In this document: one piece after another, positions 1-64,000 of the stretch
How the letters are laid out: each line of letters begins with the position of its first letter
How positions within the stretch are numbered: position 1 is the first letter of the stretch
NCBI GenBank assembly: GCA_035296385.1
Contig: DATHBB010000171.1
Location: 7,329-71,328, forward strand
Origin: Pyrinomonadaceae bacterium
Lineage (GTDB): Bacteria; Acidobacteriota; Blastocatellia; Pyrinomonadales; Pyrinomonadaceae
Reading direction: 5' to 3'
Length of the DNA stretch: 64,000 nucleotides
Position numbers and translations under genes: made by a program
The notes under the pieces: generated by a model
The model's input: the letters and a program-made list of their open reading frames with translations, nothing else
Database searches by the model: none
What the model was told of the DNA's origin: nothing

Positions 1-467
1 AGTACGCGGCCAAGGAAGAACAGATCGGCAGCGAGGCGATGCGCACCTACGAGCGCATCATCATGCTCAACATCATTGACGCGCAGTGGAAAGATCACCT
101 CCTCTCGCTCGACCACCTGAAGCAGGGCATCGGCCTCGTCGGCTACGGGCAGAAAGACCCGCTCGTCGAATACAAGAAGCAGAGCTTCGATCTCTTCCAG
201 GCGATGCTCGACCGCATTGACACGAACACGATCCGCTCGCTCTTCAACTTGCAGGTCGTCGCCGAGCAAGCGCCCGAACAGTTGCAGCAAAAGCGACGCC
301 GCACGCCGACCTCGATGACCTTCACGGGGCCGAACCAGACGGCCGCCGCCGCCGGGACGGACGAGGGCAAGATCAGAACCGTCACGCGCGACCAGCCCAA
401 AGTGGGGAGGAACGACCCCTGCGCCTGCGGTTCCGGCAAGAAGTCCAAGAAGTGCTGCGCCGCGTAA
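1..467 (+). CDS. secA: Preprotein translocase ATPase SecA, C-terminal fragment (5' end outside window)
   Basis: Frame +3 is open from the window edge. The translation DAQWKDHLLSLDHLKQGIGLVGYGQKDPLVEYKKQSF and the zinc-binding tail GRNDPCACGSGKKSKKCC are the SecA C-terminal signature. Confidence 0.9.
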   Translation, partial: YAAKEEQIGSEAMRTYERIIMLNIIDAQWKDHLLSLDHLKQGIGLVGYGQKDPLVEYKKQSFDLFQAMLDRIDTNTIRSLFNLQVVAEQAPEQLQQKRRRTPTSMTFTGPNQTAAAAGTDEGKIRTVTRDQPKVGRNDPCACGSGKKSKKCCAA

Positions 468-505
468 ATCCGGGGCGCGCTCTCCGATACAGAGGTGTTT
501 TAGTG

Positions 506-1600
506 ATGCTTCTTCCTCGCCGGTCGTCAACACTCCTGAAACTCTTCTTCGTCTGCGCGTGCCTGTTGGGGACAGGCACGCGCGCGCAGGAGGAGACGGT
601 GGGACCAACCGCCGCTGCCGCAGGCGTCGTGCATGCCGACACGGTGCGCGCCATCGAACTCTACAAACAGGGCAGCCACGCGCAGGCGGCCGACATTTTG
701 CGTCGCGCGGTCAAGCAGCGTAAAACGGACGCGCAGGCGTGGCTCCATCTCGGCATCGCACTCTCTCGCGCGGGCAAGTCGAAAGACGCGCGCAAGGCGT
801 TCGAGCAAACGCTCAAACTGAGTCCGCACACCCCTCAAGCCCATATCGGCATGGCTTACATCTACATGGACGAGAACAAGCCGGCCGAAGCCGAACAGCA
901 CGCGGTGCGCGCCGTCTCGATTGCTCCGAGGAACGCCGAGGCGCATTACGCGCTCGGGTTAATCGCCCTGCGGCAAGGCTCCGCCGCAAAAGCGTTGGCC
1001 GAAGCCGACACGACCTTGCGGCTCAATCCTGATTTCGTCGGCGCGTTAATTTTGAAAACGGAAGCGACGGTGGAGGTCTATACCGCCGCCAATGCCCAGA
1101 AGGTGGCAAAGTATCGTATGCTGAAGCAGCCCACGCCCCCGCTTACGCCGGAGGAGCGAGCCGAGAGCGGCAAGATGTTGAGGGAGGCGGCCGAGAGCGT
1201 GGAGAAATATCTCAGGCTGTCTCCCGCTTCGCCCGCCGCGGCGCGTCTGCGCGAGCAGGCCGAGGCGCTGCGCTGGCACGCCGAAGTGTTGGCCGAAAGC
1301 GATGCGCCGTTTGCTTACGCCGCCGATGCCGTCACCACGAAAGCGCAAATCGTCTCAAAGCCGGAACCGCTCTACACGGACGAGGCGCGAAACAACGGCA
1401 TCTCCGGCACGGTTCGTTTGAGGATGCTGCTCGCTTTTGACGGACGGGTCAGGCATATTTCCGTCCTGCAAGGTCTGGCAGGCGGGCTGACGGAAATGGC
1501 CGTCAATGCGGCGCGCAAGATCAAGTTCACCCCGGCCACTAAGGACGGTCGTCCCGTCTCGCAGTTCGTTACCATCGAGTACAACTTCCACATTTTCTGA
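506..1600 (+). CDS. TPR-repeat protein with TonB C-terminal domain
   Basis: Start moved to ATG 506 because 452 overlaps secA. Signal-like N-terminus MLLPRRSSTLLKLFFVCACLLG. TPR-like repeats (AQAWLHLGIALSRAGKSKDARKAFEQTLKLSP, AEAHYALGLIALRQG). TonB-C-like end (KPEPLYTDEARNNGISGTVRLRMLLAFDGRV ... IKFTPATKDGRPV). Confidence 0.8.
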   Translation: MLLPRRSSTLLKLFFVCACLLGTGTRAQEETVGPTAAAAGVVHADTVRAIELYKQGSHAQAADILRRAVKQRKTDAQAWLHLGIALSRAGKSKDARKAFEQTLKLSPHTPQAHIGMAYIYMDENKPAEAEQHAVRAVSIAPRNAEAHYALGLIALRQGSAAKALAEADTTLRLNPDFVGALILKTEATVEVYTAANAQKVAKYRMLKQPTPPLTPEERAESGKMLREAAESVEKYLRLSPASPAAARLREQAEALRWHAEVLAESDAPFAYAADAVTTKAQIVSKPEPLYTDEARNNGISGTVRLRMLLAFDGRVRHISVLQGLAGGLTEMAVNAARKIKFTPATKDGRPVSQFVTIEYNFHIF

Positions 1601-1666
1601 GTTGCCGAAACTATAATCAACGTCTCCCCGCGCCTCGGCGCAACTTCCTTTCGGGCATAACTTTTC

Positions 1667-2878
1667 ATGGCCGCAAACACTACTTCCACCAACCCGGTCG
1701 TGCAGGCCATCGCGGCGGGCACGGCTCCGCAGACGGCGCGCTTGATGGCGGCGCGCGGGCTGTTGCCGCTGGCCGAAGACGAACTGTTGGAAGTGTTGGT
1801 GACGCTCAGCGCCGACGAGAACCCGGAGATCGTCGCCGCCGCCGCCGAGACGCTCGACGCGCAACCCGGCGAGACGCTGCTGACCGTCGCTTCCGCCAGC
1901 GGGACTTCGCCCGCCGTGCTCTCTTATCTTGCCAGCCGCACCGGCGCGCCGAAGGAAGTGCATGAGGCCGTCACGCTGAATGCCGCCACGCCCGACGAGG
2001 CCATCACCCGATTAGCCTCCTCCACCTCGGACGGCTCGCTCCTCGAACTCATCTCCATCAACCAGCAGCGTCTCATCCGCACGCCCGGCATCATCGAGGC
2101 GTTGCTCTCAAACCCCGCGCGCACGAATGACGCGGAGCGGCGCGCGCAGGAAACGAAGCGCGAATTTTTCGAGAAGGAACGCGGCGCGCAGCAGGTGGCC
2201 GACGAGATGCGAGCGCGCGGGATGACGGCCGCCGCCGAGTTCGTCGAGGCGGCCGAGTCCATCGGCACGACTTCCGGCTTAACCTACGACGACGCGTGGC
2301 TGCTCGCGGAACACATCGAAGTCTCCGACGCGGACATTGACGATTCCTGGCTGCCGCTCGAAAGGATGGAGGAGTTCTTCACCGAGAGCGAGGAGCAGCG
2401 CACCGCCAACCTCGAACGCATCATCGCCGAGACACATGCAGAGGGCGGCGAAGTCGAACCCGAACGCATCTCGCTCATCCGGCGCGTGATGCTGATGAAC
2501 GTCAAAGATCGCGTCAAACTCGCGATGAAGGGCGACCGCGAGGCGCGCGGCATCCTCATACGCGATTCCAACAAGGTGGTCGCCACCGCCGTCATACACA
2601 ACCCGCGCATGACCGACAAGGAGGTGGAAAGCATCTCCGCCATGCGCACCGTCTCCGACGAAGTGCTGCGCCTCATCGCACAGAACCGCGCGTGGGCGCG
2701 CAACTATCCCGTCATCCACAACCTCGCGCGCAACCCGCGCACGCCCATCGCCACCGCCATCAACGTCCTGCTGCGGCTCCAAACCAAAGACCTGCAAAAC
2801 ATCTCTCAGAATCGCAACGTCTCCGAGGCCGTCCGCCGCCAGGCCCAACGCCTCGCCCAGACACGCAGCGGACGCTAA
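1667..2878 (+). CDS. Hypothetical alpha-helical repeat protein
   Basis: 403-codon ORF with coding-like composition and Ala/Leu/Glu-rich repeats. No family recognised. It ends 5 nt before hairpin element H1. Confidence 0.65.
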   Translation: MAANTTSTNPVVQAIAAGTAPQTARLMAARGLLPLAEDELLEVLVTLSADENPEIVAAAAETLDAQPGETLLTVASASGTSPAVLSYLASRTGAPKEVHEAVTLNAATPDEAITRLASSTSDGSLLELISINQQRLIRTPGIIEALLSNPARTNDAERRAQETKREFFEKERGAQQVADEMRARGMTAAAEFVEAAESIGTTSGLTYDDAWLLAEHIEVSDADIDDSWLPLERMEEFFTESEEQRTANLERIIAETHAEGGEVEPERISLIRRVMLMNVKDRVKLAMKGDREARGILIRDSNKVVATAVIHNPRMTDKEVESISAMRTVSDEVLRLIAQNRAWARNYPVIHNLARNPRTPIATAINVLLRLQTKDLQNISQNRNVSEAVRRQAQRLAQTRSGR

Positions 2879-2883
2879 AAAAC

Positions 2884-2968
2884 AGTGACAAGTGACAGGT
2901 GACAAGTGACAAGTTAAAGCAAAAGAATTTGTCTTTAACTTGTCACTTGTCACCTGTCACTCGTCACT
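2884..2968. repeat. Heptad-periodic palindromic element H1 (GTGACAR family)
   Basis: Left arm 2884..2919 is agtgacaagtgacaggtgacaagtgacaagttaaag. Right arm 2933..2968 is its reverse complement with 1 mismatch in 36. The loop is 13 nt (caaaagaatttgt). It lies between convergent genes and its last base overlaps the stop codon of the minus-strand gene. Confidence 0.95.
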
Positions 2969-3498
2969 TAAAAGATTTCAGAGCCTTTGCGCAGAACAGA
3001 CCACGCGACATCGGTGAGCGTGTGGCTGGCCGCGCCCCACCAGAGACCGGCGAGCGCGGCGAGCGCGGCGGCGCGCCCCGTGCCTTCCAGCCGCACGCCC
3101 GCCTCTACGGCGCGCCATGCGCCGAGGAGTTCGCCGAAATCGGGCGGCGCGCCCGCGACGACGAGAGCGCGCAGGTAGACGGCCGCGATTGTCACCAGCG
3201 ACAGCATGAAGGCGAAATAGACGACGCGGATAAGCGTGCCGAAGATGATGCCATGCGACCAGCGCGAACGGTGTCGGAACATCACCTTGTAAGGCCACCA
3301 GATGAAACGAAACACGCCCCAGCGCGTGTACTGGCGCGACTGTATATCGAGGTCAGGTCCGAACATCAGCCCGCCGAACAGCATCGCGCCCGTCGTCACC
3401 GACGCCAGCAGCAGACTCCCCGTCACGCCCCACGCGGCGACGAAAGTCGGCGCGGTGAGCAACAGCGTAATCGCGTCGTGTGTTTTTCCAGAAGGCAT
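2968..3498 (-). CDS. Membrane protein resembling DUF2227 (putative metal-binding protein)
   Basis: N-terminus MPSGKTHDAITL and the motif FGPDLDIQSRQYTRWG ... HRSRWSHG, with several hydrophobic helices, match my recollection of the DUF2227/COG2389 family. Confidence 0.65.
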   Translation of the reverse strand: MPSGKTHDAITLLLTAPTFVAAWGVTGSLLLASVTTGAMLFGGLMFGPDLDIQSRQYTRWGVFRFIWWPYKVMFRHRSRWSHGIIFGTLIRVVYFAFMLSLVTIAAVYLRALVVAGAPPDFGELLGAWRAVEAGVRLEGTGRAAALAALAGLWWGAASHTLTDVAWSVLRKGSEIF

Positions 3499-3504
3499 AA
3501 GAGC

Positions 3505-3586
3505 AGAGGTTAGAGGTCAGAGGTCAGAGGTCAGTTAAAGCAACTTCTGTCTTTTACTGACCTCTGACCTCTAACCTCTGACCTCT
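3505..3586. repeat. Heptad-periodic palindromic element H2 (AGAGGTY family)
   Basis: Arms are 3505..3540 (agaggttagaggtcagaggtcagaggtcagttaaag) and 3551..3586, about 33/36 complementary, with a 10-nt loop. It lies between divergently transcribed genes, 6 nt from the start codon at 3498. Confidence 0.9.
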
Positions 3587-3683
3587 AAGGTATAGCATGT
3601 GCGCGCGCGACGACGCAAAAACGGCCGTTTGCCAGTCGCGGCGAGGGCGCGCTACACTGTCGCGCCTCGTCGGGTGCTGGTTA

Positions 3684-4676
3684 ATGAGTAAACACGGAAA
3701 ATTTCAGACGACTTTAGAATACGCCGTCACGCGCGCCCTGCTCGGCGGCCTCGGACTGTTGCCGCGCCCGGCGGCGGTCGCCACGGGTCGCGCGGCCGGC
3801 AGGCTCGCGCACAAGTTCGCGGGCGGCCTGCGTCGCACCGGCCAAATCAACCTCAAACTCGCTTTCCCCGAAATGGACCAGCGCGAGCGCGCGAAGATGC
3901 TGCGCGCGTCTTTCGACAATCTGGGACGCTTGCTCGGCGAGTTCAGCCAGTTTCCGCGCGCGACCCCGGAGAGCTTGCGCAAGCTGGTCGAGTACGATCA
4001 GGTCGGTCTGAGGCATTTGCGCGAGGCCGAGGGACAGGGGCGCGGCGTCATCTTCCTGACGGCTCATCTGGGCGCGTGGGAGTTTCTCAGTTTCGCCTGG
4101 TCTGCGCTCGAATACCCGATCAGTTTTCTCGTGCGCCCGATAGACAATCCGCGCGTCGAGGAGTTCATAGAGGGCATCCGCACACGCTACGGCAACACGG
4201 CCATCAATAAGAAAATGGCCGCGCGCCAGGCGTTGCGCGTCCTGCGCGACGGCGGCACGCTCGGCATTCTGGCCGACCTCAACACGCACCCGAACGAAGG
4301 CGTCTTCGTCCCCTTCTTCGGCCACCTCGCCTGCACCACCTCCGGCGTCGCCACGCTCGCCCTGCGCACGGACGCGCTCGTCATCCCCACCTGCGCCGTG
4401 TGGGACAAAGAGCGCGGCCGTTTCTTCTTTCACGGCGACCCACCCGTCGAATTAGTCCGCACCGGCGACGACAAACGCGACATCGAGACAAACACGGCAA
4501 ACTTCGCCGCCGCCATCGAACGCATGATCCGCGCCTACCCGGAACAGTGGCTCTGGATTCACAAACGCTGGCGCACTCGCCCCGCCGGAGAGCCTGATTT
4601 CTATAGCCGCCGGGAACAGTTCGACACAAAAGAGCCACAACTGACCGCTCCTACCAGCCGCAACAGCTTCTCCTGA
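3684..4676 (+). CDS. Lipid A biosynthesis (Kdo2-lipid IVA) acyltransferase family protein, LpxL/HtrB-like
   Basis: Start chosen at ATG 3684 (MSKHGKFQTTLEYAV). Typical N-terminal helix. LKLAFPEMDQRERAKMLRASFDNLGRLLGEF and VIFLTAHLGAWEF (H-x4-E-type acyltransferase motif) are characteristic of the LpxL/HtrB family. Confidence 0.8.
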   Translation: MSKHGKFQTTLEYAVTRALLGGLGLLPRPAAVATGRAAGRLAHKFAGGLRRTGQINLKLAFPEMDQRERAKMLRASFDNLGRLLGEFSQFPRATPESLRKLVEYDQVGLRHLREAEGQGRGVIFLTAHLGAWEFLSFAWSALEYPISFLVRPIDNPRVEEFIEGIRTRYGNTAINKKMAARQALRVLRDGGTLGILADLNTHPNEGVFVPFFGHLACTTSGVATLALRTDALVIPTCAVWDKERGRFFFHGDPPVELVRTGDDKRDIETNTANFAAAIERMIRAYPEQWLWIHKRWRTRPAGEPDFYSRREQFDTKEPQLTAPTSRNSFS

Positions 4677-4794
4677 GCACAAATTTCAAAACTTTTTTCT
4701 TTACCGAACATACCTTCTTACTCTTTATTATCAACACTTAGCTCTCAACCCGAATCTCCTTGTCACAAAATTGTCATTTTTTTGCATTTTATTG

Positions 4795-4824
4795 TTGACA
4801 TCCCGCAAAGGTTTAGTGTAATTT
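4795..4824 (+). promoter_or_regulatory. Sigma70-like promoter candidate (TTGACA, 17-18 nt spacer, GTAATT/TAATTT)
   Basis: TTGACA at 4795..4800 and a TAAT-containing -10 at about 4818..4824, inside an AT-rich intergenic island. Confidence 0.4.
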
Positions 4825-4830
4825 CACACA

Positions 4831-5126
4831 CGTCGGAGGGCAGTAAGTTTTATAACAAAGTTCTTAAAAGAGACTGTCCTTCGAGATTTTTGAAAGCAGA
4901 AGACTTTAGGCCAGATGCTACTGGACGGAAGAGGCCAGTTTTACGAAACATTCATTTTTCCGAGCCTTGCAATTTTAACTCGCCCGTACCAACGCAGCCG
5001 ACCAACATGCCGGATCGCCCGTAAGCGACGATCTCCAGCGCCCAAGTCAACGCCACCCTGAATCTCCGAGCCTGCCCCAAAATTTCAGCCTCGTTAGTCC
5101 CCAAACTAACGAGGCTGCTTCTCTTT
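4831..5126 (+). ncRNA. Candidate orphan small RNA (promoter-to-terminator unit, about 300 nt)
   Basis: Bounded by the promoter candidate at 4795..4824 and the terminator at 5086..5126. No convincing ORF or RBS inside. AT-rich compared with the flanks. No known RNA family recognised. Confidence 0.3.
5086..5126. terminator. Rho-independent terminator, probably bidirectional
   Basis: Stem cagcctcgttagt / actaacgaggctg (13 bp) with a 6-nt loop. It is followed by cttctcttt on the plus strand and preceded by aaaattt, which gives a U-tract on the minus strand downstream of fabG. Confidence 0.75.
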
Positions 5127-5207
5127 GCAGCAATCAATTTTCGGCAGACGCCGGTTCGACGGTAACTTTTCCCACTACTCGCGAACTCCCCTTCGCAAGC
5201 GACCGTC

Positions 5208-5969
5208 TCACATCGCCAGCCCGCCGTCCACCTGAATCACCTGTCCCGTGATGTAACGCGCCGCCGGTGAAACCAGAAAACACGCGATCTCGGCGACTTC
5301 CTGCGTCTCGGCGAAGCGTCCGAGCGGAATCTGTTCGAGCAGCTTCGTCTTGTAAGCGTCGTCGAGCGCGCCCGACATGTCGGTGGCGACGAGTCCGAGC
5401 GCGAGCGCGTTGACCGTCACCTTGCGGCTCGCCACCTCTTTCGCCAGAGCCTTCGTCAAACCCACAAGCCCCGCCTTCGACGCAGAGTAATTCGATTGTC
5501 CGGCCATCCCGACCAACCCGCTGATGGAGGAGATGTTCAAGACCGAGCCGCCCTCTTCCTGCCTGAGCATCACGCGCAGCGCGGCGCGCGCGAAGTTCCA
5601 GGGGCCTTTCAAATTCGTGTCCACGACAGCGTCCCAATCGGCTTCCTTCATGCGCAGGATCAGGTTATCGCGCGTGACGCCCGCGTTGTTGACGAGAAAA
5701 TCTATGCGCCCGAACGCCTCTTTGGTCTGCTTGACCATTTCGGCCACGGCCTCCGTCTGCGCCACGTCGCACTGCGTCGCCACGGCTTTCACGCCGAGCG
5801 ACTCGATCTCTGTGCGCAACTCTTCGGCGGCCTCCGCGCTCTTCGCGTAGTTGAACGCGACATGCGCGCCGCGCCTCGCCAGCTCGAGCGCGATGGCGCG
5901 ACCGATGCCGCGCGTCGCCCCGGTCACAATCGCCGCCCGCCCGTCGAAAGGTTTAGTTGCGTCGCCCAA
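5208..5969 (-). CDS. fabG: 3-oxoacyl-ACP reductase (SDR family)
   Basis: TTG start at 5969 is preceded by GAAGGAGG. Motifs: TGATRGIGRAIA (cofactor binding), NNAG, and the catalytic YSASKAG. The end-to-end sequence is FabG-like. Confidence 0.85.
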   Translation of the reverse strand: MGDATKPFDGRAAIVTGATRGIGRAIALELARRGAHVAFNYAKSAEAAEELRTEIESLGVKAVATQCDVAQTEAVAEMVKQTKEAFGRIDFLVNNAGVTRDNLILRMKEADWDAVVDTNLKGPWNFARAALRVMLRQEEGGSVLNISSISGLVGMAGQSNYSASKAGLVGLTKALAKEVASRKVTVNALALGLVATDMSGALDDAYKTKLLEQIPLGRFAETQEVAEIACFLVSPAARYITGQVIQVDGGLAM

Positions 5970-6019
5970 AATTTTCCTCCTTCGGTCATAAAGCAGACGC
6001 CGCCGCCGGGCGTCCACGC

Positions 6020-6895
6020 TTATTTGTTCAAATCCAACGAACGGAGATACTCCTTGAACTCCAGCGCGAGGTCTGGACGCTTCAAGGCGAACTCGACGGT
6101 CGCGATGAGGAAGCCGAGTTTGTCGCCCGCGTCGTGGCGCACGCCCTCGAAGCGCACGGCGTAGAAGGGTCTGCGCTTGAGCAGAGAACGCATGGCATCC
6201 GTGATCTGTATCTCGCCGCCCGCGCCGCGCTCGGTGCGTTCGATTTCGTCGAAGATGTCGGGCGTCAGGATGTAACGACCGATGATCGCGAGATCGGACG
6301 GCGCTTCGGCGAAGGGCGGTTTCTCCACCATGTCTCTGATCTTGTAGACGCCCTCGGCGATCTCTTCCGCGTCAATCGCGCCGAAGCGCGAAATGGCTTC
6401 GCCCTCAACCTGCATCGTGCCGATGACGGGCGCGTCGTACTCCTGGTAAACCCTGAGCATCTGCTCGATGGCGGGAGTTTCGCAGTCCATGATGTCGTCG
6501 GGGAGTATGACGGCGAAGGGTTCGCCGGCGACGAAGTCGCGCGCCTGTAGGATGGCGTGGCCGAGTCCGAGGGCTTCCTTCTGGCGGACGTAACTGATGC
6601 GCGCGAGATCGGAGACGGAGCGCGCAAGGGCGAGCAACTTGTCCTTGCCGCGTTCGCGCAAGGTGTGTTCGAGTTCGTAGGAGATGTCGAAGTGGTCTTC
6701 GATGGCGTTCTTGCCGCGCCCCGTGATGATGAGAATTGACTCGACGCCGGACGCGACCGCCTCTTCGACGCCGTACTGGATGAGCGGCTTATCCACGAGC
6801 GCGAGCATCTCCTTCGGCGACGCCTTCGTCGCCGGCAGAAAGCGCGTGCCCAAGCCCGCCGCGGGAAACACCGCCTTGCGAATTTTCTGTGCCAT
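6020..6895 (-). CDS. galU: UTP--glucose-1-phosphate uridylyltransferase
   Basis: Start at MAQKIRKAVFPAAGLGTRFLPATKASPKEMLALVDKPLIQY, the GalU N-terminal signature. Length about 291 aa. Confidence 0.9.
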   Translation of the reverse strand: MAQKIRKAVFPAAGLGTRFLPATKASPKEMLALVDKPLIQYGVEEAVASGVESILIITGRGKNAIEDHFDISYELEHTLRERGKDKLLALARSVSDLARISYVRQKEALGLGHAILQARDFVAGEPFAVILPDDIMDCETPAIEQMLRVYQEYDAPVIGTMQVEGEAISRFGAIDAEEIAEGVYKIRDMVEKPPFAEAPSDLAIIGRYILTPDIFDEIERTERGAGGEIQITDAMRSLLKRRPFYAVRFEGVRHDAGDKLGFLIATVEFALKRPDLALEFKEYLRSLDLNK

Positions 6896-7079
6896 ACTGG
6901 TCTGATTCCCCTTGCCGGAAATTTCACATTCGCCAAACGGATTAGTTGTCGCGAAAGGCGCGGGCGCAACAGGGCTACCGCTTGACACGCTCGCCGACGG
7001 TCGGCTAGCGTGACCCCTTTCATCAACCGGCACTGGCGAATAGAGACAACTTCATACCACACGTTAAAGGACAGCACAA

Positions 7080-8387
7080 ATGCTCGATCTCAACTTTGTA
7101 CGCGACAACTTAGACCGCGTCCGCGCCGCGCTCGAAGCGCGCAACGCGCCCACCGCCGCGCTCGACGACTTCGCGCGCATGGACGCGGAGCGGAGGCGCG
7201 TCATCGCCGAGTCCGACGAACTCAACGCCGGGCGCAACGCGGCGAGCCGACGGATCGGCGCGTTGATGAAGGAAGGACGACGCGATGAAGCGGAGGCCGA
7301 GCGTCTGGAGGTCGGCCAACTCAAGGAGCGCATCGCGGAACTCGACCGCCAGCGCGACGAAGCCGAGGCGAGCATGAAGACGCTGCTCTCGACGCTTCCC
7401 AATTTGCCGCACGAGTCTGTCCCCGTCGGCGCGGACGAATCGGCCAACACGGAAGCGCGGCGGTGGGGCGCGCCGCCCGAGTTCGATTTCGAGCCGAAGG
7501 ATCACGTTGACCTCGGCACGTCGCTGCGGATACTCGACCTCGAAGACGCGGCGAAGATCGCCAGCGCGCGTTTCGCCATCCTCTACGGCGCGGGTGCGCG
7601 CCTCGAACGTGCGCTCATCAACTTCATGCTCGACGTGCATACGAGCGAGCACGGTTACAGGGAGACGCTGCCGCCTTTCATCGTCAACGAAAAGGCTCTG
7701 TTCGGCACAGGGCAGCTACCGAAGTTCGAGCAAGACCTGTTCAAGCTGACCGACGAACGCGGCCTCTATCTCATTCCGACGGCGGAAGTGCCCGTCACCA
7801 ACATTCACCGCGATGAGATGATCGAAGAATTGGAACGGCCACTGAAGTTTGTGGCCTATACTCCCTGCTTCCGCTCCGAAGCGGGCAGCTACGGGCGCGA
7901 CACGCGCGGGCTGATCCGTCAGCACCAGTTTGATAAGGTGGAACTGGTTAAACTCGCGCGTCCCGAAAATTCTTATGAGGAACTGGAAGGACTGACCCGC
8001 GATGCCGAGACGATTCTGCAAAAGCTGGGTCTGCACTACCGGGTCGTCACCCTCTCGACCGGCGATCTCGGATTCGCCTCTGCCAAGACTTACGACATCG
8101 AAGTCTGGCTGCCCTCGCAGAACACTTTCCGTGAAATCTCTTCGTGCTCTAACTTCGAGTCGTTTCAGGCGCGGCGCGCGCAGATACGATTCCGGCGCGC
8201 GGGCGGGAAGCCCGAATACGTTCACACCTTGAACGGCTCGGGTCTCGCCGTCGGGCGCACGTGGCTCGCCATTCTGGAAAACTATCAACAGGCCGACGGC
8301 TCGATCCGCATCCCCGAAGCGTTGCGGCCATATATGAACGGGATGGAGAAGATCGAAGCGGAGTCTGATGTGTTGGGACAATTCTAA
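7080..8387 (+). CDS. serS: Seryl-tRNA synthetase
   Basis: [22 protein letters not shown] coiled-coil N-terminus and class II core motifs ([38 protein letters not shown]). Confidence 0.95.
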
Positions 8388-8398
8388 ATTGACAGACA

Positions 8399-8436
8399 AC
8401 GAGACCCTGATGACTGCTCAATCATCAGGGTCTCGT
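8399..8436. terminator. Bidirectional hairpin terminator between convergent serS and sppA
   Basis: Perfect 15-bp stem acgagaccctgatga / tcatcagggtctcgt with an 8-nt loop. Confidence 0.75.
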
Positions 8437-8463
8437 CATTGTTAACCGCCTATCAATTACCGC

Positions 8464-10269
8464 TTACTTGATCTCTAAATCGAACGGCAGCATCGCCATC
8501 GTCTCGCCGCGTTTCATGTTTTCGAGGATGGAGAGGTAGCGCAGGGCACGGCGCATGTCCGCGGGCAAGGCCGATTCGAGCGCGGCGCGCTGCTCCCTGG
8601 CTTTAACGCTCGCGGCGTCCTCGTCGCCGCCGCCCATCCAACGTTGCAGGAAGGTGCGCGGCACGGGAAACACGACGCGGCGCACGCCTTTGTCGGCCGG
8701 GATATTCGCCAGCCCTTTGGCGACCTCGACCGCCCTGTCCAGCCCGCCGAACTCGTCAACCAGCCCGCGCTCTCTGGCCTGCGTGCCCGTCCAGACACGC
8801 CCCTGCGCGATGGAATCAACATACTCCACGTCGCGCCCGCGACCCTTCGCCACCTTCGGCAAAAAGTCGTCGTAATAAAAACTCTTCATCATCCCTTCAA
8901 ACTTGGCGCGCTCGTCTGCGTTGAACGGCTCGGTCTCGCGAAACATCCCGGCATGCTTGCCGCGCAGCACATACTCGTTGTTGACGCCGATCCAATCGTA
9001 GAAACCTTTGATGACCGGCTTGCCCGCGTAGACGCCGATGGAGCCTGTGATGGTCGAAGGCTGGGCGATGATCTTGCTCGCCGTCGCGGAGATGTAGTAG
9101 CCGCCCGAGGCCGCCACGTCGCCCATCGAGACGACGACCGGCTTCTGCGCTTTTGCTCGTTCGACCGCGTGCCAGATCACGTCGGACGCGTAAGAAGTGC
9201 CGCCCGGACTGTCAACGCGCAGCACGATGGCCTTGACGGTCTTGTCGTCGCGCGCGTCGTTCAGGGCTTTGACGACCGTGTCCGAACCCGTCGTTTGACC
9301 GCTGAACGCGCTGCCGTCATTTGACGAGCCGCCGCCGATGGGGCCGGACGCGAAGATGAGCGCGATGCGTTCGCCCTGGCCTAAGCCCACGGACTCGGGG
9401 CGCACGCGGGCATAGTCAGATTCTTTCACCCGACGCAGTTTGTCTGCGTCCTTGTAGCCGAGCCGTTTCTTGAGGTCGTCTTCCACCTCGTCGCGATACT
9501 TCGCGTCGTCAATCAGCCCCGCCGCTTTCGCCTCCCACGCGCCGAGCGGAGCGTTGTCAATAAGCGCGCGCACGTCCTCGGCGGATTTCCTGCGCGTCGC
9601 GGCAATCGTGTTCACGTAGCGCGCGAAGAACTCGTCGAGGATCGAGTTGATCACTTCGCGGCTCGCTTCCGACATCTCTTTGCGCGTGTACTGTTCGGGC
9701 GCGGTCTTGTACTTCCCGATCTGGTAGAAGTCGGCCTTGACGCCGAGTTTGTCGAGCGAGCCGCCGAGCGACATCACGTCCGCCGCGAGGCCGACGATGA
9801 AGAGATCGCCGATGGGCGCGACGTAGATGCGGTCGCAGGCGGTGGCGAGGTAATACTCCTTATTCGTGCCGTATTCCATGTAGGCGTAGACGGGTTTGCC
9901 GGTCGTGCGGAAGTCGGCGATTGTGTCGCGTATCTCGTCGGCCTTGCCCCAGCCGATCATCGTCATGTCTATCTCAAGCAGGATCGCGCCGATGCGTTTA
10001 TCGGCCTTTGCCTTCCTGATCTCCGAGAGCAGCCGCACGAGCGACCGCTCATCGCGGCCTAAGAACTGGCGCGCGAACGGGTCTTCGGGCACGTAATCGG
10101 GGAGCGCGCCTTCGAGTCTCAACACCAGCACGCTGTTGTCGCGGATGTCCGGCTCGCCGTCGCCGAAGGACGCGAACAACAACGCGACGCCGACCACGAC
10201 AACTAACGCCAACAGGACGAGCAGCCCCGCCACCCATAAAAAGATTTTCCCACCGCGTGACATAGCCAT
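8464..10269 (-). CDS. sppA: Signal peptide peptidase SppA, 67K type
   Basis: N-terminal membrane anchor followed by two tandem ClpP/crotonase-like S49 domains (VLRVDSPGGTSYASD, DVAASGGYYI). Confidence 0.9.
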   Translation of the reverse strand: MAMSRGGKIFLWVAGLLVLLALVVVVGVALLFASFGDGEPDIRDNSVLVLRLEGALPDYVPEDPFARQFLGRDERSLVRLLSEIRKAKADKRIGAILLEIDMTMIGWGKADEIRDTIADFRTTGKPVYAYMEYGTNKEYYLATACDRIYVAPIGDLFIVGLAADVMSLGGSLDKLGVKADFYQIGKYKTAPEQYTRKEMSEASREVINSILDEFFARYVNTIAATRRKSAEDVRALIDNAPLGAWEAKAAGLIDDAKYRDEVEDDLKKRLGYKDADKLRRVKESDYARVRPESVGLGQGERIALIFASGPIGGGSSNDGSAFSGQTTGSDTVVKALNDARDDKTVKAIVLRVDSPGGTSYASDVIWHAVERAKAQKPVVVSMGDVAASGGYYISATASKIIAQPSTITGSIGVYAGKPVIKGFYDWIGVNNEYVLRGKHAGMFRETEPFNADERAKFEGMMKSFYYDDFLPKVAKGRGRDVEYVDSIAQGRVWTGTQARERGLVDEFGGLDRAVEVAKGLANIPADKGVRRVVFPVPRTFLQRWMGGGDEDAASVKAREQRAALESALPADMRRALRYLSILENMKRGETMAMLPFDLEIK

Positions 10270-10730
10270 AATATTGCTTCAAGCGCTCCTGAAAATTAGC
10301 CTCCCCTTGCAGCATCGGGTTAGAACGGGAGTGCAATGTAAATACGCGAAACTCGCGGAAAAGTTTAGGCGCGCGGGCACGCCGCAGATGATACGAGAGA
10401 TCGCCATCCGGCCGTGTCCCGCCGCGAACGCCCGCGCCCTTCGCCACGCTCCGGCGCGCAACACGACTGCCTTGACACTATCACCCCCCGGTTATAGAGT
10501 CATACGCGTTTCCCCGGAGTCGCTCGAACGCGTTGAGTCAACGCACCGTCGAAACCGGCGTCCGCGGGCATTGTTTTAAACCTCATTTCCGAGACAGTCA
10601 TCGAACCGCGCACCTTCATCCGACTCTCGCACCGCTGTTTGTTATTTACGCCATCGAACTTTCATTTCCGGCCGTGACACTGCACGCAGTGTAATTAACC
10701 AACCGACCTCACCAATCACGGAGAAACAAT

Positions 10731-12995
10731 ATGCTTCACCTGCGCTTCGCCGTTCGTCATCAGCGGACGTGGCTTTATCTGATGGTGGCCGCCGCATTCT
10801 GCGCGCTCGCCCTGACGGGCACGCCGCCGCGAGTGTCCGGCGCATCCGTGGCGCGTCATGCCGATGACGTGCAGGCCGCGCCTGCCAACCACGTTCCCCA
10901 AATCCCCGTCGGCTTCGCCTACCGGCAGACAAATCTCGCCTCCGACGTTCCGGGACTCGCCTTGATCGAAGACCCACTGCTCGTCAACCCGTGGGGCATC
11001 TCGTTGAGCGCGACCGGCCCCTTCTGGATATCCAATAGCGGCAGGTCAACCTCATCGCTCTACCGCGGCGATGCGAACGGCGTCGTCTTCTTCAAGCAGC
11101 CCTACCTGCCCTCCATCACCATCCCGGACGGCAGCCCCACGGGATCGGTCGCCAATCCTGCGGCGAACGAATTCGTTCTCCCCGGCACATGCGCCGCCGC
11201 GCCGTGCGGGGCAAATGTTATCTTCGCCACGCTCACGGGCAACATCGTGGGTTGGAATCCGAACGCCCCGGCCGCCGGCTCGACCACCGGCGTCATCGCG
11301 GCGAGCCAGCCCAAGGGCTACACCGGCCTCGCCATCGGCAATAACGGCTCGGGCAATTTCCTCTACGCGGCCGGCGCCGGCCGGATTGACGTTTTCAACA
11401 GTTCTTACGAGCTTCAACCGGCGGCGAGCTTCCCGTTCGCCGACCCGACCATCCCGAACACGTCTGGGAACAGATACAGCCCTTACAACATTCAGGCCAT
11501 CGGCGGCTCGCTCTACGTCACCTACGAGAAGGTCGGCGTCGTAACCGGAGACGGAGAAGCTCTCGGCAACGGTTACGTTCGCAAGTTCGACATGAACGGC
11601 GTCCGCGACCCCACGTTCGCCATTGATAACGGCCCGCTCAACGCGCCCTGGGGCATCGCGCTTGCGCCTCCCACTTTCGGCCGCTACGGAGGCTCGCTCC
11701 TCATCGGCAATTCCGGTCGGTTCTCTCCCGGCAGCATCAACGCTTTTGACCCGGCAACCGGCGCGTTCCGCGGCGCGCTGCAAGACGAGGGCGGCAAAAG
11801 CATCGTGATCGAGAAACTGTGGGGGATCGTCTTCGGCAACGGCGCAGACGGCGGCGACCCGGACACGCTCTACTTCACCGCGGGACTCTACTTGAGGGCT
11901 AACGGCCTCTTCGGCTCGCTCAAACCCACCACGGCAACCGCCACGTCGCTCGTCCAGTTCAGTTCGTCGCACTACATCATTGACGAAAGCAGCGGCAGCA
12001 TCCAAGTCACCGTCACGCGTGACGGCGATGTCTCCGGCTCGGCGACCGTCAACTACGCCACCTACTCTCTCCTGACCGATGCGCATCCAAAAAATGATTA
12101 TGTGCCCGCTATCGGCACGCTCACGTTTGCTCCCGGCGAAACGAGCAAGACCTTCCGGGTGTTGCTCGTTGACGACAAGCACTATGACAGCCAGACGCTC
12201 CGTCTCGCCCTGAGCAACCCGACCGGAGCGGGACTCGGCAGCGTCAACCAGTCGTTGATTGCTATCATGGACAACGACACCAGGGGGGCGGCCTCCAACC
12301 CGATTGACGACACACCCTTCTTCGTCCGCCAGCACTATCTCGATTTCCTCGGGCGCGAAGCCGACACGGGCGGCTTCAACGCCTGGGTGAACGTGCTCGC
12401 GGGTTGCGCTTCGGGCAACACGGCGTGCGACCGCGTCACGGTCTCGCGTTCATTCTTCGAGTCGCCCGAATTTCAGAGCCGCGGCTACTTCATCATTCGC
12501 GCCTACATCGCCGCCTACGGGCGCAACCCGCTCTACGGCGAATTCGTGGGCGAACTCAACCGCCTGAACGGCGCGACCGCCGAAGAATCGAACGCGTTGC
12601 GCGCGGGCTTCGCCGGCGCGTTCGCCACGCGCAACGAATTCATCGCCACGCTCGGCGCGCTCACCAACGAGCAATACGTGGATCGGCTGATCGCAAATAC
12701 GGGGCTGGCCTTCCCGAACCGCGGCGCGCTCGTCGCCTCTCTCAACGCGGCGCAAAAGACGCGCGCACAGGTCTTGCAGGAGATCGTGGACAGTCCCCTG
12801 TTCGTCAACCACACTCCCACGTTCAACCGCGCCTACGTGCTCACGCAATACTTCGGCTATCTGGGTCGCAATCCCGATCAGGCGGGCTACGACATGTGGA
12901 TCAACTACCTGACGGCGAATCCGGGAGACTTCCGCACGATGGTCAACGGGTTCGTCAACTCTGTGGAATACCGCCTGCGCTTCGGGGCGGCTTAA
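10731..12995 (+). CDS. Secreted multidomain protein: TIGR03118-like N-terminal region, Calx-beta domain, DUF4214-like C-terminal repeats
   Basis: Signal peptide. YRQTNLASDVPGLALIEDPLLVNPWGIS is typical of TIGR03118-type proteins. VQFSSSHYIIDESSGSIQVTVTRDGDVSGSATVNYAT ... GTLTFAPGETSKTFRV is Calx-beta-like. FFVRQHYLDFLGREADTGGFNAWVN is DUF4214-like. Confidence 0.8.
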   Translation: MLHLRFAVRHQRTWLYLMVAAAFCALALTGTPPRVSGASVARHADDVQAAPANHVPQIPVGFAYRQTNLASDVPGLALIEDPLLVNPWGISLSATGPFWISNSGRSTSSLYRGDANGVVFFKQPYLPSITIPDGSPTGSVANPAANEFVLPGTCAAAPCGANVIFATLTGNIVGWNPNAPAAGSTTGVIAASQPKGYTGLAIGNNGSGNFLYAAGAGRIDVFNSSYELQPAASFPFADPTIPNTSGNRYSPYNIQAIGGSLYVTYEKVGVVTGDGEALGNGYVRKFDMNGVRDPTFAIDNGPLNAPWGIALAPPTFGRYGGSLLIGNSGRFSPGSINAFDPATGAFRGALQDEGGKSIVIEKLWGIVFGNGADGGDPDTLYFTAGLYLRANGLFGSLKPTTATATSLVQFSSSHYIIDESSGSIQVTVTRDGDVSGSATVNYATYSLLTDAHPKNDYVPAIGTLTFAPGETSKTFRVLLVDDKHYDSQTLRLALSNPTGAGLGSVNQSLIAIMDNDTRGAASNPIDDTPFFVRQHYLDFLGREADTGGFNAWVNVLAGCASGNTACDRVTVSRSFFESPEFQSRGYFIIRAYIAAYGRNPLYGEFVGELNRLNGATAEESNALRAGFAGAFATRNEFIATLGALTNEQYVDRLIANTGLAFPNRGALVASLNAAQKTRAQVLQEIVDSPLFVNHTPTFNRAYVLTQYFGYLGRNPDQAGYDMWINYLTANPGDFRTMVNGFVNSVEYRLRFGAA

Positions 12996-13020
12996 CAACC
13001 GCCCGCTCTCCCCGCAGGCG

Positions 13021-13066
13021 AAAAGCAGAGAGGACAGCCCAACCGGACTGTCCTCTTTGCTTTTTT
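13021..13066 (+). terminator. Rho-independent terminator
   Basis: aaaagcagagaggacag / ctgtcctctttgctttttt: hairpin plus T-tract, 26 nt after the stop at 12995. Confidence 0.8.
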
Positions 13067-13152
13067 GCCCGCGAGCGCCGGGAACAGTAGGACGCGCCCG
13101 ATGCGCCGACGACCGACGTTCAGAACAGACGACGCGCCCGTGACCTCGCCGC

Positions 13153-14262
13153 TTATCGTTTCACGATCCAGCCGCCGCCGAGCACTTCGTCGCCGCGATA
13201 GAAGACGGTCGCCTGTCCGGGCGCGATGGCGCGTTGCGGTTCGTCGAAGATGACGCGCGCGCGTCTGTCCGCGAGCGGCTCGACCGTCGCGGGGGCGGGC
13301 GCGTGGCGATAACGCACGCGCACCTCCGCGCGCACGGGCGCGTTCGGCTCGTCGAAGCTGATCCAGTTGACGCCCGCGGCCGTGAACTCGGAGGCGAGCA
13401 ACTCGTCGCTCTCGCCGACGACCACGCGGTTATGCTCCGCGTCAACTTTGACTACGTAGAGCGGCAGCGGGCGCGACAGCCCCAAGCCGCGACGCTGGCC
13501 GACCGTGTAGTGATGCACGCCCTGATGCTCGCCGAGCACGCGCCCCGACGCGTCAACGATCTCGCCCGCGCCGGGCAGACGGCGCGTCTCGCCCTCGGAT
13601 TCCAGATAACGATCTATGAAGCCCGCGTAGTCGCCGTCGGGCACGAAACAGATTTCCTGCGACTCGGCCTTTTCCGACACGGCGAGGTTGAAACGCCGCG
13701 CCGCCGCGCGCGCCTCCTCCTTACGCATCTCGCCGAGCGGAAACATCGCGTGCGCCAGTTGCGCCTGCGTCAACTCCCACAGGAAATAGGATTGATCCTT
13801 GTTCGCGTCGCGCCCGCGCAAAAGTCTGTGCCGCGCGGTCGCTTCGTCCACCGAGACGCGCGCGTAATGTCCCGTCGCCACGCGCTCGCAGCCGAGGCTT
13901 TGCGCCATCCGGTCGAGCGAGGCGAACTTCAGACGGCTGTTGCAGGCCACGCAGGGAATCGGCGTCTCGCCTTCCAGATAACTCGTGACGAACGGCTGCA
14001 CCACGTCGCGCTCGAAATCCTGTTCGAGATTCAGGACGTAGAAGGGAAAGCCGAGTTCTCCGGCCACGCGTCGCGCGTCGTACACGTCGTCGAGCGAGCA
14101 GCAGCGCGAGGGCAGAGGGTCGCCGTGTTCGTCCACGTTGATGTTGCGGTTCTGATTCCACAACTGCATCGTGAAGCCGACGAGTTCGTGCCCTGCCGCC
14201 TGTAAAATCGCCGCCGCCGCCGAAGAATCAACGCCGCCGCTCATCGCCACCGCAATCTTCAT
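13153..14262 (-). CDS. mnmA: tRNA 2-thiouridine(34) synthase
   Basis: [19 protein letters not shown]-loop, conserved Cys residues and full-length MnmA-like sequence. GAGG RBS at 14267..14270. Confidence 0.95.
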
Positions 14263-14270
14263 AAAACCTC

Positions 14271-14346
14271 GTGAATGGTGAATGGTAAATGGTGAATGGG
14301 GAAAACCGTTGTTTCATCGTTTACCATTCTCTATTTACCATTTACC
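14271..14346. repeat. Heptad-periodic palindromic element H3 (GTGAATG family)
   Basis: gtgaatg gtgaatg gtaaatg gtgaatg ... cgtttaccattctctatttaccatttacc. Imperfect inverted repeat lying 9 nt upstream of the mnmA start, inside its 5' UTR. Confidence 0.85.
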
Positions 14347-14461
14347 GCTTTTGCTTCCCCTTTGCAGCGGGTGTTAAGATTCCCACACAGACAACAAATG
14401 TGCCTGACAGATAACAGTTAAGGATAACCGAAACGGCGGGAAAGTTCAGCCGTGCGAGAGA

Positions 14462-14515
14462 GTCCCAAATCTCAAGTACCGGGTCAATCGGGCTTTCGGA
14501 CTTGAGACTTGGGAC
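14462..14515. promoter_or_regulatory. Inverted repeat in the leader of the CbbQ-like gene
   Basis: gtcccaaatctcaagt (14462..14477) and acttgagacttgggac (14500..14515): 16-nt arms with 1 mismatch, ending 15 nt before the ATG at 14531. Confidence 0.5.
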
Positions 14516-14530
14516 ATTGGGACTATAAGC

Positions 14531-15334
14531 ATGGAAAGAGCCATCGCAGAATACACCGTCGCCGAAGAGCCTTATTACCTGCCCGTGGCGGGCGAGGTGG
14601 AGATGTTCGAGGCGGCGAACGCGGCGCGCCTGCCCGTGATGTTGAAGGGGCCGACGGGCTGCGGCAAGACGCGCTTCGTCGAGCACATGGCGTGGCGCTT
14701 GCAGCGCCCGCTCATCACGGTGGCGTGCCATGAAGATTTGTCCGCGACCGACCTCGTCGGCCGCTTCCTGCTCGAAGGCGAAGAGACCGTCTGGCACGAC
14801 GGGCCGCTCACGTCGGCGGTCAAGAGCGGCGCGATCTGTTATCTGGACGAAGTGGTGGAGGCGCGCAAGGACACGGTCGTCATCATCCACCCGCTCACCG
14901 ATCACCGCCGCCGCCTGCCCATCGAGAAGCGCGGCACGATACTCGATGCGCCCGACGATTTCATGCTCGTCGTCTCCTACAACCCCGGCTACCAGTCGGT
15001 CTTGAAAGACCTCAAGCAGTCAACGCGCCAACGCTTCGTCTCGCTCGAATTCGACTACCCGCCCGCCGAACTCGAAGCCGAGATCGTCGCCCGCGAAGGG
15101 GGCGTCGAAGAGACGACGGCGCGCGACCTCGTGCAGATCGGCCACAAGGTCAGAAACCTGCGCGGCCACGGCCTCGAAGAAGGCGTCTCCACGCGCCTCC
15201 TCATCTACGCCGCCCAACTCATCGCGCGCGGCATCCCCTCGATCACCGCCGCCGAAGTCGCCCTCGCCTCGCCCATCACCGACGACCGCGAACTACAGCG
15301 CAGCATCCGCGAGATCATCACGACCGTGATCTAA
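14531..15334 (+). CDS. MoxR-class AAA+ ATPase, CbbQ/NirQ/NorQ family
   Basis: 267 aa. Walker A GPTGCGKT and Walker B ICYLDEV. Size and overall sequence are typical of CbbQ/NorQ. Confidence 0.9.
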
Positions 15335-15346
15335 CTTCCCACTACT

Positions 15347-15892
15347 ATGGACGAAGCCTTAGCCGAATACTTCCTCGAAGACGCGCTGGCGGTCTTTCGC
15401 AAGTATAAGAAACTCGCCGAGGGTGCGTTGGCGCAACTCGACGACGAGCAGTTCTTCGCGCAGATTGACGCGGAGGCGAACAGCGTCGCCGTGATCGTGA
15501 AGCACCTGGCGGGCAACATGCGCTCGCGTTGGACTGATTTTTTGACGACGGACGGCGAGAAGCCGGACAGGGATCGCGACGCGGAGTTTCGCCTTGAAGC
15601 TAGCACGACGCGGGCGGAGGTGATGAGTTGGTGGGACGGGGCTTGGCAATGCGTGTTCGAGGCGGTCGAACCGCTCAACCCGTCAGACCTCTCGCGCACG
15701 GTGTCAATCAGGGGCGAGCCGCACACGGTCGTCAAGGCGATCAACCGGCAGTTGACGCACTACGCGTATCACGTCGGGCAGATCGTGCTGCTGGCGAAGC
15801 ATTTCAAATCCGGCGGCTGGGAATCTTTGAGCATCGCGCCGGGGGCTTCGGAAGCGTTCAATCAATCCATGCGCGGGAGCGAAACGTCTTGA
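15347..15892 (+). CDS. DinB-superfamily protein (DUF1572-like)
   Basis: 181 aa. [37 protein letters not shown] and the C-terminal [11 protein letters not shown] are consistent with a His-based four-helix DinB fold. Confidence 0.75.
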
Positions 15893-15929
15893 GGCTAAGG
15901 TTAGTCCATGTGCGGTTAGTTATGAAGCG

Positions 15930-18900
15930 ATGAGCGAGCGGGAAGAGAAAGAGATGCGCGACGCGGAGGCGAGCGAAACGGAGGCGGTTGAATCGCTGCC
16001 GGTGGCCGAAGCCCTGCGCGAACAACTCGGCGAGGTGCGGAGCGCGAGCGAGCAGCGAACCATCGCGGGACTCGTGCGCGAGATCGGCAAACTTCCCGCC
16101 GACCGCACGCGCGCCGTGCTTGAAGTGAGCGCGCAACTGGCGGCTCTGAGTTTGCGCGTGAGTCTGGAGTTTTTGCGCGCGGCGACGGGTGCGGCGCAGG
16201 TGTTGGAAGCGGCGGGGTTGCGCGAGTGGGGCGACATGGGGTGTCGGCTGGCGTCGGCCGACGTTGAGACGGGCGCGAACTTCTTTAAGGCGGGCGTGGC
16301 GGAACTGCTCGAAGTGCCCTCGGAAGCGCGCCCGCTGCTGTTTCAGGTTTGCGCGCGCCAGTCGCCGCTCTCGACCTCTATCGCCACCGAGACTTTCAAA
16401 CGCGCGCCGGAACTGGCGCGCGCCGCCGGAGACGGCGAATCGCTCGCCTCGACTTACGAAGTCGCGCTTGAGATCGCGCGCCGCTCCGCGCGCCACAGTG
16501 CGGACTTTCTCGCCGCCTCGCCCGCCGCCTTCGCGCATCTGGAAAAGTATGGCGCGGCGGAAGATGCGGGGCAAAATGAAGTGGCGCGCGCCGCGCTGCA
16601 CCTCGCCGCGATGTTCGCGCGGCGCGCGGGCGGCGTGGCCGCCGATGCGTGGGCGGGACTTCCCGCCGCCACCGACGGTCTCGGCGCGGAACAGGCACGC
16701 ACTCTCTTTCATCACACAGAGCAGTTTCTCGAACGCGGCGGCGCGGCGGCGCTGCACTTTCTCGTTGCGGGCGGCGAGGTGCTCAGGCTCGCGCCGCAGG
16801 TCTTCACGGATTGGACGGCACTGCTCGGCACGGTCGCGGCGCAGGGCAACGCCCCGCTCATCTCGCTCGCGCGCCACAGCCCGCTTTTCTTCCACGCGCT
16901 CCCCTCACACGGGGCGCGCGCCAATTACAGAGCCGAACTGGCGCGGCGCGTCATCGCCGCGACGCGCGCCGTGGTCGAGGTGGATGCGGAGGCGGCGATC
17001 TCCTGTTTTCGTTCCGCGCCGGCGGCGTTGCGTGCGGCTTCCATCGAACAGTTTGAGCAGTGGGCGCGTGACGGCCTCGCGCTGAAACGCAACGACGCGC
17101 GCTCGCGCCGCAGTTACTACGGACTCGAAACGAGGCAGAGCAATGCCGCGCTCGCCGAGGGCGGCATGGGACTCTCGCTCGATGCGGTTGCGCCGACGCT
17201 TCGCCTCTACGTCGAGGGCTTAACGGGACGCGCCGTGGATGTCGCCTCGCTTGCGGCCGTGCCCGACGAGTCGCGCATCGGAGACGGCCGCACGATCCAC
17301 CTGCCCGCGTCGGTCGCGGAGTTTGCCGACGACGAGCGCAACTTCCGTCTCTACAAAGTGCTCGCCGCGCACGCCGCCGGGCAGATCGAATTCGGCACGC
17401 ACGCACGCGCCGGTAATGTTGGGGAAGGGAGCGCACCTCTGCGCGCCGCCTTCGCCTCAATCGCCGAACTCTACGCCGAAGAGAACGCCGATGCGCTCGA
17501 CGCCTTCGCGCTCGACGGCTACATCAACGATCCTGCAAAGAGCGAACCCGCCCTCGCGCCCGCCGAGGAGGCGCGGCGCGCGCGCGCGAAACGGCGGCGA
17601 ATGCCGAAGGAGGCCGACTATCGCGCCGTGCTCCTCCTCTTCCCGCTCCCCGTGCTTGCCGCGCGCATTTTCGGCACGCTGGAGAACGGCCGCATTGACA
17701 GGCGACTGCGCCACGCCTATCGCGGCCTCGCGCGCGATCTCGATCTCGTCCGCTCGCACCTGCGCGCGAGTCGCCCGCGCATCGCCGCCGTGCCCCTCAC
17801 GCTCGTGCCCTTCGAGTTGCTCTTCCAGATCACTCTGTGCGGCGGCGCGCTCGACGACGCGCGTTCCTTCTACGGCCAGATCGTCGCGGAACTCGAATCA
17901 ATCGTCGCCGATTACCTCGGCGGCGCGTCAGCCTCGGTCGCGGACACCTTGATGGCGACGAGCCGCGTCTACACGCTCTTTCAATCCGTCACGCCGCAGG
18001 AGACCGAACAGCAGGAGCAGCAGTCGGACGCGAACGACGACGGCGGCAGCGGCGCGGAGTCGCAACTCGACGACTCGAACCGGCGCGATCCGAATAACCC
18101 GGACGCGCAGCCGCAAAAAGACCCGCCGCCGAACGACGCGCGCGAACTCTTCAACGCGTGGGCGAAGTCGAACTCTTCCGTCGAGGACGCGGCCGAGCAG
18201 CTTTTCGGCGCGGAGCGTTGGACGCAGTCGCAGTCGCCGGAGCAGGAATTGGAGGCGGGCGAAGTGGCCTACAGTTACGACGAGTGGGATCGCGAACTCG
18301 CGGACACGCGTGTCAACTGGTGTCGCGTCGTCGAGAAGCGCGTCAGGAACGGCGACCGCTCGTTCGTCGAACTGACCCGCTCGCGTTATCGCGGCGTCAT
18401 CTCTTCGATCAAACACCAGTTTCAGTTGATGCGGCCGGAAAGTTTGCTGCGCGTCCGCAACGAACTCGACGGCGACGACTACGATCTGGACGCCGTCATC
18501 AACTACGTCGCAGACCGCCGCGCCGACGGCCGACAGTCCGAGCGGCTCTACACGAAACGCCTGCGCCGCGAGCGCGACGTGGCCGTGTCGTTCCTGCTCG
18601 ACCAGTCTTCTTCCACGGCGCGCACTATCGGCCGCCACCCCTTGCAACCTTACACGCACCCCGGCCGCCGCATCATCGAGATCGAAAAGGAAGGACTCGT
18701 CCTGATGAGCGAGGCGCTCGAAGCCGTGGGCGACGCCTACGCCATCTACGGCTTCACGTCCGAGGGGCGGCGCAACGTGAAGTTTTACGTCGTCAAAGAT
18801 TTCGACGAGCGCCACTCCGAAGAGATCGAGCGGCGCATCGGCGGCATTAACTATCAACACAACACGCGGCTCGGCGCAGCCGTCCGCCACGCCGCCGCGC

Positions 18901-19181
18901 GCCTGCGCACGCAGGAAGCGCGCACGCGCCTGCTTGTAGTACTCTCCGACGGGCGGCCTTACGATCACGACTACGGCGACGCGCGGTACGCGCGCGAAGA
19001 CACGCGTGAGGCGCTCCGGCAGGCGCGCCTCTCGGGCATCACCCCTTTTTGCATCACCATCGACCGCGACTCCGAAGCGGAACTCAAAGACCTCTACGGC
19101 GAAGTCGGCTACACGATCATAGACGACGTGCTAAGTCTTCCCGAACGCATGCCCGCAATCTACCGTAGGCTGACGACGTGA
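15930..19181 (+). CDS. VWA-domain protein, CbbO/NorD-like partner of the AAA+ ATPase
   Basis: 1083 aa. C-terminal VWA domain with MIDAS-like LLDQSSST, then [31 protein letters not shown] and PFCITID. Long helical N-terminal region as in CbbO/NorD. Confidence 0.85.
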
Positions 19182-19239
19182 GTGGAAATTGAAGGGGGCG
19201 GCGCGGGCAGGAAAACCGGCGGGCGCGAGAAAATTAAAA

Positions 19240-19283
19240 GGGTGAGTCTCGGAAACTTGCAGGTAAACGAGACTCACCCTTTT
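19240..19283 (+). terminator. Rho-independent terminator
   Basis: 12-bp perfect stem gggtgagtctcg / cgagactcaccc followed by tttt, 59 nt after the stop at 19181. Confidence 0.8.
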
Positions 19284-19620
19284 GCCTCTAGCTCTTCATG
19301 TTTGGAGCACACGCCGAAACGCATCGCCTCACAGGAGACTCAAAATCGGCTCCGCGCTCGCGTGTCGGGCGGGATTTTACGCCCGCCTGCGCGGCGCGTC
19401 TGCGCGCTGACGTACAGAATAAAAGTTCCGTTCGTTATATTTTCGCCAAACAGAATTCGTAAAAACGGTCAAACGATTGCGCGCAAGAATGCAGGGTGCT
19501 CGTCATTCTTGTAATTGTAACTTTGAACCGCACGCGCTCATCCGGCTGGCCGAAAGCCGGACGAACCGCAGGCGTGTGCGGTGAAATTCAACCAGGCGGC
19601 TTCACACAGGAGGAACTTCA

Positions 19621-20001
19621 ATGCGACGAATTTTGGCTCTTTTGAGCCTTGCGGCTCTGGCGACCTTCGGGGCGGCTTGCGCCGCCACCGACAACGCGAA
19701 CGTGGGTAATGCCAACAACACGAACGCCGGAAACCTGAACGCCACCAGCGGCACGACCAACGGAAACACGGGCGGCACGACCGGCGCAACGACCGGAACC
19801 GGCGCGACCGGCACGACCGCCGCGCCCGACAATCTGAACACCGGCAACGCGAACTCCGGCAACACTAATAACGCGAACTCCGGTAATACGAATCGGGGTA
19901 ACGCGAACAACACCAACGCGGGCAACGGTAACGCCAACAGCGGCACGATGCGCGGCGGCAACACGAACACGGGCACGGGCGCAAACCGCAACACCCCGTA
20001 G
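19621..20001 (+). CDS. Low-complexity Asn/Thr/Gly-rich putative lipoprotein
   Basis: Strong RBS (caggaggaacttcaATG). Signal peptide with a lipobox-like LATFGAAC. The rest is N/T/G/A repeats (GNANNTNAGN, GNANSGNTNNANSGNTN). Followed by element H4. Confidence 0.6.
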   Translation: MRRILALLSLAALATFGAACAATDNANVGNANNTNAGNLNATSGTTNGNTGGTTGATTGTGATGTTAAPDNLNTGNANSGNTNNANSGNTNRGNANNTNAGNGNANSGTMRGGNTNTGTGANRNTP

Positions 20002-20031
20002 TTTCGCCCGAACGACTCCGCGAGTCTAAAT

Positions 20032-20112
20032 AACGATGAAGTGGGAACGCGGAACGATGAACTGAAAGCAAGTGTCTTTCAGTTCATCGTTCCGCGTTCC
20101 TACTTCATCGTT
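20032..20112. repeat. Heptad-periodic palindromic element H4 (AACGATG/GGAACGC family)
   Basis: 37-nt arms (20032..20068 and 20076..20112) are complementary except for one G-T pair. The loop is 7 nt (caagtgt). It lies between convergent genes. Confidence 0.95.
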
Positions 20113-20168
20113 TTGCTTTGCGTCTCTGCGGTGCAAGGTTTCGCTTAAACCCAAACGCACGCGGGCGC

Positions 20169-22505
20169 TTATGCTTTACCGAAGAAGCGAAAGGTGAGTC
20201 CCGCCGTCACGCCGCGCGGGTAGCCGGGCGTTCCGTGAATGCGTGGGACGGCGGCGTCGTTCGGTCTGAGCCGCGACTCGAAATAGTTCTGCGTCTCGAA
20301 GTAGCGTTTGTCGGTCAAATTGTCTATCGAGAAATTGAAGTCAACCCAGCGCCGTAGGCGTTTCGTCAAACTGAAATCGATCACGTCGAGGCCGGAGGCG
20401 CGCAAGGCCGCGTCGTCCGGGTCGAGCCGGTAGTTGCCCGTGTGACGGTAGCCGAGCGAGGCGCTCAGGCCGCGATAGCCGGAGAGGATGAGCGCGGCGT
20501 TCGCGACCGTGTGCGGCGCGCCGTCAACATATGAGCGCGGGCGCGTGCCGCGAAAGAAGGCGTTGCTAACCTGAGTCAATCCGCCGTTGAAAGACAGGTG
20601 CTTCGTCAGCCGCGCCGAAGTCTTGAACTCGAAGCCGTAAGAACGGCTCGCGCCGGTGAACTCGAAACTGCCGTCGTCCGGGACATAAATTTGTTCGTTC
20701 GAGCGGTCGATGAGAAAGATGTCCGTGACGAGCGAAAAGCGTCTGAAGTTGTGCGACGTGCCGAGCTGGTAGAAATTCGTCGTCGCAACTTTCGGCGCTG
20801 TCGGCTGGCCTACGACGCCGCGCGCGTCCTGGCTCGAAATGCCGCGCCCGTAGTTGAAATAGAAGACGGCGGGGAACTTGTCCGAAGGCGCGTAAGACGC
20901 GCTGAACTTCGGCTGGAAGCGCGCGGCGTGCTCCGTGCCCGAACCCTTGGGCGAGACTCTGTCGTCCACGTCGAAGCGAAAATAGTCGAAGCGCAGACCG
21001 GCCTCGACGTGCAGGTGACCGTGCAGAAAGTCCACGCCGTTTTGCGCGTAGCCGCTCGCGTTCGTGACGCGCACGCGCGCATCGGTCAGGAGCCGCGTCG
21101 TGACGTTCGGGCTGATCTCCGCGCCGACCGTGATGGGGTTGCGCCCGACCGTCGGGTAGAGTCCCACGTTGATCTGGTTGTCGTGGTAATTTGCGCCGAG
21201 TGTGACGAGCGCGGGGTTGTTGAAGAATTTGTAAGGGCGCAAATATTGGACGTTAGCGCCTTCCTGCAAGCGCGAGTCGTGCTGTTGAATCTCGTCGCCG
21301 TTCACTTCGTCCGCGAGGAAGAAGGTGAAGTTTGAATAAAGGTCGAAGAGTGAGCGAGAGACGAAAGCGTCGGCCTTGAAGGTCGCGCCCGAGGCCGACT
21401 CGTTGCGGAAATAGAGGCCGATTGTGCCGCTCTGGACGCGACCGCCGCTGTCCGGGTCGAGCGCGCCGAAGCGATCCAGACGCCCCGCCGCCACTTCGTC
21501 GAGCGGAATCTGGCCGGAGGAGAAAAAGTTGTTTCGCGCCGCGTTCAGTTTGACGCCTGCGGCGCGCTTGTCGCTCAAGCGGCGCGTGTAGTTCAACGTC
21601 AGGTTGTCGCGGCGGTAGCGCAGAGGGTTTTGGAAAGGGCCGTCGGTGCGCGACGCTTCGTAGGCGACGAAGGCGTCGGCGCGTTCGAGTCGCGGGCTGT
21701 AGGCGAGAAAGGTGCGGAAGGTGTCGAACGAGCCGCCTTGCAGCCGGAGGGTGAGCGTGTCGGGCAGAGACTCGCGCAGGCGTATGTGGACGACACCGAG
21801 ACCGGAGAAGTCGCCGTACTGCGCGTTGAAAGGACCGTTCAGGATGTCAACGTCCTGCACGAGTTCGGGCGTCAGGCTCTTCAGGCCGCCGAGATAGCCT
21901 TGCCCGTGCCCCTGCGTCGCCTGATTCTGCTGCACGTCGTTGACGAGAACTTTGAGGCCGCCGCCCACGCCGCCGTGATCGAGGTTAAAACCGAAGCGGC
22001 GTATTTCGAGCGACTTGCCGCCGCCTTCGTGTTGTCCGGCGTTGATTCCGGCGCTCAAGGTCTGGAAGAGTTGATCGTCTCTGAGAAACAGTGTGTTGTT
22101 GAAGACGGCGTCGTTGCGCCGGTCGAGCACAGGGTCGAGCGCGGTCGCTTCGATGCGTACGCTTTCGTGAACGGGCGGGATGACGTAAGCGACACGGACG
22201 GAGAGATTTTCGCTCGACTCGTCGGGGTTGATGGTTTTAGAGACGAGCGCGAGATTCTTTCCGAAGAACCTGAGCGACAGAGTTTCGGCGGGCACAACGG
22301 CGCGAAAGTTTCCTTCGGCGTCGCTCTCGATTCGCTGCTCGCCCGAAGCGTAGCGGACGAGTATGGAGACGCCCGCGACCCGTTCGTTCTGCTGCGTGAT
22401 AATCGTGCCGGAGAGCGTGCGCGCCGTCGGCTGCGTCTGCTGCGCCGCAATTGCGGCGGGCAGAGAAAGTATGACTAAAAGAATAAAGGGCGCAAGTTTT
22501 TGCAT
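20169..22505 (-). CDS. TonB-dependent receptor with N-terminal CarboxypepD_reg-like domain
   Basis: Signal peptide MQKLAPFILLVILSLPAAIAAQ, a CarboxypepD_reg-like segment (LSGTIITQQNERVAGVSILV ... DAEGNFRAVVP), then plug-like and beta-barrel-like composition over 778 aa. Confidence 0.85.
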   Translation of the reverse strand: MQKLAPFILLVILSLPAAIAAQQTQPTARTLSGTIITQQNERVAGVSILVRYASGEQRIESDAEGNFRAVVPAETLSLRFFGKNLALVSKTINPDESSENLSVRVAYVIPPVHESVRIEATALDPVLDRRNDAVFNNTLFLRDDQLFQTLSAGINAGQHEGGGKSLEIRRFGFNLDHGGVGGGLKVLVNDVQQNQATQGHGQGYLGGLKSLTPELVQDVDILNGPFNAQYGDFSGLGVVHIRLRESLPDTLTLRLQGGSFDTFRTFLAYSPRLERADAFVAYEASRTDGPFQNPLRYRRDNLTLNYTRRLSDKRAAGVKLNAARNNFFSSGQIPLDEVAAGRLDRFGALDPDSGGRVQSGTIGLYFRNESASGATFKADAFVSRSLFDLYSNFTFFLADEVNGDEIQQHDSRLQEGANVQYLRPYKFFNNPALVTLGANYHDNQINVGLYPTVGRNPITVGAEISPNVTTRLLTDARVRVTNASGYAQNGVDFLHGHLHVEAGLRFDYFRFDVDDRVSPKGSGTEHAARFQPKFSASYAPSDKFPAVFYFNYGRGISSQDARGVVGQPTAPKVATTNFYQLGTSHNFRRFSLVTDIFLIDRSNEQIYVPDDGSFEFTGASRSYGFEFKTSARLTKHLSFNGGLTQVSNAFFRGTRPRSYVDGAPHTVANAALILSGYRGLSASLGYRHTGNYRLDPDDAALRASGLDVIDFSLTKRLRRWVDFNFSIDNLTDKRYFETQNYFESRLRPNDAAVPRIHGTPGYPRGVTAGLTFRFFGKA

Positions 22506-22528
22506 GGCGGCTATTGTACACTGAGGAC

Positions 22529-23653
22529 ATGACGGACAAAGAGCAGTTCACAATCGGGGTCGAGGAAGAATACCAGATCGTTGATCGGGAGACGCGCGAG
22601 TTGCGCCCGCGCGCCCTGCGTATCCTGCCGGAGGCGCAAGAGGCTGTGGGCGAGAGCGTCACGCCGGAACTCTACCTCTCGCAGATCGAGATCGGCACAA
22701 ATATCTGCGCGACGCTCGGAGAGGTGCGCGACGAACTCACGCACCTGCGCCGCGAAGTCATCTCCGCCGCCGAATCCGACGGCCACTGGATCGCTGCGGC
22801 GGGCACGCATCCCTTTTCTCACTGGGCGGATCAAGAGTTGACGCCCAAGCGTCGTTATCGCGGCATCGCGGATGAGTACGAACAACTGGCGCGCGAGCAG
22901 TTGATCTTCGGCTGCCACGTCCACATCGGCATGCGCGACCGCGAGGCGGCGATTCATGTGATGAACCGCGCGCGACTGTGGCTCGCGCCGCTTCTGGCGC
23001 TCGCCGCCAACTCGCCCTACTGGCTCGGCTGGGATACGGGCTACGCCAGTTTCCGCACCGAAATCTGGCGGCGCTGGCCGATGTCCGGCACGCCGCAAGT
23101 CTTTCGCTCGCGCGAAGAATACGACGCGCTCGTCGCAACTCTGGTCGAAACCGGAAGCGTGTCGGACGGGACGAAAATCTACTGGGACGTGCGCCCCTCG
23201 GCGCGCTACGAAACGCTCGAATATCGCGTCACGGACGTGTGCCTGACGATTGACGAAGCCGTCATGATCGCCGGACTCGTGCGCGCGCTCACGCGCACCG
23301 CCTACGCACACTACATGCGCGGCGAACCGCTCACCGAAGTGCGCCCCGAACTGCTCCGCGCAGCCAAGTGGCGAGCGGCGCGCTACGGCCTCGACGCAGA
23401 ACTGGTAGATGCGCGCGACGGCTGCGCGCGCCCCGCCGCCGAACTCATCGAAAAGCTGCTCGCGCACCTGCGCCCCGCGCTCGAAGAGGACGGCAACTGG
23501 GATGAAGTCGCCGCGCTCACGCGCTACACGCTGGCGCGCGGCAACGGGGCGGCGCGACAGCGTCAGGTCTTCACGCGCACCGAGAGCTACGAGGCCATCG
23601 TCGATCTCATCGTCAGCGAAACGGCCAAAGGCACGGAGCGTGCGTCGTCGTAA
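22529..23653 (+). CDS. Carboxylate-amine ligase, YbdK/GCS2 family
   Basis: FTIGVEEEYQIVD and FGCHVHIGM are family hallmarks. The start is either ATG 22529 or TTG 22514, only 8-23 nt from the divergent receptor start codon. Confidence 0.9.
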   Translation: MTDKEQFTIGVEEEYQIVDRETRELRPRALRILPEAQEAVGESVTPELYLSQIEIGTNICATLGEVRDELTHLRREVISAAESDGHWIAAAGTHPFSHWADQELTPKRRYRGIADEYEQLAREQLIFGCHVHIGMRDREAAIHVMNRARLWLAPLLALAANSPYWLGWDTGYASFRTEIWRRWPMSGTPQVFRSREEYDALVATLVETGSVSDGTKIYWDVRPSARYETLEYRVTDVCLTIDEAVMIAGLVRALTRTAYAHYMRGEPLTEVRPELLRAAKWRAARYGLDAELVDARDGCARPAAELIEKLLAHLRPALEEDGNWDEVAALTRYTLARGNGAARQRQVFTRTESYEAIVDLIVSETAKGTERASS

Positions 23654-23741
23654 AGGGGCGCAGGCCATCGTAAAATTGAAGGGAGATGTTACCTGCGCGT
23701 CGCCGGTAAGCGCGTGAGCGAATCGTTAAGGAAGCCGCGTG

Positions 23742-24152
23742 ATGGACGAGCGAAAGAGGCGTCTGAAGAAAGAGTACCTGCAACAGCGCAGGGCGATGGG
23801 CGTCTTCCTCATACGCAATACGGTCAACGACAAGGTGCTCGTCGGCGTCGGTCTCGATCTTTCAGGCATCATCAACAGCCACAAGTTCCAACTGGCGGCG
23901 GGCGTTCACCGCAACCGGCGTCTGCAAAGCGATTGGAACGCGCTCGGCGGCGCGAACTTCACCTTCGAGATTCTCGATCAACTCGAACCGCGCGCGGACG
24001 CCGAAGACGACGGGCGACAGGATTTGGCGTTTCTCGAAGAACTCTGGCTGGAGAAGTTGCAACCGTTCGGCACGCGCGGCTACAACAAACGCAAGCTGAC
24101 GAGAGAAGAGATGCTGCGGCGAATCGCAGCCGGACAGTCGCCCAAACACTGA
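23742..24152 (+). CDS. GIY-YIG domain protein
   Basis: AAGGAAG RBS 7 nt before ATG 23742. GVFLIRNTVNDKVLVGVGLDLSGIINSHKFQLAAGVHRNRRLQSDW ... FTFEILD follows the GIY-(10-11 aa)-YIG ... R ... H ... N ... E layout of small GIY-YIG proteins. Confidence 0.7.
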   Translation: MDERKRRLKKEYLQQRRAMGVFLIRNTVNDKVLVGVGLDLSGIINSHKFQLAAGVHRNRRLQSDWNALGGANFTFEILDQLEPRADAEDDGRQDLAFLEELWLEKLQPFGTRGYNKRKLTREEMLRRIAAGQSPKH

Positions 24153-24221
24153 CGCTCGAATTACGCGGAAAATTTCGTTCCGGCCTGGGCAGATTTTACC
24201 AGCCCCGTCTCAACCAGCCGG

Positions 24222-24251
24222 TTGAGACGCCTGAGAGCGGTGCGGTATAGT
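24222..24251 (+). promoter_or_regulatory. Sigma70-like promoter upstream of the tRNA-Ser locus (TTGAGA, 18-nt spacer, TATAGT)
   Basis: TTGAGA at 24222..24227 and TATAGT at 24246..24251, about 15 nt before the tRNA-like 5' fragment. Confidence 0.5.
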
Positions 24252-24266
24252 GTGTGAGCAAATTAG

Positions 24267-24302
24267 GGAGGCTTGGGCTAATTGGTAAGTCAGCAGTCTT
24301 GA
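24267..24302 (+). pseudogene. 5' half of a disrupted tRNA-Ser(UGA) gene (acceptor strand through anticodon)
   Basis: GGAGGCT TG GGC TAATTGGTAA GTC A GCAGT CTTGA is 29/36 identical to the intact tRNA-Ser 424 bp downstream. The D-loop and the C-U-UGA part of the anticodon loop are identical. Similarity stops exactly after anticodon base 36. Confidence 0.8.
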
Positions 24303-24334
24303 GTCCCGTTGTCTCTGTCGCTATATTATTTTCT

Positions 24335-24700
24335 ATGAGAATTACTCAAAGAAAAGGTGACATAGCAACTGCTCAGGCCATAGCAACCTTTACACGTTTG
24401 GGCTACGATGTGTCCATTCCGATAACGGAATCTGCTAAATATGACTTAATCGTTGATACGCCCGATGGACTCAGACGGGTACAGGTTAAATATAGCAGTG
24501 ATCGGAAAGTGGGTTTAAGAAACATCCACTCAAACGCGAGCGGGTATGTGGTGAAAAAATGTGAGCCGAACGCTTACGATTGGCTCTATATCCTCTATGC
24601 GGCGCAAACTGGATTTGAGGAATATCTGTTACCCGAATGTTTTGCGGGTCGAAACTCTGTAAGTCTCACCCCATATTCCAGGATTCTGATGGAAGGGTAG
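24335..24700 (+). CDS. PD-(D/E)XK endonuclease, I-Ssp6803I-like (homing-endonuclease-type)
   Basis: ATG 24335 gives MRITQRKGDIATAQAIATFTRLGYDVSIPITESAKYDLIVDTPDGLRRVQVKYS. This is the KG-(x)-AE ... G ... V ... P ... YDLI ... RVQVK pattern of the small PD-(D/E)XK family that includes the tRNA-intron homing endonuclease I-Ssp6803I. The ORF is visibly AT-rich relative to the flanks, and its stop codon lies inside the tRNA. Confidence 0.7.
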   Translation: MRITQRKGDIATAQAIATFTRLGYDVSIPITESAKYDLIVDTPDGLRRVQVKYSSDRKVGLRNIHSNASGYVVKKCEPNAYDWLYILYAAQTGFEEYLLPECFAGRNSVSLTPYSRILMEG

Positions 24701-24776
24701 CCTAATTGGTAAGGCAGTAGTCTTGAAAACTACCGCACGAAAGTGCTTGCAGGTTCGAGTCCTGTCCCTTCCGCCA
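24691..24776 (+). tRNA. tRNA-Ser (anticodon UGA), CCA encoded
   Basis: Manual cloverleaf. Acceptor GGAAGGG / CCCTTCC. 3-bp D stem GCC/GGC with loop TAATTGGTAA. Anticodon stem GTAGT/ACTAC with loop CTTGAAA. Long variable arm GCAC-GAAA-GTGC. T arm GCAGG-TTCGAGT-CCTGT. Discriminator G, then CCA. Confidence 0.9.
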
Positions 24777-24803
24777 TTTTGAATTTAAGGTTCGGAGACG
24801 CAT

Positions 24804-24829
24804 GACGGGTTCGAGTCCCTCAGCCTCCG
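24804..24829 (+). pseudogene. 3' end (T arm plus acceptor strand) of the disrupted tRNA-Ser gene
   Basis: GACGGG TTCGAGT CCCTC AGCCTCC G. The AGCCTCC strand is the exact complement of GGAGGCT at 24267..24273, not of the intact tRNA acceptor. The T stem has an extra C. No anticodon-stem 3' strand is present. Confidence 0.7.
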
Positions 24830-24850
24830 TTTGATTTGAGACGCACGCTT

Positions 24851-24886
24851 GAGCCGCCCCCGCTTGCCGCAGAGCATGGGCGGCTC
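24851..24886 (+). terminator. Hairpin, possible terminator of the tRNA transcription unit
   Basis: gagccgccc / gggcggctc: 9-bp stem, 18-nt loop, followed by a T-containing tract (gttcagttt). Confidence 0.4.
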
Positions 24887-24932
24887 GTTCAGTTTGCGGT
24901 TGGCGTGTGATGATAAGGAGTGAGGACGGATC

Positions 24933-26078
24933 ATGCTCGAATTTTTGACGTGTGAAACGGTGGCGGGCGCGGCGCGTGCGGCACTCTCGTCGGGGCAGAC
25001 GCTCGCGGCGAATCTCTGGCTGTGGCAGGCGCAAGCAGCGCCGACGCCTACCCCGCAAGCCGCTCTGCAAACAACACCCACGCCGATCACGCCCGCCGCA
25101 CCGCCTCCACCGGAGAGCAACGTCAACTGGGCGATCCGTTTCTGGAACAACTACCTCAACCAGAAACTTGAGATCGGCGACACGCTCAAAATCTCCGTCG
25201 CCTCGCTCATCCTCGGCGTGCTCATTCTGCTCGCCGCGTGGGTCTTGTCGCGCACGCTTCGCAGGTTGCTCGAAGGGCGTCTGGCCGCGCGCACACATCT
25301 CGATCCGGGTTTACAGTTCACGCTGCTCAGGCTCACGCATTACGTGATTCTGACGGTCGGCATCATTCTCGCCGCGAGCGTCGGGTTGAACGCGAATTTC
25401 ACTTCAGTCGCCGTCATCTTCACCGCGCTCTCGGTCGGCATCGGCTTCGGCTTGCAGTTCATCGCGGGCGACATCGCCTCCGGCTTCATACTGCTCTTCG
25501 AACGCCCCGCGCGCATCGGCGACTGGGTCACGATCACGGGGCCGGACAGCAAGCTCACCGAAGGCCGCGTGCAGGCGATCAACCTGCGCACGACATCCGT
25601 GCTGACCAACGACCGCATCACCGTCATCGTCCCGAACTCGAAACTCGTCAACGACAACCTCGTCAACTGGTCTTACGCAGACCGACGCTCGCGCATCAGT
25701 GTGCCCGTCGGGGTCTCCTATAACGCGGACGTTGATCTCGTCACGGACACGCTCTTGCGCGCCGCCGAAGGGATCACGCACGTCTTGCCCGAACCGAAGC
25801 CGAACGTGCAGTTCCTCGGCTTCGGCGAATCGTCGCTCGACTTTCGCCTGCTCGTCTGGACGGACAGGCCGCGCCGCCACCCGCAGATCAAAAGCGACAT
25901 TAACTACCGCATCTGGCGTCTCTTCAAAGAGGCCGGAATCGAAATCCCCTTCCCGCAGCGCGATCTCAACCTGCGCGGCGCGTCGCTTCGCCTGGACACG
26001 CCCGGCGGCCAACATCTCAGGCTCTCCGGCGCGGACGAAGAGGACGAAGAGCGCGAAGAAAATCTGACGCGAAGATAA
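24933..26078 (+). CDS. Mechanosensitive ion channel family protein (MscS-like)
   Basis: AAGGAG RBS. Transmembrane helices, then the MscS beta-domain RIGDWVTITGPDSKLTEGRVQAINLRTTSVLTNDRITVIVPNSKLVNDNLVNWS. Confidence 0.85.
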   Translation: MLEFLTCETVAGAARAALSSGQTLAANLWLWQAQAAPTPTPQAALQTTPTPITPAAPPPPESNVNWAIRFWNNYLNQKLEIGDTLKISVASLILGVLILLAAWVLSRTLRRLLEGRLAARTHLDPGLQFTLLRLTHYVILTVGIILAASVGLNANFTSVAVIFTALSVGIGFGLQFIAGDIASGFILLFERPARIGDWVTITGPDSKLTEGRVQAINLRTTSVLTNDRITVIVPNSKLVNDNLVNWSYADRRSRISVPVGVSYNADVDLVTDTLLRAAEGITHVLPEPKPNVQFLGFGESSLDFRLLVWTDRPRRHPQIKSDINYRIWRLFKEAGIEIPFPQRDLNLRGASLRLDTPGGQHLRLSGADEEDEEREENLTRR

Positions 26079-26085
26079 AACTTTC

Positions 26086-26228
26086 GGGGAAAGGGGAAGG
26101 GGGAAGGGATAAAGGTAAAGACAGGAAGCAGGAATTGACTCGCGCCGCTATAATTGTCTTACTCTGATTCTTTACCCTTTCCCCCTTCCCTTTTCCCTTT
26201 CCCCCTACTCATTACCCTTACCCTTTTT
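26086..26228. repeat. Heptad-periodic palindromic element H5 (GGGGAAR/GGTAAAG family)
   Basis: The left arm ggggaaa ggggaag ggggaag ggataaa ggtaaag (26086..26120) faces C/T-rich complementary repeats at 26171..26228. The central segment is about 50 nt. Pairing is imperfect. Confidence 0.8.
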
Positions 26229-26317
26229 TGCACACTTCTGCTAGGCTGTTATCGTTTCTATGAATGAACTGCCACTCAGTAAAGCGTTCGACTAAAAGAG
26301 ACGGAGTTGTCCCCCGA

Positions 26318-26938
26318 ATGCGTTCCGCACGTTCCCTGAATCCGAGCCAGCGCGCCGCCGTGCCCGATAAGCGCGAAGCCATCTTGCGCGCCGCCACCAA
26401 AGTCTTCGCCACGAACGGCTACTTCAACTCGAAGGTGGCCGACGTGGCGCGCGTCGCGGGCGTCGCCGACGGCACGGTCTATCTCTACTTCAAGAGCAAA
26501 GAGGAAATCCTGCGTTCGATCTTCGAGCGCGGCGTGAATGATGCCGTCACGGACGCGCGCGCCGAGGTCGCCTCGCTCACGGACGCGCGCGAGAAGTTGC
26601 GCCGCATCGCGCGCCTGCATCTCGAACGGCTCGGCGCGGATCGCGATCTGGCCGTCGTCTTTCAAGTCGAACTGCGCGGCTCGACGAAGTTCATGGAAGA
26701 GTTTTCCGCAGCCGGTCTCGCCGAGTACCTGCGGCTCATCCGTGAGACGCTGGAAGAGGGGCAGCGCGCCGGACTCTTTCGCGCGGAACTGAACGCGAAA
26801 GTCGTCGCCAAGATTCTCTTCGGCGCGCTCGACGAGATGGCGACCAACTGGATTCTCTCGCCGCGCGCCTACAAGCTCGCGCCGCTGGCCGATCAAGTGC
26901 TCGACATTTTTCTGAACGGAGTAAGCACCAGCAGATGA
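26318..26938 (+). CDS. TetR/AcrR family transcriptional regulator
   Basis: HTH region ILRAATKVFATNGYFNSKVADVARVAGVADGTVYLYFKSKEEIL. The stop overlaps the next start (ATGA). Confidence 0.85.
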   Translation: MRSARSLNPSQRAAVPDKREAILRAATKVFATNGYFNSKVADVARVAGVADGTVYLYFKSKEEILRSIFERGVNDAVTDARAEVASLTDAREKLRRIARLHLERLGADRDLAVVFQVELRGSTKFMEEFSAAGLAEYLRLIRETLEEGQRAGLFRAELNAKVVAKILFGALDEMATNWILSPRAYKLAPLADQVLDIFLNGVSTSR

Positions 26939-28902
26939 CCGCAGACCCCAAGACGAACAGCGCGAACACGACGGAGACGGACGCCGCAAACGCGACCGCC
27001 GCAGCAGCAACAACAGCGGCGGGAGGCGAAGCGACTACCGCCGCGACGGGCGCGGAAGATTTCATACACATCCCGCTGCCCACGCGCGTCCCGCTCTCCG
27101 CGGACGAACCTCAGACGCTCGCGGAAGTTTTCGAGCGCGCCGTCACGCGTCACCCCAAGCGCGACGCGCTCAACTACAAGCGCGACGGCGTGTGGCGCTC
27201 GATCTCCTCCGCCGAATTGCTCGAACGCGCGCAACTCATCGCCTACGGACTCTACGCGCTCGGCCTCCGGCGCGGTGAACGCGCGGCCATTCTCTCCGAG
27301 AGTTCGCCCGAATGGACGCTCACGGACGCGGGCTGCCAGTTCGCAGGCGTCGTTGATGTTCCCATCTACCCGACGCAAGCGCCGCCGCAGGTGCGCTACA
27401 TCCTCGACGATTCGGGCGCGCGCGTGCTCTTCGTGCGCAACCGCGACTCATTCCAGCGCATCTTCGAGGCCATCGACGGCGCGCCCGCGCTCGAACACCT
27501 CGTTTTCTTCGAGCCGGAGGGCGCGGAAGAGACCGGCGCGACGACGCTCGAAGCGTTGATCGAACGCGGGCGCGCGCTGCGCGACGAACAACCCGATTTA
27601 ATCAACGAACTCGCGCACGCCGCCAAACCGGAAGACCTCGCGACGATCATCTACACTTCCGGCACGACGGGCGAGCCGAAAGGCGTCATGCTCACGCACT
27701 CGAACCTCGTCACGAATCTGATCGACAGTTCCGGCCATCTCGCCTTCAGCGAGACAGACGTGGCGCTCTCCGTGCTCCCGCTCTCGCACGTCCTCGAACG
27801 TCTCGGCATGTACATGTACATTTATCACGGGATGAGCGTCTTCTACGCGGAGTCAATCGAGAAGATCGGCGAGAACATACGCGAGGTGCGCCCGACCGTC
27901 ATGCTCTGCGTGCCGCGTCTCTTCGAGAAGATTTACGCGCGCATACAGGAGAAGGCCACCGCCGCCGGAAAACTCCAGGCCGGAATACTCGCCTGGGCGG
28001 TCGGCGTCGGGAAACTCTGGGCGCAAACCGTGGTCGCGCGCAAGCCCGTCCCGCCGCTCTTGCAGTTGAAGCACAATCTCGCCACGCGTCTCGTCTTCTC
28101 GAAGTGGCGTGCGGGCTTGGGCGGGCGTATGCGCCTGTTCGTCTCGGGCGGCGCGGCGCTGCCCGAAGAGATCGGCTACATCTTCATGGGCGCGGGCGTG
28201 CCCATCGTGCAGGGCTACGGGCTGACTGAAACTTCGCCCGTCATCGCCGCCGGGACGCTGGAAGACAACCGCATCGGCACGGTGGGGCGACCGATCAAAA
28301 ACGTCGAAGTGCGCATCGCGCCCGACGGGGAGATCGAGACGCGCGGGCCGAACATCATGCGCGGCTATTACAAGAAGCCCGCCGAGACGCGCGCCGTTTT
28401 CACGGACGACGGCTGGTTCAAGACGGGCGACATCGGCTTGATTGACGCGGACGGCTTCCTGAAGATCACGGACCGCAAGAAGGAGCTTTTCAAAACGTCG
28501 GGCGGCAAGTACATCGCGCCCTCCGTCATCGAGACGCGCATCAAGAGCTCGCGCTTCGTCAATCAAGTCGTGCTCGTAGGCCACGGGCGCAAGTACCCGG
28601 CGGCGCTCATCGTCCCCGACTGGGAACAACTCCGCGCCTACGCGCAACACAAAGGCATACGCGACGGCGTCGGGACGCCCGCAGAGATGTGCCGCCACCC
28701 GCGCCTGCTCGATCTCGTGCAGCGACAGGTTGAGGCCTCGTGCGCCGACCTCTCGCAGTACGAACGCGTCAAGCGCATCGCGCTGTTGGAGCGCGAACTC
28801 TCCATCGAAGGCGGCGAACTCACGCCCACGCTCAAGGTCAAACGCCGCGTCGTTGACGAAAAATATCGCGACGTGATCAACCGCCTTTACGCGAACAGTT
28901 AA
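26935..28902 (+). CDS. Long-chain fatty acid--CoA ligase (AMP-forming)
   Basis: AMP-binding motifs IIYTSGTTGEPKGVMLTHSN, GYGLTETS and FKTGDIG. N-terminal low-complexity Ala/Thr extension. Confidence 0.9.
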   Translation: MTADPKTNSANTTETDAANATAAAATTAAGGEATTAATGAEDFIHIPLPTRVPLSADEPQTLAEVFERAVTRHPKRDALNYKRDGVWRSISSAELLERAQLIAYGLYALGLRRGERAAILSESSPEWTLTDAGCQFAGVVDVPIYPTQAPPQVRYILDDSGARVLFVRNRDSFQRIFEAIDGAPALEHLVFFEPEGAEETGATTLEALIERGRALRDEQPDLINELAHAAKPEDLATIIYTSGTTGEPKGVMLTHSNLVTNLIDSSGHLAFSETDVALSVLPLSHVLERLGMYMYIYHGMSVFYAESIEKIGENIREVRPTVMLCVPRLFEKIYARIQEKATAAGKLQAGILAWAVGVGKLWAQTVVARKPVPPLLQLKHNLATRLVFSKWRAGLGGRMRLFVSGGAALPEEIGYIFMGAGVPIVQGYGLTETSPVIAAGTLEDNRIGTVGRPIKNVEVRIAPDGEIETRGPNIMRGYYKKPAETRAVFTDDGWFKTGDIGLIDADGFLKITDRKKELFKTSGGKYIAPSVIETRIKSSRFVNQVVLVGHGRKYPAALIVPDWEQLRAYAQHKGIRDGVGTPAEMCRHPRLLDLVQRQVEASCADLSQYERVKRIALLERELSIEGGELTPTLKVKRRVVDEKYRDVINRLYANS

Positions 28903-28965
28903 AACCTGAAACCTACGCGCGGCGAGCATCGTTAGATAACTTTCCGCTTGTAGCGGCAGAAGAGA

Positions 28966-29144
28966 TTCACCGCAGAGGCGCAGAGCAAAGCCGCAAGAGG
29001 CGTCGCAGAGGAAAACGATGAAGTAGGAACGCGGAACGATGAAGTAAAAGCAACTGTCTTTAGTTCATCGTTCCGCGTTCCTACTTCATCATTTGTTTTC
29101 TCTGCGCCCGTCTCTGCGGCTTTGCTCTGCGCCTCTGCGGTGAA
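28966..29144. repeat. Palindromic element H6-outer (TTCACCGC ... GCGGTGAA family) carrying a nested element
   Basis: ttcaccgcagaggcgcagagcaaagccgcaagaggcgtcgcagagg ... cctctgcg ... ctctgcgcctctgcggtgaa. The termini are shared with the elements at 43605 and 49477. Confidence 0.9.
29014..29092. repeat. Palindromic element H6-inner (AACGATG/GGAACGC family), nested in the centre of H6-outer
   Basis: About 75/81 positions are identical to H4 at 20032..20112 by hand alignment, and it has the same loop core aaagcaa-N-tgtcttt. Confidence 0.9.
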
Positions 29145-29186
29145 TGCTTTTAGTCGTAGTTAATTTTAATCGAACAACAAACGGCC

Positions 29187-30578
29187 ATGAGTCTTAAGAA
29201 CATCATCACTTTACTGCGCGAGGCCGTCGGCGGCTCGGAGCAGGATTTCACGAAAGGCAGCATCAACCGCGCCATCGTGCTGCTCTCCGTGCCGATGATC
29301 CTGGAGATGATGATGGAGTCGCTGTTCGGCGTCGTCAACATCCTCTACGTCGCGCGGCTCGGCGCGGAATCAATCGCCACCGTCGGCCTGACCGAGTCCA
29401 TGCTCACGATCATCTTCGGCATCGCGATGGGACTCAGCATGGCGACGACGGCGACGGTCGCGCGGCGCACCGGCGAGGGCGACACGGAAGGCGCGGCGGT
29501 CGCCGCAGTTCAAGCCATCATGCTCGGCGTGCTCACGTCGCTGCCCGTGGCCGTCGTGGGCGTCGTGTACGCGCCCGCGCTCCTGCGGGTGATGGGGGCG
29601 GAGGCGGGCGTCGTCGCGAGCGGCTCTACTTACGCGGCGATCATACTCGGCGGCAACGTCTGCATCATGCTGCTGTTTCTCATCAACGCGATCTTTCGCG
29701 GCGCGGGCGACGCGGCGGTGGCGATGCGCTCGCTCTGGATCGCCAACCTCGTCAACATCGCGCTCGACCCCTGCCTCATCTTCGGACTCGGCCCCTTCCC
29801 CGAACTCGGCGTCACCGGCTCGGCCATCGCCACGACCATCGGGCGCTCAACGGGCGTCGTCTATCAACTCTGGATTCTGCTCGGCGGGCGCAGCCGCGTC
29901 AAAGTTACGCGCGCGCACCTGCGGCTCGATCCGGCTGTGATGATGAGACTGCTGCGGATTTCTCTGGGCGGGATGTTTCAATATCTCGTGGCGACGGCGA
30001 GTTGGCTGGGGCTGACGCGCATCGTCGCCATCTTCGGAAGCGAAGCTCTGGCGGGCTACACGCTCTCGCTCCGCATCATCATCTTCGCGCTCCTGCCTTC
30101 GTGGGGCATGGCGAACGTGGCGGCCACGCTCGTCGGGCAGAATCTCGGCGCAGGCCAGCCGGAGCGCGCGGAGCGTTCGGTGTGGCGGGCGGGATTGAGC
30201 AACATGATCTTTCTCGGCGCGGTCGCGCTCGTCTTCGTCGTCTTCGCCGAACGCATCATCGGCCTCTTCACGGGAGACGCGGGCGTCGTCGCCTACGGCG
30301 TCTCAAGCCTGCGCCTCTTGAGCTACGGCTACATTTTCTACGCCTACGGCATGGTGATGGTGCAGGCGTTCAACGGAGCGGGCGACACCTTCACGCCGAC
30401 CATGATCAACCTCGGCTGCTACTGGCTCTTCCAAATCCCGCTCGCCTACGCCCTCGCCATCCCTTTCGATCTGGGCGCAACAGGCGTCTTCGCGGCGATT
30501 CCCGTTAGCGAATCGCTGCTCACCATCGTCGCCGTAATCTTCTTCCGGCGCGGGCGTTGGAAGACGCAGGAAGTTTAA
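29187..30578 (+). CDS. MATE family efflux transporter
   Basis: 463 aa with about 12 predicted helices. Typical MATE N-terminus ([29 protein letters not shown]) and an internal repeat. Confidence 0.9.
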
Positions 30579-30701
30579 GTTGTCCGTGGTCAGTAGTCAG
30601 TTGTCCGTTGCATGTGGCTCTCACATGCGTGGCTAAAGATTGAATTGATCAACTGACGACAGACAAAGAACAACTGACAACGGACTACGGACAACTGACG
30701 G
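30579..30701. repeat. Heptad-periodic palindromic element H7 (CAGTTGTCCGT family)
   Basis: gttgtcc gtggtca gtagtca gttgtcc gttg ... caactgacaacggactacggacaactgacgg. Imperfect. The central part carries its own small hairpin (catgtg ... cacatg). It lies between convergent genes. Confidence 0.85.
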
Positions 30702-30704
30702 TTT

Positions 30705-31379
30705 TTACTTCAACGTCTCTTTCGTCCAACTTTTGATCGCCGCGCTCATCTCGTCGAGTTGTTCGTCGAAGAAGTGTCCAGCGCCGGTGATAACCTGAAC
30801 GCGGGCGTGAGCTTCGGGCGGGATTTCGGCGGCGAGCGTTTGGAGTGTGGCGATGTCGCCGAACTCGTCGCGGTCGCCGTGGACGAAGAGCAGGGGCTTG
30901 CGGCATTCTCTGAGGAATGAGAAATCGTAGCCGCGCTCGGCGATGCTGACGGGCGTGCCGATGGCGACGAGCGCGCTCACGCGCGGGTCGTGTGTGCCCG
31001 CTTCCAGCCCGACGCGCGCGCCGAAGGAGAAGCCCGCGACGAGGAGCGGCAAATTGGGGTAGCGTTCGACGAGATAGTCGAGCGCGAGATGCGCGTCCGC
31101 TTGTTCGCCGCGCGCGTGGTCGTGCGTGCCGGTCGTCTGGCCGACGCCGCGAAAGTTGATGCGGAGGGCGACCGCGCCCGCGTCGTTCAAGGCGCGCGCG
31201 GCGCGGAAGACGACTTTGTTGTGCATCGTCCCGCCGTGCAGGGGGTGCGGGTGGAGTACGAGCGCGGCGGCGCGTAAGCCCGCAGAGGCGGGCGGCTCTT
31301 TCAAGATCGCTTCGAGCCGCCCGTGCGGGGCGGGTATGAAAAGATTGCCGACCGGATACAAAGTTAGTTTCCACCTCAC
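30705..31379 (-). CDS. Alpha/beta hydrolase (COG2945-like)
   Basis: GRLEAIL ... LVLHPHPLHGGTMHNKVV and the nucleophile elbow GFSFGA. The start is uncertain (GTG 31379, TTG 31361 or 31439). Confidence 0.75.
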   Translation of the reverse strand: MRWKLTLYPVGNLFIPAPHGRLEAILKEPPASAGLRAAALVLHPHPLHGGTMHNKVVFRAARALNDAGAVALRINFRGVGQTTGTHDHARGEQADAHLALDYLVERYPNLPLLVAGFSFGARVGLEAGTHDPRVSALVAIGTPVSIAERGYDFSFLRECRKPLLFVHGDRDEFGDIATLQTLAAEIPPEAHARVQVITGAGHFFDEQLDEMSAAIKSWTKETLK

Positions 31380-31478
31380 GACGAAGAATTTCGGGAATCT
31401 CGATTGGTGAGAGACTAGCAGAGAAGCGTGCGGGCGCAAATGTAGGGGGCGCGGCTTCGGGCGGGCGGCGGTAGGTAG

Positions 31479-31522
31479 AAAAAGAGCGGGCGCGAAAACT
31501 AACTTTCGCGCCCGCTCTTTTT
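31479..31522. terminator. Hairpin terminator with flanking A/T tracts (bidirectional form)
   Basis: aaaaagagcgggcgcgaaa ... tttcgcgcccgctcttttt. Confidence 0.75.
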
Positions 31523-31531
31523 GTTTGATGC

Positions 31532-31565
31532 GCGGGCGAACCGGCGTTGCTGCCGGTTCGCCCGC
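31532..31565. terminator. GC-rich hairpin immediately downstream of the M36 protease gene
   Basis: gcgggcgaaccggc gttgct gccggttcgcccgc: 14-bp perfect stem. Confidence 0.6.
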
Positions 31566-31597
31566 AGGTTAAAGCGGCTTTTGATCGCCGCGAGTGT

Positions 31598-34500
31598 TTA
31601 GGGCAGCGCCTCGATGTTGACGATGAAGCGGAACGCTCCGTCGCGCATCACGCCGAAGAGGAACTGCACGTTCATGCTCTGCCCGTTCGCCAGCGGCGTG
31701 CCGAGCGCCACGGTCGGCACCCTCAGGCTGCTGTTGATGCCGCCGCCGCGCGGCTGGTTGGGCGGTTCTTCAAGGGTCGTGCCTTCGATGGTCGTCGGCT
31801 GACCGTTGATCATGACGTTGTTGATGGTGGTTGAAGTGAGCGCCCGCAGGTCTGCCTGTCCGGGGCCGTCGCCCGGGCTGCCCAGAGTGGTTAAGTCAAC
31901 AATACGGAAGCGGAGGCGTGTCACCGCCGTGCCCGTGTTGTTGGTGATCTTGCGCCGGATGCTCAGGAAGCCGAACGCCGACTTGTTTGGGTCGCACGGA
32001 GGCGTGTCGGGCGCGCCGCAACCGAGTCGCTTGCGGTTCTCCCCGCCGCCGGGCGTCTGTGTCGGATCAACGAGGCCCAGACGCTCGAACTGGTTACGTT
32101 CAATCGGGCTGCTCCTGTTTTCCGGCCCCGGTGCGCCGAGAATCGTCGGCACGGTAGAGCCTGCCGTCGGTCCGGGGAACGGTATGTTGTCCACGGCGAC
32201 GAGCTGGAAGTCGGAGGCGTTATCTCCGGTGTCCTGCGGGAAGCTGGACGCCAGATTGATTTTGCGCACGTAGGCGTGCTGCACGTTCGGCCTGGTGTTG
32301 GCCGTGCGCGGCAGCCCGTTGCCCTCGATGTAGGGCCAGCTTCCGCCGTTGCCGACGAAGCCGACCGAGTCGATGGTGACGTTAAAGGTGTTGTCCACCA
32401 GAGCGATGCCCTGATTGTTCGGGAACAGGTCGTTGAAGGACAGCGACAAGTCGAGCGGCGCATAAGCCGCCAGACTGTAGCCCGAAGCCGTCGGACTCGC
32501 GTTGCTGTTGCCGATGAGGATGTGTCCTCGTCGCGGGATGGTTGTGCCCGCGGGCAGGGTCAGGAGCGAATCGTTGGAGCCGCGCCTGAGTGCGTAGCCG
32601 CTGATGCTGATCGTCGCATCCGTGTTGTTGTACAGCTCGACGTACTCGTCGTTCACGTTGGACGTGGTCGGAGTCGGACTCGGGCTGGCCGGAGGCGGCT
32701 GAACGACGCCTGACTGGCGGAACTCGCTGATGATCACCTCGCCCGGCTGAGCCAATCTCGGGGTTGGCGTCGGCGACGGCGAGGTGCTGCCGCTGTTGCA
32801 GATGGCGAGCGTGTAGTTGCCGCCGCCGTTGACGACAGTTTCATGAACGACGACGACGTAGGTAGCCCCCGCCGGAACCAGGACCGAATAAGAGGCCGGT
32901 ATGTTGGCCGCCGGACTGGTGCCGAGGTCGCCCAAGTAGTTGGCCGACTTGTTGGCCGGATCGTAAGCGTTCAGGTAAGCCGCGCTGAACATGTTGGCCG
33001 TGGTTGCCTGAAGCGTGATCCGGATGCAGGCCGCCTGGCTGCTCGTGTTCTGGAAGGTGTACTGGTCGTAGCGAACCGTCCCGGGTCCGGCAAACTCGCC
33101 GGGGAACGGCTTCGTGCTGCAGGCGCTCGGATTCGCGTCGCGGTTGAGGCGGTTGGTTTGCGTCATGTCGCCGGCGGCAATGCTGCCGTTGATCGGCGGA
33201 GTGACGGCCTCGCAGGCGAGGTTTTCCCGCGCAGTGAAATTCGCGTCGGTGACCGGGCCTTGCAGGTTGTTGTAAGTGCGGCTCGGCGGCGTGTACGTGT
33301 TGTTGCTGCCGGAAGGCGTCACGGTGTAGTTGCCGCCGCGCGTCAGGTTCGGGAACGAGTAGAAGCCGCCGCCGGAAGTGACGGTGGTTCTCGATTCCGT
33401 GCCGGTGAGCGTGATGGTAATGCCGTCAATGCCCGCCGCGCCGTTCTCCGTGGTGACGCGCCCGCTGATGCTCGCCTGCGCGAGGAGCGAGAAGTTGGCG
33501 TCCGTAACGTTCGCGTTCAGGTTGTTGTAAGTGCGACTCGGCGGCGTGTAGTCGAAGCCCGGCGTCGTCGGCGTGACGGTGTAGCTGCCGCCCGCGACGA
33601 GGTTCGGGAACGAGTAGTTGCCGTTCGCGTCGGTGTTGGTGGTCGCGGTGGTCGTGCCGCTCAAAGTGATCTGGATACCGGCGACGCCGTTTCCGCCACT
33701 GTCGGTCACGCGACCGCTGATGGAGACGGTGGAGACGCCGAAGCGCGAGCAGGGCTGCGCGTTCGTCGAGAGTAGAACCGTGTCGATGCGCGCGCCGGAC
33801 TGTCCGGGCGCGATGGTGTTGGCATCGGCGATGACCGTCCACTTGAGTTGCACGCTCTGGCCGTTGGCCGTCGGCGGCAAGTTGACGACCGAGGTGATGA
33901 ACTCCGGATTATCCGTCGTACCGGCGGAAACACCCGTCCACGCGTTGCCTTGGTTGATCGAGCCGTTGTAACCGCCGCTGACGAAACTGCCGCCCGCCGC
34001 GATGATCTCTCTGAACGGCTGAGCGCCGATCTTGATGTGCAACTGCATGCCGTCGAAGTTGTCTTCGAGGTTGTAGAGGTTGCGGAAGCTCACGCGCGCC
34101 TGTCCGGTGTTGACCGGGAAGGTCGGCGAGATGAGATCGGCTGTGCCGGCGTTGGTCGGGTTCGTGGTGAACGCCGAGTTGGGCGGGGTGTCCGATTTGG
34201 CGGAGTTGGTCTGCCAGGGCATGCCCGCGCCGGAGCGCTGCGTCGTCCAACCGGCAGGCAGCGCCGGAGGCGTCACGCCGTCGAAGTTCTCGAAGGTGGT
34301 GAGCGCTGCGGGCTGACCGACGTTCAGGAAGTACGTGTAGGTGATCGGGCCGAGACTGCTCTCGACCAAGATGCTCAAAGGAATCGCCGCGCCGCAAGCG
34401 GTCTCGACGGGCACGGTGTAGTCGATGGTCTGCGAATCGGTTTCGCCGGGCGTGACCGTGCCGTAGTTGGCTACGTTGTTGGCGCCCGTGATGGTGGCCG

Positions 34501-36940
34501 TCGTGTTATCAGCGTTGTGCGCGCACAGGATGTTGGTGAGCGGGATGCTGATGCGGGCGGTTTCGCCCGGTTCGACGACGCCGTCGCCGTCGCCCGTCTG
34601 TTCCGTCGCGGTGACGTTTCCGAGCCGCAGGTTCACGGGGTCAAAACTTTCCGTGACGCTCGTACCCGCGATGCTCGCGCGGAAGCCCGCGCCGCGAATG
34701 CGGAAGCCTTCCCAGATTTCGAGTTCGTCCGCGCCGGCGGCAGCCGCGCAGTTGGCGGCGAGAATCGAATCGCGCCCCTGGAGTTGCGTCGGGCTGGCGG
34801 GGTCGAGTTTCATGCCGTCGGTAACCATCTGGAGCATGCGATTGTTGCCGCCCAGAAGGCCGTATTTCTCTATGAGTTTGGCGCGCACTTCCCACAGCGC
34901 CGTACACCACACCTCGCCCTGATTATGGACCTGGGTGGCCGAACCCGGGTTCACGGGGAAAGCCGCGTCGCTGACGTTGATCTGCGCCGGGTCGATGTCG
35001 GCGAGGGTGAGCGGGTTGTGCGATCTGCCGTTGGCGGCGACGGCGGATTTAACCGCGTAGGGGAAACGACGGATGCCGCGATAGTAATCGCGCGTGTCGT
35101 AAGCGCCCATCGGGTAGAGTTGCTTGCCGTCGGTGTCCATCTTGCCGATGACGGAGTTGATCGAGAGGCCGTAGAAGTCCGACCAGCCTTCGCCCATGCC
35201 CGCAGCCGCGTCGGTGTTCAGGCCGAGCGCGTTGGCGTGCAGGCGGTTCGACGTGCCGTGCGTCAACTCGTGGATGATGACATCCTGATCGAGGTCGCCG
35301 TCACGATTGGTTTGCCCCGCCGCCGTGAAGATGTACATCTGCATGCGACCGGGAGTGCCGTCGGGCGGGGTCAGGAAGTTGGCATTGTTCGTGCCGGAGA
35401 AGTCCTGCGCCTGCGCGAGGACGGGGTCGCCGCCCACGCCGCCGCGATTGAAGTTGTCAACCTGGAAGTTGCGCGCGCCCTCGACGAAGCCGAGGTCGTA
35501 GAGGCGGTCGTGATAGCGGTTCGACCAGAAGAAGAGGTTGACGACCGCGCCCATGCGGAACTGTGCATCCGAAGGGTTGGTAGAACCAGCCGGATCAGCC
35601 GAGCCGTCGGGACGGTAGGTGAAATTAAAGACGCGATTCGTCGCGGTGGAGCGCCCGCCGTCCGGGTCGGACATGGTTGGGGGGTCAATGCCGTCCGGGG
35701 CGACGAGGTCTAAACCGGCGTCAACGTTGTTGCCGGTCGTCGAAGGGTTCGGGCCGGCGGAATCGGGAATCCAGCCGAGCAAGTTGGATTCGTGCTCGCT
35801 CACGAGCGTGATGTTCGTGCGCATGATGCCCGGCGCTTGCGGGACGGGCGGCGCGATGGCCTGCGGCGGACCGAGCGGATTGATCGGCGTCGGGCTGTCG
35901 TCGTTGTAGACGTTGTAGGTGACGGCCTGCGTCTGATCCTGCGTCATGTTCTTGCGCCAGAGCAGGACGCCCGTGTTGGCGTCGATGACCGAGTAGTAGG
36001 CGGTTTCAGAGTCCCACAAGAGCATCGAATAGGCGAGCACGGCGTGGCCGGGCACGAGCGGGAAATAGACGAGCGAGGTCTTGGTCTCTTCCTTGAGCGG
36101 GCCGCGCGAAACGACCTGCTTGCCGTTATCGTCTGTGCCGATGACGGAGAGGGTGCTCGCGTCAACTTTGACGTTGATGCTCCTGATGCCGGCGGCGACT
36201 GCGTCAGTCGCGTTGAGGCCGGGCGTAGAACTGAGCCTTTCGGAGCGCAAGCCCGCGGCGAGCAGGCCGGTCGTGCGCACCAGACGCCCATCCGGCGTCA
36301 AGATGCCGCGCACGTAGCCCTGAAACACGGGGATGCCGTTGATCTCCTGCTCCAATTCGACGAACGCGAGATTGCCCGACGGATTCGCGTAATCGGAATA
36401 TTTCTTGAGTTGCGACGCCTGCGCCCGGGTCAAGCCGTAGAGCGCCGCGTTTTCGGTGATGAAACCGCGCAGGGCCGATTCCCTCGGGCCTCCGACACCG
36501 GACGCCTGAGAGGCCGGTAGCTCGCCCGCGCCTTCGACCCGCACGATTTCCGGGACGCTCAAGGCTTCATTGTAAACGACTTTCAAGCTGGGCACGCGCG
36601 AAGCCAACTGCGCCTCTGCCGCACTCATGGCTCGCTGCACGGTGACGGCTGATTCGCGCTGGCTCTGCGTGGCGACGGCCTGCTTCTGCGAACTCACCGC
36701 AAGCTGTGCGCCTTTCTGCTTGAGAGCCACGTTATCAACATCCTCCGGGGCGCTCGCGCTCCGCAGTCTGATGTCGTAATTTTCGAGGCCGGTACGGGTC
36801 GTGGGGGCGATCTCTTTACCGCGAGTTTTATCGCTTTTGCGGTTGCCCTGGCTGGAAGCAACCGGGCCGAAGTCGAACACTACGGCTCCCATGGCGACGG
36901 CAATGCTGAGGAGCAGCAGCCATCGTTTAAAGTTCCTCAT
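31598..36940 (-). CDS. Giant secreted multidomain metalloprotease, M36 (fungalysin) family catalytic domain
   Basis: Signal peptide, propeptide-like N-terminus, HELTHGTSNRL (HExxH) and GEGWSDF as in M36. Two CarboxypepD_reg-like repeats (SISGRVTDSGGNGVAGIQITLSG ... and SISGRVTTENGAAGIDGITITLTG ...). A lamin-tail-like segment (VIISEFRQSG ... NDEYVELYNNTDATISISGYAL). Confidence 0.85.
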   Translation of the reverse strand: MRNFKRWLLLLSIAVAMGAVVFDFGPVASSQGNRKSDKTRGKEIAPTTRTGLENYDIRLRSASAPEDVDNVALKQKGAQLAVSSQKQAVATQSQRESAVTVQRAMSAAEAQLASRVPSLKVVYNEALSVPEIVRVEGAGELPASQASGVGGPRESALRGFITENAALYGLTRAQASQLKKYSDYANPSGNLAFVELEQEINGIPVFQGYVRGILTPDGRLVRTTGLLAAGLRSERLSSTPGLNATDAVAAGIRSINVKVDASTLSVIGTDDNGKQVVSRGPLKEETKTSLVYFPLVPGHAVLAYSMLLWDSETAYYSVIDANTGVLLWRKNMTQDQTQAVTYNVYNDDSPTPINPLGPPQAIAPPVPQAPGIMRTNITLVSEHESNLLGWIPDSAGPNPSTTGNNVDAGLDLVAPDGIDPPTMSDPDGGRSTATNRVFNFTYRPDGSADPAGSTNPSDAQFRMGAVVNLFFWSNRYHDRLYDLGFVEGARNFQVDNFNRGGVGGDPVLAQAQDFSGTNNANFLTPPDGTPGRMQMYIFTAAGQTNRDGDLDQDVIIHELTHGTSNRLHANALGLNTDAAAGMGEGWSDFYGLSINSVIGKMDTDGKQLYPMGAYDTRDYYRGIRRFPYAVKSAVAANGRSHNPLTLADIDPAQINVSDAAFPVNPGSATQVHNQGEVWCTALWEVRAKLIEKYGLLGGNNRMLQMVTDGMKLDPASPTQLQGRDSILAANCAAAAGADELEIWEGFRIRGAGFRASIAGTSVTESFDPVNLRLGNVTATEQTGDGDGVVEPGETARISIPLTNILCAHNADNTTATITGANNVANYGTVTPGETDSQTIDYTVPVETACGAAIPLSILVESSLGPITYTYFLNVGQPAALTTFENFDGVTPPALPAGWTTQRSGAGMPWQTNSAKSDTPPNSAFTTNPTNAGTADLISPTFPVNTGQARVSFRNLYNLEDNFDGMQLHIKIGAQPFREIIAAGGSFVSGGYNGSINQGNAWTGVSAGTTDNPEFITSVVNLPPTANGQSVQLKWTVIADANTIAPGQSGARIDTVLLSTNAQPCSRFGVSTVSISGRVTDSGGNGVAGIQITLSGTTTATTNTDANGNYSFPNLVAGGSYTVTPTTPGFDYTPPSRTYNNLNANVTDANFSLLAQASISGRVTTENGAAGIDGITITLTGTESRTTVTSGGGFYSFPNLTRGGNYTVTPSGSNNTYTPPSRTYNNLQGPVTDANFTARENLACEAVTPPINGSIAAGDMTQTNRLNRDANPSACSTKPFPGEFAGPGTVRYDQYTFQNTSSQAACIRITLQATTANMFSAAYLNAYDPANKSANYLGDLGTSPAANIPASYSVLVPAGATYVVVVHETVVNGGGNYTLAICNSGSTSPSPTPTPRLAQPGEVIISEFRQSGVVQPPPASPSPTPTTSNVNDEYVELYNNTDATISISGYALRRGSNDSLLTLPAGTTIPRRGHILIGNSNASPTASGYSLAAYAPLDLSLSFNDLFPNNQGIALVDNTFNVTIDSVGFVGNGGSWPYIEGNGLPRTANTRPNVQHAYVRKINLASSFPQDTGDNASDFQLVAVDNIPFPGPTAGSTVPTILGAPGPENRSSPIERNQFERLGLVDPTQTPGGGENRKRLGCGAPDTPPCDPNKSAFGFLSIRRKITNNTGTAVTRLRFRIVDLTTLGSPGDGPGQADLRALTSTTINNVMINGQPTTIEGTTLEEPPNQPRGGGINSSLRVPTVALGTPLANGQSMNVQFLFGVMRDGAFRFIVNIEALP

Positions 36941-37699
36941 ATCTAAATCCTTTCATCACCTCAGGAAGGAGGTACTGGGTCTGTCGGACGAAAATCTGTA
37001 AAAGTTCACAGTCCGGCTCTCGGACTCCGAAACATTTGACTATTCAGGCGGCTCCGGCGTTCGCGTCCCGGGTGGCGTTAAAGCTGCGTGCGGGACTGAA
37101 GCGAACCGGAACTGAATGAGACGCAAGGGCAGAACTAAACCCAGTAGCCAATCGAGCTCAAGCCGTGTGTGGGTCTGAACAAGTTGAATACGAGGGCAAA
37201 ATCGGTATCGGAAATTTCAGGATTGAATAGCGCAGAGTAAATTAATAAGGGGAGCGGGACGGCATAGCGGCATGCGTCCGCGGGTCTTGATTGCATCAGA
37301 TAAACTACCTTTTTCAAACCTTGTGCGAGAAGCGAAGACAACGCTTCCACCGACACGTATCGAGAAAGTCAACTGAAGAGTCTAAATTGACTGTTAGTTA
37401 TTGGCAGGACGAAAAAGCTCTAAACTTTAGCTAAGCCCGAGAAAGTTAAATAAATCCGGAGCAAATGTCAAGGCGAAAGAGGGCAGTTTTCAAGGACGGC
37501 GCAAGCGTTTGCCCGCCGCCGCCGCGCACGAATTTCAAGGCCGCGCGCCGCGCGCGATAGCTCACCGCCGCGAATTGAAATCTTGACTTGTCCGCGCCCG
37601 ACAGCGTAGCTTTCACTGGTGGAGACTGGGCGCGCTAAAAACAGGCGCGCGAGTTGAAACGAGCACCCACTACTTTCCGGCGCACGAAAATTTCCAGTT

Positions 37700-40600
37700 A
37701 TGAGCGATAGCAAGCAACACGATCTCACCACCGTGCCGCACGAAGACGGTTTTCGCCCGCGCGAGATGCAGGCCGCGCTCGCGTCCCTGCGCGAGAGCAA
37801 TCAGACGCTCGAAGCCATCATCCACGCCTCGCCGCTCGCCATCATCACGCTCGACCCCGAAGGCATCGTCAAGATGTGGAACAGCGCCGCCGAACGCATC
37901 TACGGCTGGAGCGAAGAGGAAGTGTTAGGCCGCCCGCTGCCTACCGTCCCGCTCGACCGGCAGGAGGAGATGCGGCAGAACCACCACCGCGCCCTTCAGG
38001 GCACGGACTTCAAAGCCTACGAGACCGAACGCCTGCGCAAAGACGGCACGCAGATCAGCGTCAGCATCTCGACGGCGCCGCTCCGCGATTCGGAAGGGGA
38101 ACTCAAGGGCGTCGTCGCGCTCGTCGAAGACATCACGGAGCGCAAGCGCGCCGAGCGCGAGAAGTCGCGTCTGGCGGCGGAAGTCGAAAGCCAGCAGCGG
38201 CGTCTGGACTCGATCATCAAGAGCGTGCCCGGCGTGGTCTGGGAGGCCTGGGGCGAGCCGGATGAATCGAATCAGCGCATCAACTTCGTCAGCGACTACG
38301 TCGAGAAGTTGCTCGGCTACACGGTCGAGGAATGGCTCTCGACGCCGAACTTCTGGCTCACAATCGTCCACCCCGAAGACCGCGAGCGGGCGGCGCGCAA
38401 CGCCGTCGCCACCTTCGAGAGCGGGGAAATCGGCACGAACCAGTTTCGCTGGATGACGAAAGACGGGCGCGCCGTGTGGGTCGAAGCGCATTCGATTGCC
38501 ATCACGGACGCGCGCGGGCGACCCGTCGGGATGCGCGGCGTGACGATGGACATCACGGAGCGCAAGGAGGCGGGCGAGGCGCTCAGCCGCAGCGAGGAGC
38601 GTTACCGCGCCTTCATCGAACAGAGCAACGAGCCGATCTGGCGTTTCGAGTTGCGCGCGCCCATCCCCGTCAACCTTTCGACCGACGAGCAGATCGAACA
38701 TTTTTACGCGGCGGGCTATCTCGCCGAGTGCAACGACGTGATGGCGCGCATGTACGGTTACGCGAGCGCGAGCGAACTCATCGGCAAGCCACTCGAAGCC
38801 TTCCTGCCGCGCACGCCCACGAATCTGGACTACCTGCGCGCCGCCATCAACTCCGGCTACAGCCTCACCGACGTGGAATCGCAGGAGCTTGATCGCGAAG
38901 GGCACACGAAATATTTCCTCAACAACCTCGTCGGCATCGTCGAAGGCGGCATGCTCCGGCGCGTGTGGGGCACGCAGCGCGACATCACCGAGCACAAGCG
39001 CGTGGAAGAAGAGCTGCGACGCTGGGAGCAGATTTTCCAGCACGCGGGCTGGGGCGTGGCGATGGGCGATCCGGCGACGGGCACGCTCAAAGCCCTCAAC
39101 CCGGCCTTCGCGCGCATGCACGGCTACACGGTCGAGGAGATGATCGGCAAGCCGCTCACGGACATGTTCGCGCCCGAAGAACGCCCGCAACTGGCCGGGC
39201 ACATACGCATCGTCGCCGAAAAGGGACACCACATCTACGAGTCGATCCACATTCGCAAAGACGGCACGCGCTTTCCGGTCCTCGCCGACGTGACGGCCTA
39301 CAAGGACGAGCAGGGCAACGTCCTCTATCGCGCGGCCAACATACAGGACATCACCGAGCGCAAGCGCGCGGAGGAGGCCGAGCGTTTCCTCGGCGACGCG
39401 ACGACCATGTTCACCTCCTCGCTCGACTACGAACTGACGCTCGAATCCGTCGCGCGCCTCGCCGTGCCTTACGTGGCCGACTACTGCCTCGTCCACATGC
39501 TCGAAGACGACAGTTCGATCCGCCGCATGATCGTGGCGCATCAAGACCCTGCGCGCGAGGCCGCGTGGCGCGACATGCAGCGCCGCTTCCCGCTCGATCT
39601 CAACACGCCGCACACCATCGCCAAAGTTTTGCGCTCCGGGCGGGCGGAGATGTTCTCTTTAGTCTCCGACGAATTGATGCAGCGAGTGATCGGCGACCCC
39701 GCCGAGATCAGGATGCTCAAGGAGTTCGACATCAAGGCTTCGATGATCGTGCCGCTCGTGGCGCGCGGGCGCACCATCGGCGCTTTGACTTTCATCAGTT
39801 CGGAGTCCGGGCGTCATTACGCCGAAGATGATTTCGCGCTCGCGCAGGAACTCGCGCGCCGCGCCGTGTTCGCCATCGACAACGCGCGACTCTATGGCCG
39901 CGCGCAGGAGGCCAACCGTGCGAAGGACGAATTCCTCGCCACGCTCTCGCACGAACTGCGCACTCCCCTGACGCCCATCATCGGCTGGGTGCACATGATG
40001 GGCACAGGCCAACTCGCCCCCGCCGACATCCAGCACGGCCTCACGATCATCGCCAAAAATTCGCAATCGCTCTCCCGACTCATCAACGACCTGCTCGACA
40101 TGTCGGCCATCCTCAGCGGCAAGATGCGCATTGACACGCTGCCCGTGCCGCTCGACGGGGCGGTCAAAGAGGCCATCGAAACCGTGCGCCCGCAGGCGGT
40201 GAAGCAGGACATCAGGATCGAACTCGCGCCCTGCGAGGGGCTGGAAGAGGTGACGGTCTCCGGCGACCGCACGCGGCTCGTGCAGGTCTTCTGGAATCTC
40301 CTGGCGAACGCGGTCAAGTTCTCTCCGCGCGGTGGCCGCGTCAAAGTCGTCTGCGAGATCGCGGGCGGCGGGGCGGCGCACGTCCGCGTGGAAGACGAGG
40401 GCGAAGGCATCAGGCCGGAGTTTCTCCCGCACGTCTTCGAGCGATTCCGGCAGCAGGATATGTCAACGACGAAGATGCACGGGGGCTTAGGCATCGGGCT
40501 GGCGCTCGTTAAGAGTTTCGTGGAGGCGCACGGCGGCACGGTCGCGGCGTCGAGCGCGGGCGAGGGGCGCGGGAGTCGTTTCACCGTGACGCTGCCGCTC

Positions 40601-41092
40601 TTGCAGAGGCCAGCGGTCGCGCGCGCCGCGCCGGTCGATCCGGCGGCTGACGCGGCGTGCGAAATCGAGGGCGCCTGTCACGCGCTGATCATCGAGGACG
40701 CGCGCGATACGTTGGAGATGCTGCGCGTGGCTTTCGAGGTGCGCGGCTTCCGCACGAGCACCTGCGCCACGCCCGAAGAGGCTCTCGCCATTGCAGCAAA
40801 CGAACACTTTGATATAATCATTTCCGATATTGGTCTTCCAAACATTGACGGTTACGAACTTTTGCAGCGGCTGCGCATGCAGTCGCCGCGTCTGCGCGAA
40901 GTGCCCGCGCTCGCCTTGACGGGCTATGCCGCGCAGAGAGACATTGACGCCGCCCTCACCTCCGGCTTCAGCGCGCACCTCGCCAAACCATTCGATCCGG
41001 CCACGCTGGCCGCGACCGTGGATGCGTTGCTCAACCGTCAAGCGTCCGACTCACCGGACACGGACGAACGACCCGATGTGTCGCGGTCGTGA
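37700..41092 (+). CDS. Hybrid sensor histidine kinase (multiple PAS, GAF, HisKA, HATPase, receiver)
   Basis: Repeated PAS/PAC segments ending in DITERKRAE. H-box FLATLSHELRTPLTPI. ATPase G-boxes (GGLGIGLALV). C-terminal receiver (DIIISDIGLPNIDGYEL ... KPF). Confidence 0.9.
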   Translation: MSDSKQHDLTTVPHEDGFRPREMQAALASLRESNQTLEAIIHASPLAIITLDPEGIVKMWNSAAERIYGWSEEEVLGRPLPTVPLDRQEEMRQNHHRALQGTDFKAYETERLRKDGTQISVSISTAPLRDSEGELKGVVALVEDITERKRAEREKSRLAAEVESQQRRLDSIIKSVPGVVWEAWGEPDESNQRINFVSDYVEKLLGYTVEEWLSTPNFWLTIVHPEDRERAARNAVATFESGEIGTNQFRWMTKDGRAVWVEAHSIAITDARGRPVGMRGVTMDITERKEAGEALSRSEERYRAFIEQSNEPIWRFELRAPIPVNLSTDEQIEHFYAAGYLAECNDVMARMYGYASASELIGKPLEAFLPRTPTNLDYLRAAINSGYSLTDVESQELDREGHTKYFLNNLVGIVEGGMLRRVWGTQRDITEHKRVEEELRRWEQIFQHAGWGVAMGDPATGTLKALNPAFARMHGYTVEEMIGKPLTDMFAPEERPQLAGHIRIVAEKGHHIYESIHIRKDGTRFPVLADVTAYKDEQGNVLYRAANIQDITERKRAEEAERFLGDATTMFTSSLDYELTLESVARLAVPYVADYCLVHMLEDDSSIRRMIVAHQDPAREAAWRDMQRRFPLDLNTPHTIAKVLRSGRAEMFSLVSDELMQRVIGDPAEIRMLKEFDIKASMIVPLVARGRTIGALTFISSESGRHYAEDDFALAQELARRAVFAIDNARLYGRAQEANRAKDEFLATLSHELRTPLTPIIGWVHMMGTGQLAPADIQHGLTIIAKNSQSLSRLINDLLDMSAILSGKMRIDTLPVPLDGAVKEAIETVRPQAVKQDIRIELAPCEGLEEVTVSGDRTRLVQVFWNLLANAVKFSPRGGRVKVVCEIAGGGAAHVRVEDEGEGIRPEFLPHVFERFRQQDMSTTKMHGGLGIGLALVKSFVEAHGGTVAASSAGEGRGSRFTVTLPLLQRPAVARAAPVDPAADAACEIEGACHALIIEDARDTLEMLRVAFEVRGFRTSTCATPEEALAIAANEHFDIIISDIGLPNIDGYELLQRLRMQSPRLREVPALALTGYAAQRDIDAALTSGFSAHLAKPFDPATLAATVDALLNRQASDSPDTDERPDVSRS

Positions 41093-41180
41093 AGCGCGAG
41101 CGAAGTAATTTTTTCTTCGCCCCGAGGTTTACTTTCCAGTTGCCGTAGGCCGCGCAAGCGGAAAGGGAGATAGAGTAAAG

Positions 41181-41696
41181 ATGTTGGCAGCCCCTGAACC
41201 TGTCGCGCACGCGACCAACGCGGCGCGCGTCGGAATAGTGATGTTTGTTCCGAATCGCCTCGCTTTCGGCGGAGACCCCCCTTCGTCGAATCACCCCTCA
41301 CCCTTCAACGACGAGCCACAGTTGAAGAGGAACAAACCGCGCGCACTCGTCGTTGACGACGCGCCGGACGTGACGGAGATGCTCGCCATCCTGCTCCAAT
41401 ATGCGGGCTACGAGGTGGTCACGGTTTACTCAGGCGCGCAGGCTCTCAGCGCGGCGCGCGGCGGGCAGTTCGATGTGCTCGTCTCGGACATCGGAATGCC
41501 CGGCATGAACGGTTACGAACTGGCCGAAGCCCTGCGCGCGCTGCCCGATTATCGGGTCACGCCGATGATCGCCGTCACGGGTTTTACGATGTACGAAGAC
41601 CGCGACCGCGCCCTCCGCTCCGGCTTCAACGCGTTTTTGACGAAACCCATTAACCCGCACGATCTCATTAGTCTCGTCGAACGTTTGCGAAGCTGA
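41181..41696 (+). CDS. Single-domain response regulator (CheY-like) with N-terminal extension
   Basis: ALVVDDAPDV ... VLVSDIGMPGMNGYEL ... AVTGF ... FLTKP receiver motifs. Confidence 0.8.
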   Translation: MLAAPEPVAHATNAARVGIVMFVPNRLAFGGDPPSSNHPSPFNDEPQLKRNKPRALVVDDAPDVTEMLAILLQYAGYEVVTVYSGAQALSAARGGQFDVLVSDIGMPGMNGYELAEALRALPDYRVTPMIAVTGFTMYEDRDRALRSGFNAFLTKPINPHDLISLVERLRS

Positions 41697-41735
41697 CCGT
41701 CCACGGAGTCGGCTTCGCCTGAAGCGAAATTCTTC

Positions 41736-43601
41736 ATGTCTATCGAAGAGTCGGAAGCGTCCGTCCTCATCGTCAACGACTCCACAGATGCGCTCGCGCT
41801 GCAAAGCGCGGTGTTGCAGCAAGCCGGTTATCGTGTGCTCACGGCGGCTGACGGCCTTGAAGGACTCGCCATTGCGCGCCGCGAAATCCCCGCCCTCGTC
41901 GTCAGCGATGTCAGCATGCCGCACATGGACGGCATCGAACTCTGCCGCCGCCTGCGCGAAGACGCGCGCCTCCAACTCACGCCCATCCTGCTCGTCAGCG
42001 CCTACCGCCACGACACGCGGAGCGTGCTCGAAGGTCTCAAGGCCGGAGCCGACGATTACATCGAAGCGCCTTTCGACCCGCTGCGCCTCGTCGCGCAGGT
42101 CGCGCGCATGCTCGAACGCGCGCGCCTCGAAGCCCACTACCGCGACATCGTCGAACAGTCCGGCGACATCATCTACACGCACGACCTCGAAGGCCGGTTG
42201 ACGAGCCTCAACGCCGCCGGACTACTCTTCAGCAGCCGGCGGATGGAGGAAGCTATCGGCCAGCACTTCGCCGCCGTGTTCAAATTGGATGTCGGGGAGC
42301 AGGAGGTCGGAGAGTGGATCAGGAACCTGCGGAGCGCGGGCGCGGGTCGCGCCGAAGCGCAATGCACGAGCGCGAATGGCGAGCGGTGTTGGCTGGAATT
42401 CAACATGTCTCTCATCTGCGCGCGCGACGGCGCGCCCACAGGCGTGCGCGGCGTGGCGCGCGACATCACGAGCCACAAGCGGATCGAGGAGCGTCTGCGT
42501 CGCAGCGAAGAACGCTACCGCGAGTTGGTTAATAACGCCAACGACATCATCTACACGACCGACATGGAAGGCCGCTACACCTCGCTCAACCGCGCGGGCG
42601 AGCACATCAGCGGCTACACGCGCGAAGAAATTCTGGGGAAGAGTTGGAAGGAGATAGTCGCGGCGGAATACGTCACGCTCGTCAGCGAGATGCTTTTGCG
42701 CAAGCTGGCCGGACAGGAAACGGTCACGTTCTACGAGATCGAAATGATCGCCAAGAACGGGCGGCGCATCCCGCTTGAGATCAACAGCCAGATCATTTAC
42801 GAAGACGGCCAGCCTGTCGGACTGCAAGGCATCGCGCGCGACATCACGGAACGCAAGCGCGCGGAAGCGCTCCTGCGCACGAGCTTCGAGCAGGAGGTCG
42901 AGAGCGAGAAGATGCGCAGCCTCGGCCAACTCTCAGCGGGCGTGGCGCACAACTTCAACAACGCGCTGGCCGCCGTGCTCGGGCGCACCCAACTCCTCCT
43001 GCGCTCCGTGACGGACGAACGGCAGCGGCGCAGCCTCGAAGTTATCGAAACGGCCACGCAGGACGCCGCCGAGATCGTCCGCCGCATACAGACCTTCGCG
43101 CGCCGCGCGCCCTCCGCGCAGTTCGCGCAAGTCTCGCTCTCGCAGCTCGTGACCGACGCCGTGCAACTGACGCGCACGAGTTGGCAGGACGACGCGCAAG
43201 TGCACGGTCGCCACTACGACGTTAGCTTCTCGAACGAAGTCGGCGCGGGCGATCTCATCGAAGCCAACGCGACGGAACTGCGCGAGGTCTTCGTCAACTT
43301 GATCTTCAACGCGCTCGACGCGATGCCCGCGGGCGGGCGCATCGCTCTGCGCGAGACGAGGCGCGACGAGTGGTTCGTCGTCGAAGTCGGCGACACGGGC
43401 GAGGGCATCGCGCCGGAGTTTCAAGACCGCATCTTCGAGCCGTTCTTCACCACCAAAGGCTCGCAAGGCTCCGGCCTCGGCCTCGCCGTCTCCTACGGCA
43501 TCGTCAAACGTCACGGCGGCACGATTGAAGTCGCCAGCGAGACGGGCAACGGCACGACCTTCACGCTCACCTTCCCCTGCCTTCGTAAAAACGAACAGTA
43601 A
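41736..43601 (+). CDS. Receiver-PAS-PAS histidine kinase
   Basis: N-terminal receiver (VLIVNDS ... VVSDVSMPHMDGIEL), two PAS segments, H-box AGVAHNFNNAL, and an ATPase domain (GSGLGLAVSYGIVKRHGG). Confidence 0.9.
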   Translation: MSIEESEASVLIVNDSTDALALQSAVLQQAGYRVLTAADGLEGLAIARREIPALVVSDVSMPHMDGIELCRRLREDARLQLTPILLVSAYRHDTRSVLEGLKAGADDYIEAPFDPLRLVAQVARMLERARLEAHYRDIVEQSGDIIYTHDLEGRLTSLNAAGLLFSSRRMEEAIGQHFAAVFKLDVGEQEVGEWIRNLRSAGAGRAEAQCTSANGERCWLEFNMSLICARDGAPTGVRGVARDITSHKRIEERLRRSEERYRELVNNANDIIYTTDMEGRYTSLNRAGEHISGYTREEILGKSWKEIVAAEYVTLVSEMLLRKLAGQETVTFYEIEMIAKNGRRIPLEINSQIIYEDGQPVGLQGIARDITERKRAEALLRTSFEQEVESEKMRSLGQLSAGVAHNFNNALAAVLGRTQLLLRSVTDERQRRSLEVIETATQDAAEIVRRIQTFARRAPSAQFAQVSLSQLVTDAVQLTRTSWQDDAQVHGRHYDVSFSNEVGAGDLIEANATELREVFVNLIFNALDAMPAGGRIALRETRRDEWFVVEVGDTGEGIAPEFQDRIFEPFFTTKGSQGSGLGLAVSYGIVKRHGGTIEVASETGNGTTFTLTFPCLRKNEQ

Positions 43602-43604
43602 AGA

Positions 43605-43706
43605 TTCACCGCGGAGGCGCGGAGCAAAGCCGCAGAGTGTGCGCAGACAAGATCATTCAACTCTCTCTGCGCACACTCTGCGCACACTCTGCGTCTCTGC
43701 GGTGAA
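43605..43706. repeat. Palindromic element H8 (TTCACCGC ... GCGGTGAA family)
   Basis: ttcaccgcggaggcgcggagcaaagccgcagagtgtgcgcag ... ctgcgcacactctgcgcacactctgcgtctctgcggtgaa. It starts 4 nt after the kinase stop codon. Confidence 0.9.
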
Positions 43707-43844
43707 TGCTTTCCTTCCTGAAAATCGCTCTCATGCTCGCACGCTTTTCTTCCACCCGCGCTTCCATGTTATTTTGTGGCCGCAAGCGTACAACCCGCGC
43801 AAAAGTTCCAGCCACGCGCTACGGGAAAGGGACGGCAACTTTTT

Positions 43845-45665
43845 ATGGAGAACGCCGGAAGTCACGAAGCCGCCGCCGCCGCTACTGCCAGTGCCGGAGA
43901 GGTCGTCATCGCGCGCGACGACCCGGGCAGCGGCGACGATGCCGCCGCGCCGCCGCGCGAACGGCGAAACGTCTTCGCGTCGGCTGCCGTCGTGCGCGCC
44001 CTCTATCTCTCTATCGGCGCGCTCGTCATCGCCGCCGTCTTCTGGCTACTACAGTTCTCCACAGATGCCATCTGCTGCGGCGACTTCGACGGTTACTATC
44101 ACATCGGTTGGAGCGCGCAACTCTGGCAGGGCATACGCACAGGCCAGTTCCCGCCGCAGTTCACCTGGCTGCCGCTGACGACCTTGAACGCGCGCGATTA
44201 CGTGGATCATCATTTCCTCTTCCACATCTTGCAGATTCCCTTCACCTTCTTTCAGGACGTGCGCACGGGCGCGAAAATTTCCGCTTGGCTCTTCGGCACG
44301 CTCGCCGTCTTCTCCTGCTACTGGATGCTCGTGCGCTATCGCATACAGTACCCGCTCGTCTGGCTCATCGCGCTCCTCGGATGTTCCGCGCCCTTTCTGT
44401 TTCGCATGAACATGACGAAGGCGATGAGCGTCTCCGTCGTGCTGCTCATCCTCGGCATTCACCTGCTCTTTCAAAGAAAATATTTGTGGCTGCTCCCGCT
44501 CGCCTTCATCTTCACTCTGACTTACGACATGTTCGTCCTGCTCGGACTCGTCGCGTTCATCTGGACAGCCGTTGTCGCGTGGAGCGAGCGGCGCTTCGAG
44601 TGGAGGCCGCTTGCGTGGGTCGTGGTCGGAGTCGGCGCGGGTACAGTTATCAACCCCTACTTCCCGCACAACGTCCGGCTGCTCTACGCGCACATCATGA
44701 TGAAGGTCACGTCAGGCGGCTTTGCGACGGCGGTGGGGCAGGAGTGGTATCCCTACGACAGTTGGGACTTCGCGCGCAACTGCACCGTCGCCTTCGCCGC
44801 GATGATCACCGGCTACATCGCCTTCAACTGGCACGACCGCAAACGCGCCGCGCGCCCGCTCTTCTTTCTCATCTTCTCGACCATCCTGCTCATCGCCAAC
44901 GCGCGCTGGCGTCGCTTCGCGGAATACTGGCCGCCCTTCGCCATCCTCTTCGCCGCCTTCACCCTGCAACTCGTCTTCGAGCGCGCACGCTCCGCCTACG
45001 GCAACTTGCCCGCAGACGTGTTGGACGAACTTGAGCCTTACCTTGATCGCCCCGCGAGCGGCGAGAGTGGCCGCGCCGTGAACGCGTCGCCGGAGTGGAG
45101 CGCGACGCACAAAACTCTGGCGGCCTCCGTCGTCGCGCTCCTGCTCGCCGTCCCGATGATCTCCATGATCGTCGCCGAGACGCGCGAGATCGCGACGACC
45201 GCGCCGCACGAAGAGTACACGAAGGGCATCGAGTGGATGCGCACGCACGTTCCCGCCGGGCAGGTCATCTTCAACACCGACTGGGACGACTTCCCCAAAC
45301 TCTTCTACTACGACCCGACGCACCTGTACGTCTCCGGCCTCGACCCGAGTTACCTGCACGAACGCGACCCCGCTTTGTCGCGTCTCTACGAAGACATCAC
45401 GCTCGGCAGGAACAAAGACCCCGGCCCCGCCATACGCGACCGCTTCGGCGCGCGCTACGTCTTCACCGACAACGAGGACGTACACAACGATTTCTACGAT
45501 GCCGCGATGGACAGCGGGTGGTTCGACGAGGTTTACACGGACAAGGACTGCACCATCCTCTACATACGCGACCAGAAAGGCACGCCCGCGCCCCTCGAAC
45601 CCGGCGACGATAACGAGCCGGACGAAGACACCGACGGCGAGGCGGACGAAGGCGATGCGACCTAG
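43845..45665 (+). CDS. Polytopic membrane protein, possible GT-C-type glycosyltransferase
   Basis: More than 10 hydrophobic helices, then a soluble C-terminal domain and an acidic tail. Function assignment is weak. Alternative GTG start at 43776. Confidence 0.6.
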   Translation: MENAGSHEAAAAATASAGEVVIARDDPGSGDDAAAPPRERRNVFASAAVVRALYLSIGALVIAAVFWLLQFSTDAICCGDFDGYYHIGWSAQLWQGIRTGQFPPQFTWLPLTTLNARDYVDHHFLFHILQIPFTFFQDVRTGAKISAWLFGTLAVFSCYWMLVRYRIQYPLVWLIALLGCSAPFLFRMNMTKAMSVSVVLLILGIHLLFQRKYLWLLPLAFIFTLTYDMFVLLGLVAFIWTAVVAWSERRFEWRPLAWVVVGVGAGTVINPYFPHNVRLLYAHIMMKVTSGGFATAVGQEWYPYDSWDFARNCTVAFAAMITGYIAFNWHDRKRAARPLFFLIFSTILLIANARWRRFAEYWPPFAILFAAFTLQLVFERARSAYGNLPADVLDELEPYLDRPASGESGRAVNASPEWSATHKTLAASVVALLLAVPMISMIVAETREIATTAPHEEYTKGIEWMRTHVPAGQVIFNTDWDDFPKLFYYDPTHLYVSGLDPSYLHERDPALSRLYEDITLGRNKDPGPAIRDRFGARYVFTDNEDVHNDFYDAAMDSGWFDEVYTDKDCTILYIRDQKGTPAPLEPGDDNEPDEDTDGEADEGDAT

Positions 45666-45730
45666 CCGAAATCGGATTTGAGAGCGCGTATGCGGGCGAA
45701 TGAATCGAGTCGAATTTTATGTGGAATGAG

Positions 45731-46102
45731 ATGAAGGTGAGGACTCTAAAAATCGCGGCGGTCGTGATTCTCCTGTCGCTTGTGCTCGGCGCTACTGCGG
45801 GCTGTAACCGCTCGCAGACGCGTGAGGCGACGCAGCCCCGGCCCTCCGCTTTCGAGCGCGATCTGGCCTCCGTGCAGCGCAACAACTTCCAGAAAGTTTA
45901 CGTCATCTCGCGCCCCGACGGCGGCACGCTCAACGCCGACGACAAAGCCTACCTCAAAACGAACATGCCGATTGAGACCACCATGCGCATCCTCACGGAC
46001 GAAGACCGCCGCGTCATCATCGGCACGAACTTCGACTTCAAGCCCGAACACCTCGACGCGCTCAACAGGCGCTTCAAGGTTGAAGACTACACCGGCAGAT
46101 GA
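45731..46102 (+). CDS. Putative lipoprotein, unknown function
   Basis: MKVRTLKIAAVVILLSLVLGATAGC is a signal peptide with a lipobox. Alternative start at 45719. Confidence 0.55.
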   Translation: MKVRTLKIAAVVILLSLVLGATAGCNRSQTREATQPRPSAFERDLASVQRNNFQKVYVISRPDGGTLNADDKAYLKTNMPIETTMRILTDEDRRVIIGTNFDFKPEHLDALNRRFKVEDYTGR

Positions 46103-46195
46103 GCACGCGCCGCCGTCGCACCTCAATCGGGCGGCTGACACCAACGCCTTGCTCCGTTCGTTACTTTACGTGTGAGACTGACCTTCGCGCCGCGT

Positions 46196-46600
46196 TCACT
46201 TCTTACGGTTGAGTATCGCGGAAGCCGAGATGTCTGTAGCTCCCCTGTGTGAGAAGCGGTAGGCGATCTGCCTGCCGTTCAGGCGTTCGATCACGACGCG
46301 GCCTTTATCCACGCAAGCATCCTGTCCCGACGTGATGCTCTCTCTGAACACGGCGCTCTTCGAGTTGATCCGGACGAGCCGCCACCTGCCCCCGCAATTT
46401 AGCGACGGGTATTCGATCAGATACTTCCCGCCCCGCCGCGCCGTGAGCCGCATCGTCCAGGTGGAGTCGGTATCGATCTGATAACCCGTGCCCTCCCACG
46501 TCCCGTTCAACCAGGCCCTGTTGCCCTTACCCTGCTGCGCGTACACGATGGAACTCATGCAGAGCATCAGCAACACGGTTGCCGCGAGTTTACGCGTCAT
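46196..46600 (-). CDS. Secreted hypothetical protein
   Basis: An internal ATG at 46600 gives MTRKLAATVLLMLCMSSIVYAQ (signal peptide) plus a 112-aa beta-rich body. The longer upstream extension of the ORF is Arg/Ala-rich and not protein-like. Confidence 0.55.
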   Translation of the reverse strand: MTRKLAATVLLMLCMSSIVYAQQGKGNRAWLNGTWEGTGYQIDTDSTWTMRLTARRGGKYLIEYPSLNCGGRWRLVRINSKSAVFRESITSGQDACVDKGRVVIERLNGRQIAYRFSHRGATDISASAILNRKK

Positions 46601-46662
46601 AAAATTTTTCCCGTTGAGAAAATGAGTGATCAAGTTTGACCCCGGAGAGTTTATCGTTCGCC

Positions 46663-47088
46663 TTAGCCGTTCTGCAGCGCCGAGCGCAGATACCAACTGA
46701 ACCCGATGAGCACGACGAAGAGTGCCACCATCATGATGAACAGCCACTTGTTGCGCCGTCCCGTCCTGATCTGCCAGATGCCGCTCACGAGGCTGCCGAG
46801 TCCGAAGACGAGCACCATGCCGAACAGCGCGAGGATGAGTTGCGCTTGCTGTGGCGTGCCCGTGAAGCGCGCCCCGCCCGTGCTCTCGCCCGCCTGTAGC
46901 AAGAGCGGCGCGACGTTGTAGGTGATCGTCCCCATCAGCCCGATGAGGAACACGCCGATCAGCAATTGCATCCAGCCGAGGCGGCGCACCTGCTTCGCCG
47001 TCCGCAAACGCTTCCCGCAATTCGGGCACTTGCCGACCGTCTCATTAGTAACGTGTCCACAACTAAAACAACTGCTCGTTTCTTCCAT
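46663..47088 (-). CDS. Zinc-ribbon membrane protein
   Basis: CFSCGH ... CPNCGK zinc ribbon followed by four hydrophobic helices. GGAGGT lies 10 nt upstream of ATG 47088. Confidence 0.6.
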   Translation of the reverse strand: MEETSSCFSCGHVTNETVGKCPNCGKRLRTAKQVRRLGWMQLLIGVFLIGLMGTITYNVAPLLLQAGESTGGARFTGTPQQAQLILALFGMVLVFGLGSLVSGIWQIRTGRRNKWLFIMMVALFVVLIGFSWYLRSALQNG

Positions 47089-47355
47089 CACAACTTCTAC
47101 CTCCACAGAGAGAGAGCCTGCGCGCGCGCCCGTCTCTTCGCGGACGAGACGGGCACGCGGGCGTTATCAGTTGAGCTACAGTCCGAAAGTTAAAGAAGTT
47201 GGACGTGCGGCTAAAAGAAGACCGTTCATACGGCGGCGGAAAAGCGCGGGGAAGATAACGGCGCGCCGGGGCGCTTGTCAATAGTTATAAAAAACTGGGA
47301 GAGGTTCGGTTCGAAGGTGGACGCTCAAGCCCCGCCCTTTCGCGCCCTCGACGCT

Positions 47356-47598
47356 TCAAACTCCCGGGCGTTGCAAGGCGCTTCTGACCGCCGCCAGCAC
47401 TTGTTCGTCCGTCGGCAGCTTGAGCCAACTTCTCTTCAAGATGAGTTTGTCGTCCAGCCAGACGGAGAACTCCCCCATGCGGCCCTGCACGAGTCGCGGC
47501 TCGATCCCCGTTTCACTTCTGACGAGCGCCGCCACACGGGCGGCACGTTCACCATAAGACTTTCAAATTTTGCAATGGCGAATGACGATCTCTCTCAT
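47356..47598 (-). CDS. SelW/Rdx-family selenoprotein candidate (in-frame TGA at codon 12 read as Sec)
   Basis: Hand translation: MREIVIRHCKI-U-KSYGERAARVAALVRSETGIEPRLVQGRMGEFSVWLDDKLILKRSWLKLPTDEQVLAAVRSALQRPGV. It aligns with Rdx proteins (I-x-YC-x-x-C/U ... RA ... G-x-G-x-F-x-V ... dg-x-li ... FP). The TGA at 47563..47565 is at the second redox position. GAGGTGA RBS lies 5 nt upstream of the ATG. The gene is 34 nt downstream of the quinone oxidoreductase gene. Confidence 0.7.
47526..47546 (-). promoter_or_regulatory. SECIS-like hairpin downstream of the in-frame UGA
   Basis: Minus-strand RNA GUGCCGCC CGUGU GGCGGCGC: 8-bp stem, 5-nt G/U-containing loop. The stem starts 17 nt after the UGA codon. 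Confidence 0.55.
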
Positions 47599-47631
47599 CC
47601 GTGTCACCTCTCAAACAGTCGCTTTCAAATC

Positions 47632-48663
47632 TCAAGGGACGAGCACGAGTTTGCCGAACTGCGCGCGGTCTTCCAAAAGTTCGTGCGCGCGTCGCGCTTC
47701 GGCGAGCGGGAGCGTCTGCGAAACGACGGCGCGAAGCTGCCCGCGCTCTACGAACTTCATGGCGTCGAGCAGTTCGGCCTTCGACCCCATGAACGAACCG
47801 AGCAGGCTGACGTGGCGGTAAAAGACTTGCCGGAGGTCTGTGCGCGCGTCGTAGCCGCTCGTCGCGCCGCAGGTGACGAGCCGCCCGTTTCGTGCCAGCA
47901 CGCTGATAGAACCCGGCCACGTCTCCGCGCCCGTATGCTCGAATACGACTTCGACGCCCTTCTTGTTCGTCAGACGCCTCACTTCTTTCGGCCAGTCGGC
48001 GTGCGTGTAGTTGATCGTCTCGTCCGCGCCTAGCGAGCGCGCCTTTTCGAGTTTCTCGTCCGAACCGGCGGTGGCGATGACGCGCGCCCCCCGCAGTTTC
48101 GCGATCTGGATGCCGATTGATCCGACGCCGCTCCCCGCCGCGTGGATCAGAACGTCCTCGCCCGGCTCGACGCGCGCCCGCGAGACGAGCATGTGCCACG
48201 CCGTCACCGTCACGAGCGGCAACGCCGCGGCCTCTTCCCAACTCAAATCCGACGGCTTCGGGACGACGTTCACCGCAGGAGCCGAGACGAACTGCGCGTA
48301 GCCACCATCGCGCCGGTAGCCGAGTATGTCGTAGCTCGCGCACAGATTGTCCAGCCCGCGCAGGCACTCCGCGCAGTGCCCGCACGACACGCCCGGCTGC
48401 AACAACACCTCGTCGCCCGCGCGCACCCAGTCAACCACCTCTCCCACCTCGCGCACCACGCCCGCGATGTCGTTCCCCAGAATGTGCGGCAGCGGAATCT
48501 CTATGCCCGGCAGCCCCTTTCGCGCCCACACGTCCAGATGATTCAAAGCGCACGCGCGCACCTCGACCAGCACCTCGTTCGCCCTCGTGCGCGGCTCAGG
48601 CGCGTCCTCGACATACTCCAACACCTCCGCCCCGCCGTGTTGCCTGAAGATGACAGCTTTCAT
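47632..48663 (-). CDS. Zinc-type alcohol dehydrogenase / NADPH:quinone oxidoreductase family protein
   Basis: MKAVIF ... GGAEVLEYVE ... LNHLDVW, a Cys-rich structural zinc loop (CGHCAECLRG ... C) and the Rossmann motif HAAGSGVG. Confidence 0.9.
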   Translation of the reverse strand: MKAVIFRQHGGAEVLEYVEDAPEPRTRANEVLVEVRACALNHLDVWARKGLPGIEIPLPHILGNDIAGVVREVGEVVDWVRAGDEVLLQPGVSCGHCAECLRGLDNLCASYDILGYRRDGGYAQFVSAPAVNVVPKPSDLSWEEAAALPLVTVTAWHMLVSRARVEPGEDVLIHAAGSGVGSIGIQIAKLRGARVIATAGSDEKLEKARSLGADETINYTHADWPKEVRRLTNKKGVEVVFEHTGAETWPGSISVLARNGRLVTCGATSGYDARTDLRQVFYRHVSLLGSFMGSKAELLDAMKFVERGQLRAVVSQTLPLAEARRAHELLEDRAQFGKLVLVP

Positions 48664-48667
48664 GTTA

Positions 48668-48822
48668 TTCAGTCCTTAGTCAGTTGTCCGTTGTCAGTTG
48701 TTTATAGCTCGTAGTCCGTTGTCAGTTGTTCAATTTAATCTTTAGCAACTCGCCCGGTGCAGCACAAAACAACGGACGACGGACGACGGACAACTGACTA
48801 AGCCTGACGGACAACCGACAGT
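48668..48822. repeat. Heptad-periodic palindromic element H9 (CAGTTGTCCGT family)
   Basis: gtcagttgtccgttgtcagttg ... gtagtccgttgtcagttgtt faces aaacaacggacgacggacgacggacaactgac ... Imperfect. It lies between divergent genes, 5 nt from the start codon at 48663. Confidence 0.85.
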
Positions 48823-48938
48823 CTTTCATGTTAAATATCGACTCGGATTCTACAAGCTACTTCGCACGCGGGCTAGCGTGTCCCGGCTGAGAAGGTCGGT
48901 GCGCGTCAACTTATTTTTTGCGCTGAGGAATTGAACGG

Positions 48939-49433
48939 ATGAGCAGGATCATCGTCGGTGTGTTGGGGCCGGGCGAGGGTGCGATGGACGAAGCCGTGCG
49001 CGCGGCGTTCGAGTTGGGGCAGTTGATCGCGGCGGAGAATTGGGTGTTGCTGACGGGCGGGCGCGACGCGGGCGTGATGGAGGCGGCCAGTCGGGGCGCG
49101 AAGTCGGCGGGCGGTTTGACGGTCGGGATTTTGCCTTCGGAGGATGCGCGGGGCGCGTCGGAGTTCGTGGACCTACGCATCATGACGGGCATGGGACAGG
49201 CGCGCAACAACATCAACGTGCTCTCCAGCCGACTCCTCTTTGCCTGCGGCACGGGCGCGGGCACGGCCTCCGAGATCGCGCTCGCCATCAAAGCGAAGAA
49301 GCACGTCATACTGCTTTGCACGGACGAGGCGAGCGAGAAGTTTTTCAAGTCGTTGGGGAAACAACGCGTGTCTGCGGCAGACGATCCGAGCGCGGCGATT
49401 GAGCTGGCGAGAAAGTTATTGATGGAACAATAG
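48939..49433 (+). CDS. TIGR00725-like (SLOG/LOG superfamily) protein
   Basis: IIVGVLGPGEG ... LLTGGRDAGVMEAASRGAKSAGGLTVGILP ... ACGTGAGTASEIALAIK. Confidence 0.8.
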   Translation: MSRIIVGVLGPGEGAMDEAVRAAFELGQLIAAENWVLLTGGRDAGVMEAASRGAKSAGGLTVGILPSEDARGASEFVDLRIMTGMGQARNNINVLSSRLLFACGTGAGTASEIALAIKAKKHVILLCTDEASEKFFKSLGKQRVSAADDPSAAIELARKLLMEQ

Positions 49434-49476
49434 CCCGACAGCGTGCGAACCAAGCAACTTCAAGCGTTAATTATGA

Positions 49477-49577
49477 TTCACCGCAGAGGCGCAGAGCAGA
49501 ACCGCAGAGGGGGCGCAGAGAAGAAGTTAATCTTTTCTCTGCGCCCCCTCTGCGCCTCTCTGCGTCTCTGCGGTGAA
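49477..49577. repeat. Palindromic element H10 (TTCACCGC ... GCGGTGAA family)
   Basis: ttcaccgcagaggcgcagagcagaaccgcagagggggcgcagag ... ctctgcgccccctctgcgcctctctgcgtctctgcggtgaa. It lies between convergent genes. Confidence 0.9.
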
Positions 49578-49601
49578 GGGTTTTATTCCTTTCAAACAAA
49601 C

Positions 49602-50561
49602 TTAACCCGCAACGACGGCTACTTCGTCGCACGTCGTTTCTTGAGCTGTACCTTCCACCTGCTGCCGCGCGTGATACGAGGAACGCGTGAGCGGGCTTGA
49701 TTCGACGTGATGAAAGCCCATCTCCATGCCGATCTCGCGCCAGCGCGCGAACTCGGCGGGCGTCACATATCGTTCGACGGGCAGGCGGCGCGCGTGCGGT
49801 TGCAGGTATTGGCCGATGGTCATGATGTCGCAACTTGCGGCGCGCAAATCTTTCATCAACTCGACCACTTCGTCGAACGTCTCGCCGAGGCCGACCATGA
49901 TGCCGCTCTTGGTGAGCATACCGCGTCGCTCCACGTCGCGGCGACGCGCTGCGCGTTCAAGGAGCGTCAGCGTCTGCCCGTACTTCGCGTCGGGGCGCAC
50001 GCGGCGGTAAAGACGCGCGATGGTTTCGGTGTTGTGGTTGAGCACGTCGGGTTGCGCGTCGAGCACCGTGTTGAGCGCGGCCTCGTCGCCGTTGAAGTCG
50101 GGAATGAGGACTTCGATTTTGCACGCGGGATTCGCGGCGCGCACTTCGCGTATGGTCTCAGCCCAGTGCGCCGCGCCGCCGTCCGTTAAGTCGTCGCGGT
50201 TAACGGAGGTGATGACGGCGTAGGCGAGATCGAGATGGCGCACGGCTTCGGCGACGTGGCGCGGCTCGTCCTTATCGAGTTCGCCCGGCTTGCCTTTGCC
50301 GACGGCGCAGAAGCCGCAATGGCGCGTGCAGATGTCGCCGCCGAGCATGAAGGTGGCCGTGCGGTCAGACCAGCACTCGAAGATGTTCGGGCAGCGCGCC
50401 TCCTGACAGACCGTGTGCAGATTCAAACCCTCGATCAACTTCAAGACGTGGTTCTGATTCGACGGGTCGCCGATGCGAATCTTCAACCAGTCGGGCTTGC
50501 GTCCCGTCGGGCGTCCCGCAGGCGTTGGAATATTGCTGATGACTTTTAACTCGCGGCTCAA
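49602..50561 (-). CDS. lipA: Lipoyl synthase
   Basis: CQEARCPNIFEC auxiliary cluster motif and the radical-SAM motif CTRHCGFC. Full-length LipA-like sequence. Confidence 0.95.
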   Translation of the reverse strand: MSRELKVISNIPTPAGRPTGRKPDWLKIRIGDPSNQNHVLKLIEGLNLHTVCQEARCPNIFECWSDRTATFMLGGDICTRHCGFCAVGKGKPGELDKDEPRHVAEAVRHLDLAYAVITSVNRDDLTDGGAAHWAETIREVRAANPACKIEVLIPDFNGDEAALNTVLDAQPDVLNHNTETIARLYRRVRPDAKYGQTLTLLERAARRRDVERRGMLTKSGIMVGLGETFDEVVELMKDLRAASCDIMTIGQYLQPHARRLPVERYVTPAEFARWREIGMEMGFHHVESSPLTRSSYHARQQVEGTAQETTCDEVAVVAG

Positions 50562-50605
50562 TAAATTCGCTCCACAAATGATTTTCGACTTTTTCGACTG
50601 TGCGG

Positions 50606-51616
50606 CTATTTTAACATTTGCTCCGCACCGTTGTCGCTTCCAACGCCGTCGCCGCCGATACTGACAGCGAGCCGCGCGAGCACGTCCGCATCAACGTTCC
50701 CGCCCGTGAGCACGACGCCGATGCGACGCAGACCGCGCGGGAGTTTGTCGAACAACACGGCGGCAGCCGCCAGCGCGCCCGTCGGCTCGACCAGTATTTT
50801 CAGACGAAACAGCAGGAACTTCATCGCCTCCGCCGTCTCCGCGTCTGTGACCGTCAACACGTCGTCCGCGTTTTGCATGACGAAGTGAAAGGTCAGCGCG
50901 CCCGGCGTCTGCACGCGCGCGCCGTCGGCGATGGTCGGCGGCGGCGGGATCGTGACGCGCTCTCCCTTCAAGAGAGATTGCCGCGTGTCGTCGCCCGTCG
51001 CGGGTTCGACGGCGAAACAGCGAATCCGCGCGTTCAACCCTCGCGCCGCCGTGCTCGCCCCTGCGAACAAACCGCCGCCGCCGCAGGGCACGACAATCGC
51101 GTCGAGGTCTTGAACTTCTTCCATCAACTCAAGCGCGCACGTTCCCTGCCCCGCCATCACATGATAATCGTCGTAAGGCGGCACGAGGACGAGACCATTG
51201 CGTTCGGCAACGTCGCGCGCGACCCGTTCGCGGTCGTCGCGCTGCCGGTCGTAGAAGACGACTTCCGCGCCGTAGCCTCTGGTGGCCGCCACCTTCGCGC
51301 GCGGCGCATCCTCCGGCATCACGATACAAGCGCGCGTGCCCGCATCGCGAGCCGCGAGCGCGACGGCCTGCGCGTGATTGCCGGACGAAAAGGCTGCGAC
51401 GCCGCGCGCGCGCTCCAAGGCGTCGAGCGCGAGAATCTTGTTCGTCGCCCCGCGCATCTTGAACGCACCGGCGCGTTGAAAATTTTCGCACTTGAAAAAA
51501 ACTTCGCGCCCGCCGCCCGCCGCACTGTTGAAAGCGCGCGAAGACATAACCGGCGTGCGGTGCACGCGCGATGCGATGCGGCGCTCGGCCTCGCGTATGA
51601 ATTCAAGCGTGAGCAT
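50606..51616 (-). CDS. PLP-dependent threonine/serine dehydratase family protein
   Basis: FKCENFQRAGAFKMRGA (PLP lysine motif), SSGNHAQAVA and a GGGGL glycine loop. Its start overlaps the lipB 3' end by 14 nt. Confidence 0.85.
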   Translation of the reverse strand: MLTLEFIREAERRIASRVHRTPVMSSRAFNSAAGGGREVFFKCENFQRAGAFKMRGATNKILALDALERARGVAAFSSGNHAQAVALAARDAGTRACIVMPEDAPRAKVAATRGYGAEVVFYDRQRDDRERVARDVAERNGLVLVPPYDDYHVMAGQGTCALELMEEVQDLDAIVVPCGGGGLFAGASTAARGLNARIRCFAVEPATGDDTRQSLLKGERVTIPPPPTIADGARVQTPGALTFHFVMQNADDVLTVTDAETAEAMKFLLFRLKILVEPTGALAAAAVLFDKLPRGLRRIGVVLTGGNVDADVLARLAVSIGGDGVGSDNGAEQMLK

Positions 51617-52268
51617 ATACCTCTTCCGTCGCCGTCATGTCGAAGACTTCCGCGAAGCGCGCGACGATGCGGTCTTCCACTTCGCGCATGTCGAGTTCGC
51701 GGCCTAACAGTTCGTGCATAGAGGTGACGGGTTCTCCCTCGCAAGCGATGATCAGATCGAAGAAGCTGAGGTCGGTGTTGACGTTTAAGGCGAAGCCGTG
51801 CGTCGTCACCCAGCGCGAGATGTGTACGCCGATGGCGGCGACCTTGCCGCGCGTCGTGTGCACGCCCGTCAAGCCCTTGATCCTGAAACCCTCGATTCCG
51901 AAATCCGCGAGCGCGCGAATCAAAGCCTCTTCTATTTCGCGCACGTAGCGGTGAACGTCCTCGCGGTCGGGACTCAAATTGATGATCGGGTATCCGACGA
52001 GTTGACCCAGGCCGTGATAAGTCGCTTTGCCGCCCCTGTTGGTTTCAAAGAGCGTGATGCCGCGCGACGCCAACGCGTCGGGCGAAGCGAGCACGGCGGA
52101 CTCTTCGGCGCGACGACCGAGCGTGAGGACGTGCGGGTGTTCGACGAGCAGAAGCGTGTCCGCGCACGCGCGCGCTTTGAGCGCGGCCTCGGTCTGCTTC
52201 TGAATTTGGTAGGCCGCGCCGTACTCCATACGTCCGAGGCGGCGAACCCGTAGCGTTCTGTTCGGCAT
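51603..52268 (-). CDS. lipB: Octanoyltransferase
   Basis: Start at MPNRTLRVRRLGRMEYGAAYQIQ. Motifs LLLVEHPHVLTLGR, RGGKATYHGLGQLVGYP and GVHISRWVTTHGFALNV. Confidence 0.9.
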   Translation of the reverse strand: MPNRTLRVRRLGRMEYGAAYQIQKQTEAALKARACADTLLLVEHPHVLTLGRRAEESAVLASPDALASRGITLFETNRGGKATYHGLGQLVGYPIINLSPDREDVHRYVREIEEALIRALADFGIEGFRIKGLTGVHTTRGKVAAIGVHISRWVTTHGFALNVNTDLSFFDLIIACEGEPVTSMHELLGRELDMREVEDRIVARFAEVFDMTATEEVYAHA

Positions 52269-52431
52269 CGCAAAGAAGGTTCGTTTCCGGTTTTCGCCCG
52301 TGTCGCCTCCATTGTAACAGCGCGCTGTCGCGGACGCCGAACGAACCGGACTGTCCTTTGCCAACTTGACGCCGCGACGCGCGCGGGCATAGTTTGTCGT
52401 CAAACGCGATGATTTCAGAGGAGGAACGATT

Positions 52432-52971
52432 TTGAAACTTGTCCCAGCACTCGGCCTTGCCTGCCTGTTGCTTTTGCCCGCTACTACGTTTTCTGCGCAG
52501 CCGCGCCAGCGCCGCAGCACGACGCCGCAGAGGCGTCCCGCAGCGACCCGCTCGCAGAAGCCCGCGACGGCGAGCACCAGCACGCTCAACGAGGCGCGCA
52601 TACGCCTCACCGACGAGTTGAAGACGCTGACGCGCTTTCTCTATCTATACGGGCGCACCTCGATTGGCGTGGAGAACAACGAGAAGCAGGCGCGCGACGC
52701 GGGCGCGGTCTCGCCCGAAGCGCAGGCCATACTCAACCGCAGCCGCTCGACCGTGCTTGAGAGCGTAGGCAACATACGCGACCGCCTCGACAAACTCGAA
52801 CTCTACTTCCGCACGACGCCCGGCCTCGAACAACAATACCGGCGCTTAACCGGAGTCGCCGCCACCGCCGCCACCGCCGAACAGCGCGCCAACTCCGGCC
52901 AACTCGACGCCGCCGGACGCACCCTCATCGAAGTCGCCAACCAACTCGCAGACGCGCTTCTGGAAATGTGA
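52432..52971 (+). CDS. Secreted hypothetical protein
   Basis: GGAGGA RBS before TTG 52432. Signal peptide MKLVPALGLACLLLLPATTFSAQ. Helical body. No family recognised. Confidence 0.55.
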   Translation: MKLVPALGLACLLLLPATTFSAQPRQRRSTTPQRRPAATRSQKPATASTSTLNEARIRLTDELKTLTRFLYLYGRTSIGVENNEKQARDAGAVSPEAQAILNRSRSTVLESVGNIRDRLDKLELYFRTTPGLEQQYRRLTGVAATAATAEQRANSGQLDAAGRTLIEVANQLADALLEM

Positions 52972-52975
52972 GAGC

Positions 52976-53052
52976 AGTGACAAGTGACGAGTGACAAGTT
53001 AAAGACAGGTGCTTTGCTTTAACTTGTCACTCGTCACTTGCCACTTGTCACT
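52976..53052. repeat. Heptad-periodic palindromic element H11 (GTGACAR family, loop core inverted)
   Basis: agtgacaagtgacgagtgacaagttaaag ... ctttaacttgtcactcgtcacttgccacttgtcact. The stop codon of the minus-strand gene (53048..53050) lies inside the right arm. Confidence 0.9.
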
Positions 53053-54271
53053 TCTTCACGTAGTAGCCTGAGCGGGCGCGGACGCGTGCGTCGGCGCGTG
53101 CGGGCGTGCGGACTTTGATGTTGAGAAACTTGCCGTTGGGCGCGTCGCTGTTGGAATAGTATTGGAGTAAATACTGCGCGCGGAGTTCGGCGGCGATGCG
53201 GCGAAGGATTTCGTCGAACTCTTCGACCTGTTCGGGTTTGAAGGACGCGCCGCCCGTCGTCTCTGCGAGTTGCTGCATGCCTTCCTGTGCGCGCGTGCCG
53301 CGTGCATTGAACTTGAGTCCGCCGCCGCTCGGGTTGATGGAATAAAAGACGGCGTCGGCGCGCTGCACCTCGCGCTGCACTTCGAGGAGCGCGCGGCGGT
53401 GCGTGTCGCGCTGGCGCGTAAGGGCATTGGCGGGCAATTTCTCGCCGCGATTCCGGGCTCGCGCTTCTTCAACTTCGCCTTCGCGCACGCGGTCGCTGTA
53501 GTTGTCGTCGCCGTCGGAGATGGCGAGGATGACGCGCCGGTGGCGACCGGGCGCGTTCTGCGCGAGATAGCGCGCCGCCGTGATGGTTGCGTCGTAGAAG
53601 GCCGTCGGCGTAGGCTTTTGCGGTGCGGGAATCTTGAGCAGCGAGGCCGAGGCGATTTCGGCGGAGGCGAGTTGCTGTTCGAGTCGCGGCGTCTGTTCGA
53701 TGCGGAAGACGGCGGCGCGATCAACCGGCTTCAAGACCTGTTTCAAGAAGCGCGCGGCGGCCTCCTGCTCGAACGCGAAACGCTGCCCGACGCTGCTCGA
53801 CACGTCGAAGAGGATGGCGATGTCGAGCGGCACTTGATCGGCGTCGCCCACCTGCGCGATCTCCTGCGCGCGCCCTTCCTCTTCCAGACGAAAATCCGTC
53901 GCCTTCAACCCCTGCACCGGCTCGCCCTGCGCGTTCGTCACGGAGACGGGCACGACCACCAGATTCGACGTAACGCGCACGATGTCGTCGTCGTCGCTGA
54001 TGGTCTCGTCGGTCACGGGCGTCTGCGGCGCGGGCGTCGGCGTCGGCTTTGAAGTTTGTTGCGGCGCGGGCGTCGGCGTCTGCTGCGGCGTCGGCGTCGG
54101 GAGTTGCGGGACGCAGACCGGTTGTTGTTGCGACGCGGACGAAGTGTTGTCACTCGTCTGCCGTGCGCTCGCGCTCGTCCCGTAGAAAAAAGCTGCCGGC
54201 GTACTTCCGAGAAAGATTGCCAGCACGAGTAGCGTCCGCAGCTTGTTGTTAACTGAGTTCATCGAAACCAC
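53048..54271 (-). CDS. VWA-domain protein of the acidobacterial VWFA-related type (TIGR03436-like)
   Basis: Signal peptide, Pro/Thr/Gln-rich linker, then FRLEEEGRAQEI ... DIAILFDVSSSV (MIDAS) ... VILAISDGDDNYS ... VFYSINP. Confidence 0.8.
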   Translation of the reverse strand: MVSMNSVNNKLRTLLVLAIFLGSTPAAFFYGTSASARQTSDNTSSASQQQPVCVPQLPTPTPQQTPTPAPQQTSKPTPTPAPQTPVTDETISDDDDIVRVTSNLVVVPVSVTNAQGEPVQGLKATDFRLEEEGRAQEIAQVGDADQVPLDIAILFDVSSSVGQRFAFEQEAAARFLKQVLKPVDRAAVFRIEQTPRLEQQLASAEIASASLLKIPAPQKPTPTAFYDATITAARYLAQNAPGRHRRVILAISDGDDNYSDRVREGEVEEARARNRGEKLPANALTRQRDTHRRALLEVQREVQRADAVFYSINPSGGGLKFNARGTRAQEGMQQLAETTGGASFKPEQVEEFDEILRRIAAELRAQYLLQYYSNSDAPNGKFLNIKVRTPARADARVRARSGYYVKK

Positions 54272-54281
54272 CCTTGATGAA

Positions 54282-54373
54282 GAAAGGGGTAAAGTGGAAG
54301 GGGTAAAGGGTAAAGTGAAAACCGAAACAGGCTTCCTCTTCTTCCTTTACCCTTTGCCCTTTACCCCTTCCCC
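54282..54373. repeat. Heptad-periodic palindromic element H12 (GGGTAAAG family)
   Basis: gaaaggg gtaaagt ggaaggg gtaaagg gtaaagt gaaaacc ... cctttaccctttgccctttaccccttcccc. It lies between two same-strand genes. Confidence 0.85.
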
Positions 54374-54387
54374 GTCTTATGCGTTGC

Positions 54388-55440
54388 TTATTCTTCGGGC
54401 GTGGCCGCGTCCGGCTTGGCCGTGCTCATGACGGGCGCGGCCTGCATGAGACCGCGATTGACGAGCACGCTGATCTCCACGCGACGGTTCTGCTGGCGAC
54501 CCTCGCGCGTCTTGTTGTCGGCGACGGCCTGCTGTTCGCCGTAGCCGAACGGCGTCACGATGCGGCGCAGCGGGATGTTGTGCGTGTAGGCCAGATATTG
54601 CACGACCGCGTCGGCGCGCTTCTGGCTGAGCATGCGGTTCTTCGATTCCGCGCCGTCGGCGCTGGCGAAGCCGCGCACTTCGAGGACGTAGCCGCGCGCT
54701 TTCAAAGCCTGCTGCGCGATCTGGTCGAGCGTCGTCTTGGCTTCGGTCGAGAGCACGGCGCTGCCGACGCGGAAGTTGACGGCGACCGTCTGCTGCGCGA
54801 CGTAGTCGTCGAGCGCGCTGATGCGTTCGTTGGTCATGTTGACGCCGGAGACGGCGGCGTCCGCCGTTTCCTGCGCAGCCTTCGCGCCGCCGCCCGCGGC
54901 GTTGGCAACTGCCGCCAGTTCATCCAACTGCCCCGAAATACGCTGCGAATTCTGTTCGACCTGACCGATGCGATTCTCGGCGGTGCCGACGCGCGACTCG
55001 ACCGGATCGACGCGCGCCTGAATCGACTGCGCCACCCTCAGGTCGGTGCTCCCGAAGCGGACTTTCTCCGCGACGAGGAAGCCCGAAGCGTCGCCGCGCC
55101 CTTCGACTTCGAGATTGAGGCCGCGCAGGATGTTCGACGCGCCGTAGGTCGAGCCGCCGCCGAAGAAGCCGCCCTTCGACTTGACGGTCGTGCGGTCGGT
55201 CAGGCGCACGGTGGTGTTGACGCCGTTGAGGTCCTGGACGACGAAAGTGTTGGCGTCGATGTCGCGGCTGGTGACGACGCCTTTGACGGTCATCTTCTGG
55301 CCGCTGGCGACCGTGCGCGAGCCGGCGCTGCCGCTGCTCGGCTGGTCTGTGCTCTGTGCGAAGGCGACGGAGGCCAACGCCAGCACGAGTGTGAGGGCGA
55401 TGGTTGACACCTGGAATCTGTTCGACTTGTTCACGCTCAT
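54388..55440 (-). CDS. OmpA-family protein with coiled-coil linker
   Basis: Start at MSVNKSNRFQVSTIALTLVLALASVAFAQ. C-terminal OmpA-like domain (FRVGSAVLSTEAK ... VRGFASADGAESKNRMLSQKRADAVVQYL ... NRRVEISV). Confidence 0.85.
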   Translation of the reverse strand: MSVNKSNRFQVSTIALTLVLALASVAFAQSTDQPSSGSAGSRTVASGQKMTVKGVVTSRDIDANTFVVQDLNGVNTTVRLTDRTTVKSKGGFFGGGSTYGASNILRGLNLEVEGRGDASGFLVAEKVRFGSTDLRVAQSIQARVDPVESRVGTAENRIGQVEQNSQRISGQLDELAAVANAAGGGAKAAQETADAAVSGVNMTNERISALDDYVAQQTVAVNFRVGSAVLSTEAKTTLDQIAQQALKARGYVLEVRGFASADGAESKNRMLSQKRADAVVQYLAYTHNIPLRRIVTPFGYGEQQAVADNKTREGRQQNRRVEISVLVNRGLMQAAPVMSTAKPDAATPEE

Positions 55441-55815
55441 TTTTTTCTTTCTCCCACTTAGCTGAATTATAAAATTTGGCTGCTGCTGTTCCTCGAAGGC
55501 GACGATTCGCGGCGCGAGTTGTTTACTGCCCGACAAAGAAAAAGCGTCGCAGCGACCACATGCTGCGGCGCACCGGACGCTTATGTCGGGTGCGCGCCCA
55601 CGAACCGTTCTGACCAACCCACGCGAGGTGTTGTTTTGGTTTCCCTGAATCGCCTGTGATTCTCTTCAAACATGTTTGGGGAGTCAAGAGCGTAGATGAC
55701 AAAAAGACGCGTTTCCGTTGCGCCGAAGCGATTTAGAATTTGATCGCCACGCTATCGCAACAATTTGAAGTGGAAAGGCAACGGGCGACGCGCGAAAGTG
55801 AAGACTGGTAAAACG

Positions 55816-55845
55816 TTGACATTTGAATCCTCGCCTGATTATCTT
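55816..55845 (+). promoter_or_regulatory. Sigma70-like promoter candidate (TTGACA, 17-18 nt spacer, TTATCT/TATCTT)
   Basis: TTGACA at 55816..55821 and a -10-like box at 55839..55845, about 70 nt upstream of ATG 55916. Confidence 0.4.
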
Positions 55846-55915
55846 TCACGCCGACCGCGAATCGTCACGGGCCGCCGCTCTTCGTAATTCCTTCAACAAA
55901 CGTCGGAGCGTTTCC

Positions 55916-57184
55916 ATGAAAACATTAGTCTCCTTCTGCTATGGCTTCATCATCCTGATCGGTTATGTCCTCCTCGTGCCACCGGCAAAAGCACAGGAGG
56001 CGCGCGGCGTCGGCATCCCTGCCGCCACGCCCGCCGGTCGCTATTACGCGCTCGTCATCGGCAACAACGCTTATACGTCCGTGCCCAAGTTGAAGACCGC
56101 CGAGGCGGACGCGCGCGAGGTCGCCGCGCTGCTCAGAGATTCATACGGCTTCGAGACGAAACTACTCCTGAACGCCACGCGCCAGCAGATTATGTCGGCG
56201 TTCACCTCCTACCGCCGCACGCTCGCGCCGGACGCGAGCCTGCTCATCTATTACGCGGGTCACGGCATCAACGATAAGGACGCGGACAAGGCTTACTGGC
56301 TGCCCGTGGACGCCACGCTCGACGACCAATCGAACTGGATCATCGCCGACGAGATCACGACCGCGCTCAAGGTCATCCCGGCGAGACACGTGCTCGTCAT
56401 CTCGGACAGTTGCTATTCGGGAACGCTCACCAGAGGCTTGAGCGATTCGCTGCCTCGCCCGACCGAGCGCGAACAGTTCCTGCAGCGGATGGCGGCGGGG
56501 CGTTCGCGGACACTGATGGCTTCGGGCGGCGACGAGCCGGTAGCGGACGGAGGAGGGGGCGGGCATTCGATCTTCGCCGGGGCGCTGCTGCGTGGGCTGA
56601 AAGAGATGGACAAGGGACAGTTCACGGCGTCCGAGTTGTTTCGTTATCACGTGCAAGAGCCGGTAGCGGGGCGGGCGAATCAGACGCCGGAATACAACCC
56701 TCTGAGAAACTCCGGGCACGAGAGCGGGGATTTCATCTTCGAGCGCGTGAAGGCGGGCGACAAGACGGCGGAAGTCAAAGCGACCGCCAATCCGCCGGAC
56801 TCTTCACGCGCTCCCGGCATTGCCAAGTTAAACGCCACTGTGACGGCATTGCGTTTTTATCTGCCGAAGCCGAACGATGAGAGAATCTATCGCACGCGCT
56901 TTCCCAGGTCGGAAGTCAGCTTCGTTAATTGGGAGCTTGAACTCGGTTTCCCTGACCCGCGCCGGGAGGTTCCACTCGTCGTTGACGGGGTGCTGTACCG
57001 CGCGGACGGGAGCGTGGACATCAAGGGGACTGCGAAGGGAGTTATCCAGCCCGGCTGGACCTCGGTGACGATAATTCACGGGTGGGGTTATCAGGAAGCC
57101 GGTAAATGGCCTATCGAGACATACCGTGTAGAACTGTTTATCGAGGGGCAAAAAATCGCGACGGGATCATTTGAGGTGTATTAG
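55916..57184 (+). CDS. Caspase-family (peptidase C14) protein with signal/anchor and uncharacterised C-terminal domain
   Basis: MKTLVSFCYGFIILIGYVLLVPPAKAQ. YALVIGNNAY. A His/Cys dyad context (IYYAGHG and VISDSCYSG). A beta-rich C-terminal domain of about 150 aa with no recognised family. Confidence 0.85.
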   Translation: MKTLVSFCYGFIILIGYVLLVPPAKAQEARGVGIPAATPAGRYYALVIGNNAYTSVPKLKTAEADAREVAALLRDSYGFETKLLLNATRQQIMSAFTSYRRTLAPDASLLIYYAGHGINDKDADKAYWLPVDATLDDQSNWIIADEITTALKVIPARHVLVISDSCYSGTLTRGLSDSLPRPTEREQFLQRMAAGRSRTLMASGGDEPVADGGGGGHSIFAGALLRGLKEMDKGQFTASELFRYHVQEPVAGRANQTPEYNPLRNSGHESGDFIFERVKAGDKTAEVKATANPPDSSRAPGIAKLNATVTALRFYLPKPNDERIYRTRFPRSEVSFVNWELELGFPDPRREVPLVVDGVLYRADGSVDIKGTAKGVIQPGWTSVTIIHGWGYQEAGKWPIETYRVELFIEGQKIATGSFEVY

Positions 57185-57207
57185 GGCAATGTAACCGCTC
57201 CACGCAA

Positions 57208-57243
57208 AAGGTGGCCGCTACTCCGAGGAGTAGCGGCCACCTT
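57208..57243. terminator. Bidirectional hairpin terminator between convergent genes
   Basis: aaggtggccgctactcc ga ggagtagcggccacctt: 17-bp perfect stem, with a short A run upstream and a T-rich tract (ctttgtt) downstream. Confidence 0.8.
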
Positions 57244-57259
57244 CTTTGTTGTCCCCGAA

Positions 57260-58789
57260 CTAGACCGAAAATTGTCCGGCTTCAAGCAACTCTTTGACAT
57301 AGGCGAGGAAGCGCTCGGCGTCCGCGCCGTCGATGATGCGGTGGTCGAAGGAGAGCGCGAAGTAGGCCATGTGACGGATGGCGATGTAGTCGTCGCCTTC
57401 GGGCGTGGTCAAGACTTTCGCGCGCTTCTCAATCGTGCCGATGCCGAGGATGGCGACCTGCGGCTGGTTGATGATGGGCGTGCCGAAGAGGCCGCCGAAG
57501 ACGCCGGGGTTCGTGACGGTGAAGGTGCCGCCCGCCACCTCGTCGGGCTTGAGTTGCTTGTTGCGTGCGCGGTCGGCCAGATCGTTTGCGGCGCGCGCGA
57601 GGCCGGAGATAGAGAGGTCGTCGGCGCGTTTGATGACGGGCACGATCAAGCCCCAGTCGAGCGCGACGGCCATGCCGAGATTGATGTCCTGCTTGTAGAC
57701 GATCTGATCGCCACTGACCTGCGAGTTGAAGATCGGAAACTTGCGCAGCGCGTTCGTGATGGCCTGGAAGATGAACGGCATGTAGGTCAACTTCGTGCCC
57801 GTGCGCTGCTGGAACTCCGCCTTGTGACGGTCGCGTAGCTTGGCGATGCGCGTCATGTCGATCTCATAGACGGTCGAGACGTGCGCCGACGTGTTCTGCG
57901 ACATGATCATGTGCTCGGCGATCTTCTTGCGCATCAGGGTCATCGGCTCGACGCGGTCGCCTGCACCGGGTTGCACGTGCGGCGCTTGCGCGGGCGGCGT
58001 CTGCACGGCGGGCTGCTGTTGCGGTTGCTGTTGCGGCGCACGCGCTTCGGCTGGCTGCGACTGCTCCGCGCCCGATTCGATGAAGCTGAGAATGTCGTTT
58101 TTGGTGACGCGCCCGCTCATCCCCGTGCCTTCGAGGCGCGTGATGTCTATGTTGTGCTCGCGCGCGATGTTGCGCACAAGCGGACTGGACTTCGTGCGAC
58201 GCAAATCTTCTACCGACTGCGCGCCGCCGTTTGCGCCGGTGGATGCGTCAACCGCCTGCTCGCCGCCGTTGCCCGCGCCCGACGCGCCTGATGCGAGCGA
58301 CTGGCCTTCCGCCTTCGCGCCCGGGCGCTCCGAGTCGTAACTCCTGCCCGCGACCTCGGCGGTCTGCGGCGATACGGGCGGCGCGGCAGATGCTTGCGAT
58401 GCCGGTTGTGTCGTCGTCGCCTGCGGAGGCGCGGGCGGCGGCGCGCTTTCGACGGCGGCTTGCGCGGCGGGCGCGGGAGTTGCGGCAGCAGGCGCGCTCG
58501 CCGCCGCCGCAGGTTGCGCGCTGGCAGGGGGCGCGGCGCTGGCAGTCTCACCCTCCGCGCCGATGAATGCCACGACCTTGTTCACCTCGACCGTCTCGCC
58601 CTCTTTGAACAAGACCTCGATGAGCGTCCCGGCGGCGGGGCTGGGAATTTCCGCGTCAACCTTGTCGGTCGAAATCTCGAACAGCGGCTCGTCGCGCTCC
58701 ACGCGCTCGCCCACCTGCTTCATCCAACGCGTGATCGTGCCCTCGGCGATGGACTCGCCCATCTGCGGCATCACAACTTCTGTACTCAT
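57260..58789 (-). CDS. 2-oxoacid dehydrogenase E2 (dihydrolipoamide acyltransferase)
   Basis: Lipoyl domain (MPQMGESIAEGTI ... EISTDKVDAEIPSP), Ala/Pro linker, E3-binding domain (SPLVRNIAREHNIDITRLEGTGMSGRVTKNDI) and a catalytic domain with SFDHRIIDG. Confidence 0.9.
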   Translation of the reverse strand: MSTEVVMPQMGESIAEGTITRWMKQVGERVERDEPLFEISTDKVDAEIPSPAAGTLIEVLFKEGETVEVNKVVAFIGAEGETASAAPPASAQPAAAASAPAAATPAPAAQAAVESAPPPAPPQATTTQPASQASAAPPVSPQTAEVAGRSYDSERPGAKAEGQSLASGASGAGNGGEQAVDASTGANGGAQSVEDLRRTKSSPLVRNIAREHNIDITRLEGTGMSGRVTKNDILSFIESGAEQSQPAEARAPQQQPQQQPAVQTPPAQAPHVQPGAGDRVEPMTLMRKKIAEHMIMSQNTSAHVSTVYEIDMTRIAKLRDRHKAEFQQRTGTKLTYMPFIFQAITNALRKFPIFNSQVSGDQIVYKQDINLGMAVALDWGLIVPVIKRADDLSISGLARAANDLADRARNKQLKPDEVAGGTFTVTNPGVFGGLFGTPIINQPQVAILGIGTIEKRAKVLTTPEGDDYIAIRHMAYFALSFDHRIIDGADAERFLAYVKELLEAGQFSV

Positions 58790-58804
58790 ATAATCTCCCT
58801 AAGA

Positions 58805-58892
58805 CAGTGACAAGTGACGAGTGACAGGTGACAAGTTAAAACAAAAGAACTTGTCTACCGTCTCGTCACCTGTCACTCGTCACTTGTCACTG
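58805..58892. repeat. Heptad-periodic palindromic element H13 (GTGACAR family)
   Basis: cagtgacaagtgacgagtgacaggtgacaagttaaaac ... gtctaccgtctcgtcacctgtcactcgtcacttgtcactg. It lies between same-strand genes of the dehydrogenase cluster. Confidence 0.9.
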
Positions 58893-59165
58893 TTTTTCTG
58901 CCGTCGTCGGATCGATGATCGTTCTGATCTCGGAAATGCGGTTCGCCGGAAAGCCGCCCTGCGACGCGTGCTCGCGCACCATCTCCTCGTTCGGCGCGAT
59001 ATAGACGCAATAGATTTTGTCGTCCGTCACGTAACTCTGCACCCACTGAATCTGCGGTCCCAGATCGTTCAGGACGCCGCAAGACTTCTGCGAGATGGCC
59101 TGCAACGCGTCGCCCGTCAACTTCCCCGCCTCCGGAAATTCTCGCTCAATAACATACTTCGGCAT
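58887..59165 (-). CDS. DUF4242-like small protein
   Basis: MPKYVIEREFPEAGKLTGDALQAISQKSCGVLNDLGPQIQWVQSYVTDDKIYCVYIAPNEEMVREHA matches my recollection of DUF4242. Its last codons overlap the right arm of H13. Confidence 0.7.
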   Translation of the reverse strand: MPKYVIEREFPEAGKLTGDALQAISQKSCGVLNDLGPQIQWVQSYVTDDKIYCVYIAPNEEMVREHASQGGFPANRISEIRTIIDPTTAEKQ

Positions 59166-59182
59166 GATCGTACTCCTCAAAA

Positions 59183-59271
59183 CAGAATTCAGAACTCAGA
59201 ATACAGAAGCCGGAATAAAGACAAGAGTGAGGTTTTTAATTCTGACTCCTGTGTTCTGAATTCTGACTTCT
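59183..59271. repeat. Heptad-periodic palindromic element H14 (CAGAATT family)
   Basis: cagaatt cagaact cagaata cagaagc cggaata aag ... tttttaattctgactcctgtgttctgaattctgacttct. Imperfect. Confidence 0.85.
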
Positions 59272-59276
59272 ACACT

Positions 59277-60305
59277 TTAATACGCCGCCAGTTTGCGCGC
59301 CGCTGCGAGCACGTCTTTGATCTGCGGCAGGTGATATTCTTCGAGCGGCGGCGAATAGGGCACGGGCGTGTCAATCGCCGCGAGGCGCACGACTGGTGCG
59401 TCCAACCACTCGAACGCCTCTTCGGCAATCGTCGCCGCGATCTCGCCGCCGATGCCGCCCGTGCGCGCCGCCTCGTGCAAGATCAAAACCTTGTTCGTCT
59501 TCTTTACCGACGCGAGTATCGCAGGCTTGTCCATCGGCGCGAGCGTGCGCAGGTCTATCACTTCAACGTCCAGACCTTCTTTCTCTAATTCCTCAGCCGC
59601 GTCGAGCGCGTTCAGGACCTGCGCGCCGAACGTGATGATGGACAGGTCGCGCCCCTCGCGCGCCGTGCGCGCTTTGCCGATTTCTACTATGTAGTCGTCC
59701 TCCGGCAACTCTTCGCGCAGGCGCGGGAGGCGGTAGAGTTTCTTGTGCTCGAAGTAGAGCACGGGGTCGGGGTCGCGTATGGCGGCTTTAATCAAACCCT
59801 TCGCGTCGTAGGCCGTTGAAGGCTCGACGATCTTCAAGCCCGCCGTGTTCAAAAAGAACGACTCGGCGTTGACCGAATGGAACGGCCCCGAGTGCACGCC
59901 CGCGCCGCAAGGGCCGCGAAACACTGTCGGCAGCCCCGCGCCCCAGCGGTAACGACACTTCGCCGCGTAGTTCGTCAACATGTCGAAGCCGGGCGAGATG
60001 AAGTCTATGAACTGAAACTCCGCGACGGGTCGCATCCCCATCAGCGCCGCGCCGCACGCCGCGCCGACAATCGCCGCCTCCGAGATCGGCGTGTCGATCA
60101 CGCGCCCCTCGCCGAACTCGTCTAAAAGGCCGTCCGTGACTTTGAACGCGCCGCCGTAAGCGCCCACGTCCTCGCCGATGACGAACACGCTGGGGTCGCG
60201 CTCCATCTCTTCCCAGATGCCCTGACGGATCGCCTCTACAAACGTCGCCACGCCGCCGCGCGACGGGCGGTTCGATTTATGCTCTTTTTTAACTGCGGTT
60301 GACAT
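59277..60305 (-). CDS. 2-oxoacid dehydrogenase E1 component, beta subunit
   Basis: Full-length similarity to the transketolase-like E1 beta family (VFVIGEDVGAYGGAFKVTDGL ... RVIDTPISEAAIVG ... FQFIDF). Confidence 0.9.
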   Translation of the reverse strand: MSTAVKKEHKSNRPSRGGVATFVEAIRQGIWEEMERDPSVFVIGEDVGAYGGAFKVTDGLLDEFGEGRVIDTPISEAAIVGAACGAALMGMRPVAEFQFIDFISPGFDMLTNYAAKCRYRWGAGLPTVFRGPCGAGVHSGPFHSVNAESFFLNTAGLKIVEPSTAYDAKGLIKAAIRDPDPVLYFEHKKLYRLPRLREELPEDDYIVEIGKARTAREGRDLSIITFGAQVLNALDAAEELEKEGLDVEVIDLRTLAPMDKPAILASVKKTNKVLILHEAARTGGIGGEIAATIAEEAFEWLDAPVVRLAAIDTPVPYSPPLEEYHLPQIKDVLAAARKLAAY

Positions 60306-60327
60306 ATCGGATGAAAGATATCGCCTC

Positions 60328-60879
60328 TTATTTTACGGTGATGGTCTGCGCGCTCTTGAGCAGACTTTCCTTATATTTTTCGTGCTGTGCGATGGTCGAA
60401 TTGAAGTTGAACAACAGCAGTTGGCCGTCGAAGACGGTGAAATACATATCGTTGATGACGCCCGTGTCAATCGCCGCCGCCTTCAAGTGCAGGCGAACCC
60501 AGCGCGTCCCGTTGAGCGTGACGATCTCGCGCACGATCCATTCAAGGCCGGGGATGCCGCTCTCAAGTTGCTTCTCCATCATCTTCTTCAACTCGTCCAG
60601 GGCTATTGGCGGAAGTCCGCTGCCCCTAGCCCCGAAAGCGACCGAGACGTTGTGCCGCTCATTCGCACTGTAGGCGACATCCGGCGCGTAGGCCGCACCG
60701 TTGCGACCGTACTTGAAGTTGATGTCCTCTTTCGACATCGGCTTGAATCCGGGGGGCGGCACGAAGCTGACGCGCCCGTCTTTGAATTGCACACGTTCAG
60801 CGGTTTGCGCGTGAGCGTTCGCGCCCGACAAGACAAAGGCCAGCAGGACGAAAGCGACGACGAGGTTCGCACGTCTCAT
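60328..60879 (-). CDS. Secreted hypothetical protein inserted between E1 alpha and E1 beta
   Basis: Signal peptide MRRANLVVAFVLLAFVLSGANAHAQ. No family recognised. The start lies 3 nt after the E1 alpha stop. The 3' third is visibly more AT-rich than the neighbouring genes. Confidence 0.6.
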   Translation of the reverse strand: MRRANLVVAFVLLAFVLSGANAHAQTAERVQFKDGRVSFVPPPGFKPMSKEDINFKYGRNGAAYAPDVAYSANERHNVSVAFGARGSGLPPIALDELKKMMEKQLESGIPGLEWIVREIVTLNGTRWVRLHLKAAAIDTGVINDMYFTVFDGQLLLFNFNSTIAQHEKYKESLLKSAQTITVK

Positions 60880-60882
60880 ATC

Positions 60883-62019
60883 TCAATTGCCCCCGAAGAC
60901 TTTCGGGCGAAACGCGGGCGGCACGATTGAGTTATCGAAGACGCCGTAAGCGGCCTTCTCCGCGTCGGGCATCGGCGACTCCTCGGCCCACGCCACGTCC
61001 TCGTCAATCTCGCGCACGACGCCCGCGACGATCTCGTCAAGCTCGGCCTGCGTCGCGACATTTTGCGTCAACAGGTGGCGCGTGAATCTATCGACGGGGT
61101 CGCGCTTCTCCCACATCGCGAGTTCTTCGGAGGCGATGTAACGCTGGTCGTCGTGCTCCGCGTGGCCTTTGCGCCGGTAGGTCTTGGCTTCGATCAAAAC
61201 CGCCCCGCCGCCCCCGCGCGCAAACTCCGCCGCGCGCTTCGTCACTTCGTAACAGGCGATGATGTCGTTGCCGTCAACGATGTGGCCGGGGATGCCGTAG
61301 CCTGCGGCCTTGTCTGCGAGGTTCTCAACGGCTGTCTGCAAGCGCGTCGGCGTCGAGTAGGCGTACCAGTTGTGTTCGGCGATGATGATGACGGGAAGGC
61401 GCTGCACGGCGGCGAAGTTCAGCCCCTCGTGGAACGCGCCCGTGCTCATGCCGCCGTCGCCGATGTAGGCCATCGCGACGATCTCTTTCTTCTGCATGCG
61501 CGCGCCGAGCGCGATGCCGGTCATCACCGGGATCATGTCGCCGAGGTGCGAGATGGGGCCGATGAAGCCCTTCTCCATGTTGCCGAAGTGGATGTTGAGG
61601 TCGCGCCCTTCCGACGGCCCCCACGCCTTCGCCATGTACTGCGCGAAAATCTCACGCGGGCGGATACCCTTCACCAGCACCGCGCCGAGATCGCGTATGA
61701 GCGGCGCGATGAAGTCCTGTTTATCGAGCGCGTAGCACGTCCCCACCGCCGTCGCTTCCTGACCGAGCGAACGAAAGACGCCGCCGACAACTTTCGTCTG
61801 CCGGTACAAATTCACCAGCCGCTCTTCGACGAGCCGCGTCAGCAACAGGTAGCGATACAACTCCAACAACTGCTCGCGCCCGAGCGTCGTCTCCGTCGTG
61901 CAGATCAACTCCTCGTCGGCGACGCCTGCCGACGCGTTCGCGCCGTTGCCGTCCGCACCTTTGCGACCCTTCGCCTCGCCCTGCTTCGACGCGCCTTTGC
62001 GCTTTGTCTCTGTCTTCAT
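60883..62019 (-). CDS. 2-oxoacid dehydrogenase E1 component, alpha subunit (TPP-dependent)
   Basis: TPP-binding motif YIGDGGMSTGAFHEGLNFAAV ... IIAEHN. Full-length E1 alpha-like sequence. Confidence 0.9.
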   Translation of the reverse strand: MKTETKRKGASKQGEAKGRKGADGNGANASAGVADEELICTTETTLGREQLLELYRYLLLTRLVEERLVNLYRQTKVVGGVFRSLGQEATAVGTCYALDKQDFIAPLIRDLGAVLVKGIRPREIFAQYMAKAWGPSEGRDLNIHFGNMEKGFIGPISHLGDMIPVMTGIALGARMQKKEIVAMAYIGDGGMSTGAFHEGLNFAAVQRLPVIIIAEHNWYAYSTPTRLQTAVENLADKAAGYGIPGHIVDGNDIIACYEVTKRAAEFARGGGGAVLIEAKTYRRKGHAEHDDQRYIASEELAMWEKRDPVDRFTRHLLTQNVATQAELDEIVAGVVREIDEDVAWAEESPMPDAEKAAYGVFDNSIVPPAFRPKVFGGN

Positions 62020-62025
62020 AAAAGA

Positions 62026-62145
62026 TTGTCAGTGGTCAGTTGTCCGTCGCCAGTTGTTTTCGTCTCGCCTAACTTGAGAGCCTGAACTTTAGCCCGCCGC
62101 CCGTGCTACACAAACAACGGACAACTGACTACGGACAACTGGCAG
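62026..62145. repeat. Heptad-periodic palindromic element H15 (CAGTTGTCCGT family)
   Basis: attgtcagtggtcagttgtccgtcgccagttgttt ... aaacaacggacaactgactacggacaactggcag. It lies between lpd and E1 alpha on the same strand. Confidence 0.85.
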
Positions 62146-62148
62146 CCC

Positions 62149-63552
62149 TTAAAAGTGAATGGTCAGGCCATGAATGCCTTCGGCGGCTTCCATCATGGCT
62201 TCGGAGACGGTCGGGTGCGCGAAGATGGTGCGCCCGAGTTCCTCTGCGGTCGATTCGAGTTGGAGCGCGACGCCCGCCTCGGCGATGAGTTCCGTCGCGT
62301 GCGCCCCGATGATGTGCACGCCCAGAAGTTCGTCATACTTCGTCTCGCTGACGACTTTGATGAAGCCCTCTTCTTCGCCGAGTATGCGCGCCTTGCCCGA
62401 CGCGGAGAACGGGAACTTCGCCACACGCACGTCGTAGCCCTCCTTCTTCGCCGCCGCTTCCGTCAGACCGACGGACGCGACTTCCGGATCGCAATAAGTG
62501 CATGAAGGGACGTGGCGCATGTTGATCGGGTGCGGCTTCTGCCCCGCGATCTGCTCGACCACGAGGATGCCCTCTTTCGACGCGAGGTGCGCGAGCCACG
62601 GCGTAGGGATCACGTCGCCGATGGCGTAGACGCCCGCTTCGCCCGTGCGGCAAAATTCATCTACTTGAACGTTCCCGCGCTCGACCTTGATCTTCGTGCC
62701 TTCCAGCCCTAAGCCTTCGAGGTACGGCATGCGCCCGACGGCGACGAGGAACATCTCGGCTTCGAGCCTGACTTCCGCGCCCTTCGCGTCCTTGCCCGTC
62801 ACGACGACGCCTTTATCCGTCTTCTCCATCTTCTCCAGACGCGTGCCGAGTTGCTGCTTGATGCCGCGCTTGCGGAAAGATTTTTCGAGTTCGACGCACA
62901 CTTCCTCGTCTTCGAGCGGCAGCAGATGCGGCATGAGTTCCACGATGGTCGTCTCCGTCCCGAAGCGCGAGTACACGGACGCGAACTCTACGCCGACCGC
63001 GCCTGCGCCCATCACGATGAGAGACTTCGGCACTTCCTTGAGTTCCAGTATGTGGTCGCTGTTGACGACGCGCGCGCCGTCCGTCTCGAAGCCCGGTATG
63101 GGGCGCACGACCGAACCCGTCGCGATGATGATGTTCTTCGTCTCGATGGTCTGCTTCGCGCCGTCCGCGCCCGTGACTTCGACACGACCGGGGAGCGCGA
63201 GTTTGCCCGTCCCGTTGAAGACCGTCACCTTGTTCTTCTTCATCAGGTAGGAGACGCCCGCCGCGTTCTTATTGACGATCTTATCTTTGCGTTTCTGCAC
63301 GGCGTCGAAGGCGAGTTTGACTTCCGAGACCTGCACGCCGTGATCGCCCAGATGCTGCGCGAGTTCGTAGTTGTGCGCCGACATCAACAGCGCCTTCGTC
63401 GGGATACAGCCGCGCAACCCGCACGTCCCGCCCAGACGCTTCTCTTTCTCCACGAGCGCGACCTTCAAGCCGAGTTGCGCCCCGCGTATGGCGGCCACAT
63501 ATCCGCCGGGGCCTGCGCCGATAACCGTCACGTCAAATTGTTCTGTCGCCAA
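62149..63552 (-). CDS. lpdA: Dihydrolipoyl dehydrogenase (E3)
   Basis: FAD motif VIGAGPGGY, redox-active disulfide GGTCGLRGCIPTK, and a C-terminal HAHPT-x-SE interface motif. Confidence 0.95.
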   Translation of the reverse strand: MATEQFDVTVIGAGPGGYVAAIRGAQLGLKVALVEKEKRLGGTCGLRGCIPTKALLMSAHNYELAQHLGDHGVQVSEVKLAFDAVQKRKDKIVNKNAAGVSYLMKKNKVTVFNGTGKLALPGRVEVTGADGAKQTIETKNIIIATGSVVRPIPGFETDGARVVNSDHILELKEVPKSLIVMGAGAVGVEFASVYSRFGTETTIVELMPHLLPLEDEEVCVELEKSFRKRGIKQQLGTRLEKMEKTDKGVVVTGKDAKGAEVRLEAEMFLVAVGRMPYLEGLGLEGTKIKVERGNVQVDEFCRTGEAGVYAIGDVIPTPWLAHLASKEGILVVEQIAGQKPHPINMRHVPSCTYCDPEVASVGLTEAAAKKEGYDVRVAKFPFSASGKARILGEEEGFIKVVSETKYDELLGVHIIGAHATELIAEAGVALQLESTAEELGRTIFAHPTVSEAMMEAAEGIHGLTIHF

Positions 63553-63719
63553 AACGTTTTCGTCCTCTCGAAAGTGGAGGCGGCACCGAGCGCGCGTCAG
63601 GCATTTGCCGCGCGCCGCCGCCCCGAAATAGAGACTTTATTGTATGTGTAGCTGTTGCAAACGGGGATTATAATGCCTCCGGTCTTTTTCATCCAGCGAC
63701 GGGAGAAACCGAACACACC

Positions 63720-64000
63720 ATGAAACACACCGCAGCCTACGAACGACTCGTGGCCGACGCCAAAACACGCATCCGCGAACTCAACGTCCAACAAACACTC
63801 GAACACCTCGACGCCAACCCCGAAGCGCGCCTCATAGACGTGCGCGAAGACCACGAATGGCAAGCCGGCCACGCCGCGCGCGCAGAGCATTTGGGGCGCG
63901 GCATCATCGAACGCGACATCGAAGGAGTTATCCCCGACAAACAGACCGAACTCATACTCTACTGCGGCGGCGGCTACCGCTCCGCTTTAGCCTGCGACAA
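63720..64000 (+). CDS. Rhodanese-domain protein (3' end outside window)
   Basis: ATG 63720 follows GGGAGA. Translation: MKHTAAYERLVADAKTRIRELNVQQ ... RLIDVREDHEWQAGHA ... ILYCGGGYRSA (active-site Cys loop). The frame is open to the window edge. Confidence 0.75.
   Translation, partial: MKHTAAYERLVADAKTRIRELNVQQTLEHLDANPEARLIDVREDHEWQAGHAARAEHLGRGIIERDIEGVIPDKQTELILYCGGGYRSALACD

Follow-up and report, generated by a model that had tools for sequence, protein, structure and literature searches.

The stretch of DNA analysed here (the window; 64,000 nucleotides) comes from a metagenome-assembled genome (MAG) of a Pyrinomonadaceae bacterium (Acidobacteriota), described as a soil acidobacterium. 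In the spacer between a long-chain acyl-CoA synthetase (AMP-binding) gene (26935-28902, + strand) and a MatE efflux transporter gene (29187-30578, + strand) it carries a 179-nt nested palindrome at 28966-29144. An inverted-repeat search recovered both layers of this composite, with inner arms at 29013-29048 and 29059-29094 (36 nt, 94% complementary) enclosed by an outer pair at 28965-29026 and 29084-29145, so that arm lengths range from 36 to 62 nt. The 191-nt stretch folded as one stem, at -150.3 kcal/mol as RNA (z = -21.3) and at -96.5 kcal/mol when folded as DNA (z = -20.7), and none of 200 shuffled sequences folded as stably as the composite. The search and the one-stem fold (z about -21) confirmed the nested palindrome that an earlier reading made from the letters alone (the sequence-only reading) had placed at 28966-29144, and its statement that the outer arms still pair around an insert was borne out across the whole 191 nt.

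Read from left to right, the composite opens with the outer left arm (28966-29012, no strand assigned), a CGCAGAG-type terminal inverted repeat (TTCACCGCAGAGGCGCAGAGCAAAGCCGCAAGAGGCGTCGCAGAGGAA) that probably represents the left end of a gene-less derivative of a GxxExxY cassette. The inner left arm (29013-29048, no strand) is made of the heptamer units AACGATG AAGTAGG AACGCGG AACGATG AAGTAAA and runs into an apex module (AAAGCAACTGTCTTT; 29045-29062, + strand) whose consensus, AAAG(A/C)CA-N-(T)GCTTT, is common to other heptamer hairpins, after which the inner right arm (29059-29094, no strand) forms the complement of 29013-29048 (94%). The outer right arm (TTTTCTCTGCGCCCGTCTCTGCGGCTTTGCTCTGCGCCTCTGCGGTGAA; 29095-29144, no strand) is equivalent to an end that, in gene-carrying relatives, encodes the nuclease tail ...SAPSASLR together with its TGA stop, and behind the stem lies a T-rich tail (TGCTTTTA; 29145-29152, + strand) that is kept in orthologues (GCTTTTA). 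The termini of the inner element read (A)AACGATGAAG.../...CTTCATCGTT(T) and those of the outer element TTCACC.../...GGTGAA.

Both layers recur within the window, where the outer terminus TTCACCGCAGAGGCGCAGAG gave seven matches at three or fewer mismatches against 0.03 expected, and the inner arm four matches against 0 expected. Two CGCAGAG-type mini-elements, paralogous 'empty' forms of the outer layer, lie at 43605-43706 (no strand; beginning 4 nt past a stop codon) and at 49477-49577 (no strand), and these were aligned with the composite together with the insert-free metagenome copies L179, L134 and L130 (L numbers denote comparison loci). All of the sequences compared come from metagenome assemblies, and palindromic repeats are liable to assembly errors. 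In this alignment the extra ~75-79 nt of the composite fell precisely at the loop of the insert-free copies, between ...CGCAGAG-GAAA and TTTTCTCTGCG..., and the sisters at 43605 and 49477 are indeed without insert, as had been claimed. The lag-7 self-match was 0.55 for the inner part and 0.25 for the outer part; the inner part thus has a 7-nt periodicity that the outer part does not, and the composite therefore joins two different repeat classes.

The inner part has many counterparts. About 14 long intergenic hairpins were found in the window, most of them beginning no more than ~110 nt past a stop codon and many lying 0-13 nt from a stop or start codon. In 12 window hairpins the arms consist of tandem 7-nt units (lag-7 self-match 0.53-0.91), the unit varying by locus (GTGACAA, AGAGGTC, GTCCGTT, GGGTAAA, CAGAATT, GTGAATG, AACGATG) and the apex AAAG(A/C)CA-N-(T)GCTTT being shared by many heptamer hairpins, while the three CGCAGAG-type window elements scored 0.21-0.25. 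We defined the AACGATG type by tandem AACGATG/AAGTAGG/AACGCGG arms, an apex AAAG(A/C)CA-N-GCTTT and a position just past a stop codon, and found heptamer arms, apex and post-stop location together at 29013-29094 and at 20032-20112. In species-representative genomes an exact 18-mer of the inner arm matched at least 105 loci, with several copies to a genome, and among the matches listed its carriers were mostly Pyrinomonadaceae or other Acidobacteriota MAGs; the counts for this family and for the outer family are lower bounds from the matches listed, not random samples. Among those listed, inner-family hairpins had a median length of 94 nt, 50 of the 54 with a called neighbour gene lay on the 3' side of one or more genes (by crude gene calls), and CGCAGAG-type flanks were seen in 0 of 109 elements. 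Copies from different species were 92-96% identical. The inner part is a member of a high-copy Pyrinomonadaceae hairpin family whose copies normally stand alone just past stop codons.

No gene-carrying form of this inner family was met in the loci sampled, and when apex modules were sorted by their direction with respect to transcription, a strict motif classification left most elements unclassified. Integron attC sites were dismissed as an identity for these hairpins, as the genes are syntenic housekeeping genes and the conserved GTTAAAG/CTTTAAC motif lies at the apex and not at the base, and CRISPR was dismissed as there are no spacer arrays. Neither Acidobacteria heptamer hairpins nor the exact repeat sequences were described in the literature searched.

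The outer part belongs to a family of a different kind. The outer-terminus 20-mer TTCACCGCAGAGRCGCAGAG was found at at least 120 loci in metagenomes of many habitats, most of the outer-type loci among the matches listed being without an AACGATG-type core. In these elements the termini are conserved and the arms consist of CGCAGAG cores at 1-6 nt spacing. The interior is highly variable: some copies have a short loop and measure 70-100 nt overall, others hold up to ~200 nt of cargo, in many cases itself a hairpin. No direct repeat of the kind left by target-site duplication was detected around 30 complete elements. Clustering of the open reading frames around outer termini revealed a ~127-aa gene that is bracketed exactly by such termini in L185, L182, L116 and L203, and by CGCAAAG-variant ends in L168; the link came via this clustering and not from a search for CGCAGAG termini 0.33-5 kb apart, which recovered only L116 and L129. 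The product of the bracketed gene is a GxxExxY protein (TIGR04256, 146 bits; Pfam PF13366 PDDEXK_3, 144 bits), and the 20-nt terminus of the composite's own outer left arm also brackets GxxExxY genes in L185, L182, L116, L235 and L238.

These repeat-selected loci were checked by independent sampling through the GxxExxY protein family itself. Among the best 120 homologues, over-long gene calls were found to read into the repeat, their HRRDAEDAE N-terminus corresponding to CACCGCAGAGACGCAGAG and their C-terminal ...SAPSASLR* to TCTGCGCCCTCTGCGTCTCTGCGGTGA, and in L185 the reading frame crosses the right repeat to a TGA inside GGTGAA that is the stop codon. The protein-selected loci L235 and L238 have the same termini around the gene, and L239-L245, selected in the same way, have CACGAAG-unit variant ends, with tandem gene-less minis after one of them. 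The catalytic D70/E80/K82 are invariant in GxxExxY proteins, some genes in the gene-carrying relatives are frameshifted, and the structure, predicted with confidence (pLDDT 84), has a disordered repeat-encoded tail. Foldseek against the PDB returned generic PD-(D/E)XK matches only (best E = 0.016), and a PDB sequence search with the protein gave nothing informative on function. PF13366 has been described as a family of unknown function with multiple horizontal transfers (PMC3424549), and in the literature searched on GxxExxY/PF13366 repeat ends were not described.

The identical termini and the repeat-encoded protein ends in gene-carrying loci therefore indicate that the outer palindrome is a gene-less element made of the joined inverted ends (TTCACC-[CGCAGAG]n ... 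GGTGAA) of a GxxExxY PD-(D/E)XK nuclease cassette. Such gene-less derivatives of the cassette ends are spread through soil and sediment metagenomes. We took as a cassette miniature any element with TTCACC and at least two CGCAGAG-like cores (1-6-nt spacers), followed after a variable interior by complementary cores and GGTGAA; in the window this architecture was found at 28966-29012/29095-29144, 43605-43706 and 49477-49577. The outer element alone resembles a MITE, in that its ~20-nt terminal inverted repeats (TTCACCGCAGAG...) also bracket GxxExxY genes and in that it combines a variable interior with many short gene-less copies and longer gene-carrying relatives. It differs from a MITE in that the parent gene encodes a ~127-aa GxxExxY PD-(D/E)XK protein and no recognised transposase, in that target-site duplication was absent from the 30 complete elements, and in that its arms are assembled from repeated 7-8-nt cores, the right repeat being partly coding and supplying the stop codon.

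The acyl-CoA synthetase gene was used to locate orthologous loci. Synteny from acyl-CoA synthetase to MatE was kept in four distinct relatives (83-91% protein identity), and the orthologous spacer of all four related species (L002, L003, L004 and L006) carries the layered composite, with TCACCGCAGAG...CTCTGCGGTG outside and GAAAAC-(A)ATGAAG...ATCGTT...TTTTC inside, followed by GCTTTTA. Three more distant relatives (69-75%) have no MatE gene and spacers of 38-65 nt, two of them without a hairpin and the third, L009, with a naked inner-type hairpin overlapping the stop codon, so that the composite is present only in the clade with the MatE gene. As the composite occupies the same spacer in four related species it predates the divergence of these lineages and was already carried by the ancestor that at least five species-level lineages share. 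The empty site that the sequence-only reading had proposed to look for was not found, there being no empty orthologue of the composite spacer among the four close relatives, all with the composite, and the three distant ones. That reading had also named, as the outcome that would speak against insertion, a composite that is ancestral and has no independent copies of either part; this came out true in part, in that the composite does occur in four related species, although independent copies of both parts exist. We infer the original nesting event at this site from the paralogues only.

It is highly improbable that the composite, or a consensus-like core within it, is an artefact of repeat or palindrome collapse in a de Bruijn graph, as four independent assemblies, made in different projects, show the layered architecture at the orthologous site and the contigs that span the inner element were built at k = 141, more than its 79 nt; what speaks for such an artefact is that the data are MAGs or metagenomes throughout, that L044 ends in a >270-nt perfect fold-back at the contig end, centred on a hairpin of this sort, and that L001, another assembly whose spacer is identical, may go back to the same reads. 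Growth of the palindrome in situ, with the outer arms formed by fold-back template-switch copying of flanking sequence around a pre-existing inner hairpin, is very improbable and at the composite locus largely refuted: the outer arms are no unique sequence but part of a family whose 20-nt termini recur unchanged at at least 120 loci and around GxxExxY genes, and two insert-free copies lie in the same window. In its favour, some AACGATG-type hairpins are found within long palindromes of unique sequence (L063, 651-828; L074, 1345-1517), the distant relative L009 has its naked inner-type hairpin after the same gene, and the sequences flanking CGCAGAG elements show slightly more complementarity than would be expected by chance (3.76 against 3.22, z about 3). 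This last excess is weak, and it was not relied on as proof that CGCAGAG elements sit in host hairpins.

Pairing has been kept at the composite site. In an alignment of the five sequences 87.9% of cells were paired, and 14 pairs were changed on both sides, compared with 7.1 +- 1.8 in column shuffles (0 of 500 shuffles reaching the observed value) and with 4-9 double-change pairs when pairing partners were slid, five sequences being few for covariation. The compensatory changes could stem from arm-to-arm template switching instead of selection. On another reading, the composite would be primarily a selected functional RNA stem, either a long bidirectional terminator or 3' stabiliser for the acyl-CoA synthetase gene or a structured 5' leader of MatE, and the nesting would be its modular growth. 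Consistent with this, five lineages keep the stem in this spacer with changes that preserve pairing, a T-rich tail is conserved behind it and a block ATCGTTAGATAACTTTC is conserved just upstream of it; the class stands nearly always just past stop codons, and at site A a heptamer hairpin in the window takes the place of a classical terminator in L004 and L006. Against it, the two layers represent families dispersed over hundreds of unrelated loci, the inner core has been swapped for a copy 96% identical to that of another genome, and several hairpins lie 3-13 nt before the next start codon in apparent operons, which would be odd for terminators. As for intrinsic-terminator features, the stem is present and is followed by a short conserved T-run (TGCTTTT), but a simple terminator consensus scan does not call the composite because its stem and loop limits are exceeded. 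Nor does the composite belong to an Rfam family: at the gathering threshold only a tRNA elsewhere in the window was reported, and a permissive scan gave, below threshold, miRNA-precursor-like matches on both strands that are generic long-hairpin noise. We consider selection for an RNA stem an unlikely explanation of the nesting, though one with a real chance of being right, and as a statement about function it is compatible with a mobile origin.

The tip of the composite has a history of its own. Compared with the four orthologous cores, the inner core of the window reaches only 47-58% identity, against 58-76% among those four, yet it is 96% identical (75/77 nt) to the non-orthologous L098 of another genome; the outer arms of the window are, as expected, closest to those of L002 (72% identical). 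The change-over points lie inside sequence common to the old and new cores (…GGAAAAC|(A)ATGAAG…). As the core is dissimilar to its orthologues and matches L098 at 96%, the tip was overwritten recently, in the lineage of the window, by a fresh consensus copy of the family, in a manner that resembles gene conversion. The idea of an insertion at the apex, put forward in the sequence-only reading, thus stands as regards the independence of the two parts, the recurrence of tip nesting and two empty/filled orthologous pairs (below), and falls as regards a recent insertion into an empty element; what the comparison of cores with orthologues and L098 adds is a replacement of tip content at this site.

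A second AACGATG-type hairpin lies at 20032-20112 (no strand; arms 97% complementary) between convergent genes. This copy had been missed by the sequence-only reading. It is absent at the orthologous site in L004 and L006, where classical terminators or a different repeat are found, and is therefore a lineage-specific gain. On its right side only, it adjoins a remnant of an outer-type right terminus (TTTGCTTTGCGTCTCTGCGGTGC; 20113-20135, + strand), and an outer-type flank of this kind was seen in 0 of 109 other family members among the matches listed. The simplest reading makes this hairpin a partial copy of the composite, comprising the inner element and a piece of the right outer arm; this derivation is suggested by the CTCTGCGGTG flank and not by sequence closeness, the idea that no other copy is as close to 29014 having been rejected because several copies from other genomes are equally close.

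Tip nesting is a general, recurrent process in this lineage, in which two independent families gain or replace tip content repeatedly, with pairing kept and target duplication absent, and in which composites are copied as units. A check for further nested copies, which the sequence-only reading had suggested, was positive: at least 17 of 109 AACGATG-type hairpins among the matches listed host another unit-repeat hairpin at the tip, the inserts being of the CAGAAGT, GTCAGTT/GTCCGT, TGATTCA and AAAACTC or GAAAACT types, and the host half-apexes AAAGAC... and ...GCTTTT are usually kept on both sides. CGCAGAG minis likewise enclose assorted hairpin cargo, and one genome has the same composite at two loci (L066 and L083). 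Orthologous groups of AACGATG-type loci, found by flank comparison, included one in which L022 and L113 are empty and L105 holds a ~77-nt tip insert (flanks 90-93% identical) and a second pair in which L063 is empty and L018 filled. L013 and L099 have the same host arms and different tip inserts, and L081 and window position 52976 have wholly different arms at the same site. Target-site signatures had been suggested as something to seek at the junctions; no duplication was seen at the window junctions or at those of L105/L113, an absence that the analogy with single-stranded DNA (ssDNA) transposons allows.

Insertion sequences such as IS1397 and ISKpn1 insert specifically in the loops of REP hairpins, and the composite is like them in that a mobile element has landed in the apical loop of an extragenic palindrome already in place. 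Those elements are full insertion sequences with transposases and target duplications, whereas the insert here is a ~75-nt hairpin without a gene. Transposition of ssDNA by a trans-acting HUH/Y1 enzyme, REP/RAYT- or IS200/IS605-like, for which the hairpins would be non-autonomous and loop-preferring substrates, would accord with the elements being hairpins themselves, with insertions lying in apical loops where no target-site duplication was seen, with the high copy number and the consensus conserved across genomes, and with composites and sub-hairpins travelling as units. We nonetheless judge it distinctly unlikely. No Y1/HUH or transposase-like gene cluster was enriched near the elements; a tblastn search of 1.65 Mb of related DNA with three Y1 queries, a weak test, gave one weak match, in an unrelated metagenome contig, and no RAYT or TnpA (Y1); and none of the 10 atypical open reading frames of the window is a transposase, in agreement with the sequence-only reading. 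Many families with unrelated arms would each require their own recognition, the gene-carrying form of the outer family encodes a PD-(D/E)XK nuclease and not a Y1 enzyme, and the replacement junctions at the composite site lie inside homologous sequence, as in gene conversion. With IS200/IS605 elements, taken here as having a TnpA of the HUH/Y1 type, insertion 3' of a fixed tetra- or pentanucleotide and no target duplication, the elements share hairpin-shaped ends and the lack of a target duplication, and ssDNA activity would suit loop targeting; they differ in being entire palindromes where IS200/IS605 has subterminal hairpins and in having no evident conserved target tetranucleotide, no fixed target motif being definable beyond the AAAG(A/C)CA...GCTTT apex.

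The likeness to REP, BIME and REPIN sequences, as these are presented in PMC3116915 and PMC3733652, lies in short extragenic palindromes of very high copy number after genes or between convergent genes, in their mosaics and in a supposed role as terminators or mRNA stabilisers. In PMC3733652 a REP is an imperfect palindrome of 20-40 bp, one end of which bears a conserved tetranucleotide, GTAG or CGTC, the heads that define REP superfamilies; the composite has the termini TTCACC.../...GGTGAA and arms of 36-62 nt, and more generally the arms here are 35-60 nt of tandem 7-nt units, without a GTAG/CGTC head, where REPs measure 20-40 nt. Nesting is also tip-in-tip here as opposed to the side-by-side doublets of REPs. 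The RAYT genes of REP systems typically have such repeats on their flanks. The REP/RAYT or IS200/IS605-type system offered as an analogy in the sequence-only reading accordingly found no support in the termini, or in the apparent derivation of the outer element from GxxExxY cassettes.

We favour, at a probability of roughly one half, the reading of the composite as an 'onion' hairpin, with a cassette miniature outside and a heptamer hairpin inside, whose tip gains or copies content. In its outer layer the left and right terminal inverted repeats of the cassette, TTCACC-(CGCAGAG-unit)n and (unit')n-GGTGAA, would stand joined, with the hairpin tip as the cargo slot between them. The vulnerable site would be the tip, the only part of an extruded or replicating hairpin to be single-stranded, where breaks or insertions may occur; most probably a break at the tip would be repaired by copying from a partly homologous hairpin elsewhere, in a manner like gene conversion or homing, or, as an alternative step, a self-folding module would be inserted there. 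Tip insertions would be tolerated, and would accumulate, because a self-pairing insert lets the arms of its host pair again and the host stem form. The best candidate for the cutting enzyme would be the nuclease of the full-length relatives of the outer element. For the host, the composite would probably act as a 3'-end or intergenic stem, as a terminator or mRNA stabiliser comparable to REP-like elements.

Several observations run against this model. The candidate GxxExxY enzyme may be absent from the genome of the window, as neither the window nor ~0.9 Mb of Pyrinomonadaceae loci yielded a GxxExxY gene. The 92-96% identity of copies across species exceeds what gene conversion within a genome alone explains, and the 7-nt periodicity of the arms is not accounted for. 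In L021, and in cargo such as that of L144 and L168, repeat arms enclose GC-rich hairpins that are apparently unique, and such cases fit the addition of arms around a hairpin as well as they fit tip insertion.

A wider proposal, which we put forward tentatively as a possibility, is that GxxExxY cassettes are an unrecognised selfish mobile class that homes to hairpin tips or terminators across many phyla and leaves minis behind, and that together with the heptamer families they drive a cut-and-copy process directed at tips, which builds onion hairpins and homogenises dispersed copies. Few features of bacterial genomes are as poorly understood as small extragenic palindromes, and the present locus offers a concrete, datable case, in which an old two-layer hairpin later had its tip overwritten; with the clean empty/filled pairs elsewhere, the idea of hairpin tips as hot spots of recombination or insertion becomes directly testable. 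The very large uncharacterised family GxxExxY (PF13366) is given a genomic context, its genes lying between inverted ends made of repeat units, and if the nuclease acts on cassette ends or hairpin tips this would define a new kind of mobile element and would also explain many breaks in metagenome assemblies and mis-called gene ends (the HRRDAEDAE and SAPSASLR extensions).

Small dispersed repeats and STRR of cyanobacteria, treated by Elhai and colleagues in 2008, reportedly include very small repeats nested in others with hairpins preserved. These STRR and the TAACTGA heptamer repeats (MacGregor 2015, PMC4679880) share with the hairpins described here intergenic tandem 7-nt units. They differ from them in phylum, and in that the units here form long inverted arrays with a shared apex module, where the Beggiatoa repeats are direct and lie upstream of start codons. 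The GTCAGTT/AACTGAC units found here are one base different from TAACTGA.

The spacer that follows the MatE gene shows that hairpin families are replaced over time at one fixed site. In the window (30578-30696) it holds a GTCCGTT-type heptamer hairpin, one of a class whose arms are built of tandem 7-nt units and which are named by that unit, and the same type was found in the orthologous loci L002 and L006 from other genomes, whereas L004 (13676-13758) carries a TGATTCA-type hairpin instead and L003 (3822-4030) something different. At a further orthologous site, the hairpins of the window (52976-53045) and of L081 (693-820) have wholly unlike arm units, GTGACAA versus AACGATG, and both have an AAAGACA..TGCTTT apex in identical orientation; this is either turnover of the arms around a kept tip or coincidence. 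In L006, the site corresponding to the window's 20032 hairpin holds six tandem copies of a 12-nt unit (GACRTTGAAGTCY) and then a classical terminator (3596-3700).

Directly 5' of the composite, the nested hairpin at 28966-29144, lies a block (28903-28965; CTGAAACC...(A/C)TCGTTAGATAACTTTC(C/G)G) that is near-invariant in 5/5 orthologous spacers and far more conserved across these five than is the composite hairpin itself. This block may be a promoter or operator of the MatE gene, or else a 3'-UTR element.

Two further stretches of the window were noted. At 23714-24773, two ORFs of low GC3 (0.43-0.44, compared to ~0.8 elsewhere), one of them encoding a PDDEXK_5 endonuclease (24254-24700; PF11645, E = 1e-16), adjoin a tRNA gene (24691-24773), and together these look like a small acquired islet. 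At 2884-3586, ~540 nt without a convincing gene are flanked by differing heptamer hairpins, GTGACAA-type on one side (2884-2968) and AGAGGTC-type on the other (3505-3586); the sole ORF between them has a GC3 of 0.61 and gave no Pfam match.

Among the GxxExxY cassettes, in which a PD-(D/E)XK nuclease gene lies between inverted repeat-unit ends, a second cassette with CACGAAG-unit ends was found 3' of one and the same gene in loci L239-L245 (region ~4780-5420 of L238-L245). L238 is without it and has a ParE-toxin pair at the corresponding place, and L241 has additional gene-less derivatives in tandem. These look like presence/absence polymorphisms of cassettes within an operon. Public gene calls for GxxExxY proteins (P0122-P0239) often over-extend into the repeat ends, giving HRRDAEDAE or HHRDTESTE at the N-terminal side and SAPSASLR at the C-terminal side, which is a systematic annotation artefact. 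On one metagenome contig (L212), a weak RAYT-like match (1302-1628; tblastn with an approximate query, E = 5e-6) was accompanied by a CGCAGAG terminus, one such cassette end.

AACGATG-type hairpins were found too in MAGs that carry Betaproteobacteria, Gemmatimonas or Gammaproteobacteria labels (loci in three groups: L010, L014 and L045; L040, L052, L064, L103, L106 and L112; and L038), reflecting either cross-phylum spread or mis-binned contigs. In L044 (DATHAZ010000038.1), positions 1-273 at a contig end form an almost perfect palindrome, >270 nt long and taking in coding sequence, around a central AACGATG-type hairpin; the likeliest explanation is a fold-back artefact of assembly that the hairpin caused.

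Follow-up and report, generated by a model that had tools for sequence, protein, structure and literature searches.

We found that the window (the whole 64,000-nt stretch of DNA that was analysed, from a Pyrinomonadaceae bacterium of the Acidobacteriota) very probably carries a genuine selenocysteine-encoding Rdx gene on its minus strand (47356-47598). The original prediction had proposed a hidden SelW/Rdx-like selenoprotein at this place, and that interpretation is supported by an Rdx profile match, the bacterial SECIS (bSECIS) consensus, intact relatives and an alignment with cysteine-containing homologues. The coding sequence, with its terminal TGA counted, specifies 79 residues plus the selenocysteine at position 12 (Sec12), and its assignment draws on the frame, the Pfam Rdx match, the fold of a relative and dN/dS. 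All the predicted parts of the gene could be read directly in the sequence: a Shine-Dalgarno-like GAGGTGA (47604-47610, minus strand) 5 nt 5′ of the start ATG (47598-47596), 80 sense positions, the TGC (47572-47574) for Cys9, with which the CxxU redox motif opens, a single internal TGA at codon 12 (47563-47565), which is the predicted selenocysteine codon, and one terminal TGA (47358-47356). The frame translates as MREIVIRHCKI, a stop, KSYGERAARVAALVRSETGIEPRLVQGRMGEFSVWLDDKLILKRSWLKLPTDEQVLAAVRSALQRPGV and a second stop, in exact agreement with the translation quoted beforehand, and the predicted product is MREIVIRHCKI-U-KSYGERAARVAALV...QRPGV. In all likelihood, this product is a functional small thioredoxin-fold redox protein that belongs to the 'SelW-like' group of the Rdx family. 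Some doubt is left on the Sec-encoding reading because the Sec machinery was not seen in the DNA searched, which comprised the window and some 220 kb from related loci.

The full Rdx gene is invisible to ordinary gene calling because of its internal stop. At this locus, the ORF list holds a 59-aa GTG ORF alone (47356-47535, minus strand), which lies in the same frame as the Rdx gene and starts inside the hairpin described below; the full gene is absent from the list, as had been pointed out. Protein searches showed that the public counterparts (P0001, P0002 and about 35 further clusters) are proteins of 53-64 aa, and all of these public calls begin at a GTG or TTG within or just past the hairpin. 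The named truncated clusters are called 'hypothetical protein' and come from Pyrinomonadaceae or Acidobacteriota MAGs, while one is named 'sulfur carrier protein ThiS'. It has been reported that bacterial SelW-like genes are routinely misannotated, UGA being read as a stop (PMC1088965). The present reading fixes a systematic annotation error in at least 35 clusters from Pyrinomonadaceae/Acidobacteriota MAGs and soil metagenomes, in all of which the catalytic N-terminus is missing. We also screened the window for other in-frame-TGA genes, which gave only adjacent in-frame genes or antisense shadows and no second selenoprotein candidate; this screen was weak because the Rdx gene itself was missed, its N-terminus having low GC3.

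The internal TGA was found to be conserved among related loci. Fourteen distinct TGA-form sequences, most of them from MAGs of Pyrinomonadaceae (Acidobacteriota), have retained ATG, reading frame and TGA alike, and a GAGGTGA or GAGGTAA is kept 5′ of the ATG in related loci. The TGA stands at the same position in L001, L002, L004-L008, L013, L015, L017, L020 and L021, and L003 is identical to the window. Protein identity is 58-82% for L001, L002, L004-L008, L017, L020 and L021, and L013/L014 and L015/L016 are more distant TGA-form relatives. The N-terminal frames before the TGA read (M)xEIVIRHC-x-x, MKIIIRHCLT or MARVSIRRCST. Cys9 is invariant across the TGA-form relatives, and in the Cys forms the leading Cys of CxxC aligns with it. 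In one lineage, represented by L011 and by L012 from an independent assembly, TCA (Ser) replaces the TGA. Assemblies with the gene include a MAG with locus tag VK363_10940, GCA_020199775.1 and DATFGP01, and the Ser variant belongs to GCA_033851515.1. The original prediction had named a frame-disrupted locus in close relatives as the sign of a pseudogene; we found that the close relatives are intact and that every TGA-form locus read keeps the TGA and the frame on both sides of it.

An exhaustive HMMER search with P0005 retrieved full-length relatives of 75-103 aa. Seven full-length relatives, 29-45% identical to the window protein, carry Cys in the TGA column of the alignment, with the motifs CRTC, CAVC, CSVC, CPLC (twice), CPVC and CPIC, and this Cys is encoded by TGC at the DNA level in L022 and L023. 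Asp stands at this position in two other representatives, P0054 and P0073. The TGA thus aligns with the second Cys of CxxC, which bears out the proposal that it falls on the second position of the redox motif. Sec/Cys pairing is the classical criterion for identifying bacterial selenoproteins (PMC1088965), and a Sec/Cys pair with conserved flanks is what we observed here. SelW-like proteins with CxxU are a long-established bacterial selenoprotein family and were the most abundant selenoprotein family in Sargasso Sea data (PMC1088965). Two actinobacterial matches from the genome scan, L009 and L010, were discarded as spurious, being unrelated membrane proteins with a common LVQGRMGE. A metagenome collection, evidently one without these soil contigs, gave no match either to a protein-pattern scan or to a DNA pattern in which the Sec codon was left as NNN.

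We then compared the read-through product with family profiles. With U written as C, it matched Pfam PF10262 (Rdx) with 27.1 bits against a gathering cut-off of 22.6 (E = 5e-6), and the match spanned the TGA, running from residue 4 to residue 72 and from position 2 to position 73 of the 74-position profile; with X at the Sec position the score was 21.3 bits, slightly under the cut-off. Judged on these scores, the match is real, though not strong, and it places on a profile the likeness to Rdx proteins that had first been seen by eye. PF10262 matches were found in 7 of 13 aligned relatives (best E = 4e-10), and precomputed Rdx matches are on record for two Cys forms, P0053 and P0045. The NCBIfam models TIGR02174 (CXXU_selWTH; 23.7 bits, cut-off 34.2) and NF041051 (SelTWH_Campy; 26.9 bits, cut-off 88) were not reached, and the window protein is best treated, from its sequence, as a divergent Rdx subfamily outside both of them. 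Annotation pipelines probably missed the gene because these narrower cut-offs are not reached.

The fold was modelled on P0005, a naturally occurring full-length relative (64% identity) with Ser in place of Sec. The AlphaFold2 model (pLDDT 84) showed the topology b1-[CxxS]-a1-b2-b3-b4-a2, with elements at E4-8, H13-30, E35-38, E44-48, E51-55 and H64-80. This is the thioredoxin-like b1-a1-b2-b3-b4-a2 fold of Rdx, and C9-K-I-U12 is placed between E4-8 and H13-30, where Rdx proteins have their CxxC/CxxU loop. A single-sequence phmmer search of the PDB returned zinc-finger noise and no true match, and a profile search of the PDB gave MIEN1 at E = 1.4, which is weak, with C9 and U12 aligned on both Cys of its CEPC motif. 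Since sequence search of the PDB was uninformative, a comparison of folds was needed. Foldseek with the P0005 model returned 23 top PDB matches that were all Rdx/SelW-related, with thioredoxins ranking below; TM was 0.71-0.79 for ranks 1-22. The best structural matches were 3DEX (SAV_2001), 2OKA, 2OBK, 2P0G, 2OJL and 2FA8 (TM 0.75-0.79, rmsd about 2 A, 76-79 columns), solved bacterial Rdx proteins that are CxxC forms with 19-28% sequence identity to P0005. The matches also included MIEN1/C17orf37 (2LJK) and mouse SelW (2NPB), which have the Rdx fold and the CxxU/CxxC register in common with the window protein, although the likeness of mammalian SelW is weaker (TM 0.59). In eukaryotic SelW, the SECIS is located in the 3′-UTR and is of a different type.

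The window protein shares with bacterial SelW-like proteins (PF10262; TIGR02174) the small size (about 75-90 aa), the thioredoxin-like b-a-b-b-b-a fold, the CxxU between b1 and a1, the in-frame UGA, the SECIS hairpin that comes after it within the gene and has a G in its small apical loop, and the routine misannotation as a truncated hypothetical protein. It differs from them in having its own signature, IRHC-x-x-U-KSY...AARVAA, and in scoring below the TIGR02174 and NF041051 cut-offs. Members of this subfamily have so far come from Pyrinomonadaceae/Acidobacteriota MAGs and soil metagenomes only, and its close clade comprises TGA forms and one Ser variant, no Cys form having been found there. 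The gene thereby adds to the SelW-like family a divergent Pyrinomonadaceae clade which seems to use Sec only and which the present NCBI models do not pick up; it leaves knowledge of how selenoproteins work unchanged.

Selection was then examined on both sides of the TGA. Among eight distinct sequences, pairwise amino-acid differences amounted to 6.8% in codons 1-11 versus 34.5% after codon 25, and no part of the protein is better conserved than the 11 codons ahead of the TGA. Nei-Gojobori dN/dS for ten sequences was 0.24 (codons 1-11), 0.34 (codons 13-24) and 0.35 (codons 25-77). The low ratios in all three parts indicate purifying selection on both sides of the TGA, in a single frame. Synonymous divergence (dS) was 0.25 in the first 11 codons, 0.40 in the hairpin part and 0.70 in the C-terminal part. 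By this sequence comparison, the span of divergence is sufficient for a pseudogene to decay, yet both flanks of the TGA stay constrained. Part of the conservation is shared ancestry, because the related genomes are fairly close, as seen from neighbouring proteins that are 89-96% identical.

The other element conserved at the locus is a hairpin that starts 17 nt past the UGA, as had been stated and as the coordinates confirmed. This predicted bacterial SECIS upper stem-loop (47526-47546, minus strand) lies within codons 18-25 (R-AARVAA-L) and consists of GUGCCGCC (47546-47539), the loop CGUGU (47538-47534) and GGCGGCGC (47533-47526). The 8-bp stem that had been described is present in the window, but conservation in relatives extends only to the inner 6 bp (47544-47539 with 47533-47528). 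An extended lower stem around this core (47516-47558, minus strand) is an MFE prediction for the window, and the relatives fold differently outside the core. The bSECIS consensus calls for an apical loop of 3-9 nt, an upper stem of 4-16 bp, a G in the first two loop positions (G[G/U]), 16-37 nt between UGA and loop, and an MFE of -7.5 kcal/mol or lower (PMC13188914). The hairpin falls within all of these published limits, with a 5-nt loop, a stem of 6-8 bp, a loop G at position 2 followed by U, a UGA-loop distance of 24 nt (21 nt in L015) and -14.8 kcal/mol, in line with the SECIS range originally suggested. Folded alone, it is more stable than shuffled sequences (z = -2.9), and the window sequence in its GC-rich context of 61-81 nt is no better than shuffles (z = -0.3 to -1.0). 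Like the SECIS of E. coli fdhF, it is a hairpin directly past the UGA inside the ORF, with a small G-U apical loop and a spacing within 16-37 nt; it has no sequence similarity to the fdhF element, and its conserved part is the 6-bp stem and 5-nt loop only. An Rfam scan of 47300-47700 (E <= 10) returned noise matches and no SECIS model, and an extra conserved RNA structure involving the pre-UGA codons was looked for and none was supported.

The hairpin element is kept in all TGA-form relatives, with 91.7% of cells paired, and the loop is CGUGU in the window and CGGGU in L008. The covariation score was 0.184 versus 0.134 in shuffles, and 20 of 500 shuffles matched it; there is little covariation because the six core pairs are nearly invariant. 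The Ala-Ala-Arg-Val-Ala-Ala (AARVAA) peptide fixes 4 of the 6 core pairs whatever codons are used, so we compared the codons of the hairpin with the usage in 34 confident genes of the window. In these genes, Arg is encoded by CGC in 67% of cases and by CGT or CGG in 10% each, and Val by GTC in 53% and GTG in 34%. In all 16 sequences listed, the hairpin Arg is CGT or CGG and never CGC, and the hairpin Val is GTG or GTA. Given the AARVAA peptide and the codon usage of the window, a 6-bp stem with a G[G/U] loop has a chance of about 4%. Substitutions in the stem keep the pairing, with C to U changes giving G-U wobbles, and one stem change is non-synonymous (Ala to Val, GCC to GTC, in L008 and L021). 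The choice of rare codons and the pairing-preserving changes indicate that the hairpin is selected at the RNA level. It illustrates neatly how otherwise rare codons can place a SECIS within a conserved peptide.

The hairpin is not exclusive to the TGA forms. Two Cys-form relatives read as DNA carry GCC GCC CG(T/G) GTG GCG GAG, 15 nt past the Cys codon, which retains 5 of the 6 core pairs and the same loop; its presence there means that the hairpin alone cannot prove Sec decoding. As far as the sequences go, the Cys-form hairpin fits a retained ('fossil') SECIS following Sec-to-Cys replacement, in keeping with the published view that SelW-like proteins had Sec originally (PMC1794560). Less conventionally, and with low probability, it may have a role beyond Sec insertion in the Cys forms.

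Taken together, these results suggest the following course of expression. Translation would begin at the ATG at 47598, and the stem-loop GCCGCC-CGUGU-GGCGGC, 24 nt past UGA codon 12 and within the coding sequence, would recruit SelB with Sec-tRNA(Sec), so that selenocysteine would be inserted at the UGA and translation would go on. The resulting C9-K-I-U12 motif is predicted to sit on the loop from strand beta-1 to helix alpha-1, where the Cys/Sec pair would presumably alternate between its reduced form and a selenenylsulfide, as in a thiol/selenol oxidoreductase. Such a reading implies Sec decoding by these abundant soil bacteria. A tblastn search with E. coli SelA, SelB and SelD as queries found no selA, selB or selD, either in the window or in the roughly 220 kb covered by related loci, its sole match being a generic GTPase in an unrelated locus, and ARAGORN found no tRNA-Sec (selC) in the same DNA. 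A literature search on selenium use in Pyrinomonadaceae yielded nothing relevant. Three selenoprotein families were counted for Acidobacteria in a 2006 survey (PMC1794560), and three known selenoprotein genes have been reported in Occallatibacter riparius (PMC12013277); by analogy, the precedent that these offer for the present organism is at the phylum level only.

We also considered that the UGA might be read through without Sec, by near-cognate Trp/Cys suppression or lineage-specific decoding, with the hairpin slowing the ribosome or standing as a relic. This would accommodate the outcome of the search for Sec machinery and the persistence of the hairpin in Cys forms, and two representatives have Trp at the Sec column (P0064, CEHW; P0042, WMVW), but these Trp calls stand at the protein level, and a TGA read with a different code may be all that lies behind them. 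In the window TGA serves as a normal stop codon and closes 16 of the 50 predicted genes, the Rdx gene and the gene upstream of it among them, which argues against general reassignment and means that a dedicated signal is needed for read-through. Moreover, the hairpin fits the SelB-type consensus in its loop sequence and spacing and is held by rare codons, and bacterial selenoproteins, SelW-like ones included, are classically recognised by a CxxU that aligns to CxxC (PMC1088965). We therefore regard read-through without Sec as very unlikely.

It is extremely improbable that the locus works as two parts with no recoding, that is, with MREIVIRHCKI as an 11-codon leader peptide, the hairpin as a regulatory or attenuator element, and the 59-aa protein from the GTG at 47535 as the product. 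Such an arrangement would agree with the starts of all public gene calls inside or just past the hairpin, with the synonymous conservation in the first 11 codons and the hairpin (dS of 0.25 and 0.40 versus 0.70), as for an RNA or leader element, and with the hairpin of the Cys forms, where Sec insertion cannot be its job. However, the Rdx match crosses the TGA, and neither this match nor the predicted fold can do without residues 4-24 (b1, the CxxU loop and the beginning of a1); the 59-aa product would have neither b1 nor the redox motif. Full-length Cys-form and Ser-form relatives share the same N-terminus and run through as one continuous ORF each, and the GTG is buried in the stem with no Shine-Dalgarno before it. 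A pseudogene, in which a nonsense mutation changed TGC or TGT to TGA at the second Cys, would take a single base change, and the single-base TCA variant of L011/L012 shows that the codon is mutable, but on the sequences compared this reading has next to no probability and is effectively refuted by the TGA shared by 14 distinct sequences that are free of frameshifts and additional stops despite a dS of 0.70 elsewhere, by the dN/dS of 0.35 past the TGA, by the TGA of the distant L013 and L015 with their different gene neighbourhoods, and by the 58-82% protein identity among loci, which excludes a single clonal population.

The selenocysteine-encoding Rdx gene follows a gene for a medium-chain (zinc-ADH-like) NAD(P)H-dependent oxidoreductase of 343 aa (47632-48663, minus strand). 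Between the TGA stop of this gene and the Rdx ATG there are 33 nt (47599-47631), one less than the 34 nt given in the original prediction, where the gene had been called a quinone oxidoreductase gene. The protein scored 246.3 bits with the NCBIfam PIG3 quinone oxidoreductase model (TIGR02824; cut-off 296.8) and passed the general MDR domains ADH_N and ADH_zinc_N only. Since the PIG3 cut-off is not reached, we name it a medium-chain NAD(P)H-dependent oxidoreductase and give it no narrower identity. The oxidoreductase gene adjoins the Rdx gene, with a gap of 33-54 nt, in 10 of 10 Pyrinomonadaceae-type loci with a readable region. No promoter-like or terminator-like site was seen between the two genes in the window, which makes co-transcription plausible, and on this arrangement the oxidoreductase is a probable operon partner of the Rdx gene.

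The two genes had also been suggested to form a redox pair, which the analysis supports in part only. Their synteny is kept within Pyrinomonadaceae, together with a wider neighbourhood of lipB, a PLP enzyme, lipA and an opposite-strand SLOG/LDcluster4 gene, and among the related genomes the oxidoreductase (QOR) and lipA are the neighbouring proteins with 89-96% identity. In the distant TGA forms L013 and L015 the gene neighbours differ, and this synteny is absent. Given the closeness of the genomes and the different neighbours of L013 and L015, the adjacency is lineage-level synteny and not evidence of a functional pair. It is unlikely, in our estimation, that the MDR oxidoreductase and the Sec-containing Rdx protein make up a dedicated two-component system in which the enzyme would reduce, or be served by, the selenenylsulfide; if true, this would be the first defined physiological partner for bacterial SelW-like proteins. 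Downstream of the pair, a terminator search identified a hairpin at about 47309-47361, with no T-run beside it, and a promoter-like site was located past the Rdx gene at 47281-47252.

We compared the Rdx gene (window 47356-47598, minus strand) with the upstream oxidoreductase gene (47632-48663) and the lipoyl synthase gene lipA (49602-50561) across the related loci L004-L017. The Rdx protein was 58-82% identical in these genomes, versus 89-96% for oxidoreductase and lipoyl synthase, and the small, predicted selenoprotein is changing much faster than its neighbours, except at the N-terminus and the predicted SECIS hairpin. Within the Rdx gene, dS was 0.25 before the UGA (codons 1-11, window 47566-47598, minus strand) versus 0.70 in the C-terminal part, as measured on the same codons in L001-L021. 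Such a low dS points to selection at the nucleotide level on these 11 codons; a search for an RNA structure that could account for it gave no supported candidate.

The hairpin was also examined in the Cys-form relatives P0053 and P0045, whose DNA loci (L022, 610-852, and L023, 353-610) carry TGC at the Sec position and are approximately 40% identical. Both retained GCC GCC CG(T/G) GTG GCG GAG 15 nt 3' of the Cys codon, a sequence that preserves the loop and five of the six SECIS stem pairs. The Cys-form hairpin resembles either a fossil SECIS or an element whose role does not depend on Sec insertion.

A natural Ser variant was identified in the DNA of two loci, L011 (10001-10249; NCBI GCA_033851515.1, JAWWOP010000052.1) and L012 (1-249; Logan SRR24474205), although these two assemblies may come from the same source reads. 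Here the Sec codon is TCA (MDEIVIRHCQL-S-KSY) and the hairpin is intact; the nearest relative, L007, has TGA. The TCA codon is either a Sec-to-Ser replacement, giving a CxxS form possibly after Sec decoding was lost, or an inactivating change. At the protein level, among library representatives, the Sec/Cys column is occupied by Trp in two relatives (CEHW in P0064 and WMVW in P0042) and by Asp in two others (CYKD in P0054 and CPLD in P0073). The Trp may be the gene caller's translation of TGA under another genetic code, and the Asp-form relatives would be a non-redox variant.

One relative, P0025 (L021, 10001-10171), is named 'sulfur carrier protein ThiS' by JGI. This 56-aa protein is a truncated call of the Rdx gene, and the ThiS identity was rejected as a misannotation because the L021 DNA 5' of the call carries the usual MNEIVINYCKL-TGA-KSY.

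Upstream of the Rdx gene, on the same strand, lie lipB (51603-52229), a gene for a PLP-dependent enzyme (50606-51616) and lipA; an SLOG/LDcluster4 gene (48939-49433) is located on the plus strand between lipA and the oxidoreductase gene. The order of these four genes (window 48939-52229) is kept in L003, L011, L017, L020 and L021. Downstream, a 141-aa gene (46663-47088, minus strand) has a promoter-like site in front of it (47281-47252) and adjoins the Rdx gene in most relatives; its zinc-ribbon and DUF2298 membrane-protein matches were weak, both under the cut-offs. Elsewhere, the window holds a very large ORF of 1780 aa (31598-36940, minus strand) and a sole tRNA, tRNA-Ser(UGA) (24691-24776, plus strand).
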